From: Octopus sinensis
Taxonomy: Eukaryota
Length of the DNA: 64,000 bases
Direction: 5' to 3'
NCBI RefSeq assembly: GCF_006345805.1
Contig: NC_043011.1
Location: 7,812,001 to 7,876,000 of the forward strand
Under the pieces are notes generated by a model. That model had not been told where the DNA came from. It made no database searches and worked only from the letters and a program-made list of their open reading frames with translations. This document shows, one piece after another, positions 1 to 64,000 of this stretch; positions within the stretch are counted from its first letter, which is position 1, and every line of letters begins with the position of its first letter. The position numbers and the translations under genes were made by a program.

Positions 1-1169
1 GCACCAAGGGGTTGATCTATTATTATATTTTTAATAAGGCGAGAGAGAGGGAGAGAGAGAGTGGGGAGAAGGCAGTTAAGGTTACAATTTACAGGGCCTC
101 CGAGGGTGAGAGCTATCATAAACTAAGAGACTTATCCCGAAAAACTGGAGACCTGCAATATTTCCTCCAATCTAGTGCTTTTGATTGGTGCTCTCTTTTT
201 TCCTAATTGACACTGAAAAGATAATAAAGGATTTGAACTTAGAGTTTCAGAACAAATACCACGAGGCATTTATTTGACATTTTAAGGACTCTGTTGATTC
301 GCCGTCTAATGAACTTATTCGCTACTTCTAGAGAATAAGGATTAGAAAAGGGTCAGTGTAGGAGCTTAGGGGTGACTCCTGTGGGTGACCTGCAGAGGGT
401 GCAAGACGAGTAAGTCAAGAAAGCCTGAGTAGAGGTGGCACGAAAATGACCCACTGTGATTGGAGTGTGTTTGTGATTTTGTGTCGGTCTGTACAGCAAA
501 CTTTCTTTGGATGTGCATCTGTGTATACAGCAGTGACACGATCCTATTTGTGGGAGTCGTCGGGCATTCTGGGACTCATTTAAGCTTTGTAGAGGATTAG
601 AAGTCATTGTGGGAGGGGAAGTATTTTCTGTCGCTAAAGAGTACTGGTTTTTTCAAGTGTTGTTTTTGCTATATTTAAACGTCGAGACAATCACAAATGA
701 ACTGGAAGCGATCTGAAAGCACCGAGCTTTCCATACGCCAATTGAAACAACTTGGCGGGTTTGCAGCCTTTGAATTACCCGGAATAAAGAGAGATACGCA
801 ATAACCTACATTCTGTCTCTCGGAAACATATTACTAGGTAAGTTAATGATTTTACCTCTTCTCACCACATCACACGAGGATCATAAAATAACTTCGTCGC
901 CACTCAACCACCGACTTTAAAATGTATCTAGGATCCAAATTTTGCTCATGAAAACTAAGCAAATCGCCAAAACTGTCCGCCACTATTTAATGTCAAAATT
1001 TGCTGTCTTTTTAATTCTTGGAGAAGGACTTCAATGCTACGAAGTGCTGAATGTTATGTCACCATAATTATTTAATGGACTTTATGAACGCATAGATATC
1101 ATGGCGTATGATGGGTCTCCGTCATTCGGGGACGAGGATTCAGTTGTTTGGTCAGCTGCATCATCTGGC

Positions 1170-1492
1170 ACTCCGTCGGTTATGACGACGAGTGTTCCCG
1201 TTGATCCGATTAACGGAACAGCCTGATCGTGAAATTAACGTGCAAATGGCTGAGCACTCCACAGACACGTGTACCCTTAACGTAGTTCTCGGGGAGATTC
1301 AGCGTGACACAGAGTGTGACAAGGCTGGTCCTTTGAATAACATATACAACTCACTTTTGGCAACTGAATGAACTGCGGTAATGCGAAACAAAATGTCTTC
1401 CTTCAGGAAAAAGACATGCCGCCAGAAATCGAACTCATGACCTTACGATCATCAGCCGAATACACTAACCACCAAGCCACGCGCCTTCACTG
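1170..1492 (-). mobile_element. SINE with family-D-type tail and a different tRNA-like head
   Basis: Tail matches family D; head GTGAAGGCGCGTGGCTTGGTGGTTAGTGTATTCGG; a related degenerate copy is at 6065-6370 (+). Confidence 0.75.
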
Positions 1493-2144
1493 CCTTACCG
1501 TAAACATACCAACATCGGTTGTCTAGCGATGGTGTGGGGGACAAACACAGACACACAAATACATACACATGCGCAATATATACAATTGCCCCACACCTCT
1601 ACAATATACAAAATATTTTAACAATTTTTTAGATAATTCCTAATATCTTATTATAAAATGTGATAGGGTTGTTTAAACATCGACTGGGTATGAGGGTCCA
1701 CCAGAATAAAATAGGGACCAAAGTGGTCCCCAGGTAGGAATGGTTGAGAACCACCGCATTTGACTGCATTACTAACAAAAGAGGTATTCCAGATTTACCA
1801 TAAACTGGCAACTGAAAGGCATTAAAAGACAAACACATTTGTAAGATGGTGGTTGAGTGACGACGAAGTTATTCGTTGCTCCAAATGTGATGTTATGAGG
1901 AGAGGTAATAATAGTATTAAAATACCCGGTAAGATGTTTCTGGGAGACACTATAACAAGGGAAACTGGTGGAACCTATTTTAGTGTAATCGTTACTACCG
2001 ACTCTTAACGTTCCGTGTTCAAATCACGTCTAGGTTGTCTTCATTTTTTTAGCCTTTCAGGGTCGAGAAAATATGCTGCAGCCGAGCTTGTTCCATCTCC
2101 CTACAATTTCGGGTCTTACGCCAAAAGTTGAAACATAACATACA

Positions 2145-2197
2145 CACACATAAATACTTACACACACACACACACACACACCACACACACATATATA

Positions 2198-2245
<48 letters not shown>

Positions 2246-2336
2246 TTTATTTAAAGCATAAATAAAGCATATTACTCTACCACTGGTATTTGAGTACTCT
2301 TTTTTCCACCTTGTTTCACATTTATGTGTTTACTCC

Positions 2337-2405
<69 letters not shown>

Positions 2406-2768
2406 TAACAATATATATATATACTTACTGTAAGCGGTAATGCGTGGCTTTCAGTTACTCTATAAATGAAAAATGCATTAAATACTACAAAACGTACACG
2501 TACGACAGACACAGAAGGACCATAATTCTTCATCAGTTACCGACCCAAAATACGAGAAATCAGTTTCGAGCCTTTAACGGTAAGACTGAGAACTTCGTAT
2601 ATCGGCAGCATCCGCAAGATTTTGCGTAGAATTAGGGCTCGAGCAAACAAAACAATACAAGGTGGACGAACGAAAGTAAATAAAAGTAATTTGAAACGCT
2701 AGACGAAGACTAAATAAATAGTCTTTCGGCCAAACACGAGAATATATATATGTGTGTATATATAATAT

Positions 2769-2822
<54 letters not shown>

Positions 2823-2880
2823 CATATAGATGAGAAATTTGGTTTGTGAAAGCACATATATATATATATTATATATATAT
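2145..2880. repeat. Representative (TA)n/(CA)n microsatellite cluster (many more across the window)
   Basis: Pure dinucleotide runs; the source of the spurious YI/HT-repeat ORFs in the track. Confidence 0.98.
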
Positions 2881-2883
2881 CTC

Positions 2884-3277
2884 TTTTACTCTTTTACTTG
2901 TTTCAGTCATTTGACTGCGGCCATGCTGGAGCACCGCCTTTAGTCGAGCAAATCGACCCCGGGACTTATTCTTTGTAATCCCAGTACTTATTCTATCGGT
3001 CTCTTTTGCCGAACTGCTAAGTGACGGCGACGTAAACACACCAGCATCGGTTGTCAAGCAATGCTTGGGAGACAAACACAGACACACAAACATACACACA
3101 CATATATATACATATATACGACGGGCTTCTTTCAGTTTCCGTCTACCAAATCCCCTCACAAGGCTTTGGTCGGCTCGAGGATATAGTAGAAGACACTTGC
3201 CCAAGATGCCACACAGTGGGACTGAACCCGGAACCATGTGGTTGGTAAGCAAGCTACTTACCACACAGCCACTCCTG

Positions 3278-3280
<3 letters not shown>
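2884..3280 (-). mobile_element. SINE family A (tRNA head, CORE-like segment, central microsatellite, tail)
   Basis: Head AGG(C)GCAGGAGTGGCTGTGTGGTAAG; GGCA(C/T)CTTGGGCAAGTGTC is CORE-like; tail ends GAAACAAGTAAAAGAG. Confidence 0.9.
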
Positions 3281-3324
<44 letters not shown>

Positions 3325-3372
3325 TATATGTGTATATATATGTATATATGTGTATATATATGTATGTATATA

Positions 3373-3775
3373 CAGGCGCAGGAGTGGCTGTGTGGTAAGT
3401 AGCTTGCTAACCAACCACATGGTTCCGGGTTCAGTCCCACTGTGTGGCATCTTCGGCAAGTGTCTTCTGCTATAGCCCCGGGCCGACCAATGCCTTGTGA
3501 GTAGATTTGGTAGACGGAAACTGAAAGAAGCCTGTCGTATATATGTATATATATATATATGTGTGTGTGTATGTATTTGTGTGTCTGTGTTTGTCCCTCT
3601 AGCATTGCTTGACAACCGATGCTGGTGTATTTACTTCCCCGTCACTTAGCGGTTCGGCAAAATGGACCGATAGAATAAGTACTGGCTTACAAAGAATAAG
3701 TCCCGGGGTCGATTTGCTCGACTAAAGGCGGTGCTCCAGCATGGCCGCAGTCAAATGACTGAAACAAGTAAAAGA
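3373..3775 (+). mobile_element. SINE family A
   Basis: Full head-microsatellite-tail copy, head-to-head with 2884-3280. Confidence 0.9.
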
Positions 3776-3809
3776 GTATATATCTGTATATACACACACA
3801 CACACACAC

Positions 3810-3882
<73 letters not shown>

Positions 3883-4339
3883 ATACAATTACCCCACACA
3901 TACAACCCAACACGTACACACATACCCACACGTACACAAACATACCTACATACACACACACACACACACAGCAAACAAAACACACACACTACATATACAT
4001 ACATGCACACACACATACTTCAAACTACCAGTACCATTCTACTGACCATTCTCCGCACACGTGTAATTAGACACACAACAAACAGCCACTCCTACCAAAA
4101 TTCTTACTATAAATTTTCCTATGACCTTAAACGATACTAAGCCCAACCACACGCATATCTAAACAGCCACAATCACACACACATACACACACACACACTT
4201 GCTGTCATTACACACACACACAGACAGACCTGTGCGCACTCACATACCCACACATACACACACATACTTCCTTCTCTTACACACTCCTGTCTTTGAAAGA
4301 ACTTTTTCTTCACCCATTCCCTTCCGGTCATTTCAATAT

Positions 4340-4545
4340 GTGACCGCGTTTGTATCGTTGGCGATTTTCTTCCTCCGTCTTCCCTTCTTTGGACTTTTTC
4401 TATATTTCTGATGAAGAGGCTCCGCCCGAAACGTGAAATCCTCTTTCTTTTCTTTCCTTTCTTGAGCGTCCAATAACACTGTACTTTTCCCACGTCCTCG
4501 CGTTGTCGTTTTTTCTTGCTTGTTCATGTTTGGATTTACCATACT
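4340..4545 (+). mobile_element. Penelope-like terminal remnant with a hammerhead-like core
   Basis: ATTT-CTGATGA-AGAGGCTCCGCCC-GAAAC-GTG-AAAT at 4404-4439; lies between microsatellites. Confidence 0.45.
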
Positions 4546-4628
<83 letters not shown>

Positions 4629-4629
4629 G

Positions 4630-4662
<33 letters not shown>

Positions 4663-4739
4663 TATGTATATATATATATATATATACATATATATGTATA
4701 TATATATATTATATATATATATCATATGTTTTTATATAT

Positions 4740-4956
4740 AGGCGCAGGAGTAGCTGTGTGGTAAGTAGCTTGTTTGTTTACCAACCACATGTTTCCACGT
4801 CCAGTCCCACTCGTGGCACCTCGGGTAAGTGTTTTCTACTGTAGCCTCAGGCTGACCAAACCTATGTGAATGGATTTGGTAGACGGAAACTGAAAGAAGC
4901 TCGTCGTTATATATATATTATATATATATATATATGTGTGTGTGGTGTGTGTGTGT

Positions 4957-4991
<35 letters not shown>

Positions 4992-5205
4992 TGTGTCTGT
5001 GTGTGTCTGTGTTTGTCCCCCGCCACCATCGATTGACTACCGATGGTGGTGTGTTTACGTCTCGTAATCTAGCGGTCCGGCAAAAGAGTCCGATAGTATA
5101 GTGCTAGGCTTGCGAAGAATAAATCCTGGGGTCGATTTGCTCGAGTAAAGGCTGTGCCCCAGCATGGCCGCAGTCAATTAACTGAAACAAGTAAAAGAAT
5201 AAAAG
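4740..5205 (+). mobile_element. SINE family A
   Basis: Same consensus, with (TA)n(TG)n centre. Confidence 0.85.
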
Positions 5206-5234
5206 AATGTATATATATATAATATATATATATA

Positions 5235-5274
<40 letters not shown>

Positions 5275-6909
5275 TGTGTATGTTTGTTTAATTTACATAA
5301 TTGCACATGTTTGGGCAAATATATACGCATGCACATATATACATATCTTTAGAAATCATGTTAGACAACGAAGTGGCGGAATCGTTAGCGGGCCAAATAA
5401 AACGCGTAATGGCATTTCGTCTTGTCCTTTATGCTCTGAGTTCAAGTCCCCACAAGGTTATGTGCAAATATATATGTCAAGATACACAGAAACAGACACA
5501 CGCACGCACGTGTATATGTGTGTCTGTATGCTAACCTACATGCATAAAACTGAAGGAATTTATGCAATGTAATGCGAGTTGTGCGTAATAGATAGGTTCC
5601 TTACTGATAAAGACCAGAGTTCATAAATACACAATTCATACAAAGACAGAATAATTCTGACGAGACGAAGCAGCATTAAACGTTTCAAATCAGTTAAATT
5701 GATACGAAACTGACAGAGAAACTCGCTCACTTCACAATGTAACTCTGAGTAAATTGTTTGCGTAGTCAAATACTCTCAGAAAAGAGAGAGGAGTAAAGGA
5801 AACCAACGAACTTTGCATGAAAGCTAACCAGGCTAGAATTAAATTAATACAGGTACTTGAAACAACATTTAAAATACCAGTATAATATCCTTTCTATTAT
5901 AGGTACAAGGCTTGAAATTTGGGGGAAGGGGATAATCGATTACTCAATTGGTACTTAAGTTATCGATCCAGAAAGGATAGAAGGTAAAGTAGACCTCGGC
6001 AGAATTTGAACTGAGAACGTAGCGATAAATACCAGTATATTATGTATATTATATAAAGTGTATGTGAAAGCACGTGGCTTAGTTGTTAGTGTATTTGGCG
6101 CGTTAGGTCATGAGTTCAATTCCCGAGAGCATGTTGTGTTCTTGAACAGGACACTTTATTTCATGTCGCATCAGTCGACTCGGCTGGCAAAAGAGTTATA
6201 CCTGTAATTCAATGAGGAAGTCTTGTCATATTTGGTGTGTCTCATATTTTTTGTGTCACTCCCTGAGAACTAAGTGAAGAATACGCATGTCTCTGGAATG
6301 CTCAGCTATTTGAACGTTAATTTCATGAGCAGACGGTTCGGTTGATCGAATCAGCTGGAACATTCGCTGTTGTAACAGATGAAGTGTCCAGAATACAAAT
6401 TAAAGAAGTTTGAATGGTAATAGCTGTAATATTTTGTCTGAAATTAATTTCCTGAGACTTGTGGGCTAAAAACAACGACATTCGTAACGAATCTTTATGT
6501 AATGCGTGTTTGTATGTGCATATAAATATTATACACATCGTTAGTTGAACAGTATTAAATACTTCGTTGGTAAACATACAAATAAATGAACCAGGGACCT
6601 GCTGCAGAGAGCAATCAAATCTTCCTAAAATCACATCGTTCTGTCTAAAAAATTGAAGGGCACATTAGATAATGTAGTGCTAGATGTATTATGCGTGAAA
6701 AAATTGTATCTCAGCATCGTAACTTTGTACAAAATAGTGGTAACCTTCAGTTACGTTGGTAGAACTTTGCCCGATGAGAACTCTGCCCGATGTTGTCCAC
6801 TGCCATCTGGTTTGCCGTCTGATTATTCGTGTATAAAGATTGCCACTGCCTACAGAGTTATCGTTCATGTATGGCTTTCCATAGATCTCCCTCTTAGCAT
6901 ACTGTAGAT

Positions 6910-7165
6910 CAGTAATTCCCAACTATTTTAATTTTATTTATGGATTCCTTTGATTCCTGCTTTCCTCAGGGGGACCCTCGTAGCCATTCGCTGTTTAAAA
7001 AAAATCCTACTATATTATTAGGAATAAAAAAAATTGTTTAAAAAAAATTGTTTAAATATTTTGTGTCTTGTAGAAATATAAACAACATATTTAAAATAAA
7101 TTTTAACAGCAAAATCTTTTATGGAACCGACCCAGGGTCATATGGACCCTAGTTGAGAGCCATCG
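6910..7165. mobile_element. hAT-like MITE
   Basis: Termini CAGTAATTCCCAAC / GTTGAGAGCCATCG; 8-bp TSD CTGTAGAT / CTGTACAT; related copies about 1590-1757 and 9858-10030. Confidence 0.75.
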
Positions 7166-7539
7166 CTGTACATCATGTTCTTATTTTAAAACGTGATATA
7201 AGCATGGTATTATCCAGGTGGTCACTTACATTTTTTTTTCGTAAATACAAATTTAAATACTTATTAAATTCCTGGTCATAATTTTAGGACTTTAAATGGA
7301 AGTATCTTTCATGAAATATGAGCAGAAGAGAAGGATCTTTAAGCAGTTCTGATATTTCCTATATCTGAAGAATACAAGATATCGGAGCAAAATTTGTCCA
7401 GAAAGTCATTAACACATGCTAGCTGTTCCTTGTGTTTATTAAGTGAACTACTCAAACCTGATTAGGCATGGATTTAGTTAGATCTTTGTAATTTAATTGA
7501 GTTTCCTTCTTTTCCTTCAATAATGCTATTCTGCGAAAT

Positions 7540-7900
7540 AGCTGCCCAAGCCATAGACCCACCCCAACGCTTCACGGTGGGAGCCAAGCAGTCAGGGCTG
7601 AAGGCTTCTTTTATCTGTCCCCGAAATAGTTATCAGAGAAGGTAACATTGTTCCATTGAGCCATTAACCACTTCTGATAGTCTACAGACCATTTCTGTGG
7701 CATACTATTATTGATGGGAATAGGAGAAATTCAGTTTCTTCATTCCAGTTTTTCTTTGGTGCCTTATTTGTCTCAAATATTTCGGTAACTGTATCAACTT
7801 CATGGGGTGATTTTTCGGGCTTCGTCAACAGAAATTGGATCAAGCGAGTCGTTTAGCTGTTCTTCAACATATTCGCTGTTCATCTAAATGTTTTACATGT
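7540..7900 (-). mobile_element. Degraded Tc1-like transposase fragment
   Basis: Minus strand reads QWNNVTFSD and KEAFSPDCLAPTVKRWGGSMAW (Tc1 W..V.FSDE and PTVKHGGGSVMVW motifs), with stops. Confidence 0.65.
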
Positions 7901-8041
7901 TTTTCTTGTTTATTCTCTCCCCTTCTGTAATTGCACGCCCCAGTGAATATTCTCTGACATTGAAATATTAATGTTATCTATTGTCCCGTATCACATTCAG
8001 TATCACAGTCGCTTTTCCTGAGTAGATGATCTCAATTTTTT

Positions 8042-8141
8042 NNNNNNNNNNNNNNNNNNNNNNNNNNNNNNNNNNNNNNNNNNNNNNNNNNNNNNNNNNN
8101 NNNNNNNNNNNNNNNNNNNNNNNNNNNNNNNNNNNNNNNNN
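8042..8141. other. Assembly gap (100 N)
   Basis: Exactly 100 N, a typical placeholder; true distance and orientation across it are unknown. Confidence 1.
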
Positions 8142-8504
8142 CTCTCTGTGTTTAGCCCATTGTGGGTAGTAAAGAAATAAGTATTTCGTCAGGGTCTTTA
8201 CGTTCTGAGTTCAAATCCCGCCGAGGTCAAGTTTGCCTTTTATTCCTTCGGTGACGATAAAATGGAAGTACCAATCATGTATTGATGTCGATGTCATCGA
8301 CTTGTTTCTTTCCTCAAAAAACTGAATCCGGCAACGGACCGGCGTCCCGTTCAGGGAGTTATGTTGTGACCTCGGTCACTTCCACGCCATGAAGAACGGG
8401 TAGCTGACCTTATGTCTGCTTGGGCTCGAGAAAAAATTAGCAGTAGAGTAGTGGGTGGGGGGATGGAGTTAGTAAACTAATTTGGAAAGATGAGCAGAGA
8501 TGGA

Positions 8505-8649
8505 CGGGGGATCACTCGGCTCGTCCGTCGATGAAGAGCGCGGCTATCCGCGTGAACTGATGCGAATTGCAGGACTCAGTGAACATCGACACCTCGAACG
8601 CACATTGCGGCCCCGGGATCCTATCGCCCCGGGGCCCCGTCCGGTCGAG
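8505..8649 (+). rRNA. Dispersed 5.8S rRNA copy (probable pseudogene or retrocopy)
   Basis: GGATCACTCGGCTCGTCCGTCGATGAAGAGCGC...GAATTGCAGGAC...CATCGACACCTCGAACGCACATTGCGGCCCCGGG matches the eukaryotic 5.8S core; no ITS, 18S or 28S flanks seen. Confidence 0.92.
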
Positions 8650-8657
8650 ATTTTCAG

Positions 8658-8895
8658 GGAGACGCAATAGCCCAGTGGTTAGGGCAGCGGACTCGCGGTC
8701 ATAGGATCGCGGTTTCGATTCCCAGACCGGGCGTTGTGAGTGTTTATTGAGCGAAAACACCTAAAAAGCTCCACGAGGCTCCGACAGGGGATGGTGGTGA
8801 TCCCTGCTGTACTCTTTCACCACAACTTTCTCTCACTAACGGCGGTGCATCAGCATGGCCGCAGCTCTGAGCTGAAACTAGAAAAAAAAAAAAAA
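8658..8895 (+). mobile_element. tRNA-headed SINE (family D), truncated, with a family-A-like tail and poly(A)
   Basis: Head matches 26246 and 31688 (GGAGGCGCAATGGCCCAGTGGTTAGGGCAGCGGACTCG; A/B-box-like); switches at about 8838 to ggcggtgcatcagcatggccgcag...gaaac followed by an A-run. Confidence 0.8.
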
Positions 8896-9370
8896 GAGAA
8901 GACATCGATTACGATGTGCTCGGAACGAGAATGATAGCTGACTAATTCCGGGAAGCGAGACACGAAAAATAGGTCTTTGGTACTCGGGCATTCACTCTGA
9001 AACAACAGGACACACAATCCTTTCAACGAGCTCCATTTAGCGACACAGCCACAATTCAGCTCTCTGACAGTCCGCCACAGGCGCTTGCTATCTGTATCGA
9101 AGTAGATGAGTCCGAATTTCTACGACACTTTGTTAAACTACTTGTAAGGAGTGGCGGTGGAATTTTGTTATCTGACAGAACGGTTTGCCGGAACTCTCGA
9201 AAAAAACAAACTCAATACATTGAAAACCCGATTTCAACAGATGAAGCAGTGGACTATTGAGTGGCTGTGCGACGAACAGATCTCTAATACTGGAAGGTGT
9301 ACACCAATGGTTCTCAACTGAGGTCCATATAACTCTTGGTAGTCTATAGGAGAATTTGTTGTTAAAATTC

Positions 9371-9547
9371 AGGCGCAGGAGTGGCTGTGTGGTAAGTAGC
9401 TTGTTTACCAACCACATGGTTCCGGGTTCAGTCCCACTGCGTGGCACCTTGGGCAAGTGTCTTCTACTATTGCCTCGGGCCGACCAAAGCCTTGTGAGTG
9501 GATTTGGTAGACGAAAACTGAAAAGAAGCCTGTCGTATATCTGTATA

Positions 9548-9633
<86 letters not shown>

Positions 9634-9845
9634 GTGTGTTTGTGTGTCTGTGTTTGTCCCAATGACAACCAATGCTGGTGTGTTTATGTCCCCGTTACTT
9701 AGCGGTTCGGCAAAAAGAGACCGATAGAATAAGTACTGGGCTTACAAAAGAATAAGTCCCGGGGTCGAGTTGCTCGATTAAAGGCGGTGCTCCAGCATGG
9801 CCGCAGTCAAATGACTGAAACAAGTAAAAGAGTAAAAGAGTAATA
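9371..9845 (+). mobile_element. SINE family A
   Basis: Full copy. Confidence 0.9.
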
Positions 9846-10156
9846 AACTGGTTATATATCTACAATATACAAAATATTTTTAGCAATTTTTTATAGAATT
9901 TTTGATATTTAACTATTTAAAATATAATAGGATTTTTTCAAACTTCAAATGGAAATGAGGGTCCGTCTCTCTGAGCAAAATAGGAACCACAGGGGTCCAT
10001 AGGTAAAAAAAAAAAAACGTTGAGAGCCTCGAGTTTACTCTATGAACTGTATCGCTCACTTATTTGTGATTGTCAAGGTAAGTTTCAATGGGATCCGGCT
10101 GCGAGCTGGGAGAATTAAAAATTCTAAGCCAAATAATAAAGATGCTATTGAAGAAG

Positions 10157-10390
10157 GCGGCGAGCTGGCAGAAACGTTAGCACGCCGGGCGAAATGCCTG
10201 GCCGTATTTCGTCTGCCGTTACGTTCTGAGTTCAAATTCCGTCTAGGTCGACTTTGCCTTTCATCCTTTCAGGGTCGATTAAATAAGTACCAGTTACGCA
10301 CTGGGGTCGATGTAATCCACTTAATCCGTTTGTCTGTCCTTGTTTGCCCCTCTGTGTTTAGCCCCTTGTGGACAGTAAAGAAATATATTG
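10157..10390 (+). mobile_element. SINE family B (tRNA-like head)
   Basis: GGCGAGCTGGCAGAAACGTTAGCACGCCGGGCGAAATG...GAGTTCAAATTCC...GGTCGACTTTGCCTTTCATCCTTTC...TTTAGCCCCTTGTGG. Confidence 0.9.
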
Positions 10391-10655
10391 AAGAAGGAAT
10401 CATTCTACAGTTTTGGGTCAAGCACAAAAACAGATTAGGTGTCTGGCATCTGGAATATTTCCAGATACTCTTTGTACTCTACCAATTGGAAAATGTCGTG
10501 GGTGGGAAACCAACCGATGAATGGTATAGAGAGACAGTGGAGGGTATGAGGGGAGATGGCCCCGAATCTGCGCATGACTATGTCGTTAAGTTTATCTTTT
10601 TAATTAGTATGTATAATCCATGCGCAAGAGCGCGCGCGCACACATACGCTCTCAA

Positions 10656-10690
<35 letters not shown>

Positions 10691-11632
10691 TACATACATA
10701 CACATGGACTCACACACACGTATACACACACACATCACACACACACACACACAGACGCACATACAAACAATAATTATGTACGTACTCATTCAGAGACCCA
10801 TAAGAGACAGAGAGAGAAAGAGAGATACTGAGCTGGAGAGAGAGAGAGAGGCAATAAGTTTTGAGGAGAGAGAATGTGTAAGAGTAAGATAGAGAGAGAG
10901 AAAGAGTAAGGCGATAAAGAGAGAGTGAGAGAGAGCATTATTGGGAGAGAGAGAAAGGCACAAGCAGACCGTGTCGAATATGTTAATTACCAAGGGGGAG
11001 AGCAAGCAGACAGGCAGACAGACAGACAGGCAGGCAGGCACATCGTTGTCAATGGTTACTGCGTTATTTTGTTGTTATCACGTAAACTTAGACTGAATGT
11101 ATTGGGTGAGATGAGATGATCAATTAATATTAGATTACAACAGCAACAACAACAGCAACATTAACAACTAAAACGCTATCGCTACCACAACCACTAGCAG
11201 CACTAACCATGACGACAGCAAGAACAACAACTACACAAGCAGTGATAACTAAGCAGATATATATATATATATAATAACAAAATAATATATAAACATATGC
11301 ATATATACATACATATATGTACATACCTACATCTATATGTATATATACATGCATATATGAGTACAGGACACCAAAAAAAACCTAGACCACAATGAGAAAC
11401 GAAAACATAAAAACAAAAACATAGCAACGGACTTTTTTTTTTCAAACAACGAAAAAACAGAGTACAAGACATATAACACAAGGAATATTCCCCTTCTTCA
11501 GTTGTCCCTGTTTCGGCTACTCCGCGTTCGAAGGTAAGGACAAGGCGCGACTTCGTTGAAATAGTCCTTCCCGCAAAGCAAATTAAATAAAATTTGGGAT
11601 TTTTTTGTGGAGGTGTAGAGAGAGAGAGAGAG

Positions 11633-12694
11633 TCGATATTGCATTTCTGTGGCACATGGCAGAGTTAGGGTTTGGAGAAGAAGGGGTGAACATCATGCCG
11701 ATGGCTGTGTGGGGGAGAGAGACTTATGGGGTGGCCAGAACATCATGGTATGGGGCGGGATTGCACTCAACGAGAAACTTGGACCGGTTGTCTTCAAAAA
11801 CATCGGGGCAATGGAGCAACCGCTGCTCGTTACATTGACCAAGTATTGAAACCTCACATTGTGCAGTACTTTGCAAGTCATCGGAAGCCCGTGCCCATAC
11901 TGCCAGGTTGACAACAGACTTCCCCCAACAGCACAACATCCAGACACTGCCATGGCCTGCCCTAAGTCCTGACTTGAACCCCATAGAGCACCTGTGGGAC
12001 AAAATCCAAAGAAGGCTAAATGACATCCAGCCAAGGCTGACAACTGCAGCACAATCCACTGCAAGTTTTAACAGTGTGTGTGCTGCTATCTCTATGGCCT
12101 TCATCAATTGTTTTGTGTATTCAGATGTCCTTTCACGACTGGAGCGAGAAATCTTTAGAGAATGCTCTGGTTTCTAAAATTTATCAAGAAATGGCCACTT
12201 TGCCTTCAATATGTTCATTCAGCGAATCTAAACGAAATGGATTATCAAGAGAAAACAATGGCAGACGACAGGTCGGCTGCCATAAACTCTTCTTGCCGGA
12301 AGGAACAGATTTCACAAAAGGAGAGAAAAATATAATAGCTGGTCTTCGCCGAAATCGAGGTTGTGTACTCCCACATATTGATGTCTCAAAGAAAGAGTCG
12401 AATTCTTCGTCTGAAAACTGTAAACGAGTTAATATGAAAGGTAAAAAAATAGATGTCTGGCAGTAATCAAGGCTAACGGTGGTCACACGAGATTTTGAGT
12501 TCATCTCTTTGGATCCAGAACACTCCGTTATCACGTGACACCATGTAACGTCAAACATGTTTCAGGAAATGACATTTTATCATTAGGAAAGAACGGTTTC
12601 TTAATTAGAACTCTTCAATCAATGCTACGGCAGTCTGTTAATAAATTGGTTTCTATTTAGTATGTGTGCGACGTTTCTTTTGTGGTTCAGTATA
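11633..12694 (+). mobile_element. Tc1/mariner transposon remnant (5'-truncated, frameshifted transposase, right end present)
   Basis: MVWGGI motif; LPWPALSPDLNPIEHLWD; C-terminal RCLAVIKANGGHTRF* at 12451-98; ends ...CTTTTGTGGTTCAGTATA in a TA run. Confidence 0.88.
12128..12452 (+). pseudogene. About 325-bp copy of part of the 12748-13783 exon, inserted inside a Tc1 remnant
   Basis: Collinear with about 12980-13304 at roughly 95% identity by eye, with no indels; flanked by AGATGTC at 12123-29 and 12451-57. Confidence 0.9.
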
Positions 12695-12747
12695 TATATA
12701 TAGAGAGAGATTTTTTATTTATTTATCTATTTACTTACTCATTTCAG

Positions 12748-13783
12748 ATCCTGGTTGGCACCGCCATCTCTGCTGCAATCATCAACATCTTCTACAACAT
12801 TACCAATGCTATTACCGACGGCACCGACATCCTCATTCTCTCCACATACAAAGCCGTTGTCTGTTCCACACCGTTTGAATGACAAGCAGATTTCGAAACG
12901 GTCAAACGTTCCTATCTCTTCCGACTGTTCAGATCGCCAAAATAATAATAATAATAAGTTGCATCGAGTTAATATCGCTTCCTTTCACGACTGGAGCGAG
13001 AAATCTTTAGAGAATGCTCCGGTTTCTAAAATTTATCAAGAAATGGCCACTTTGTCTTCAATATGTTCGTTGAGCGAATCTAATCAAAATGGATTATCAA
13101 GAGAAAACAATGGCAGACGACAGGTCGGCTGCCATAAACTCTTCTTGCCGGAAGGAACAGATTTGACTAAAGGAGAGAAAAATATAATAGCTGGTCTCTG
13201 CCGTAACCGAGGTTGTGTACTCCCACATATTGATGTCTCAAAGAAAGAGTCGAATTCTTCGTCTGAAAACTGTAAAAGAGTTAATATGAAAGGTAAAAAA
13301 ATAGTCAGTTATTTCCCTTCTATTCAGAACCTGGACAGCTCTTCAATGTTTTTACAAACCGTAAAAACCAATAAGAAAGAGGAATGCATTTATCATTGGT
13401 GGGAACAAAATCCGAATGTTGCAGCCAATTGTCTGCGCAAGTATAACGCATCGTGTGCCCTTCCGTTAGGAATGAACTATTTCAAAGACTATATGTCGTG
13501 TTTATTTTTAGATATGGGTTCGCAGATGTTTCATGCTGGCCGTAAGAATTCATCTTCGTCATCACCGTATGCATCGAGCGGGTCTTCTAGGAATCTTCAC
13601 GGAATCAAAGCACCGCCAAACACACCAAATTTAGAAGTTACCAATGCGAAAGATGGCAAAGTAAAGAATGGTAAAAGCAACAGAAAAGAAGTCAAGTTGG
13701 AAAATAGTAAAAAGAAAACCCATTTGGTAGTATATGTGCCGAAGGCTGAGGAAGACATTTGCGACAAAGATAGCAGAGATTAA
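12748..13783 (+). CDS. Probable terminal coding exon of an unrecognised protein
   Basis: Acceptor ttactcatttcag| at 12746-47, then about 344 open codons of non-repetitive sequence to TAA; Ser-rich start, Cys/Trp-containing middle, Lys-rich end; no family recognised; upstream exons not established. Confidence 0.6.
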
Positions 13784-14284
13784 ATGAAAAATTAGCAATA
13801 CTTTTGAAAGTTATGTCTACACGGGTTAAGAGCAGCCCAGAAGAAGAAACTGAGAAAACTTAGACAAGGTATTTTCATAAAAAAATACTGTCTACGAAGT
13901 AAGAAATATTTTTGTGGTATCTGTTCAATTAATGGATTTTACACTATTGTTATTGAACTGATGTCTTAGTGCTGTGTTGGCCAGTTTCTCAGGATAAAAG
14001 GAATTTCGTTTACGATTGGATTTCAATTCTCAGCAGACAATCTATCGCCTGCTTTGACACCACAACCTGGTCCATGAGAGATTTTTGTAGTGTCTGCTCT
14101 AATGTAAATATTCGGATTTCGTCTCTGATGAGATCTCCTTCGCCTGACCCCAATCAATCTTAGAAACCATGACAAGGCATGGTCACTACCCTTTAACTTC
14201 TAAGCCAATAATAACAACAACAACAACAACAACAACAATAATAATAATTATAGCAATAATAATAATTATTATTATTATAATTAT

Positions 14285-14465
14285 AAAGAAGCAAAGATAT
14301 AGAGAAATGGCTGAAGGAGATTGAAATAAAATACCCGATAGAACTCCTACAGAAAGTTTGTCCCTTAGGGACGGCAATGGTTATCGGGAGGAGGGTTCTA
14401 AGCACTTGAAAGACTGTTGAAAATTTGAGGAATATCAGGAATAAGATCGAACCTGGGCCAAACTA
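14285..14465 (+). mobile_element. 3' remnant of an RLE-type LINE
   Basis: SKDIEKWLKEIEIKYPIELLQKVCPLGTAMVI..VLST*; lies between two (AAT)n tracts. Confidence 0.6.
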
Positions 14466-14487
14466 AAATAACAACAATAATAATAAT

Positions 14488-14558
<71 letters not shown>

Positions 14559-14559
14559 T

Positions 14560-14810
14560 AATTCGTTTATTGGCCACAAGGGCTAACAAAAATCAAATAA
14601 AACATGTAAGGACAAAATACAGGACGAAAGTTACAAAAAGGGTTTTGTCCGTTTGAAAGGTCCGTGTAAAAATGCAAGATAACAACGAAAATATAACAAG
14701 TGAAAACTCCCAATAGCGGGGAGGCGCTTCGAAAGGTTACTCGTGGAAAAACCCATAAAAGCCACGGGAGCCTGGTCAAAAAGGGGGTAGAGAGCCCCTT
14801 TCTCCTTTTA
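14560..14810 (-). mobile_element. LINE-like 3' UTR fragment
   Basis: Ends TTAGCCCTTGTGGCCAATAAACGAAT followed by (TAT)n; a similar fragment is at 48890-49130 (+). Confidence 0.45.
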
Positions 14811-14879
14811 TATTACCTTTTTTTTTTACAGGTGCATCCTCAGAATTGGTCCGTTCATACTGGCCATTCTTCTGACATT

Positions 14880-15095
14880 CACCCAGCTTTCAATAAATTT
14901 GCTACGAGACAGAATAGTAATGTGGGCAATGAAGAAAGTAGACGTGACACCAATTGGTGCGTTTGAAAGCACCAGTAAAGAACTTCCGACATGGCTCGAA
15001 AAGTGATTGGAACGAACGTAAAGATGAGAACTCCTTCAAAAATCATCATTGCTTTGAACTGCAAGAGTTCTCCGCAGGGTTCTTGAAGCATGACC
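14880..15095 (+). mobile_element. 3' remnant of an RLE-type LINE
   Basis: WAMKKVDVTPIGA...KELPTWLEK...ARVLRRVLEA*, across frameshifts. Confidence 0.55.
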
Positions 15096-16019
15096 AGTAA
15101 ACAAGTGTCACCTTAGTCTGCTGGGTGTGGTCAACTGGCACTTTCCTCTTCTTTGTAATTGTTACAACTGCTAGAAAGAGTGACTAAATTTTCCTCAAAA
15201 TCATATCCTACTGTCTTAAAAAGAAACAAGGAAGGCGCGGTTGGATTGCACAGTTCTTGATGTATTTTGATTGACCGACTTAATAGAAAAAGAAGGAGAG
15301 TCATAGCTGGAGCGCCTTTGATTTTAAAAGGGTCTGCTTGATGAGGACTGATCAGAGCCTAAACAACAATAACAACACTCATTAATTAACGTACCCCTTC
15401 CCCCCATACACACATACACATTGTTAATACCGTGACAGAACAATACGGAAAACCATCTGGAGTCACAAGATGGGTGCGGAGTGAAAAGAAGATTGCAAAC
15501 CGCACCGAGTGACATCATCAGAGGTTGAAATACGACAATGACTCGCTATAAAACACAGAGGTCGCGTCTCAAAAGACAATTTATTATATTTTATAGAAAT
15601 AATATCTTATTGATCTCGCTCCGAATAATGCCGAAACTTACTAATAATTTCTACATGGTAATACAATACGATAACAAGACATTAGTTACAGAATGTGTCA
15701 ATACAATAACGACTTCTTTCAAAGAGAAGACGAACTGCATTTTTGCGGTAAAATTTTCAATGATAGAATGGCGAGCCATGCCTAAATGGTATCTGCAATT
15801 GCTGCCAGAAAGAGGGAGATTTTACTAAAATGTAAATCAGTCTTATGGAAAACATTGCTATGTATACATCTTAAATTTTATGTAGTAAAAACTCCGAATG
15901 AAGTAATAGCTGATTTTTCCTACGTAACATAGGTATGTTGTCATCTGGACTTTGATTAATGGAAAAGTTTCAAACGTTTTAGAGGATTCAAGCAGTTATC
16001 ATATATATATATATATTAC

Positions 16020-16407
16020 CCAAATGATATTGGCATTATGTTTACAATTCACCCAAGACAAGGCCCCCGTGCAACGCGTTCCTTACAAAGGTCGAGATCA
16101 CATCACATAAAAACATTGCGAGACAATTTCTTCACTGCAAATGATCCTGAACTTTTCAGTGTTATCCCAAAAGAAATTAAAGTAGAAAAAGACCCCAAAA
16201 TTTCAAATGGTACCTGGACAAATTCCTCCAGAAAATACCGGATAAACCACCTACACCTGGATACGCCTCAATCAACAACAACAACTCTCTGCTTGAGTGG
16301 TCTTTGGTGTCCCGAAATAATTAATTAAATGACTTTTCCAAGTGGGGTGCTACTGAGTTAGTCATGGCCTGGGCCGATTTCGGCCGAAACCATCGAAGTT
16401 ATCTAAG

Positions 16408-16410
<3 letters not shown>
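16020..16410 (+). mobile_element. CR1/L2-like LINE 3' end
   Basis: TLRDNFFT..PELFSVIPKEIK, then after a shift FKWYLDKFLQKIPDKPPTPGY...NSLLEW. Confidence 0.7.
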
Positions 16411-16453
<43 letters not shown>

Positions 16454-16602
16454 CTATATATATATATATATATATATATACTACAAAATTAGAAAATGGA
16501 GAAACATACTTAAATCAATAAAACATCAACTATCAGATGATACCCAATCAATACTTTATTACACCATTACATATCAGTAAAGGCATTATACTATCAGATG
16601 AT

Positions 16603-16703
<101 letters not shown>

Positions 16704-16786
16704 TATATATATTATATATAATATATATTATATATTATATATTATATATTATATATTATATATTATAAATGTATATAACGCGTTGC

Positions 16787-16876
16787 AGCTTGGGCAAGTG
16801 TCTTCTACTATAGCCTCGGGCCGACCAAAGCCTTGTGAATGGATTTGGTAGACGGAAACTAAAAGAAGCCCGTCGT

Positions 16877-16917
<41 letters not shown>

Positions 16918-17125
16918 TGTGTCTGTGTTTGTCCTGCCAACATCGCTTGACAACCGATGCTGGTGTGTTTACGTCCTCGTAACTTAGCGGTTCGGCAAAA
17001 GAGACCGATAGAATAAGTACCAGGCTTACAAAGAATAAGTCCTGTGGTCGATTTGCTCTCGACTAAAGGCGGTGCTCCAGCATGGCCACAGTCAAATGAC
17101 TGAAATAAGTAAAGAGTAAAAGAGC
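16787..17125 (+). mobile_element. SINE family A, 5'-truncated
   Basis: Starts at cttgggcaagtg. Confidence 0.85.
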
Positions 17126-17468
17126 ATATACATATAAGTCTGATTGTGATGGCCATTAGATATTATATATTATTATTATATAACATTATATTATATTATA
17201 TTATATTATATTATATTATATTATATTATATTATACGTTATATTTATACATATTTATATTCATATATAATATCTATTCATATATATACATATTTATGTGT
17301 ATGTGTGTGTATGTACGTTAGGTAGATGAATACATAGGGGAAACCTTATTGACCAATTGCATAGTCAAATGTTCAGACATTGCTCTTAGTTATCTTTAGT
17401 GCTGCTATTGGATTGCCGATGTGCATGTAAGTACACACTGTGCATACGCGTGCACACACACAGACACA

Positions 17469-17513
<45 letters not shown>

Positions 17514-18294
17514 CTATTTTTTCTAGTTATTCCTTAAATATTTTTGTATCATTCTAAATGTCGTTTCTAAATCTCACAACGTGAGATATTCAGCAACAGT
17601 ACTTTGGAGTAAAGATTCGAAAATATAAGAACACAGATAGTGTCGTCGTATAGCCAGCTGGAGACGATGTCTCCTGGGGCTAAATTACAGCAACATTCGT
17701 CCTAAACCAGAACTGCCATGTTATGTTGGCAAAAATCTTTACTCCAAAGGACTGTTGCTGGATATCTCTCGTTGTGAGATTTGAAAATAGTTCTTTTCCA
17801 AACTAACAAAATATTTAATACTGCAAGATTCAGCCTTTGTCTTTACTTTTTTCTTTTCTTTTATTCTTTTTTATTTTGACTTTTAAACATTACGGCTGCT
17901 ACATAAGCGCTTATAATTTATTCCTTAAGAAAACTACTTGGTGTTTTCTTCCCCTTTTTTTAATTACTCAATCATGTAAATTTTATTTGTCTCCGATTTT
18001 TATATGTGATATTTATTTTCTTTATCTCTTGTTTTAAATTAGTTTGCAAATAAAAATGCATTATTATTAAGTATTACTTCTATTGTTATAATTTCTGCTA
18101 AATTGAATTAGAAATTAGAAAAAAGTTCACACTTGTGTGGATTTAATCGTATTGATCAGCATATACGCGCAAAGCTGGAAATGTTAATGACGTCAATCTC
18201 TGAATCCATATTCTGGAAATAAAGTTACGGAAACAGTGGTTTCCGATCGTATTTATTAAAAATAGGTATGTATAATAACGTATCTATTCATTAC

Positions 18295-18580
18295 CTCCGC
18301 CTTGGCGAAGGCGGATATATTGTTTTCAGTTGTGTTTGTTTGTTTGTCCTTGATCAAGATACCTCAAAACCCCTGGATGGATTCGGATGAAACTTTCAGA
18401 GACGTTTGGCCTCGTGAGTGGTACGAACTGATTAGATTTTGGGATCAATCCGGTATCGGACAAGGATTCTGGATTATTTGTTATATTTACTTTATTTGCA
18501 TGAAGTATTACGATCTTACGTTCACTTTCAAGTCTTTCATTGATTATCTCCCTTGAAAGCACGCTCAGGGTTTCCACGTA
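18295..18580 (+). mobile_element. Helentron-associated (HINE-like) element fragment
   Basis: TTACCTCCGCCTTGGCGAAGGCGG hairpin, (GTTT)n, then GGAT.....GGATGAAACTT; recognised from general HINE architecture. Confidence 0.45.
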
Positions 18581-19418
18581 AGTTATGGCGGCGTTGCTGT
18601 TTCCAAACTACATAAGTAAACGGCAGCAAAACCGTTCTGAAATTAAATAACACTAACATATTCAGTAACAAAAATAAATTCAATTTATCTTTGATAATTT
18701 TTAGTTTTACCAGTTTTTAATATATCGCTCCTGTTTAAGACCTTTTACCTACTTGACAATTGCATTTCTAGTTATTAATAAGTCCTGGCAAATCTGGATG
18801 TGAGTAAGTCCATTTAGGCAGATAAATCAGTGTCTCAATGTCTCCTCCCACCAGTGTGTGTCTTGTGTTGTGAATACACATCGTTTAAAAGGACATAGTG
18901 TTCACCGGTGACAAAAACAACAGCGTTCAGCGTATTCGCATTGAATCTATCAGAACGTATTAAGAATGTATAAATACGTTATTGTTTAACTTCTTGTTGA
19001 TCTACGTGCACCGCATGAATTGTTACCGGTTTGGTAAATGTTTGGCGGGCATCACCCTGTATCAGCAAATAATTTGTTTGTGGTTTTGTATAAGAGCCTG
19101 TGCTCTAATTAGATTCATCAGTTAGGCGGAGTAAAAGTGACTGAAGAGGCACACAATAAAATCAAAATACTGCGGCGTCTCGAAGTCCACTTACACCGAT
19201 GAATCCTGTGTGCTATAAACATATATAGCCTAAAGAGAGGAGGTATTCTCCGATGAGGAAAAGCAACAGGGATCAGATATTCAGATTCGAATCTGCCAGG
19301 AGGTATTAAGAATGAAGAGGAGATGCGTTGTTGGTTGGCTTATGTATTGTTCTTTGAAAAAAAAAAAAAAAAAGATTGGCACAGCCGTGCAGAGAAGGGT
19401 GAAGAGAAGAGAAAAGAG

Positions 19419-19830
19419 AAGGCGGCGAGCTGGCAGAAACGTTAGCGCGCCGGGTGAAATGCCTAGCGGTATTTCGCCTGCCGCAACGTTCTGAGTTCAA
19501 ATTCCGCCGAGGTCGACTTTGCCTTTCATCCTTTCGCAGTTGATTAAATAAGTACCCGTTACGCACTGGGGTCGATATAATCGACTTAATCCGTTTGTTT
19601 GTCCTTGTTTGTCCTCTCTGTGTTTAGCCCCTTGTGGTAGTAATGAAGTAGAAATAGGTATTTCGTCTGCCGTTACGTTGTGAGTTCAAATACCACCGAG
19701 ATCGACTTTGCCTTTCATCCTTTCGGGATCGATAAATTAAGTACGTTACGCACTGGGGTCGATGTAATCGACTTAATCCCTTTGTCTGTCTTTGTTGGTC
19801 TCCTCTATGTTTCGCCCCTTGTGGGCAATA
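19419..19830 (+). mobile_element. SINE family B, tandem dimer
   Basis: Full copy followed by a second, headless copy. Confidence 0.85.
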
Positions 19831-19842
19831 AAGAAATAAGAA

Positions 19843-20790
<948 letters not shown>

Positions 20791-20871
20791 ATAAGTGTGC
20801 ATAATTCTCTGGCAAGGCATTGATCGGCCCAGGACTATTAGGAGAAGAAACTTGTCCAAAATACCTGTTTC

Positions 20872-21045
20872 TTTACTACCCACAAGGGGCTAAACACAGA
20901 GAGCACAAACAAGGACAGACAAACGGATTAAGTCGATTACATCGACCCCAGTGCGTAACTGGTACTTAATTTATCGACCCCGAAAGGATGAAAGGCAAAG
21001 TCGACCTCGGCGGAATTTGAACTCAGAGCGTCACGGCAGACGGAA
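20872..21045 (-). mobile_element. SINE family B, partial
   Basis: Reverse-complement match; about 380 bp upstream of the ADAM17 ATG. Confidence 0.85.
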
Positions 21046-21422
21046 TTACGAAGCGAACGTTTTTTTTTACCCAAACACCCACGTCAGCCCTTTACGTACA
21101 ATTTCGTTGAAATAAAAGCAAGATAAAAAAAAAAAAAACGGAATCCCACAGTTTTAGCTAGATTCCACCTGGATTTGAACCATAACACGGCGAAGCATAG
21201 AAACAGTGAGGTGAAGTCGGAGGTGGTGGTGGAGGAGGAATCGAGAAGTGAAACTGACTCACTCTTTTGTTTGTGTAACGTTAAGCGTCTAGAGTAGCCT
21301 CCCCCTGAATGCCGCACTCTTCTTTTCAGGCAGGGTGTTGTCTCCTGCCTAAACCATCCTGTTTAGTAATTAGTAATAGTTATTAATTAATTAATTAGCT
21401 TTAATTAGTTCAGTTCCTCGTT

Positions 21423-21498
21423 ATGATGGATTATTGCCATGTAACAATATACGTGTTATTTCTTTGTCTCGCTGCGTGTGGTTTCGTTCCCGTCTCTG
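21423..21498 (+). CDS. ADAM17: ADAM17-like protease, coding exon 1 (signal peptide)
   Basis: ATG then [25 protein letters not shown] (hydrophobic signal peptide), donor G|GTAAGT, phase 1; joins exon 2 in frame. Confidence 0.8.
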
Positions 21499-21607
21499 GT
21501 AAGTTGAAATGCATGTTTGTACACACACACACACCTATACATACAAACAAACATACATACATACATATACATAAATACATACACACACGCACACGCACAC
21601 ACACATA

Positions 21608-21666
<59 letters not shown>

Positions 21667-21680
21667 TATATATATGTGTG

Positions 21681-21736
<56 letters not shown>

Positions 21737-21769
21737 AGTTAGGTACAAAAATTTCAGGGTGGATATATG

Positions 21770-21808
<39 letters not shown>

Positions 21809-22125
21809 GTATGTATGTATACACACAAAATTACTCGTGTGTAACCTCTCTGACATCTGAAGACATGGGATTTTGTGGCTTTCATGCGTCTCTTGAGAGA
21901 ACTTTGACATCGTACATGAAGTGATGAAGTGGAGAAAGCAACAACTGGGACAGGAAGCAAGTTCATTCTCACCTCATATCTCGGTCTTTTACGACTTCGT
22001 AATTGTTTATACAGGCTCATATGTAACAAATACATGTACACATTCAACACACTCATAAACATACACACATAAACAAACGTATATGCACATAATATACTAC
22101 ACAGATATATATATATATAATATAT

Positions 22126-22171
<46 letters not shown>

Positions 22172-22314
22172 GAGTTGTAGTGCACCTGAGCACTGTACAC
22201 AATATTTTTGTTATTATTATATATACTCCTACACACATGTACATACTCATAAATATACGTACACACGACTATATATAAACACATACGCAAATATATATAT
22301 ATATGTATATATAT

Positions 22315-22346
<32 letters not shown>

Positions 22347-22392
22347 TACATACTCACACGACTATATATAAACACATGCAAATATATATCAA

Positions 22393-22425
<33 letters not shown>

Positions 22426-22783
22426 TACATACACACATGACTATATATAAACGCATACACAAATATACATGCACAAACACACACCTTGATTGTTTTTAAC
22501 TGTAAAATATATTTGATGCCGCGAGGAAAAAGAAACTACCATTCCAAGAACCCTTTTAGAGATGCAGTATTTCAGGAAGTAAAGCTTTCGTTTTTTAACT
22601 GTTTTTGGCGCAATCCAGGGATGAACGTCACTACTTCATGGGTGAAGAATTAGAGGAAGTTGGTGTCACAAAATAACATCTCAGTCATATTTGATATTTT
22701 TAAAGAAATGTTGTGGTCTTTATTGACTTTCTTAAAGATATATATTAAGTTGAGATTATGGCTCCAGCTAGGATATCAAGTAC

Positions 22784-23055
22784 CGCGCGCAAGTGTCTTT
22801 CTCTATAGCCCCAGGCCGACCAAAGCCTTGTGAGTGGATTTGGTAGACGGAAACTGAAAGAAGCCTGTCGTATATATATATGTGTGTGTGTGTGTGTATT
22901 TAGCAATCGATGCTGATGTCTATAAGTCCCTTAAGGTAGCGGTTCGAAAAATAGAGGCCGATAGAATAAGTCCTGGGGTCGATTTCTTCGACTAAAATTC
23001 CTTCAAGGTGGTGCTCCAGCATGGCCGCAGTCAAATGACGGAAACAAGTAAAAGA
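22784..23055 (+). mobile_element. SINE family A, 5'-truncated
   Basis: Consensus match. Confidence 0.8.
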
Positions 23056-23152
23056 ATATTAGACAAAAGAAATATCTATCTATCTACATAATATCGAGGT
23101 CTCTTTCATTCTTTTGTTGTCTTACCATTTCTATCAATATATATATATATAT

Positions 23153-23655
23153 ACTAGCAGTATCGCCCGGCGTTGCTCGGGTTTGTAAGGGAAATAACTA
23201 TATAAGCATTTTTAGAGAGTTACTTCCCTTATAAATTCGGGCTTTCTTAGCCATTTCTGTTTTGGTGTCTTCAAGCCATGAAGTCGTTGTTCTAAAAGAA
23301 CGCTGGTTCCTTCACAACGCATTACGACGTTGTTTTCTTTACACTCCCTTCCCCACAGCTTCACGAGGGAGGGAAGGGGGAGAAGCAAACAGGTGCAGCT
23401 GTGAGCGTGGACGCCAACTCCGCCGCCATCGACATACGATGCATTTTATGCATTAAAATGGAATAAAAAATGATGTTAAATTATTTTTAAAATCGTTGAC
23501 TCATCGTTGACGCGCGCTAATACTCAGACGGGCTCGATATGAATCACGACTATAAGATACCCGAATTTGGTTAAACTGCACCGCAAAATGTGGGAGGAGT
23601 TAGGAATCTAAATCGAAGGGGACAGACACTCACACAACTAGAGTTTTATATATAT
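23153..23655 (+). mobile_element. Helitron/Helentron-like non-autonomous element, copy 1
   Basis: Begins ACTAGCAGTATCGCCCGGCGTTGCTCGGG, ends CAGACACTCACACAACTAGAGTTTTATATATA; no TIR or TSD; inserted in (TA)n; class assignment is from terminal style only. Confidence 0.6.
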
Positions 23656-23772
23656 ATATATGTATATATATTACACACACACATATACATACATGCATCC
23701 ATACATACACGCACGAACGGGAGAAAGTTTCTATTGTTTGACAGAAAAAGTCCTCAGTTTCAAATGAACATA

Positions 23773-24292
23773 TCTATATATATAAAACTGTAGTTGTGTG
23801 AGTGTCTGTCCCCTTCGATTTAGATTCCTAACTCCTCCCACATTTTGCGGTGCAGTTTAACCAAATTCGGGTATCTTATAGTCGTGATTAATATCGAGCC
23901 CGTCTGAGTATTAGCGCGCGTCTACGATGAGTCTACGATTTTAAAAATAATTTAACATCATTTTTTATTCCATTTTAATGCATAAAAATTTTTCGTGTGT
24001 CGATGGCGGCGGAGTTGGCGTCCACGCTCAAACACCTGCACCTGTGTTTGCTTCTCCCCCTTCTTCCCTCCTCGTGAAGCTGTGGGGAAGGGAGTGTAAG
24101 GAAATCAACGTCGTAATGCGTTGTCAAGGAGACCAGCGTTCTTTTAGAACAACAACTTCATGGCTTGAAGACACCAAAACAGAAATGGCTAAGAAAGCCC
24201 GAATTGGCATCTATAGGGAAGTAACTCTCTAAAAATGCTTATATAGTTATTTCCCTTACAAACCGAGCAGCAACGCGGGCGATACTGCTAGT
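23773..24292 (-). mobile_element. Helitron/Helentron-like element, copy 2 (inverted)
   Basis: Reverse complement of 23153-23655 over the whole length. Confidence 0.6.
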
Positions 24293-24638
24293 ATATATAT
24301 ATATATTATATATATATATCAATAATAATAATGGGTAAAATTAATTAATTAGTAATTAATCATTCTACCAAGTAGTGTTCAGCATATTAAAAGGACCATT
24401 TACGGTAAACTTAAACATTACTTTATATAATTATGAGTATAATTATAATTAGGGTTCAGCAAAAAAGTTTGCTTTGCCACATACCGAACTTTTAAAAATA
24501 GCAGCCAAAGAGCTTAGCTATTTCTTCTACTATAAGATTCTCGCAGACAATGTATACTCAAAAACAATTCACGTCGGCATAGAGGGAAAAATAACGAAAA
24601 ATCACCCGGCATTTGATATATATATATATATATATATA

Positions 24639-24759
24639 TTTTATAGAAGGAGCTTCTACAGGACTAGAACTGTTTCATTCAAAAGAAATCCTCAGGAAGC
24701 TTCCTGATGATTTCTTTTGAATGAAACAGTTCTAGTCCTGTAGAAGCTCTTCTATAAAA
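24639..24759. repeat. 121-bp near-perfect palindrome (Penelope-like foldback)
   Basis: Arms mirror around AAGCTT (24697-702); each strand carries CTGA(T/G)GA...GAAAC...GTC. Confidence 0.85.
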
Positions 24760-24832
24760 TAAATTAATTTACTCTGCTATGTATTGAGTACCTTATTTAC
24801 TGTGGTTAACCCCGACTCAACCCGGGACCTAC

Positions 24833-24864
<32 letters not shown>

Positions 24865-24967
24865 GGCCTTCTAACGTCGAGACTTATTCTGAAAGAAGAA
24901 AATTCGTAGCTAATTCTTCATCAGTTGTCATCATTTATGTTTTTATATTTATAATATATAATATGTT

Positions 24968-24999
<32 letters not shown>

Positions 25000-25014
25000 A
25001 TATATAATATGTTG

Positions 25015-25109
<95 letters not shown>

Positions 25110-25704
25110 ATATATATAATCACAGTATTCCTTGAATATATGTGTTTATTTATATTTGTCTGTGTGTGTATTATACACACATTTTGAGTACTTCGGTTCA
25201 CGGTGTCCAATATAACTGTGACGAATTTTGTCACATTTTAATCGTGACAAAAAGAAAAAAAACCCAATTAAACCTTTACGTTTTGGGACGAAGGTAAACG
25301 GATTTTGCAAACCCTGACAACTAAAAAATTCCCACACACACACCCGGATAGAAAGATACTTTTGTAGTTGTGGCCGATGTTGTATTTACTAAAGGATTGA
25401 TACGAGTGTATGACAGTTGAATGGCGAGCCTTGTCGCAGAATGCCCATAACTACTTCCTCGTTGGAGACGAGGAATTAAGAGGTGGATCACAGATGGCAC
25501 TGCATTGCCGTTACGTTCTGAGTTCGAATCCCGCCGAGGTCGACTTTGCCTTTCATCCTTTCGGGGTCGATTAAATGAGTACCTGTTACACACTGGGGTC
25601 GATATAATCGACTTAATCTGTTTGTTTGTCCTTGTTTGTCCCCCCCCCCTTGTGTTTAGCCCCTTGTGGGTAGTAATGAAATAATTACTTCTCTCTCGGG
25701 TCCT

Positions 25705-25740
<36 letters not shown>

Positions 25741-25820
25741 AGAAAAATATAAAAGACACGAAAGGTGGGTGAGAAAAACAGAACTTTTATAGGGAATACA
25801 TACGTGTGTATCATCTTATC

Positions 25821-26063
25821 GGTACTACTTAAGAACAGTGGTCCCGATGCGCGCACTCGCGTAGTCACGCATCCGCGCTAGCTAGTCATGACTAGTCGAT
25901 CCTTACTTTGTGTTTTATTTACTTTGTGTAAAAAAAATTATTTATTTTGTGTTTTATTTACTTTGCTAGGTAGTCGTTGTAGGATCGACTAGTCACGACT
26001 AGCTAGCGTGGATGCGCGACTACGCGAGTGCGCGCACCGGGACCACTGTTCTCAAGTAGTACC
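25821..26063. mobile_element. Mutator-like (MULE) MITE
   Basis: 83-bp TIRs (5 mismatches), GG...CC ends, perfect 9-bp TSD CATCTTATC (25812-20 and 26064-72). Confidence 0.88.
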
Positions 26064-26245
26064 CATCTTATCCAATGTGTCCTCCCGTAGTGTTAGCGTG
26101 TGACGTTGAGAGAGATTTGGCTGTTATTTCCAGCAAATCGTAGAGAGAGAGAGTGGTGGCGTGTTGACGATCTGAACGACAGCTTATACAAAACTTATTA
26201 GACCCCCTCCTTTTCCTTGCTTCCAATCGGCGTTTTATCAGCTTG

Positions 26246-26635
26246 TGGAGGCGCAATGGCCCAGTGGTTAGGGCAGCGGACTCGTGGTCATAGGATCGCG
26301 GTTTCGATTCCCAGACCAGGCGTTGTGAGTGTTTATTGAGCGAAAACACCTAAAAGCTCCACGAGGCTCCGGCAGGGGGTGGTCGTGATCCCTGCTGTAC
26401 TCTTTCACCACAACTTTCTCTCACTCTTACTTCCTGTTTCTGTTGTACCTGTATTTCAAGGGGCCGGCCTTGTCACTCTCTGTGTCACGCTGAATATCCC
26501 CGAGAACTACGTTAAGGGTGCACGTGTCTGTGAAGTGCTCAGCCACTTACACGTTAATTTCACGAGCAGGCTGCTCCATTGATTCGGATCAACCGGAACC
26601 CTCGTCGTCGTAACCGACGGAGTGCTTCCACTTAT
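26246..26635 (+). mobile_element. SINE family D, full length
   Basis: tRNA-like head; tail CCTCGTCGTCGTAACCGACGGAGTGCTTCCA. Confidence 0.88.
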
Positions 26636-26934
26636 CAGCTTTTCATATGAATGTGTGTGTGATGGGCAGCATGAACAACGGTCGTCCATTTCACAACCCC
26701 CTCAAAAAAAAATTAATCAAAAAAAATCTGTGTCTGAGATTGAAAAGATCCGTTTATTCTTTTATTTGTTTCAGTCATTTGACCGCGGCCATGCTGGAGC
26801 ACTGCCTCGACACCCCCCCCCCCAGGACCTTTTTTTTTTTAAAGCTTAGTCCTTATTCTATCGGGTCTCTTTTGCCGAACCACTTCTTGCCACACCCACA
26901 TCTGTAAATTATAATGTGCGATTTTATTCTCTCT

Positions 26935-27335
26935 CTTTACTCTTTTACTTGTTTCAGTCATTTGACTGCGGCCATGCTGGAGCACCGCCTTTAGTCGAAC
27001 AAATTGACCCCGGGACTTATTCTTTGTAAGCCCAGTACTTATTCTATCGGTCTCTTTTGCCGAACTACTAAGTGACGGGGACGTAAACACACCAGCATCG
27101 GTTGTCAAGCAATGCTAGGGGGACAAACACAGACACAAACACACACGCATATACATATATATACATATATACGACGGGCTTCTTTCAGTTTCCGTCTACC
27201 AAATCCACTCACAAGGCATTGGTCGGCCCGGGGCTATAGCAGAAGACACTTGCCCAGGATGCCACGCAGTGGGACTGAACCCGGAACCATGTGGTTGGTA
27301 AACAAGCTACTTACCACACAGCCACTCCTGCGTCT
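26935..27335 (-). mobile_element. SINE family A
   Basis: Full copy; a partial tail also lies at 26755-26880. Confidence 0.9.
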
Positions 27336-28009
27336 CTACAATGGACACAAAACCTGAAATGTGGATGGAGGGGGCTAGTCGATTATAGTGACCCCGTGTT
27401 TAACTGGTACTTATTTTATCAGTCCCACAAAGATGAAAGTCAAAGTTAGTCTCAGCAGAATTTGAACTCGAAACGTAAAGCGAGGAGAAACGCTGCAAAG
27501 CATTTCATTGAGTATGCAAATGTGGAATCAATTATTATATATATAAAGAACAAAAAAGTTTGAATGAATAAGAGTTTTAGGCTTGAAAAATATGTTACAA
27601 TTACATTTAAATACCATGAACGATAATTAAAGAAATTAAGCAATATTTTTAGTTTTTTTATTAAGTTTTTTATTAGTTTTTTTATTACATTACTTGTATA
27701 CAATGGTAACACCAATTAAAAAATTTCGTAGCATTACATGGTTGTGGAAAAACACAAAATCACACACACACATGCGTTTTATTTTATATTTGGAATAAAA
27801 CAGTGAAACCAAAAGAAAGCATTCGTCGTTTGCTGGAGTTTTACTGTGGCTGTTTTTATAAATAGACTCTTTCAGCTTAGCTTTGTTTCAGTGTTGTTAT
27901 CACTCACTGACTCATTATGAATTTAGCTCTTTAAAACGTGACACTGCCTATATGACTGCCTTTGCCAACTGCATTCAGTCGTTGTTGCAGGCATGGCTCT
28001 GGTCGGTAC

Positions 28010-28310
28010 AGACATAGCCATGAGGTTAAGTAGTTTGTTTTTCTATCATATGGTTCCAGGTTCAGTCCCACTGCATGGCACTTTGGGTAAGTGTCCTCTA
28101 CAATAGCCCTGGGTGGACCAAAGCAGTGGTTCTTGACCTTAGGGGGGGTCACACCGAAAAAAGGTAAAACATGAGTGAATTTTTAAAAATTTATATTTGA
28201 GTGAAGACCATCAAAGGCCACTTGGGGCCCTGGGAGCCGCAGTTGAAAACCGCTGAACAAAGACTTGTGAGTGAATCTGGTGGTTGGAAACTGAAAGAAG
28301 CTTATCATCA
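28010..28310 (+). mobile_element. Family-A SINE head interrupted by a hAT-like MITE (28124-28255)
   Basis: MITE termini CAGTGGTTCTTGAC / GTTGAAAACCGCTG; degenerate duplication accaaag / aacaaag. Confidence 0.7.
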
Positions 28311-28574
28311 TCATCATCATCCGTTTTCCCTGCTGGTATGGGTTGGACAGTTTGACAGGAGCTGCTTCAGCTCCCTGTCTGTTTTGACATGGTTTCTATA
28401 TCTGGATGCCCTCCCTAATGCCAATCACTTTACAGAGTGTAGTGGGTGTCTTTACACAGCACCAGCAGGGGTGCTTGTACATTCCACCAGTAAGGGTGCT
28501 TTTTAGGTGGCACCCCAGCACCCGTGAACTTGCAAGATTTGGAACGGTCAGCTGGAGAGGGATGCCAAGGACAT

Positions 28575-28865
28575 ACCTGCATGCAAAGTACCAGTTATGC
28601 ACTGGGGTCGATCTAATCGACTTAATCCGTTTGTCTGTCCTCTCTGTGTTTAGCCCCTTGTGGGTAGTAAAGAAATAGGTATTTCGTCTGCCGCTACATT
28701 CTGAGTTCAAATTCTGCCGAGGTCGACTTTGCTTCTCATCCTTTCAGGGTCGATAGATTAAGTACCAGTTACGCGCTGGGGTTGATCTAATCGGCTTAAT
28801 CCGTTTGTCAGTCCTTGTTTGTCCCTTCTGTGTTTAGCCCCTTGTGGGTAGTAAAGAAATAGGTA
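28575..28865 (+). mobile_element. SINE family B, tandem partial copies
   Basis: Consensus match; another copy at 25500-25685. Confidence 0.85.
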
Positions 28866-29955
28866 TTTATTGAAGAGTTTACCCTTATGCAGATCCTCAA
28901 ACTGGTGAAAGAGTTCAAGAAAATAGCAATCTGGGTGAACAAATACAAATATGGTAGTTGAGAGATAAGCTTATTATTGTAATTCTTCTTAATGTTTTTT
29001 TTTTGTTTGTTATTCTCTTCATTAGTTTGTCTGAAATTATTATTCTTGAGTTGTGTATACATCTGTTTATTTTTATGCTCCGGAGCGAAAATAAAATATA
29101 AGATATACTATAAATTAGTAATTAAGTTGGTTTGATTAATTGGCACCACTTTAACATGCAGTGTACCTGGCCATTTACACTATAGTTTGCAGTCTACCTG
29201 GCCATTTACACTTCAGCATTAGCCATAACTCTTGGTGGTTTGCTCTGACCGAGAAGACACATCAAGCTGGCTGAGTAAATACATGGTCATCTTTGCATGC
29301 AGGTATGCCCTCAGCATCCCTCTCCAGCTGACCGTTCCAAGTCTTGCGGGCTCACGGGTGCTGGGGTGCCACCTAAAAAGCACCCTTACTGGTGGAATGT
29401 ACATGCACCCCTGCTGGTGCTGTGTAAAGACACCCACTACACTCTGTAAAGGGTTGGCATTAGGGAGGGCATCCAGCTATAGAAACCATGTCAAAACAGA
29501 CAGGGAGCTGAAGCAGCTCCTGTCAAACTTTTTTAGACCATTGACTCCTTCATGGAATCCTTGACATCTCATCGACTCCCAGGCATGTATAAGAAAATAG
29601 ATAAATAATAATAATTAAGTAAGCTTATTAAATCTCAGAACGAGATGTAAACAGTAATCGCTCGACAATGTAAAGTATAATAGCCATGATGAGATGAGAT
29701 GAGAGAGAGAATAATTAAGTAGATGTGCATTTATCGTCTCCTTGAATAGTTTCATCAACCATTTTGGAGACCCCTGTTCTAAGCTTAAACTCCAACAATA
29801 ACCCTAACCTTAAAACCTAAACCTTAATCTAGCCCCTTACCTAATCCTAATCCAGATCAAGTCCTTTCACAGCTTGAACTATGGACACTGGAGGAGCTCC
29901 TGGTTATCTTTGTATTATTACAGCATAAACAATACTTATAAAGTAAAGGCTATTT

Positions 29956-30187
29956 CTTTCTTTCTTGACCACAGGGAGATAAACTTAGAGGGGACAAACA
30001 AGGACAGACAGAGGGATTAAGTTGATTTAATCAACCCCAGTGCGTAACTGGCACTTATATAATCAACCCCAAAAGGATGAAAGACAAAGTCGACCGTAGT
30101 GCAATTTGAACTCAGAATGTAATGGCGGATGAAATATTGCTAGGCATTTTGCCCGGCATGCTAACAATTCTGCCAGCTCATCGCCCT
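29956..30187 (-). mobile_element. SINE family B with 13-bp target-site duplication, inserted in a foldback MITE
   Basis: GTAAAGGCTATTT at 29943-55 and 30188-200. Confidence 0.85.
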
Positions 30188-30717
30188 GTAAAGGCTATTT
30201 GCCAACATAATGTGGCTGTCCTGGAAGGGACGAGTTTTATTATTGTTTAGCCCCAGGAAACATCGTTTCCCGCTGGCTATATGACACAATATGTATGTCC
30301 TTATATTTTTGAACAGGGAGTCCAGCACAAGACACAGATATTGTGTTGTATAGCCAGCTGGAAATGATGTTTCCTGGGGCTAAACAACAGTAACATTCAT
30401 CCCTTCCAGGACAGCCACATTATGTTGGCAAATAGCTTTTACTTTAGAGAACTTTCACTGAATATCTCTCTTTGAGAGCTTTAGAAATAATAAGGTTTAT
30501 AAAATATGTAATAAAATGGTAATTAAATCAATTTAATTAAACTAAGCGCTTTGTTTATAAAATATATAGTATGAAATGGTAATTAAACCAGTTTAATTAA
30601 TCTTAGTAATCATCAGTGTAAATGATGCTTGTAACTAAATTCATTGTTTAACTTGATAATTTGCTTTTAAGTAGTTATAATAGGAACGATAATAATAATA
30701 ATAATAATAAAACTGAA

Positions 30718-31090
30718 AGGTGTGGCTGTATGGTAAGAAGATTGCTTCCAACCACATGGTTCTGGGTTCAGTCCCACAGCATGGCACTTTGGGCAAGTGT
30801 CTTCTATTGTAGCCTTAGGCTGACCAAAGCCTTGTGAGTGGATTTAGTACAAGGAAACTGAAAGAAGCCTGTCATATATGTGTATATCTGTATGTGTCTT
30901 TGTGTCTGTGTCTGTTCCCCGACACTACTTGACAGCTGATGTTGGTGTGTTTACATCCCTCTAATGTAACAATTCGGCAAAAGGGACCAATAGAATAAGT
31001 GCCAGGCTTTAAAGAATTAAGTATTAGGGTGGATTCCTTTGACTAAAAGAACTCCTTTGAGGTAGTGCTCCAGCATGACCACAGTCTAAT
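30718..31090 (+). mobile_element. SINE family A, older copy
   Basis: Diverged consensus match. Confidence 0.8.
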
Positions 31091-31687
31091 GCTGTGGCAC
31101 ATAAGAAGCACCGTTGAAGCATGGTCGATGCCAGTGCCACCTGATTGGCCCCCTTGCTGGTGGCATGTGTAAAGCACCCACTACACTCACGGAGTGGTTG
31201 GCATTAGGAAGGGCATCCAGTAGAAACCCTGCCAGATCAGACTGGAGCCTGGTGCAGCCTCCTGGCTTCCCAGACCCTGGTCGAACCGTCCAACACATGC
31301 CAGCATGGAAAGTGCATGTTAAACGATGATGATGATCCATGCACTGGATTTGAATTCTCTGCCCTCCGTGCAGGAAGTACAAGATCTTACATTCTTAACA
31401 GTTAAGCACAGTCACTTTATATGTTTGATAAACAGGAAATTTGACATTCCTGAAGCACACTCCCGAAATACACCCCCCCACACATTCAATCAAAGAAAGA
31501 CTGCTCTTGGTGGCATGGAAAGAGCACCCTGTACACACTTTGAAGTGGTTGACATTAGGAAGGGCATCCATTTATAGAAACCTGGCCAGACACTGGAGCA
31601 CAAGGCAACTCTTGGATGTTATTATAATGTGGATCCTCGTCCACTTGTATGTTATTGCCGGCACTGTAATATTCTTGTCGTCATTGT

Positions 31688-32008
31688 GGAGGCGCAATGG
31701 CCCAGTAGTTAGGGCAGTGGACTCGCGGTCGTAGGATCGCGGTTTCGATTCCCAGACCGGGCGTTGTGAGTGTTTATTGAGCAAAAACACCTAAAGCTCC
31801 ACGAGGCTCCGGCAGGGGATGGTGGTGATCCCTGCTGTACTCTTTCACCACAACTTTCTCTCACTCTTACTTCCTGTTTCTGTTGTACCTGTTAAGGGTA
31901 CACGTGTCTGTGGAGTGCTCAGCCACTTACACGTTAATTTCACGAGCTGGCTGTTCCGTTGATCGGATCAACCGGAACCCTCGTCGTCGTAACCGACGGA
32001 GTGCTTCC
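31688..32008 (+). mobile_element. SINE family D, internal deletion
   Basis: Matches 26246-26635. Confidence 0.88.
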
Positions 32009-33329
32009 ATCCATTCTTGTCGTCACTATTATGTTGTGGCGGTATTCCACATCTAATCTTTGACTCGTCTACTGTGCTCTCACTGACAGCTTCACAAGAC
32101 ATTGACTTTGAAAAGTCTGCCTTGACGGTAGCTTGGACTCGTATACAACACGTGACTCACACTGACTCCAACTGAGAACTCGTACAAAGACTCTACTACC
32201 ATTGACCTGCTACAACAACTAAGATTAATTAAACTGGTTTAATTACCATTTCATACTATATATTTTATAAACAAAGCTCTAAGGTTAATTAAATTGATTT
32301 AATTACCATTTTATAAACATTCATCATCATCGTTGTTGTCATTTAATGTCCACTTTCCATGCTGGCATGGGTAGGATGGTTTGACTGAGGACTAGTGAGT
32401 CAGAAGGCTGCACCAGGCTCCAATCTGATCTGGCAGGGTTTCTACAGCTTGATGCCCTTCCTGACACCAACCACTCAGAGAGTGTAGTCAGTGGTTTTAT
32501 GTGCTACTGGCACGAGGGCTAGTCAAGCAGTTCTGGCAACGACCACGCTCAAAAGGTGTTTTTTATGTGCTACCTGCATGGGAGCCAGTCCGGCGGCCCC
32601 GGCATCAACCACGCGCGAATGTTGTTTTTCATGTGCCACTGGCACATGTGCAGTAAGGCGATGCTGGCAACGACCATGGTCGAATGTTGTTATTTCTGAA
32701 TCTCTCAAAGAGAGGTATTTAGTGACAGTTCTCTAAAGTAAAGGCTATTTACCAACATAATGTGGCTGCCCATAATTTTTCCAGCTGGCTATACAACACA
32801 ATATCTGTGTCTTGTGCTGGACTCCCTGTTTAAAAATATAAGGACTTGCCAGCTGGAAACGATATTTCTTGGGGCTAAACAACAGTAACAACCGTCCTGC
32901 CCAGGACAGCCACATTATATTGGCAAATAGCCTTTACAGGGCGATGAGCTGGTAGAATTGTTAGCACGCTTGGTGAAATGCCTAGCAGTATTTTGTCTGC
33001 CATTACATTCTGAGTTCAAATTCCGCCAAGGTCAACTTTATCTTTCATCCTTTTGGAGTCAATTAAATAAGTACCAGTTATGCACTGGGGTTGATGTAAT
33101 CATCTTGTTAGGGTTATAGAAGACAGTGTATAGAGTCAAAATTATTGAAAAGGTTGCAAGACACAACGAAAATTTTAGAAAAATAAGAAAGAAATGTGGA
33201 AATTTTACTGGTGAGTGTGTTACATTATAAGGCACAAAAAGAGAATGACTCTCCCCAGACACAACAGAATATTCTTCAACACACGAACTCACATAAAGAA
33301 TCTTAGAAACCAAATCCAAAAACGAAACA

Positions 33330-33595
33330 TGGATTAGTTGTAGTAAAGATTGTTTGCCAACATAGCATGGCAGTCCTGGTTTAGGACGAATGTTGCTGTA
33401 ATATAGCTCCAGGCGACATTGTCTCCAGCTGGCTATATGACACGATCTGTGTCCTTATAGATCGTATCGTATAGCCAGCTAGAGACGATGTCTCCTAGGG
33501 CTAAACCAGGACTGCTGTTATGTCGGCAAAAATCTTTACTACAAAGTACTGTTGCTGAATATCTCTCATTGTGAGATTTAAAAATAGTAACCTTC
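33330..33595. mobile_element. Foldback MITE family (representative copy)
   Basis: Long imperfect TIRs (gtaaagat..ttgccaacata..atggcagtcctgg); copies at 17560-17790, 30188-30490 and 32690-32935. Confidence 0.7.
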
Positions 33596-33624
33596 TAATA
33601 TGGATTAGTTGTTTGAATATATTA

Positions 33625-33922
33625 TGCACGGCCATCCGATCGTGGCTGTGCCAGCCTCGCCTGGCCTCCGTGCCGGTGGCACGTAAAAAACACCATCCAA
33701 GCGTGGCCGTTCGCCAGCCTCGTCTGGCACATGTGTCGGTGGCACATAAAAAGCACCCACTTCACTCACGGAGTGGTTGGCGTTAGGAAGGGCATCCAGC
33801 TGTAGAAACACTGCCAGATCTGACTGGGCCTGGTGCAGCCTTCTGGCTTCCCAGACCCCAGTTGAACCGTCCAGCCCATGCTAGCATGGAAAGCAGACGT
33901 TAAACGATGATGATGATGATGT
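33625..33922 (+). mobile_element. RTE 3'-UTR-only insertion (family C), representative copy
   Basis: GGCGTTAGGAAGGGCATCCAGCTGTAGAAAC...GCATGGAAAGC.GACGTTAAACGATGATGAT, same as the tail of the 40474-47254 LINE; other copies near 29365, 31100, 32320, 36985, 40042, 52250, 52705, 53735, 56860 and in the 59.6-63 kb array. Confidence 0.85.
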
Positions 33923-34259
33923 GATTGGATTTTTGATCCAATCCCTGCACAGCACAGGACTCAACAAATGTCCTAGCAATCGCATAGTAAGTATGTTGAC
34001 CAATCGCTACAGACTAAACTTGATAAGCCTATATAAATTCAAATGTTTTCAATATGCCGCAGTAGAAATTGGTCTTGCCACGAGGTATTTAGATGATGGT
34101 CATTAATTTCCCTTCCTTGCACCTGCATGCAGGCCTTCACTCCTCAGCCCCGATCATCACACCACACCGCACCACAGCCCTATCCTTTTCTAAAACTCTT
34201 CCAATGTAGTACATCGTTTATCTGTTTGTATTTCCCAGTGCACACTTCGTCTTTTGCAG

Positions 34260-34389
34260 GAAATATACAGCAGAAACTGCACTATTTTGAAACCCTGAAA
34301 TCTACAGACATTCACATAATCACTAAACGTAGCATTGACGCCAACCCCCAGTCACACCTTAAGTTTGTACACCTGAAAGGACTAGGCAG
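34260..34389 (+). CDS. ADAM17: ADAM17-like exon 2 (prodomain)
   Basis: ttttgcag| ... AG|GTAGGT; (G)NIQQKLHYFETLKSTDIHIITKRSIDANPQSHLKFVHLKGLG(R); resembles the ADAM17 prodomain start; 130 nt, phase 1 to 2. Confidence 0.92.
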
Positions 34390-35225
34390 GTAGGTTGCTA
34401 ATGTTCGTTAAGAACAATGTTATTTTTGTGTATTTCAAGGGTTGGGGGTTTATTCAGTGACAAGAGCTGATTAATTTTCTATTTCTAATTATAAATCCTC
34501 ATTGCTGGGGTCTGTTTGTGCTGTGGCTCAAAGAGTATTCTCTCCCCTTAACCTTACAATCAGGCATCTCTCTCACTCATTCTGTTGACTCAAACTTTAT
34601 GCATACTTGCTACTCTGTTAACCTACACTCAAACCTACACTCTCACTGACTTTATACTAAATTGAGCTTCACTCTCACTCACTCTTTTAATTCAAGCATC
34701 ACACTCACCCTGTTGAAACTGACATCAGTCTTATTCTGTCAACACAGATCTCTCACTCACTCTTAACTCAAACTTAAGTCTCACTCACTATTGATTCAAA
34801 CTTCACTCTCATTCCCTCTTGACTTAAATGTCAGTCTCTCTCACTCTACAGATGCAGACCTCACTTTCATTCACTGTATTGGCACAACCTCTCACTCACC
34901 CTTTTGGCACAGGCCTCGCTTCCACTCAATTGGCACAGACCTCACTCTAGTGACTCAAACCCATCCTCACTAACTATTAAATACAAACTTCAAATTATGT
35001 TTTAGTGATATTTAAGTGCTCCAGTCTGGTCATCACTATATTTGTATAGTTATGGTTTAAATTAAGGTTTTTGAGTGTTTTCCACAATTTTCTCTTGTAT
35101 TTTTTTGGTTAATTTGAAGAAATTCTCAGAATAAAGCAAGAATTGATAACATTATAGAGTTTTTTGTTTTTTGTTTTCTTTGTTTGATGTTTGCTTGTAT
35201 TTTTATTTTCATTATTTTTATCCAG

Positions 35226-35359
35226 GGACTTCAATTTTTATTTACGTTCCAAGCAGCAAGTTTTGACCTACGATTTCAAAGCCACTGTAGTCGATGCAGA
35301 TGGTCACGAAGCTTCGCTTTTTGTTGATAAGAATGCCTTTTATGAAGGAGCGCTACAAG
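35226..35359 (+). CDS. ADAM17: ADAM17-like exon 3 (prodomain)
   Basis: pyrimidine tract + tccag|; DFNFYLRSKQQVLTYDFKATVVDADGHEASLFVDKNAFYEGALQ; G|GTACGT; 134 nt, phase 2 to 1. Confidence 0.93.
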
Positions 35360-35392
35360 GTACGTCAGTAAGTTCATTCACATCACCACCAC

Positions 35393-35435
<43 letters not shown>

Positions 35436-35899
35436 GCCATTGTTTTAACGTTTTCTTTTCTGTATTTACGTGGTGCAGGTGAGAGAGTATTGTTGGAGCA
35501 GAGTTTTCTGTGGTCAGATGCCCTTCCTGATCCCTACTCTCCCTTATTTCCAAGCAAACTAATAACCCCACCATGACCACTACTGTCTAATGAACAATGA
35601 ACAGCCTGGATACAGTTACACAGAAAGACTGGAAACAAACGACACTCTGTGAACGAGTCTTTTGTTTATGAAAACCACTCAACGTGCTAAAGACTTGTCT
35701 GAAGTTGTCGTATGCTTTTGTCTGGACAGTGAGGCCATTGTTTACAATCAGTAAACACTCATGAGACGACGAAGGGAAAAAAGAAGTGTCACTCTCAATA
35801 AATAGAAGCCTACCAAAAGCTTTCAGGGTTGACTGTAGTCAAAGAATACATTTTACACTCAAATATCAGACTTACTCTCTAAAGAGAGGTCTCTCTCTG

Positions 35900-36585
35900 T
35901 CTTGACTCACACTTCATTCTCACTCACTTGTGACTCAGACTTCAGTCTCACTCGCTCTTGACTCACACTTCAGTCTCATTTGCTCTTGACTCACACTTCA
36001 GTCTCACTCACTCGTGACTCACACTTCAGTTTCACTTCGCCTTGACTCACACTTCAGTCACACTCCACCTCGACTCAGACTTCAGTCTCACTCCACTTCG
36101 ATTCAGATTTCAGTCTCACTCACTCTTGACTCAGATTTCAGTCTCACTCACTCTTGATTCAGACTTCAGTTTCACTCCGTCTTGACTCAGACTTCAGTCT
36201 CACTCACTCTTGACTCAGACTTCAGTCTCACTCACTCTTGACTCAGACTGAAGTCTCACTCGCTCTTGACTCAGACTGAAGTCTCACTCTATCTTTACTC
36301 AGACTTCAGTCTCACTCACTCTTGACTCAGGCTTCAGTCTCACTCACTCTTGACTCAGGCCTCAGTCTCACTCACTCTTGACTCAGACTTCAGTCTCACT
36401 CACTCTTGACTCAGGCTTCAGTCTCACTCACTCTTGACTCAGACTTCAGTCTCACTCGCTCTTGACTCAGACTTCAGTCTCACTCTATCTTGACTCAGAC
36501 TTCAGTCTCACTCTCTCTTGACTCAGGCTTCAGTCTCACTCGCTCTTGACTCAGACTTCAGTCCCACTCGCTCTTTACTCTGACT
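35900..36585 (+). repeat. 28-bp minisatellite, about 24 units
   Basis: Unit CTTGACTCAGACTTCAGTCTCACTCACT; an eroded related tract lies at 34560-34970. Confidence 0.95.
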
Positions 36586-36752
36586 TATTTACTTTAGTTA
36601 CCTTGAACTCAAATCCCACCCTAATCACTCAAACCTTACTCTCTTACAATCAGCAAACACACAAAGGTGAGAAGAATACAAACTCTCTCTCTCTCAATGA
36701 ATTTACATGTTCTTAATGTTTGTTTTATTTCTCTCTTCTTCCATTTATGCAG

Positions 36753-36841
36753 ACGATGCTCAGTCACATGTTGAAGCTGTTTGGGAAGGTGAGGACTTAC
36801 TGGCCACCATAACCACACCTAATGACACCTATACGGTTGAG
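36753..36841 (+). CDS. ADAM17: ADAM17-like exon 4 (prodomain)
   Basis: tatgcag|; (D)DAQSHVEAVWEGEDLLATITTPNDTYTVE; GAG|GTGAGC; 89 nt, phase 1 to 0. Confidence 0.93.
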
Positions 36842-37740
36842 GTGAGCTGTTTGATATAACACTTTGATATTCTGGGTTCAGAAATAATGCAAAATTAAAC
36901 GGACCCCTTCTTTGTGTCAATGATGAAAACTCTTGATGTTCCCTTTACCTTGTCATCATCATCATCATCATGTGTTCATGTTCCATCATCATCATCATCG
37001 TTTAACGTCCGCTTTCCATGCTAGCATGGGTTGGACGGTTCAACCGGGGTCTGGGTAGCCAGAAGGCTGCACCAGGCTCCAGTCTGATCTGGCAGTGTTT
37101 CTACAGCTGGATGCCCTTCCTAGTGCCAACCACTTTGTGAGTGTAGTTGCTGCTTTTTACGTGCCACCTGCACAGGTGCCAGACGAGGCTGGCAAACAGC
37201 CACGATCGGATGGTGCTTTTTACGTGCCACCGGCACGGAGACCAGACGAAGCTGGCAACCATGTTGACGTATTTTTACTGGAACCGATGTTCCAAAGACA
37301 AGATTGATCTCCAAGTGTCTCCTTTGGTGTTGGGTTTTCCAGTTGGTTGCCTTTTCTAATGCCAACCACTTTACAACATGAACTGGGTGCTCTTTTCGTG
37401 TCACCTGCACTGTTGCTGGGGTCGCCATGCAGTTTACAGCCGGGCTATGAGCTACGGGTTGAATTATTGCATAAAGGGCGAAGGTAAAGAATATGTAATA
37501 AAAACCCTAACGCTTACCTCTGACCCTAAACACCAGGTGTGTGTATTCTTTACCTAAGCCACATAATGTGTTGAGTATTTTACTGCTATTTTTTTGCAGG
37601 TCAAGCAACTGTGAAGAGGTAACCTTTGTTAACTCGTTTGAAGGATTTAGGCATTTCTACTCATTGAACTATAGTGTGAAGGTCAGTTGGCCACATTTTG
37701 TTGTTGGTCAACGATGCTGTTGCAGAGACAGTATCTTAGG

Positions 37741-39020
37741 GCGGCAAGCTGGCAGAAACGTTAGCACGCCGGGCGAAATGCTTTGCGGTATTTCGTCTGC
37801 CGTTACATTCTGAGTTCAAATTCCGCCGAGGTCGACTTTGCCTTTCATCATTTCGGGGTCGATTAAATAAGTACCAGTTACGCACTGGGGTCGATATGAT
37901 CGACTTAATCCGTTTGTCTGTCCTTGTCTGTCCTCTCTGTGTTTAGCCCCTTGTGGGCAGTAAAAAAATAAGTATCTTAAGCACCTCTTCTGAGCCTGGG
38001 CTGTTTTCAGAAGAAAGGGCCCAACCCCTAGCACACTCCACTCATGGATGCATCACAAAAGAAAGACAGTGTGTTCACAGTACCCATGGAACCACATGGA
38101 ATGTCATGACTGTGCCAAGTGGAGGCACATGGCTTGGTGGTTGTGGTTTCAATTCCTGTACCGGGTGATGCGTTGTGTTCTTGAGTGAAACACTTCATTT
38201 CACTCAGCTGATAAAAATAAATGATCCTGTGATGGACTGCATCCCCATCCAGGAAGGGATATATATATATAACAGGCGCAGGAGTGGCTGTGTGGTAAGT
38301 AGCTTGCTAACCAACCACATGGTTCCGGGTTCAGTCCCACTGTGTGGCATCTTGGGCAAGTGTCTTCTGCTATAGCCCCGGGCCGACCAATGCCTTGTGA
38401 GTGGATTTGGTAGATGGAAACTGAAAGAAGCCTGTTGTATATATGTATATATATATGTATATGTGTGTGTTTGTGTGTCTGTGTTTGTACCCCTAGCATT
38501 GCTTGACAACCGATGCTGGTGTGTTTACGTCCCCGTCACTTAGCGATTCGGCAAAAGAGACCGATAGAATAAGTACTGGGCTTACAAAGCATGGCCGCAG
38601 TCAAATGACTGAAACAAGTAAAAGAGTAGAGAAATCAGGAAACTGACCCTGTGCCCCTTACGGAGTAATGTGGACAAACCATAATTTCACAGATCTGCCT
38701 TAGGGGTCCCTCCCATAGCCTTGTTAAAACACTCAGTAAATTTCCCCACAATGCAACAAAGGTTTATTATGATTGTAGGCATGGTTTGTACAGAGCCAGT
38801 CCCACTCTTTTGTCTTTCAAACTTGTAAGGGAGCGAGGTGGCAGAAACGGTAGCACGCCGGGCGAAATGCTACCGCCAAGGTCGACTTTGCCTTTCATCC
38901 TTTCGGGGTCGATAAATAAAGTACCAGTCACGCACTGGAGTCGATGTAATCGACTTAATCCCTAATCCCTTTGTCTGTCCTTGTTTGTCCCCTCTATGTT
39001 TAGCCCCTTGTAGGCAATAA
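37741..39020 (+). mobile_element. Family-B SINEs at 37741-37975 and 38832-39020
   Basis: Consensus matches. Confidence 0.85.
38274..38630 (+). mobile_element. SINE family A
   Basis: Full copy with an internal tail deletion. Confidence 0.9.
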
Positions 39021-39423
39021 TAAAAAAAACCTGTATTGGTCTGGTGCTACAAGTGCCACAAGCCCAGTAGTTATCAAAATGCAGGATTTGTATGGAATTA
39101 TCTTCTCTCCGAGAAGCAGATAAAGGTCTAAAGGACTTTGTCTACACTAGGGACTCTGAGAGGGTCTGCCAGTAACCTTTATCCAGAGGCAATCTCATGA
39201 CATGCTAGTTAACCCGTTAACTTAAAGAGCTGAGCCTTTTGCTGCTGTTTGTATCAGGTCAAGCAACTGAATAGAGGTGCCATCATTAGCTTTGTTGAAG
39301 GATGTTGGTCAGCGATGCCTTCCTTGCCAGGAGAACAACAGCCAAGTCATGGGACCAGCTGAGGGTAGAATGAATTCTTTGCTGTCAGTTCCTGTAGTAG
39401 TTAGCTATGCATATTGATATTCT

Positions 39424-39830
39424 TTACTCTTTACTCTTTTACTTGTTTCAGTCATTTGACTGTGGCCATGCTGGAGCACCGCCTTTAATCGAGCAAATCG
39501 ACCCCGGGACTTATTCTTTGTAAGCCCAGTACTTATTCTATCGGTCTCTTTTTGCCGAACCGCTAAGTGACGGGGACATAAACACACCAGCATCGGTTGT
39601 CAAGCAATACTAGGGGGGACAAACACAGACACACAAACACACACGCACATACATATAAATATACATATATACGACGGGCTTCTTTCAGTTTCCGTCTACC
39701 AAATCCACTCACAAGGCTTTGGTCAGCCCGAGGCTATAGTAGAAGACACTTGCCCAAGGTGCCACGCAGTGGGACTGAACCCGGAACCATGTGGTTGGTA
39801 AACAAGCTACTTACCACACAGCCACTCCTG
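39424..39830 (-). mobile_element. SINE family A
   Basis: Full copy. Confidence 0.9.
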
Positions 39831-40473
39831 CGGCTTTGTGGAAGAAATATGACTCAGTACAAAAGATAAAATGTTATTTCTGTCACCCGTTTTCCAGTTG
39901 TCCCTTATCTGTAACTATGGCAACTGGTATTTATCTATTTTATCCAAACATGAATATAGTTATATATCAGTAAAACAAGAATTTCTATTGATTGCTTGCT
40001 TGTGCATGTTTGTAATGGTTGGTAGAGTTTGACTTGGAATCATCATCATCATCATCATCATTTAATGTCCGCTTTCCATGCTAGCATGGGTTGGACGGTT
40101 CAACTGGGGTCTGGGAAGCCCAAAGGCTGCGCCAGGCCCAGTCTGATCTGGCAGTGTTTCTACAGCTGGATGCCCTTCCTAACGCCAACCACTCCGTGAG
40201 TGTAGTGAGTGCTTTTTATGTGCCACTGACACAGGTGCCAGGGGAGGCTGGCAACGGCCACGATCGGATGGTGTTTGTTACATGCCACCAGCACGGAGGC
40301 CAGTCGATGCGGTGCTGGCTACGGCCACGTTCGGATGGTTCTCTTATGTGCCACAACTACAAATTCCATTGATGTTGATCGATTTCGTTTTTGATTTGAT
40401 TTTTTGATTTTTTTGATTTTCACTTGCCTCAAATTTGTTATTTCTAAACACTTTAACCCTTTGGCATTTAAAC

Positions 40474-43400
40474 GAATTCAGACTGTTATCCGACTCCCTA
40501 CGAAAAATACGAAATACGAAAAATGAATCCAAGCTAAGCAATCTATATTTAATTTCAACCCGTGTACCTACTTAACTATCTGCAACTGATCTGATCTTTT
40601 AGTTAACCCAGTTTTATCTCTATTAGTATTATTGTTATGACTTGTGAAATTTAGCCTCACGCCTTGTGTCTTTTTTATATGTACATATAATTCTATAGTT
40701 CATCTTAATTATATATCGTTGTCTCATGTCTTGTGTTAAATATATATTTAATCTTAAAGCTTGCCCCTAATTTTATTTTATTTTATCGATCAGTCTCACG
40801 CCTCGTAGATATAGAATAAATGTATTTATAATTTATAGCTCCTTATCGTTCACGCTTCTCCCATAGATTAGGCAAAATTTAGGTATTTATAGCTACTAAT
40901 AACTATTTCTCTCCCAAGGAAGGAAGAATGGCTGCCGGCCGATTCTTGGCGGGCCACGACCCCCCCCCCCCTCGTTCCTCTTCAATTGTCTTATATCTCT
41001 TTCGATCGCCATCCGGCCCCCTTCTCCGCAACCCTATATGCATATAAACCAGCGACTGATTTTAACGGCCTCACTTGAATTCAGACTGTTATCCGACTCC
41101 CTACGAAAAATACGAAATACGAAAAATGAATCCAAGCTAAGCAATCTATATTTAATTTCAACCCGTGTACCTACTTAACTATCTGCAACTGATCTGATCT
41201 TTTAGTTAACCCTGTTTTATCTCTATTAGTATTATTGTTATGACTTGTGAAATTTAGCCTCACGCCTTGTGTCTTTTTTATATGTACATATAATTCTATA
41301 GTTCATCTTAATTTATATCGTTGTCTCATGTCTTGTGTTAAATATATATTTAATCTTAAAGCTTGCCCCTAATTTTATTTTATTTTATCGATCAGTCTCA
41401 CGCCTCGTAGATATAGAATAAATGTATTTATAATTTATAGCTCCTTATCGTTCACGCTTCTCCCATAGATTAGGCAAAATTTAGGTATTTATAGCTACTA
41501 ATAACTATTTCTCTCCTAAGAAAGGAATGGCTGCCGCCCGGTTTTCGCGGTGCACCCGCCCTCCCACCCCCACCACCGGTACAGGAAGTCCTAAATTTTC
41601 TCATCCTTGTCTCCCTTATACACTTCAAAGTCTTACGCCACCCCCACCTCCTTCCATAAAAGGTAGTGGTCAGTCATTGCAAGATATGTTTAGTGTTGTG
41701 TACGAGGTTGAACTTAAGTTCCATTGTTTGTCTATGAATACTGCCAAACGCGAGTTTTCTTTTCAGGTCCATGACGCTATTAGGACCAATACCACTTCCA
41801 CCCCCACCCCAGCCTCAGGGTTGGCACCCTCAACGTTGGCACACTGAAAGGCAGATCTGGCGAGATAGTTGAATTGCTTGAACGGAGGTGGGTTGATATA
41901 TGCTGCATTCAAGAAGTGAGGTGGAGAGGAGGTTCTGCTAGGTTCCTCACAGGCAAAGGACAGAGGTACAAGATTTTCTGGGCTGGGAATACTGACGGAG
42001 TCGGGGGTGTGGGCATGCTTATCGCCGAAAAATGGGTAGATAAGGTAATCGAGGTAGTCAGAGTAAGTGACAGAATAATTAAGATTAGATTAGTGCTCCA
42101 CCATAGTTTAGCAACTATTATATCGGCCTATGCCCCTCAGCCAGGGCTACCTGATGGACAGAAAGACTGTTTCTATGACACCCTACTGCAGACCACATCA
42201 TTGACGAACGACAGGGACCTTCTCTTTGTGGCTGGTGACTTCAATGGGCATGTTGGACGATGTGCTGGGGGCTTCCATGGCGTGCATGGAGGCTACGGTT
42301 ATGGTTCCCGCAACGAGGAGGGAACCAGGCTGCTGGAGTTCTGCGATGCGAATAGTCTTATGATTTGCAACACTAACTTCAGGAAACCGACAAGCCACCT
42401 GGTCACCTACCGATCGGGCCGGCATACTAGCCAATCGACTACATCCTTGCCAGAAAAAGGAAAGATGGCTGCTTATAAATGCCAAAACCTTCCCAGGTGA
42501 AGAATGCACCCCACAACATAGACTGGTAGTTAGTGACTTTAGGATCAGGACTAAGAGGGCGACTAGAAGACGACCAACATGGAGAAGAAGGGTCTGGAAG
42601 CTTAAAGACCCTGCGAATGGACAGAGATTTAGAGATATGTTATTTGAAGCCTTAGACGAAATGGAAGGGATATAGCTACGCATGGGGTAGAAGACAACTG
42701 GACGCTTCTGAGGGACAACCTGCTGAAAGCCGCTGACCAGATCTGTGGCTGGTGCAAAGTCCCCTTAAGACCCAAATAAAACTGGTGGTGGAACAATATT
42801 GTTGACAGGGCTATTAGACAAAAGAAACAGGCTTGGAAGGCCTGAAGAACGGTGGTAGCAGGGAAGTGTATCAGTCTGCCAGAAGGAAGCCAGGAGACAG
42901 GTCTATCTAGCCAGAGGGGAGGCAGATAAGGAAAAATTTGCCAATGTCCTGCGTCGTGAGGATGAAACTTGAGGTATTTCGTGTTGCAAGACAGTGTGGT
43001 GAGAGAGAATCGTGATGTGGTAGGAGAGAAATGTGTTCGCAAGGAGGACGGTTCACTTGCGCTTAATGAGGATGCAAAGAGAGAGGCTTGGAGACGCCAC
43101 TATGATAGGTTGCTGAATGAAGAAAATGAATGGGATAAAGAGAGTCTGCCGAATGTCGACCCAACAGAGGGACCAGCAATCCGAGTTAACAGTTCCTTAG
43201 TAGATAAGGCAATTAGAAGCATGAAAGCATGAAAACAGGGAAAGCCCCAGGCCCATCAGGAATTACTGCAGAGATGCTCAAAATATCTGGTGGTGTCGGC
43301 TATAGCTTAGTCACCCGTATAGTTAACCAGGTGATACACGAGGGGGTCATACCCAATGACTGGTGTAGCAGCATAATAGTCAACTGCTACAAAGTAAAGG

Positions 43401-46400
43401 CGACGCCCTAGAGACAAATAACTACAGGGGCATCAAGCTGCTGGATCAGGTAATGAAGGTTACGGAGAGGGTTATAGCCCAACTAATTAGAGAGAGAGTT
43501 AGCTTAGATGATATGCAGTTTGGGTTCGTGCCAGGGAAAAGTACTACTGATGCTATATTCCTGGTAAGACAGCTGCAGGAGAAATACCTAGCCAAGATAA
43601 GCCCTTGTACCTGGCTTTTGTTGACTTGGAGAAAGCCTTTGACAGGGTCCCCCGTCCCTTATCTGGTGGTCAATGAGGAAACTAGGGATAGAAGAATGGT
43701 TGGTGAGAGCTGTGGCAAGCCATGTACAGAGACGCTGCTAGTAAGGTGAGGTTGGCAACGAGTACAGTGAAGAATTCCGGGTAGAGGTTGGGGTCCACCA
43801 AGGTTCAGTCCTCAGTCCCCTCCTATTTATCATAGTCCTCCAGGCAATAACGGAGGAATTCAAGACAGGTTGCCCCTGGGAGCTCCTCTATGCTGATGAC
43901 CTTGCTCTAATTGCTGAGTCACTATCAGAACTGGAGGAGATGTTTCAGGTGTGGAAACAAGGATTAGAATCGAAGGGCCTTAGAATCAACCTAGCCAAAA
44001 CCAAAGTCCTAATAAGTAGAAGGTAGATCAATCACAAACGCCTTCAGGTAGATGGCCCTGCTCGATCTGTAAAAAAGGTGTAGGTAGAAACTCTATAAGA
44101 TGCACCAAGTGTAAGCTATGGACACATAAGAGGTGCAGCAATGTCAAAGGAAGGCTAACTAGAAAAATAGTTTTTGTCTGTGGCAAATGCTCAGGAGCAA
44201 TAAACACTGGAAATGTGCAGAGACCAACTTCTGCCACGTTCCAGGGAGACAAACTAGAAGTAGTTGATAGCTTCCGTTACCTAGGTGACCAAGTCAGTAG
44301 CAGGGGTGGATGTATTGAAAGTGTAACTGCTAGAGTAAGAATAGCCTGGGCAAAGTTTAGAGAGCTCTTACCCCTGCTGGTGACAAAAGGCCTCTCGCTC
44401 AGAGTAAAAGGCAGACTGTATGATGCATGTGTACGTACAGCCATGCTACATGGTAGTGAAACATGGGCCGTGACTGCTGAGGATATGCGTAAGCTCGCAA
44501 GAAATGAAGCCAGTATGCTCCGATGGATGTGTAATGTCAGTGTTCATACTCGACAGAGTGTAAGTACCTTGAGAGAAAAGTTGGACCTAAGAAGCATCAG
44601 TTGTGGCGTGCAAGAGAGACGGCTGCGATGGTATGGTCATGTGACGAGAAAGGCTGAAGATAGTTGTGTGCAAAAGTGCTACACCCTAGCAGTTGAGGGA
44701 ACCTGTGGAAGAGGTAGACCCAGGAAAACCTGGGACGAGGTGGTGAAGCACGACCTTCGAACTTTAGGTCTCACTAAGAAAATGTCTAGAGACCGAGACC
44801 TATGGAAGTATGCTGTGCGTGAGAAGACCCGGCAAGACTAGTCAGGCCATAACCCGTGGCCCACCTGGGACGTAGTCAGTCCTGTGCATACCTTCCTTCT
44901 TGTGACACTTATGAAGACCTGTTGAGGCAAGTGAAAATCAAATCAAATCAAAACAAATCAAAATAGATGAACATCAGTGGAATTGTATTCTTTGTGGTAC
45001 CAGTGCCGGTGGCACACAAGAAAACCATCCAAACGTGGCCGTAGCCAGTACCGCATCGACTGGCCTCCGTGCTGTGGGCACAACAAACACCATCCGATCG
45101 TGGCCGTTCGCCAGCCTCATCTGGCACCTGTGCCGGTGGCACATAAAGACACCATCCGAAGACCCGGCGACGTAGTCAGTCCACCTGTGCATACCTTCCC
45201 TCTTATGACACTTGTGAAGACCTGTTGAGGCAAGTGTGTGACACTTGTGAAGACCTGTTGAGGCAGAGGCAAGTGTGTGACACTTGTGGAGACTGTTGAG
45301 GCAAGTGTGTAACCCTTGTGAAGACCTGTTGAGGCAAGTGAAAATCAAACCAAATCAAAATAGATGAATATCAATGGAATTTGTATCTTTGTGGTTCCAG
45401 TACCGGTGGCACACAAGAAAACCATCCGAACGTGGCCGTAGCCAGTACCGCATCGACTGGCCTCCGTGCTGTGGGCACAACAAACACCATCTGATCGTGG
45501 CCGTTCGCCAGCCTCACCTGGCACCTGTGTCGGTGGCACATAAAAACACCATCCAAAGACCCGGCGACGTAGTCAGTCCACCTGTGCATACCTTCCCTCT
45601 TATGACACTTGTGAAGACCTGTTGAGGCAGAGGCAAGTGTGTGACACTTGTGAAGACCTGTTGAGGCAGAGGCAAGTGTGTGACACTTGTGGAGACCTGT
45701 TGAGGCAAGTGTGTGACACGTGTGACACTTGTGAAGACCTGTTGAGGCAAGTGAAAATCAAACCAAATCAAAATAGATGAACATCAATGGAATTTGTATC
45801 TTTGTGGTTCCAGTACCGGTGGCACACAAGAAAACCATCCGATCGTGGCCGTTCGCCAGCCACATCTGGCACCTGTGTCGGTGGCACATAAAGACACCAT
45901 CCGAAGACCCGGCGACGTAGTCAGTCCACCTGTGCATACCTTCCTACTTATGACACTTGTGAAGACCTGTTGAGGCAAGTGAAAATCAAAATCAAATCAA
46001 ATCAAATCAAAACCAAATCAAAATAGATGAACATCAATGGAATTTGTATCTTTGTGGTACCAGTACCGGTGGCACACAAGAAAACCATCCGAACGTGGCC
46101 GTAGCCAGTACCGCATCGACTGGCCTCTGTGATGTGGGCACATAACAAACACCATCCGATCGTGGCCGTCCGCCAGCCTCATCTGGCACCTGTGTCGGTG
46201 GCACATAAAAACACCAACCGAAGACCCGCAAGACTAGTCAGGCCATAACCCGTGGCCCCTACTTGGACGTAGTCAGTCCACCTGTGCATACCTTCCTTCC
46301 TTCTTGTGACACTTGTGAAGACCTGTTGAGGCAAGTGAAAATCAAATCAAATCAAATCAAATCAAAATAGATGAACATCAATGGAATTTGTATCGTTGTG

Positions 46401-47254
46401 GTACCAGTGCCGGTGGCACACAAGAAAACCATCCGAACGTGGCAGTAGCCAGTACCGCATCGACTGGCCCCGTGCTGTGGGCACGCAACAAACACCATCC
46501 GATCGTGGCCGTTCGCCAGCCTCATCTGGCACCTGTGTCGGTGGCACATAAAAACACCATCCGAAGACCCGGCAAGACTAGTCAGGCCATAACCCGTGGC
46601 CCCTACCTGGGACGTAGTCAGTCCACCTGTGCATACCTTCCTTCTTGTGACACTTGTGAAGACCTGTTGAGGCAAGTGAAAATCAAATCAAATCAAAACA
46701 AATCAAAATAGATGAACATAAATGGAATTTGTATCTTTGTGGTACCAGTGCCGGTGGCACACAAGAAAATCATCCGAACGTGGCCGTAGCCAGTACCGCA
46801 TAGACTGGCCTCCGTGCTTTGGGGACGTAACAAACACCATCCGATCGTGGCCGTCCGCCAGCCTCGTCTGGCACCTGTGTCGTGGCACATAAAAACACCA
46901 TCCGAGCGTGGCCGTCTGCCAGCCTCGTCTGGCACCTGTGTCGGTGGCACATAAAAACACCATCCGAGCGTGGCCGTCTGCCAGCCTCGTCTGGCACCTG
47001 TGTCGGGGGCACATAAAAACACCATCCGAGCGTGGCCGTTCGCCAGCCTCGTCTGGCACCTGTGTCGGTGGCACATAAAATCACCCACTACACTCTCGGA
47101 GTGGTTGGCGTTAGGAAGAGCATCCAGCTGTAGAAACACTGCCAGATCTGACTGGCCTGATGCAGCCTTCGGGCTCCCCAGACCCCAGTTGAACCGTCCA
47201 ACCCATGCTAGCATGGAAAGCGGACGCTAAATGATGATGATGATGATGATGATG
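40474..47254 (+). mobile_element. Near full-length RTE-clade LINE in ADAM17 intron 4 (sense), including 5' direct repeats and an expanded 3' UTR
   Basis: APE endonuclease (LRVGTLNVGT, CIQEVRW, SAYAP, GDFNGHVG), RT (QFGF.PGKSTTDAIF, QGSVLSPLLF, YADD), (GAT)n tail; both ends interrupt one TTAA-type MITE. Confidence 0.9.
41527..44841 (+). pseudogene. RTE APE-RT ORF, frameshifted as assembled
   Basis: ORF pieces 41874-42500, 42969-43232, 43229-43411, 43453-43749 and 44215-44841 tile one APE-RT protein across about ten frameshifts. Confidence 0.9.
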
Positions 47255-47280
47255 AAACCTGGCCCAAATGTTCTACACAT

Positions 47281-47512
47281 TTAACCCTTTTTGTACCAAC
47301 CCAGCTGAAACTGCATCTGGCTCTGTAATACACATGTCTTGTTTTCATAAGTTTTGATTTACCATCTTCCCCCAAACCTTAGTCACAATTTATGTTCCTA
47401 ACACATGTTGAATGATAACTAAGTTATTTTACTAAATTCTTTGTTATATTTAAAATTAATTGAAAGAAACACAGAGCATTTCAACAGAAATATGATAGCG
47501 AAAGGGTTTTAA
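47281..47512. mobile_element. TTAA-type (piggyBac-like) MITE nested in another TTAA MITE
   Basis: TTAACCCTTT...AAAGGGTT(TT)AA; host MITE pieces at 40453-40473, 47255-47280 and 47513-47685; relatives at 57100-57296 and 57647-57850. Confidence 0.7.
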
Positions 47513-48182
47513 TGTTCAAACTAGCCACATCCAGCCACTCACACCTACCTTATAGTGTCATTCTAGTAATAAGCCACCACACCATTGAAATCTCAAAGCC
47601 ATGAGATAATGCATGGTTTACTCAAAACAATTTGAATAAATAAGGATCACATTTGACAGAATAATCTGATTGCTTAAGGGTTCAATACTGATCTGGGTTT
47701 CAAAAGTGGGAGTGAATAAAGACAGTAAAAAATGTTTCCAATGGTTACTGTTTTTTTTTATTTTGTGTGTGTCAGTAGGGAGATCACTGCTTATGACCCT
47801 TTACTGGGCCTCTTAGACTTGGGGAAGGGAGAGAAATTACTCAAAGCAAAGGTTTAAATTTTAATTGCTCGTTAGCCTTTTAAAAATAAATTAATAGATT
47901 GTAATTTGACCCTTTTTGTTTGCTTTTTGAAAATATTACTGGGGTCTTTATTAATCCTGTTGGCAAGGGACCTACAAAGTCTCTATCCACCTCAGGTGTG
48001 TGTATGTGCATGTGCGCACATGTATGAGTGCATGTATGCATGTGTATGTGTGTGTGTGTGTGTGTATGTGCGCACATGTATGAGTGCATGTATGCATGTG
48101 TGTGTGTGTGTGCAGTGGTGCCTTCAGTGCCCTGTTGCTGACTTTTTAATATTTTAATTTTGTCTCCCACTATTCTCTCCAG

Positions 48183-48280
48183 CCCTCTTGGCGCCATCTC
48201 CCCAACAGCAAGAACCACACTATGATCATTTACAAAGGCTCAGATGTTGTCAGTTTCTACAACAAGACAGGACATGGAAA
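48183..48280 (+). CDS. ADAM17: ADAM17-like exon 5 (prodomain)
   Basis: ctctccag|; PSWRHLPNSKNHTMIIYKGSDVVSFYNKTGHG, like ADAM17 PLWRF...RMLVYKSEDI; AA|GTAAGT; 98 nt, phase 0 to 2. Confidence 0.93.
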
Positions 48281-49259
48281 GTAAGTTGCCTCTTCTTCTT
48301 CTTCTCCCCCCCTTCTTAACTTCCAAAAATTGCCGATTATTTTCAAGAACAGAGAAACAGGAAAAACTAGCTGAGGAAAAGGATTGGTTCCACTTGACAA
48401 GAACATACTCGCCTCATGTTGTCTAGTGGTTCCCAGACTTTTTGGGGCTGCCACCCCCTTGGCACCTGGGCCACATTCCTAGCGCCTCCGCCCCAGCTAA
48501 CCCTCACAAACATTGACCTCTTTCTAAAACAAATTCAAACCAACTGCATTTCACAAACAAAAATTTAACCTAATCAATCCATTATTTTGATGTTTTTACA
48601 TGAATCGGCCCCTTTTCATTATACTGGTGGCTGTGGTGAAAGACTGTATGGTGGGCTCATTTGAAAGGTTTAGAGACAAATACTTTCCTCTCAGGCCAAC
48701 CTCCCATCAACTTTTTCAAGTATCACTTGAAAAAGAAGATGAGAATAGAAAGGGAAGTTTTGTCTAATGAAAAGGTGGGTGAATGTGGCAAGGATGGTAT
48801 GCATAAATGATGGAACCACCTTGAGCATGGTCTTATAAAACAAAGAGAGAAAGAGTGCTTTGCTCTCGTGTTGTGTTTTTTTTTTTTCGTTTTTTAGGTT
48901 ACCGTGGTTCTTTTTTATAGGTTTTTCTTTCCACGGATAAACCTAGTCAGTGTTATATTTACTCCCCCTTTTGGGAACTCTAATTTTTAAAAACCGACAC
49001 TTTTGTTAGTTCCTTGTGTACACGTCCCAAAACGTTTTCAATCCCTTTTGATCATTTTCGAAAATAATAAATTCTACATTGTATTGCCCCCTCTGTGCTC
49101 GGCCCTGCGGGGCTAATAAAAAAATCTATCACCCCACTTTTCTTCAACGACCCCTTGGAACCTTCCACCACCCCTGGGGGAAGAGTACCGCTCACTTAGG
49201 GAACCATTGGTTTAGATTCACCTTCGGTCTGGATTCACCTTTGTAAATAGCATTTTTAT

Positions 49260-50165
49260 TATTAAGGCTTTAGGCTGGCGGTATCATTAGCATGTTGGGC
49301 AAAATGCTTTGCAGCATTTTTTTCAGTGTTATATTCTGAGTTCAAATCCTGCTATGGTCAGTCAACTCTGCCTTTCATCCCTTTTCACTTGATAAGTACC
49401 TATTTCTTTATTACCCACAAGGGGCTAAACACAGAGGGGACAAACAAGGACAGACATAGGTATTAAGTCGATTACATCGACCCCAGTGCATAACTGGTAC
49501 TTAATTTATCAACCCCGGAAGGATGAAAGGCAAAGTCGACCTCGGCGGAATTTGAACTCACAACGTAACGGCAGGTACTTGATAAGTACCTGTTGAGCAT
49601 CAGGATTGATGTAATTGACTACACCCTCCCCCCAAATTTCAGGCTTTGCACCCATAGTAGCAAGGGTCCTTATTCTCATTATTAAGGTTTGTCTAAGGTG
49701 GCAAGCTGGCAGAATCATTAGCATGCGGACAAAATGCTGAGTGGCATTTCATCCATTTTCATGGTGTGAGTTCAGATTCCACTGGGGTTGACTTTGCCTT
49801 TCATCCTTTCGGGGTCAATAAATTAAGTACCAGTAAAACACTGGGATTGGTATAATCTTCTAGCGCCTCCCCCAAAATTTCAAGTTTTGTGCCTTTAGTA
49901 GAAAGGATTATTATTATTATCATCATCATCATCATCATCATTATTATTCAGGTGGCAAGTTGGCAGAATCGTTAGCATGCTGGGCTAAAAATGCTTGGCT
50001 GTGTTTCGTCCGTCTTTATGATCTGAGTTCAAATTCAGCTGAGGTCGACTTTGCTTTTCATTTTTTGGGGGTTGGTAAATTAAGCACCAGCTGAGAACTT
50101 AGGTTGATATAATCAACTACCCCGCCTGCCCCAAAATTTCAGGCCTTATGTCTTTAGTAGAGAGG
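49260..50165. mobile_element. Cluster of about five family-B SINE copies in both orientations
   Basis: 49260-49400 (+), 49400-49575 (-), 49575-49660 (+ tail), 49695-49910 (+), 49950-50165 (+). Confidence 0.8.
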
Positions 50166-50183
50166 TTTATTATTATTATTATT

Positions 50184-51280
50184 CAGTAGTTCTGTTTTTA
50201 TATCATGCTTTCACTTCACTACCGAGCGCAGCTCTGTGTGCCTTGGGTATGTGCTGTGATTTGTTGTGATGTTCTGATGGTTCCTGTATGGAAAGTGTTC
50301 TACGTAGGATGTGTGCAGTGCCCAGTAGTGCAATCTTCTCTATGTTATATATGTTTGTAAGTCCTGGTGTTTTTGTTATGTATTTGTCTGAATATTTTTT
50401 AATCATGCCTAATGCACCTACTATGATAGGAATTGTTTCTGTTTTCAGATTCTACATTCTAGTTACCTCTATTTCCAGGTCTTTGTATTTTGAGAGTTTC
50501 TCCATTTCTTTTAGAGACACGTTGTCATCAGCCGGTATTGATACATCAATTAGAAAGCATTTTTTTCTTCATGGTCTCTGACAACTATATCTGGTCTGTT
50601 GGCCTTATTTCTTTATCTGTGTGTATCGGCATATCCCAGAGTATGGTTGCTTTCTCGTTTTCTGTGACCTTTTCTGGTGTGTGCCTATACCATCTTTTTT
50701 CTGTTGTTATTCCATAATGTTGGCATAGCTTCCAGTGTATGTAGGTTCCAACTCTGTCATGTCTGTGAATATATTCCTTCTTAGCCAGGACTGGGCAGCC
50801 AGAGATAATATGATTTATTGTTTCTTGTCCATCTCCACATATTCTGCAGTTACTTGTTATATTTCTTTTCATTACATGTATTTGGTAATTTCTGGTGGGG
50901 AGGCTTTGGTCTTGTGCTGCAATTAAAAATCCCTCTGTCTCTGCTTTGAGTCCTGAGCTTTTCAACCATTGCTGGGATTTTTCTTTGTCTATTTCTTTTG
51001 CGTTTAGTTAAGTCCAGTATTTGCCATGAAGGGGCTTTTCTTGCCATCGTTTTATCATGGCTCGTTGCTGTTCTATTTTTAGTTTGGATTTCATTTGTTT
51101 TATAACTTTTGTTGTTTCTTCATCTTCTTCTTCTTCTTCTTCTTCTTCTTCTTCTTCTTCTCCTTCTTCATATTTATTATGGGGTATGATTTCTTGTTTG
51201 AATTTGTCAGCTTCCTTAAATACTGAGAACAGTTTTTGTTTTGCTTGTGTTTTGCGGCTATTTGTATCAGTTTTACTTAT
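50184..51280 (-). mobile_element. 5'-truncated RLE-type non-LTR retrotransposon (R4/Dong-like)
   Basis: CRICGDGQETINHIISGC zinc knuckle, RHD, RPD...IDVSIP...K endonuclease, IPIIVGALG, KIALLGTAHILRRTL; 3' end abuts (TTA)n. Confidence 0.85.
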
Positions 51281-51284
51281 TCTC

Positions 51285-51488
51285 TCTCTCTTTTACTCTT
51301 TTCAGTCATTTGACTGCGGCCATGCTGGAGCACTGCCTTTAGTCGAGCAAATCGACCCCGGGACTTATTCTTTGTAAGCCCAGTACTTATTCTGTCGGTC
51401 TCTTTTGCCGAACCGCTAAGTGACTGGGACGTAAACACACCAGTATCGGTTGTCAAGCAATGCTAGGGGGACAAACACAGACACACAA

Positions 51489-51533
<45 letters not shown>

Positions 51534-51700
51534 TACGACAGGCTTCTTTCAGTTTCTGTCTACCAAATCCACTCACAAGGCATTGGTCAGCCCGGGGCTA
51601 TAGCAGAAGACACTTGCCCAAGATGCCACGCAGTGGGACTGAACCCGGAACCATGTGGTTGGTTAGCAAGCTACTTACCACACAGCCACTCCTGCGCCTA
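51285..51700 (-). mobile_element. SINE family A
   Basis: Full copy at the 5' side of the Dong-like fragment. Confidence 0.9.
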
Positions 51701-51971
51701 TATTATTATTATTATCATTACTACTACTACTATTACTATTATTATTAGTCGTAGTAGTATTTGCAGCTACTTATGGGGCTGTGTTTTAGCTTCCTCATCC
51801 CGTCGTTAACAGTTTCAGGAACCCTGGAAAAGGGTCAATTCATTTGAACCCATTATTGCATCCACCACTGCCACCACCATTATTACTACTACTGTCAATA
51901 CAACCATCCCCACCACCACCACCACTGCTACTGCTACTGCTGTCATGTTCTATTTTGTGTCCGTGTTTCAG

Positions 51972-52063
51972 CCAACTTTTCTGTGGAGTCCAGCCTGGTG
52001 TTACTCTGAGTAAAGAGGAGTATGAGGAATCTCTAGAAATAACCAAACGATTCCGTGAATCAG
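51972..52063 (+). CDS. ADAM17: ADAM17-like exon 6 (cysteine-switch region)
   Basis: gtttcag|; (N)QLFCGVQPGVTLSKEEYEESLEITKRFRES; G|GTAAAT; 92 nt, phase 2 to 1, exactly bridging exons 5 and 7; FCG is the Cys-switch. Confidence 0.85.
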
Positions 52064-53124
52064 GTAAATCAAACCCTCACTTCTTTTTTTGTTTATTTTG
52101 TTAATTTTGTAAAAAGCATTGGTGCCACATGAAAATCAACCGGTACACTCTGTAAAATGGTTGGCATTAGGAAGGGCATCCAATTGTCGAAACCAAGCCA
52201 AGAGCATTATCATTGCCAGAGCAGCCAACTGGCTCCGTGCCAGTGACACGTAAAAGGGCACTATTCGAGCGTGATTGAAATCGAAATCGATCAACATCCA
52301 TGGAAATTGCAGCTGTGATACCAGTGCCAGTGGCACGTAAGAGAACTATATGAACATGGCCATTGCCAGCGCCAACCCGACTGGCCTCGTGCCGGTGGCA
52401 CGTAAAAAGCACCATCCGCTCGTGGCCGTTGCCAGCCTCGTCTGGCTCCCGTGCCGGTGGCACGTAAAAAGCACCAACCGATCGTGGCCGTTTGCCAGCC
52501 CCGTCTGACACCTGTGCCGGTGGGATGTATAAAAGCACCCACTACACTCACGGAGTGGTTGGCGTTAAGAAGGGCATCCAGCCGTAGAAACATTGCCAGA
52601 TCAGACTGGGCCTGGTGCAGCCTTCTGGCTTCCCAGACCCCAGTTGAACCGTCCCACCTATGCTAGCATGGAAAGCGGATGCTAAACGATGATGATGATG
52701 ATGATCGTTACCAACATCGCCTTAGTGGCACCTGTGCCAGTGACATGTGTAAAAAATTCGAGCGAAGTCATTGCCAGTATCACCTGACTTGCCCCGTGCT
52801 GGTGGCACGTAAAAGGGCACCATTCGAGCGTGATCATTACCAACATCGCCTTACTGGCACCTGTGCCGGTGACATGTGTAAAAAATTTGAGCGAAGTCAT
52901 TGCCAGTACTGCTTGACTGGCCCCCGTGCCGGTGGCACTTAAGAAGCACCCACTACACTCTGGGAGTGGTTGGTGTTAGGAAGGGCATCCAGCTGTAGAA
53001 ACTCTGCCAGATCAAGAATGAAGCCTGGTGCGGCTGTCTGGTTCACCAGCCCTCAGTCAAAATCGTCCAGCCCATAGCAGCATGGAAAGCAGACATTAAA
53101 TGATGATGATGATGATGGTGTGTG

Positions 53125-53241
<117 letters not shown>

Positions 53242-54187
53242 GTAAGTGCAGATGTGATTCTGTTGTTAAGAAGCTCACCTTCTCAAACAACATGATTCTG
53301 GGTTCAGTCCCACTGTGTGGCACCTTGTGCCGGTGCCCTCTATGATAGCTCCAGGCCGACTAAAGTCTTGTGAGCAGATTTAATGAATGGAAACTGGAAG
53401 AAGCTCTTTGCATTAAATGTGTGTTTGCATCTCGTATCTTGGGTGTTAAAATGATTATGATGGTAGATATGTTTCTCTGTTGTTACATAGTCATTAGTTT
53501 TGGTCATACTGGAGCACTGTCTCGAAGAATTTCTGTCAAACAAATCAATCCCAGTATTTTTTTTTTGTGTATTTTATTTTTTGTGTCTGATACTTATTCC
53601 GTTACTCTCTTTTGCCAAGCTGCTAAGTTAGAGGGATGCAAACATGCCAAACCAGTTGTCAAGCAGTGGTGGGTAACAAACACAGACTCAAAGATCCACA
53701 CATATATACAACAGGCTTCTTTCAGTTTCCATTTATCAGATGTGCCGGTTGCACGTAAAAGCACCCACTACACTCTCAGAATGGTTGGCGTTAGGAAGGG
53801 CATCCAGCTGTAGAAACTCTGCCAGATCAAGATTGAGGCCTGGTGCAGCCATCTGGTTCGCCAGCCCTCAGTCAATCGTCCAACCCATGCTAGCATGGAA
53901 AGCGGACGTTAAACGATGATGATGATGAGATCCATTCATGTTGTTGGGAAGCAAACTTACCACATTGGCATGCCTGTGCTGATTGCAGTGCCTGCATAAT
54001 TGATTGATAATTATAATAATAATAATAATACTAACACAAGAAGTGAAATAGAACCAGTGCATGTGTTTATTATTGGCATTATGACCCTCCCAAGTTACAA
54101 CACAATTGATATAAATAGATTTGAAATATAATTAACATTACAAACAAGCGTATATTTTTGTTTCCTCCATTCTATCCCTTTTTTTAG

Positions 54188-54354
54188 GCATGAAAAATTT
54201 CTCCAAATATTCTGGTGATAATCAAGATACTGGCCACCACCGTAGTAAACGTTTCACTCCACAACATGACACTTGTGATATGATCATTGTGGCTGACTAT
54301 ACATTCTTCAAAAATATTGGCAACTCAGACAGTTTGAATACGGCTAACTATTTA
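54188..54354 (+). CDS. ADAM17: ADAM17-like exon 7 (furin site, start of metalloprotease domain)
   Basis: ttttag|; (G)MKNFSKYSGDNQDTGHHRSKR/FTPQHDTCDMIIVADYTFFKNIGNSDSLNTANYL; matches ADAM17 RVKR...TCKLLVVADHRFY...TTNYL better than ADAM10; TTA|GTAAGT; phase 1 to 0. Confidence 0.95.
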
Positions 54355-54577
54355 GTAAGTACCAATTTATTTACTCTTTTACTTGTTTCAGTCATTTGAC
54401 TGCGGCCATGCTGGAGCACTGCCTTTAGTCGAGCAAATCAACCCCAGAACTTATTCTTTGTAAGCCCAGTACTTATTCTATTAGGCTCTTTTGCCAAACT
54501 GCTAAGTGACGGGGACATAAACACACCAGCATCGGTTGTCAATTAATGTTGGGGGGACACACACACATACATACATC

Positions 54578-55505
54578 ATCATCATCATCATCGTTTAACG
54601 TCCGTTTTCCGCGCTAGCACGGGTTGGACGGTTCGACCGGGGTCTGGGAAGCCAGGGGCCGCTCCAGGCTCCAGTCTGATTTGGCAGAATTTCTACGGCT
54701 GGATGCCCTTCCTAACGCCAACCACTCCGTGAGTGGATTGGGTGCTTTTTACGTGCCACCTGCACAGGGGCCGGGGGGTCCGGCATCGGTCGCGATCGGT
54801 TCGAGCTTTTAACGTGCCAGCGGCACGGGGGCAACTGGGTCCGGGGTACTTTGGGGATCCGGGGTACTTTGAATGGGTAGGGGGTATGTGGAATTGCTGC
54901 AGAAAGCAGCCCGGGTCTTTGCAATCACAGCATATCTCCAGAGATCTTGGTCTTTCGCCATTGTCTCAGTGAGGCCCAATGCTCTGAGGTCATGCTTGAC
55001 TACCTCATCCCATGTCTTCCTGGGTCTACCTCTCCCCCTGATACCTTCAACTGTTTGGGAGTGGCACTTCTTCACACATCTCTCTTCATCCATCCGCAGC
55101 ACATGACCATACCATCGCAAGCATCGCTCTTGCACACCACATCTGATGCTTCTTATATCCAGCATTTCTCTTAGGATGCTTACACTCTGTCTTGCGTGCA
55201 CACTGACACTACACATCCAGCGGATCATGCTAGCTTCATTTCTTTCAAGTCTACGCATGTCCTCTGCAGTCACTGCCCATGTTTCATTACCGTGAAGCAT
55301 GGCAGTTCGCACACATGCATCATACAATCTACCTTTCGCTTTGAGGGAGAGACCTTTTGTTGCCAGTAGGGGTAGGAGCTTTCTGAACTTTGCCCAGGCT
55401 ATTCGTATTCTAGTGGTGATACTCTCTGTGCATCCACCTCCGCTACTAACTTGGTCACCCAGGTAGCGGAAACTATCAACTACTTCTAGTTTCTCTCCCT
55501 GGAGT
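54578..55505 (-). mobile_element. 5'-truncated RTE LINE nested in a family-A SINE
   Basis: MYDACVRTAMLHGNETW...GRGRPRKTWDEVVKHDL, homologous to 44215-44841; 3' UTR ends in (GAT)n; the host SINE halves lie at 54368-54565 and 55960-56130. Confidence 0.9.
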
Positions 55506-55508
55506 GTG

Positions 55509-55545
<37 letters not shown>

Positions 55546-57329
55546 ATATATAAACATATATATATCAAAATAAGCAACAAGTATATCCAAGGTAGAGTAG
55601 TACAATTGTTTCATGCTACTTCATTTTATTAAACACTGTAAGTATTACATCAGTTTTAAAATGTCGAGCAATCTTCAGCCACATATAGAATTTCCCAATT
55701 AAACGGACAATGCGCATTCTTATCCTTATTTCATTTGCCAACATCATAAAGCGGGTCGATATATAGACAGAGAGGTTGATTTCATTCTTAAGAACATGAA
55801 ACAATTGTACTACTCTACCTTGGATATCCTTGTTGCTTATTTTGATTATAATCACCCCATTTGATTTATATGGATAATACCATACAAAATTCTGGTGCCT
55901 TTAACTTAAGTACCATATTCACCTGAATCTAAATTTTGCTAAACATATATAACTATACATGTATATGACGGGCTTCTTTTCAGTTTCCGTCTGTTATCAA
56001 ATCCACTCACAAGGCTTTGGTTGGCCCGAGGCTATAGTAGAAGACCCTTGCCCAAGGTGCCATGCAGTGGGACTGAACCCAGAACCATGTGATTGGTAAG
56101 CAAGCTACTTACCACACAGCCACTCCTACTCCTATATACACCCTGTTGTACTCTTTTACTCCCTGAGGATTTGCTCTGGCAGCCCCTTGCTATGATCTTG
56201 TCTTTTTCCCTAGCTACTCCAACCCACCCTTATATTATATTGCGTAACCATGTATCTTTGCTATAAGACACCTGTACTTGTCCCCCTATCACACAGTGTC
56301 CCTCCTCCCCACCCAAATTACTTTGTACTTTCAGTGCCGTATACCCAGGGTGGGGATGAGCTGGCTCTGACCAACAAGTCATGTTTGGAGTCTCAGTATG
56401 AATACAGTTTCACATGTGGGCCCCAGTCACATGCATACACACCTTGGGATAGTGTGGTCCATAACGGCTCATCTTGCTATCAATTGTTGACCACCACAGA
56501 AGATTCACTGACCAACTCACCACTGTTTATCGAAGCAGACATAGTCTGGTTCTGAAATGGATTCTTGAGACACGTTTTAACAAAAGCTAAGGGGTGCCTC
56601 ATTCCCAGTGGTTTTCCAGTGTGCCAGACATCAACCCAGAATTTCTGAGGGCGCAGATTAACCCAATACCTGACATAAAGCCACCTAGCATAACCCACCC
56701 AACAGCTGGCATAAAGCCCTTCTTCTTTCTTAAGTACTCTCCTCACTTAGCCAAGGGTTCTTTTTTTTTACCTTTTCCTATCTTACATGTTGCTTGGCAA
56801 CCTGACTAGTTCCAGAAGGGCAAAAAATACCTCCCAGTACACGCTATAATGTGGTTGATGTTTGGAAGGGCACCCAGCCATAGAAGACATGCCAAAGCTG
56901 ACACGGGAGCAAAGTGCAGCCCTACCACCTGCCGGATCCTATCAAACTGTCTGACTCGTACCGTCATGGAAAACAGACATGATATGATGATTATGATGAT
57001 GATGATATGAACTGTTTAAAGGAAAAACATGATGGAAATAATCTAAGAATTCTGTTAGCTGGGTGAATGCTGGTCATACAGTTCTATTCTTGGAGAAAGA
57101 GTTTGGCTCTTGAGGTTTCAGATTCCTCTGTCAAAGCTTACCCTTATTCACTCACACTGAGATTTTAATGATGTGACTGTTTAGCTTTATAATGGCACTG
57201 CAGAGTAGGTGTGAGAGGCTGGATCTAGTCAGTTTGAACATAAACCAGATAGAAGATTTGGACCAAATACGGCTGGTTTAAATGCTAAAGGGTTAAGATG
57301 CTGTTGTTTGGAACCTAATAATCCTTTCT

Positions 57330-57535
57330 ATAGGCACGAGGCCTGAAATTTGTGGGGAGGGGGACTTGTCGATTACATTGACCCCTGCACCCCACTGGTA
57401 CTTAATTTATCAACCCTGAAAGGACAAAAAGCAAAGTCGACCTTGGTGGAATTTGAACTCAGGACATAACGACAGGTGAAATACCGCTAAGCATTTTGCT
57501 TGGCACGCTAATGATTCTGCCAGCTTGCTGCCTTT
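57330..57535 (-). mobile_element. SINE family B
   Basis: Reverse-complement match; another copy at 63410-63540. Confidence 0.8.
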
Positions 57536-58229
57536 GTTTGGACCCTAACACTCAAGATTCTGAGATACAAAAACAAAAAAAAAGAAGCGAGGCTACCATG
57601 AAACTTTCACCTAAAATTTTGCACTATCTTTCATAAGATTTTAGCTTAACCCTTTTGACAGCTACCCACCCAAGAACACCCATGGTTCCCTGTCACATCT
57701 AATCCTTATTAATTCACACTGTTTTGAATTAACTAAACATCATCGTGTTGCTTTGAGATTTTGACAAGGTGGTTTTTTTAGTTTTCGAATGGCATTGTGG
57801 GGTAGGTGTGAGAAGTGAGACCTGACTGATTTAAATACTAAAGAGTTAAAGAAGCGGTTCCTGTTTCTCTCTCTCTCTCGTATTTGTGTGTATGCATGTG
57901 TACACTTAGCCTGGAGAGGGACAGGCTCCTCCACCAGGCTTTCTTGCCCTGGTTACACTTCAGTGCTCCAGCAACCCCGAAGAGGCTGAGGGACTTGCGG
58001 ATGATGGTGTGGGTACATTGTGGTTGAGAAGCTTGCTTCCCAACCATGCATTCCCAAGTTCAGTCTCACAGCATGACATCTTGGCCAGATGTCTTCTAGT
58101 AAAGCTTTTGGTTGACCAAAGTTCTGTGAGGCCAAATACTTTCCAAAAGCATGCCCTCTGCTAAAGGCCTCCAATGGTCAGGTGGTGCTGTTAATCTAAA
58201 CAATAAAAAAAGTGCTAGTTTTGGTGGGG

Positions 58230-58990
58230 GTGATTGATGGTGGTGGTGGTGATTGATGGTAAAGATGGTGGTGGAGGTGGTGATGATGATGAATGATAAT
58301 GATGATGGTGGTGGTGGTGGTGATTGATGGTAAAGATGGTGGTGGAGGTGGTGATGATGATGAATGATAATGATGATGGTGGTGGTGGTGGTGATTGATG
58401 GTAAAGATGGTGGTGGAGGTGGTGATGATGATGAATGATAATGATGATGGTGGTGGTGGTGGTGATTGATGGTAAAGATGGTGGTGGAGGTGGTGATGAT
58501 GATGAATGATAATGATGATGGTGGTGGTGGTGATTGATGGTAAAGATGGTGGTGAAGGTGGTGATGATGATGAATGATAATGATGATGGTGGTGGTGGTG
58601 GTGATTGATGGTAAAGATGGTGGTGGAGGTGGTGATGATGATGAATGATAATGATGATGGTGGTGGTGGTGATTGATGGTAAAGATGGTGGTGGAGGTGG
58701 TGATGATGATGAATGATAATGATGATGGTGGTGGTGGTGATTGATGGTAAAGATGGTGGTGGAGGTGGTGATGATGAATAATAATGATGATGGTGGTGAT
58801 TGACAGTAAAGATGGTGGTGAAGGTGGTGATGATGATGAATGATAATGATGATGGTGGTGGTGATTGATGGTAAAGATGGTGATGATGATGAATGATGAT
58901 GATGGTGGTGGGTAGTGATGTCTGGTGACGATAGTGGTGGTGGTGGTGGTGAGGGTAGTGTTTATGATACTGAATGTGGTGATGATGATC
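58230..58990 (+). repeat. GGT/GAT-based minisatellite, about 10 units of 59-71 bp
   Basis: Unit starts gattgatggtaaag at 58251, 58322, 58393, 58464, 58532, 58603, 58671, 58739, 58798 and 58863. Confidence 0.95.
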
Positions 58991-59102
58991 ATGATGGTGA
59001 AAATAGTAGTAGTGGTGGTGGATTTTGTTTTCGGGTGGGGTGCTGTTTTGCCACCAGTGGTGATGATAACGATTTATGTTTGTCTTCCTCTTATCATTTC
59101 AG

Positions 59103-59195
59103 ATCCACATAATGAGCAGAGTCGACCATATCTACCGTACCACAGTTTGGGATGAAAGTATAGGTTACACCAACATGGGCGTCAAAATCAGACAG
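59103..59195 (+). CDS. ADAM17: ADAM17-like exon 8 (metalloprotease domain); gene continues past the window end
   Basis: atttcag|; IHIMSRVDHIYRTTVWDESIGYTNMGVKIRQ, like ADAM17 IELIDRVDDIYRNTSW...GIQIEQ; CAG|GTATTT; 93 nt, phase 0 to 0. Confidence 0.95.
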
Positions 59196-59602
59196 GTATT
59201 TTACTATTCTTCACTGTCATTGCCATTCCTTCATTTGTTTTTATGTCACTTTTTTGTTTTTCTGTTTTTCATGCCAACCTGGGTTTAGATTATCAAAGCT
59301 CTCTTTGTCTCTTTTGGCTAATACTTGTCTGTTTTTCAAGTAAGGAAGCTTAAGGACAAGAATGATTTGTCGACGGGAAGAATGACAACAATAGCATTGC
59401 TTCTAGCTTGCAATTATAAACAAACACATCCAATACAGGCGCAGGAGTGGCTGTGTGGTAAGTAGCTTGCTAACCAACCACATGGTTCCGGGTTCAGTCT
59501 CACTGCATGGCATCTTGGGCAAGTGTTTTCTGCTATAGCCCCGGGCCGACCAATGCCTTGTGAGTGGATTTGGTAGACGGAAAATGAAAGAAGCCTGTCG
59601 TA

Positions 59603-59644
<42 letters not shown>

Positions 59645-59645
59645 A

Positions 59646-60403
59646 TCATCATCATCATCATCATCATCGTTTAACATCCGTTCTCCATGCTAGCATGGGT
59701 TGGACGGTTCGACCGGGGTTCTGGGAAGCCAGAAGGCTGCACCAGGCTCCAGTCTAATCTGGCAATGTTCTACAGCTGGATGCCCTTCCTAACGCCAACC
59801 ACTCCGTGAGTGTAGTGGGTGCTTTTTACGTGCCACCTGCACAGGTGCCAGGCGAGGCTGGCAACGCCACGGTCAGATTGGTGTATTTTATGTGCCACGG
59901 CACGGAAGCCAGTCGAGCGGTGCTGGCATTGGCCACGAGTCGGATAGTGCTTTTTAACGTACCACCAGACCAGGGATCTGGCTGGTTCAATTCGATCTGT
60001 GTTTGTCTGCCTAGCATTGCTTGACAACTGATGCTGGTGTGTTTACGTCACTTAGCGATTCGGCAAAAGAGGCCGATAGAATAAGTACTGGCTTACAAAG
60101 AATAAGTCCCGGGGTCGATTTGCTCGACTAAAGGCAGTGCTCCAGCATGGCCACAGTCAAATGACTGAAACAAGTAAAAGAGTAAAAGAATACACACAAA
60201 CGTATGCACGCTTACACACATACATATACATATAGCGTAGGAGTGGCTGTGTGGTAAGTAGCTTGCTTACCAACCACATGGTTCCAGGTTCAGTCCCACG
60301 CGTGGCACCTTGGGCAAGTGTCTTCCAATATAGCCTCAGGCTGACCAAAGCCTTGTGAGTAGATTTAGTAGAGGGAAACTGAAAGAAGTCCGCGTATATA
60401 TGT

Positions 60404-60462
<59 letters not shown>

Positions 60463-61225
60463 ATATCATCATCATCATCATCATCATCGTTTAACATCCG
60501 TTCTCCATGCTAGCATGGGTTGGACGGTTCGACCGGGGTTCTGGGAAGCCAGAAGGCTGCACAGGCTCCAGTCTAATCTGGCAATGTTCTACAGCTGGAT
60601 GCCCTTCCTAACGCCAACCACTCCGTGAGTGTAGTGGGTGCTTTTTACGTGCCACCTGCACAGGTGCCAGGCGAGGCTGGCAACGGCCACGGTCAGATTG
60701 GTGTATTTTATGTGCCACCGGCACGGAAGCCAGTCGAGGCGGTGCTGGCATTGGCCACGAGTCGGATAGTGCTTTTTACGTACCACCAGACCAGGGATCC
60801 TGGCTGGTTCAATTCGATCTGTGTTTGTCTGCCTAGCATTGCTTGACAACTGATGCTGGTGTGTTTACGTCACTTAGCGATTCGGCAAAAGAGGCCGATA
60901 GAATAAGTACTGGCTTACAAAGAATAGTCCCGGGGTCGATTTGCTCGACTAAAGGCAGTGCTCCAGCATGGCCACAGTCAAATGACTGAAACAAGTAAAA
61001 GAGTAAAAGAATACACACAAACGTATGCACGCTTACACACATACATATACATATAGGCGTAGGAGTGGCTGTGTGGTAAGTAGCTTGCTTACCAACCACA
61101 TGGTTCCAGGTTCAGTCCCACTGCGTGGCACCTTGGGCAAGTGTCTTCCAATATAGCCTCAGGCTGACCAAAGCCTTGTGAGTAGATTAGTAGAGGGAAA
61201 CTGAAAGAAGTCCGCGTATATATGT

Positions 61226-61260
<35 letters not shown>

Positions 61261-62280
61261 ATATATATATATGTAAATGTAATATGTGACAATTATTTGG
61301 TAGCCAAGATAAAACTCTGAGTTTCAGATGCCGAGGTGGAAATTCACACCACCATCTCTTCAGCATCTGAAACTCAGAGTTTTATCTGGCTACCAAATAA
61401 TTGTCACATATTACATTTACAGATAAATTCCTCTATTCACATAATATCGAGGTCTCTTTCTTTCTTTTGTTATCTTACCGTTTTTATCTCTCTCTCTCTC
61501 TCTCTGTATATATATATATCATCATCATCATCATCATCATCGTTTAACGTCCGTTCTCCATGCTAGCATGGGTTGGACGGTTCGACCGGGGTCTGGGAAG
61601 CCAGAAGGCTGCACCAGGCTCCAGTCTGATCTGGCAATGTTCTACAGCTGGATGCCCTTCCTAACGCCAACCACTCCGTGAGTGTAGTGGGTGCTTTTTA
61701 CGTGCCACCTGCACAGGTGCCAGGCGAGGCTGGCAACGGCCACGGTCAGATTGGTGTATTTTATGTGCCACGGCACGGAAGCCAGTCGAGGCGGTGCTGG
61801 CATTGGCCACGAGTCGGATAGTGCTTTTTACGTACCACCAGACCAGGGATCCTGGCTGGTTCAATTCGATCTGTGTTTGTCTGCCTAGCATTGCTTGACA
61901 ACTGATGCTGGTGTGTTTACGTCACTTAGCGATTCGGCAAAAGAGGCCGATAGAATAAGTACTGGGCTTACAAAGAATAAGTCCCGGGGTCGATTTGCTC
62001 GACTAAAGGCAGTGCTCCAGCATGGCCACAGTCAAATGACTGAAACAAGTAAAAGAGTAAAAGAATACACACAAACGTATGCACGCTTACACACATACAT
62101 ATACATATAGGCGTAGGAGTGGCTGTGTGGTAAGTAGCTTGCTTACCAACCACATGGTTCCAGGTTCAGTCCCACTGCGTGGCACCTTGGGCAAGTGTCT
62201 TCCAATATAGCCTCAGGCTGACCAAAGCCTTGTGAGTAGATTTAGTAGAGGGAAACTGAAAGAAGTCCGCGTATATATGT

Positions 62281-62329
<49 letters not shown>

Positions 62330-63095
62330 AATGTAATATGTGACAATTATTGGTAGCCAAGATAAAACTCTGAGTTTCAGATGCCGAGGTGGAAATTCAC
62401 ACCACCATCTCTTCAGCATCTGAAACTCAGAGTTTTATCTTGGCTACCAAATAATTGTCACATATTACATTTACAGATAAATTCCTCTATTCACATAATA
62501 TCGAGGTCTCTTTCTTTCTTTTGTTATCTTACCGTTTTTATCTCTCTCTCTCTCTCTCTGTATATATATATATATCATCATCATCATCATCATCATCGTT
62601 TAACGTCCGTTCTCCATGCTAGCATGGGTTGGACGGTTCGACCGGGGTCTGGGAAGCCAGAAGGCTGCACCAGGCTCCAGTCTGATCTGGCAATGTTTCT
62701 AGAGCTGGATGCCCTTCCTAACGCCAACCACTCCGTGAGTGTAGTGGGTGCTTTTTACGTGCCACCTGCACAGGTGCCAGGCGAGGCTGGCAACGGCCAC
62801 GGTCGGATTGGTGCATTTTACGTGCCACCTGCACGGAAGCCAGTCGAGGTGGCGCTGGCATCGGCCACGATTCAGATAGTGCTTTTTACGTACCACCAGT
62901 CCAGGGGTCCTGGCATCTGCCGGGTGCCAGTCATAGGATTGGTTCAATTTCGATTCCGATTTCGATTTCGATTTCACTTGCCCCAACAGGTCTTCGCAAG
63001 CAAAGGGGGTTGGCATGGGTGCCTGTCGTCAGATGAGGTTCGATATCGACTTCGCTTGCCTCAACAGGTATTTGTGTGTCCAAGGGAGGAAAGGC

Positions 63096-63141
<46 letters not shown>

Positions 63142-63370
63142 ATGCATGTGTGTGTATATGTTTGTGTATCTATGTTTGTCCCCCACAACATCGCTTGACA
63201 ACCGATGCTGGTGTGTTTACGTCCCCGTAACATAGCGGTTCGGTGAAAGAGACTGATAGAATAATTACTAGGCTTGCAAAGAATAAGTCCTGGGGTCGAT
63301 TTGCTTTACTAAAGGCGGTGCTCCAGCTTGACCACAGTCCAATGACTGAAACAAGTAAAACAGTAGAAAG
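59646..63370. repeat. Tandem array of about four near-identical 0.8-1.05 kb composite units
   Basis: Anchor gtttaac(a/g)tccgttctccatgctagc at about 59669, 60489, 61542 and 62598. Confidence 0.9.
61273..61420. repeat. Foldback with 59-bp arms and a hammerhead-like core (duplicated at 62327-62474)
   Basis: GTAAATGTAATATGTGACAATT...CAGATGC and its reverse complement; 31-bp spacer. Confidence 0.85.
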
Positions 63371-64000
63371 AGTATGATACCAAAGCAAATTTTACATCAC
63401 AACTTTATTGAAAATTTTGTACTTAATTCATCAACCCCGAAAAGATGAAAGGCAAAGTCGACCATGGCAGAATTTGAACTCAGAATGTATAGAAATACTA
63501 CTAAGCATTTTGCCTGGCATGCCAACATTTCTGCCAGCTCGTACAAATGCACACACACACACACAAACACACGAACACACACAAACACATACATACATGT
63601 ACAAACACACACACACACACGAACACACAAACACATACATACATGTAAACACACACACACAACCCCCCCCCCCACACACACACACACACAAACACATACA
63701 CGCACATATATCCCTGAAAATTTCATATCCATCATCAGCGTTACTAAATACATTCGCAAGTATTTCAGGAATTATCTTCCGCACGGCTAATTAATTAATT
63801 GCATTCTTTAAGTTCGTATAATCTATTCCTTCGTCTGGGAGACAGAAGTAGAGAAAATGCCCTGCAGCCAAATTGAGAAAAGCTGTGATGGTCAGATAAG
63901 GAAGGAGAAGGAAATTATTAACAAAATTATAAATTTAATCACTTCACATATGTTAAATATGTGAAACACAAATGAAAAATGTTATAGGTATATATATATA

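What the first reader, a model, noticed from the sequence alone, without database searches (positions are those of the whole stretch)
8505..8895. 5.8S rRNA copy fused head-to-tail to a SINE ending in poly(A): candidate 5.8S-headed retroposon
An almost complete 5.8S sequence with no ITS flanks is followed within about 8 nt by a family-D tRNA-like SINE head. This switches at about 8838 to a family-A-like tail and a 14-15 nt A-run. The three parts are visible in the sequence. Established: SINE heads derive from tRNA, 7SL, 5S and occasionally U snRNA or 28S, and RT template switching makes RNA-RNA chimeras. I do not know of a 5.8S-headed family. Inference: a double template switch during one retrotransposition, or a propagating composite. 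No convincing TSD was seen.
Basis: partly seen in the sequence, partly recalled or inferred. Interest (0 to 1): 0.72.

Follow-up and report, generated by a model that had tools for sequence, protein, structure and literature searches.

The report
5.8S–SINE–tail chimeric retrocopy
A near-complete copy of 5.8S ribosomal RNA is joined head-to-tail to the front half of one SINE and the last 44 bases plus A-run of another retroelement; it is most likely a one-off by-product of a reverse transcriptase hopping between RNA templates, not the founder of a new 5.8S-headed mobile element family.

Summary
Rfam finds one full-length 5.8S match (8496-8654, 109 bits against a cut-off of 42), the only one in 64 kb. 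It is 93.3% identical over 8501-8650 to genuine 5.8S genes fetched from rDNA units. Seven bases later (TTTTCAG) comes family-D SINE sequence, starting at D base 5 (8658) and stopping at D base 182 of about 326 (8837). A 44-nt tail (8838-8881) and 14 A's (8882-8895) follow. The tail is a relative of the family-A tail: same two stem-loops, second stem kept by compensatory changes. All parts point the same way. Junction 1 lies near an RNA end on both sides, and junction 2 sits on an ACT microhomology. Native D copies end without poly(A) and have 10-13 bp TSDs, so this D piece did not insert by its own route. No TSD flanks the whole or any part, but four of four informative A-tailed elements lack one too. 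Best reading: a dead-on-arrival tripartite chimeric retropseudogene made by LINE reverse-transcriptase template switching (tail, then D, then 5.8S). This is a known class; 5.8S as a partner appears unreported. Genome-wide copy number could not be tested, so a propagating family is unsupported but not excluded.

The parts
8501..8650 (+). 5.8S rRNA retrocopy core. The Rfam envelope is 8496-8654. Relative to the predicted mature ends of the related genuine genes it lacks about 5 nt at the 5' end and the 28S-pairing 3' terminus.
   Evidence: Rfam RF00002 scores 109.3 bits over model 1-154. Identity to genuine 5.8S in rDNA loci is 140/150. Both changes in the long 3' hairpin stem keep it paired: 8612 turns a U-G into a C-G, and 8616 with 8629 turns an A-U into a G-C. 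No non-canonical pair is flagged in the Rfam alignment. The relatives' GGCGG after GAGA pairs with CCGCC at their 28S 5' end and is absent here.
8651..8657 (+). Junction 1 filler, TTTTCAG. It stands where the relatives' 5.8S has GGCGGAA and where native D has TTGT.
   Evidence: Read directly from alignments A1 and A2. Its origin (untemplated addition by the RT, an oligo-U tail on a trimmed 5.8S, or a species-specific 5.8S end) is an inference and was not tested.
8658..8837 (+). Family-D SINE, bases 5-182 of about 326. It contains a box A (8668-8678) and a box B-like motif (8711-8722). The native 3' half and tail are missing.
   Evidence: It is 95-95.6% identical to 26247-26425 and 31688-31865. 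Alignment A1 shows where homology starts and stops. Native copies run on to ...CGACGGAGTGCTTCCA without poly(A) and carry TSDs of 13 and 10 bp. This copy has 4 private substitutions or indels in 180 nt, as many as each of the other copies.
8835..8837 (+). Junction 2 microhomology ACT, shared by D (...CTCTCACT|CTTAC) and family-A tails (...GCTCGACT|AAAGG).
   Evidence: Read directly.
8838..8881 (+). The 3'-terminal 44 nt of an element related to, but distinct from, family A. It has two stem-loops (8840-8861 and 8862-8874) followed by GAAACTAG.
   Evidence: It matches about 14 A tails at 75-82%. It folds into the same two-hairpin shape as A tails (z about -3.3), with the second stem CAGCU/AGCUG in place of CAGUC/GACUG, a compensatory change. 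The motif GCAGCTCTGAGCTGAAAC is unique in the window even allowing 3 mismatches.
8882..8895 (+). A-run of 14 A's. It is followed by GAGAAGA, which resembles the (AAAAGAG)-type ends of A tails.
   Evidence: A-tail ends are shown.

Best explanation
This is a single, dead-on-arrival tripartite chimeric retropseudogene.

Proposed sequence of events: a LINE reverse transcriptase began target-primed reverse transcription on the A-run and double-hairpin 3' end of an A-like retroelement RNA. After 44 nt it switched, at an ACT microhomology, into the middle (base 182) of a family-D SINE RNA. It copied that RNA to its 5' end. It then jumped onto the 3' end region of a 5.8S rRNA molecule and copied it almost to its 5' end before the cDNA was joined to the chromosome.

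Shown: the three parts, their shared orientation, their boundaries relative to native copies, the microhomology, the A-run and the lack of a TSD.

Inferred: the order of events, that all happened in one round, and the identity of the enzyme (the partner LINE of the A-type tail, which in this window leaves no clear TSD).

The locus most likely has no function. The 5.8S part cannot be carried along by transcripts started from the D part's box A/B, because those would start at or after the D 5' end.
For: - Parts and boundaries.
- D does not end this way natively. Native D has no poly(A) and makes 10-13 bp TSDs, so the D fragment did not enter by its own pathway.
- Junction 1 is end-to-end. The 5.8S homology stops within a few nt of its predicted mature 3' end, and D starts at base 5 of its own sequence, with 7 nt between them. 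Two unrelated insertions would not be expected to meet that way.
- Junction 2 lies on ACT, which is shared by both templates.
- The tail keeps the two stem-loops of A tails with a compensatory stem change. That is the kind of 3' structure a LINE RT recognises.
- The missing TSD is normal for this tail type: four of four family-A copies in unique flanks have none.
- The architecture matches four of the five published hallmarks of template-switch chimeras, and tripartite examples are documented (PMC2104539). Chimeras of LINEs with 5S, 28S, U6, U3, tRNA, 7SL and other RNAs are known (bioRxiv 10.1101/2025.02.02.635956).
- All three parts look about equally young. D has 4 private changes in 180 nt, and the 5.8S shows no broken base pair and a CpG o/e of 1.3.
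Against: - No TSD was found, so the involvement of target-primed reverse transcription is not directly demonstrated.
- The donor of the tail was not found: nothing in the window is closer than 82%.
- The species' own rDNA could not be obtained. The exact 5.8S ends, and hence how complete the copy is, rest on relatives that are 93% identical.
- Whether the D/A-like join was made in this event or earlier cannot be told from one locus.
- Genome-wide copy number is unknown. All outside searches were empty, and they are uninformative because the collections evidently lack this organism.
Confidence: 0.55

Rival explanations
1. Bipartite chimera. A hybrid SINE (D head and body to base 182, plus the A-like tail and A-run) already existed as a transcribed subfamily. 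One of its full-length RNAs was reverse-transcribed, and the RT made a single jump from its 5' end onto 5.8S rRNA.
For: SINEs in this window are modular. The 3' module of family A sits behind at least three different 5' partners. The D part keeps its box A/B, so a D/A-like hybrid would be transcribable. The octopus literature reports hundreds of SINE families (PMC13282606).
Against: Neither of the other two D copies in the window has this tail. The tail motif is unique in 64 kb. The D part carries no excess of private changes that would mark a separate subfamily.
Confidence: 0.2
2. End-joining or ligation rather than template switching. Either separate cDNAs (or RNAs ligated to each other before reverse transcription, as proposed for U6/L1) were joined, or the product was captured at a double-strand break independently of a LINE endonuclease.
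For: There is no TSD. A 7-nt filler of unknown origin sits at junction 1. RNA ligation is discussed as an alternative route to chimeras.
Against: All three parts share one orientation and lie in the order expected for a continuous cDNA that ends in an A-run. Junction 2 has microhomology. A-tailed elements lack TSDs here anyway. From my own knowledge, the ligase route needs a 2',3'-cyclic phosphate and a 5'-OH, which neither a matured 5.8S 3' end nor a Pol III primary transcript 5' end is expected to have.
Confidence: 0.1
3. A propagating 5.8S-headed composite retroposon family.
For: The composite ends in a LINE-recognisable tail plus an A-run, so any transcript that spans all of it could in principle be mobilised. 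Copy number outside the window is untested.
Against: There is one copy in 64 kb, whereas other SINE families have 3 to about 30 copies there. By established knowledge, 5.8S is made by Pol I as part of pre-rRNA and has no internal Pol III promoter. The only promoter-like motifs lie downstream, in D. A literature search found no 5.8S-derived SINE.
Confidence: 0.05
4. Independent neighbouring insertions: a 5.8S retropseudogene, and later a SINE landing right behind it.
For: The genome is very SINE-dense, and another SINE lies 200 bp upstream at 8142-8303 or beyond.
Against: No TSD brackets the SINE part or the 5.8S part. The D part lacks its own 3' half and tail, so it is not a normal D insertion. 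The 5.8S part has no A-tail of its own. The meeting point falls near an RNA end on both sides.
Confidence: 0.05

Closest known systems
Tripartite chimeric retrogenes made by double template switching of a LINE RT (Magnaporthe WEIRD/Mg-SINE/MGL; human and mouse examples; Gogvadze, Buzdin et al. 2007, PMC2104539)
   Same: Three RNA copies are fused directly in one orientation. The 5' part is a (near) full-length abundant non-coding RNA, the middle part is a SINE, the 3' part is the 5'-truncated end of a retroelement, and the 3' end is A-rich.
   Different: The 5' partner here is 5.8S rRNA, which I did not find reported as a partner. There is no TSD, whereas the fungal case has a 14-bp TSD (the two human cases were also uninformative). 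The 3' part is only 44 nt and comes from an unidentified A-like element. The host is apparently a cephalopod mollusc.
U6/L1, 5S/L1, 28S/L1 and similar bipartite L1 chimeras of mammals (Buzdin 2002-2003, from my own knowledge; bioRxiv 10.1101/2025.02.02.635956)
   Same: A small or ribosomal RNA is fused upstream of a 5'-truncated retroelement 3' end, attributed to template switching or RNA ligation during L1 retrotransposition.
   Different: Those are L1-driven, usually carry 7-15 bp TSDs and have two parts. 5.8S is not among the RNA species listed: it has no mention in that paper.
Composite or tail-swapped SINEs (a SINE head joined to a different LINE-derived tail)
   Same: The D(5-182)/A-like-tail join is the kind of event that creates new SINE subfamilies, and the promoter-like motifs and the LINE-recognition hairpins are both retained.
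   Different: There is no evidence here that this join has propagated, and it carries a 5.8S passenger upstream.
Genuine 5.8S rRNA genes in rDNA units (L001-L012)
   Same: 93.3% identity, all modelled base pairs intact, and a Rfam score of 109 bits against 117 for the genuine genes.
   Different: It is not flanked by ITS2 or 28S, and no 18S or 28S lies within 64 kb. It lacks the 3' terminal segment that pairs with 28S.

Membership tests
Template-switch chimeric retrogene (criteria i-v of PMC2104539) | (i) The 5' part is a full-length copy of a cellular RNA | tested here: met
   5.8S covers Rfam model 1-154. Homology to genuine genes spans 8501-8650, short of the predicted mature ends by about 5 nt at the 5' end and by the last few nt at the 3' end. 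So it is near-full-length rather than strictly full.
Template-switch chimeric retrogene (criteria i-v of PMC2104539) | (ii, iii) The 3' part is a 5'-truncated copy of another RNA, usually a retroelement | tested here: met
   Only the last 44 nt plus the A-run of an A-like element are present, whereas full A elements are 350-455 bp. The middle D part is entered internally, at base 182.
Template-switch chimeric retrogene (criteria i-v of PMC2104539) | (iv) Parts are joined directly in the same transcriptional orientation | tested here: met
   All parts lie on the + strand. Junction 2 has no filler and junction 1 has 7 nt.
Template-switch chimeric retrogene (criteria i-v of PMC2104539) | (v) Flanked by short direct repeats (TSD) | tested here: not met
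   The best flank match is no better than that of 49% of random position pairs in the window. Control: four of four A-tailed SINEs in unique flanks also lack a TSD, while the D copies have one.
Template-switch chimeric retrogene (criteria i-v of PMC2104539) | Oligo(A) or A-rich 3' end | tested here: met
   14 A's at 8882-8895.
SINE family with a 5.8S head (propagating retroposon) | Multiple dispersed copies sharing the same head-body junction | tested here: inconclusive
   There is one copy in 64 kb. No genome of this organism is in any collection on hand.
SINE family with a 5.8S head (propagating retroposon) | An internal Pol III promoter in the head, so that the head is included in the transcript | not testable with these tools
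   By established knowledge 5.8S is a Pol I product without box A/B or C. The only box A/B-like motifs (8668-8678 and 8711-8722) lie downstream of the 5.8S part.
SINE family with a 5.8S head (propagating retroposon) | A LINE-related 3' tail | tested here: met
   The tail is homologous to family-A tails and has a conserved double hairpin.
   ARAGORN finds no tRNA. Rfam finds no tRNA hit at E<=1 on this copy or at E<=10 on a native copy.
   Box A matches exactly, as TAGCCCAGTGG here and TGGCCCAGTGG in native D. The box B-like motif GGTTTCGATTCC has one extra T and lies 32 nt downstream. This was judged by reading, not by a statistical test.
Functional 5.8S rRNA gene | Embedded in an 18S-ITS1-5.8S-ITS2-28S unit | tested here: not met
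   No SSU or LSU hit anywhere in the window. A SINE starts 7 nt downstream. Genuine units are shown for comparison.

The most novel reading that the evidence does not exclude
The composite, or its D/A-like-tail portion, is a source gene, and the genome holds a family of 5.8S-headed (or newly tail-swapped) retroposons. That would make 5.8S a new class of SINE head alongside tRNA, 7SL, 5S, U snRNA and 28S.
Probability: 0.05. Interest if true: 0.7.

Novelty: new member of a known kind. Interest (0 to 1): 0.3.

Why it matters
If the reading is right, this is a clean natural record of two successive template jumps by an invertebrate LINE reverse transcriptase. One jump is internal and uses microhomology; the other goes from the end of one RNA to near the end of another.

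It would extend the list of RNAs caught in such chimeras to 5.8S rRNA, an RNA normally locked into the ribosome. It would also extend the phenomenon, best documented in mammals and a fungus, to what appears to be a cephalopod. The same event shows how SINE heads acquire new LINE-recognition tails.

It is a curiosity of mechanism rather than a new kind of element, and it probably has no function at this locus.

Tried and rejected
1. Probing the 5.8-billion-protein collection with ORFs that cross the junctions.
- The 82-aa antisense ORF over junction 1 returned only antisense-5.8S ORFs of genuine rDNA. That was useful for comparison, but there were no D or junction hits.
- The 56-aa sense ORF and the 64-aa ORF over junction 2 returned nothing.
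- Conclusion: the collection lacks this organism's SINE ORFs, so its silence says nothing about copy number.

2. Exact-pattern scans, all empty.
- Junction 1 and this 5.8S type in JGI metagenomes.
- The D core in GTDB genomes.
- The tail in IMG/VR.

3. Identifying the source genome.
- Exact look-up of two window ORFs: not on record.
- Searching papers for the relatives' assembly accessions and for SINE or 5.8S sequence strings: nothing.
It fits the repeat landscape but is untested.

4. TSD searches, ungapped and gapped, for three alternative boundary sets and for a far-upstream boundary: nothing above background.

5. A tRNA origin for the D head: not detected by ARAGORN or Rfam.

6. The idea that the A-like tail is the native end of family D with an internal deletion: rejected, because native D ends ...GGAGTGCTTCCA with no such tail.

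7. The LINE fragment at 41.9-44.8 kb as a partner: its 3' end, (AAATC)n-like, matches neither tail.

8. A paralogous empty site in the window: the flanks are unique.

Full report
**What is there**

Rfam finds exactly one family above its gathering score in the 64-kb window. It is 5.8S rRNA at 8496-8654 on the + strand, scoring 109.3 bits (cut-off 42) over model positions 1-154, with no non-canonical pair flagged. A permissive scan of the whole window adds no second 5.8S fragment and no other small-RNA pseudogene. Everything else in that scan is microsatellite noise far below gathering.

An antisense ORF that happens to cross the 5.8S/SINE junction served as a handle on a protein-indexed assembly collection. 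It returned six antisense-5.8S ORFs from genuine rDNA. Their contigs (L001-L012: two NCBI assemblies and marine metagenomes) hold complete 18S-ITS1-5.8S-ITS2-28S units. The five 5.8S genes I aligned (L001, L003, L005, L006, L007) are identical to one another.

The window's copy matches those genes from 8501 (TGGACGGGGGATCAC) to 8650 (CCGGTCGAGA), with 140 of 150 columns identical. Both changes in the long 3' hairpin stem keep it paired: a U-G becomes C-G, and an A-U becomes G-C through changes on both sides. The copy therefore derives from a working 5.8S of a somewhat different lineage and has decayed little.

It lacks about 5 nt at the predicted 5' end. After GAGA it also lacks the GGCGG that in the relatives pairs with CCGCC at the start of 28S. 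TTTTCAG (8651-8657) stands there instead.

**The SINE part**

Positions 8658-8837 are 95-95.6% identical to two other copies in the window. Those native copies define family D:
- it starts TTGTGGAGGCGCAATGG;
- it is about 326 bp long;
- it ends ...CGACGGAGTGCTTCCA without any A-run;
- it is flanked by TSDs of 13 bp (ATTCTTGTCGTCA) and 10 bp (TTATCAGCTT).

The copy in the finding therefore holds D bases 5-182 only. It has four private differences, as many as each of the other copies.

What can be read is an exact box A and a near box B.

**The tail**

This matches the 3' ends of about 14 family-A elements at only 75-82%.

It folds into the same two stem-loops as those ends. The second stem reads CAGCU/AGCUG instead of CAGUC/GACUG, a compensatory change. 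It is thus the functional 3' end of a related but different element. Its exact motif occurs nowhere else in the window, even allowing three mismatches.

The crossover sits on ACT, which both templates share: D has ...CTCTCACT and A has ...GCTCGACT.

**Target-site duplication**

Neither the whole composite, nor D plus tail, nor the 5.8S alone is bracketed by a repeat better than the window's background gives. This does not count against retroposition through the A-type tail. Four of four full-length family-A copies in unique flanks also lack a TSD. D copies, which use another tail, have clear ones. The two SINE families evidently depend on different LINE partners, and the composite behaves like an A-type integration.

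**Interpretation**

The layout is what a continuous cDNA would give:
1. synthesis begins on the A-run and hairpin end of an A-like RNA;
2. it switches into a D SINE RNA at an internal microhomology;
3. it runs to the D RNA's 5' end;
4. it jumps to the 3' end region of 5.8S rRNA and nearly reaches its 5' end.

This meets four of the five published hallmarks of template-switch chimeras, failing only the TSD. It parallels the tripartite cases described in Magnaporthe, human and mouse (PMC2104539). Surveys of L1 chimeras list U6, U3, U5, 5S, 28S, tRNA, 7SL, 7SK and Y RNAs but not 5.8S. A phrase search found no 5.8S-derived SINE or 5.8S retropseudogene in the literature on hand.

The 7-nt filler TTTTCAG could be untemplated addition at the jump, a U-tail on a trimmed 5.8S, or a native terminus. 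I cannot tell which without the species' own rDNA, and I could not retrieve that.

**Rivals**

- A pre-existing D/A-like hybrid SINE, meaning only one jump here, is the strongest rival. SINEs in this window are plainly modular: the 3' module of family A lies behind at least three different 5' partners.
- Ligation or break-capture routes fit the missing TSD. They fit the ordered, co-oriented, A-terminated layout less well.
- Independent neighbouring insertions are unlikely. The D piece lacks its own tail and TSD, and the two parts meet near their RNA ends.
- A propagating 5.8S-headed family has no support. There is one copy in 64 kb, and the only promoter-like motifs lie downstream of the 5.8S. 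It can only be excluded by a genome-wide search.

**Limits**

No collection available here holds this organism, so three things remain open: copy number, the orthologous empty site and the species' own rDNA. The organism itself was not identified. 'Octopod' fits the SINE-rich, microsatellite-rich landscape and the published octopus repeat content (PMC13282606), but that is not a test.

**Verdict**

The best explanation is a one-off chimeric retropseudogene of a known class with an apparently unreported partner RNA. Interest is modest.

Noticed in passing
window 54300-54570 (-), 60130-60187, 60951-61008 and 62005-62062 (+), and the family-A copies (e.g. 9375-9831): The roughly 190-bp 3' module of family A (TGTTTGTCCCC...GACTGAAACAAGTAAAAGAG) occurs behind at least three different 5' partners. 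These are the A head plus a microsatellite, an element ending in (GATGAT)n downstream of a LINE-like ORF, and a third sequence present in three repeated units about 0.8-1.05 kb apart. This suggests frequent module exchange, or template switching at simple-repeat tails.
   Followed up: partly
window 26247-26632 and 31684-32012, compared with 9375-9831, 26941-27331, 38278-38625 and 39435-39831: Family D copies carry 10-13 bp TSDs and have no A-rich end. Family A copies in unique flanks show no TSD and end in (AAAAGAG)-like repeats. The two SINE families seem to use different LINE partners with different integration footprints.
   Followed up: yes
window 41874-44841 (+) and 54809-55327 (-): LINE fragments. 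One ORF has an APE-type endonuclease domain (Pfam PF03372). A C-terminal ORF (…GRGRPRKTWDEVVKHDL…) is present in two diverged copies. The first copy is followed by an (AAATC)n-like end and then by repeated GC-rich units.
   Followed up: partly
window 12074-12466 and 12980-13304: A 325-bp segment is duplicated at 96% identity about 900 bp apart. It lies inside ORFs of 130 and 342 aa that have no Pfam match.
   Followed up: no
window 58235-58906: A tandem array with a 71/139-bp period (about 9 and 4.6 copies, 93-94% matches). It reads through as a His/Pro/Ser/Ile-rich 298-aa ORF on the minus strand and is probably non-coding satellite.
   Followed up: no
window 2890-3278 (-) and 3378-3775 (+): Two family-A SINEs lie head-to-head about 100 bp apart across a TA-rich simple repeat, forming a long inverted repeat. 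This is what produces the strong but sub-threshold plant-miRNA-like Rfam hits at 3203-3453 on both strands.
   Followed up: partly
L001-L012 (rDNA loci from GCA_041192925.1, GCA_052426985.1 and ENA/TARA marine metagenomes): The rDNA units examined have an 18S spanning about 2.6 kb against the 1.83-kb Rfam model. The five 5.8S genes aligned are identical across records although their ITS sequences differ. The organisms were not identified.
   Followed up: partly
window 26452-26500: The D copy at 26247 carries a 49-bp stretch that is absent from the D copy at 31684 (an insertion or a deletion), just downstream of the point where the composite's D part stops.
   Followed up: no
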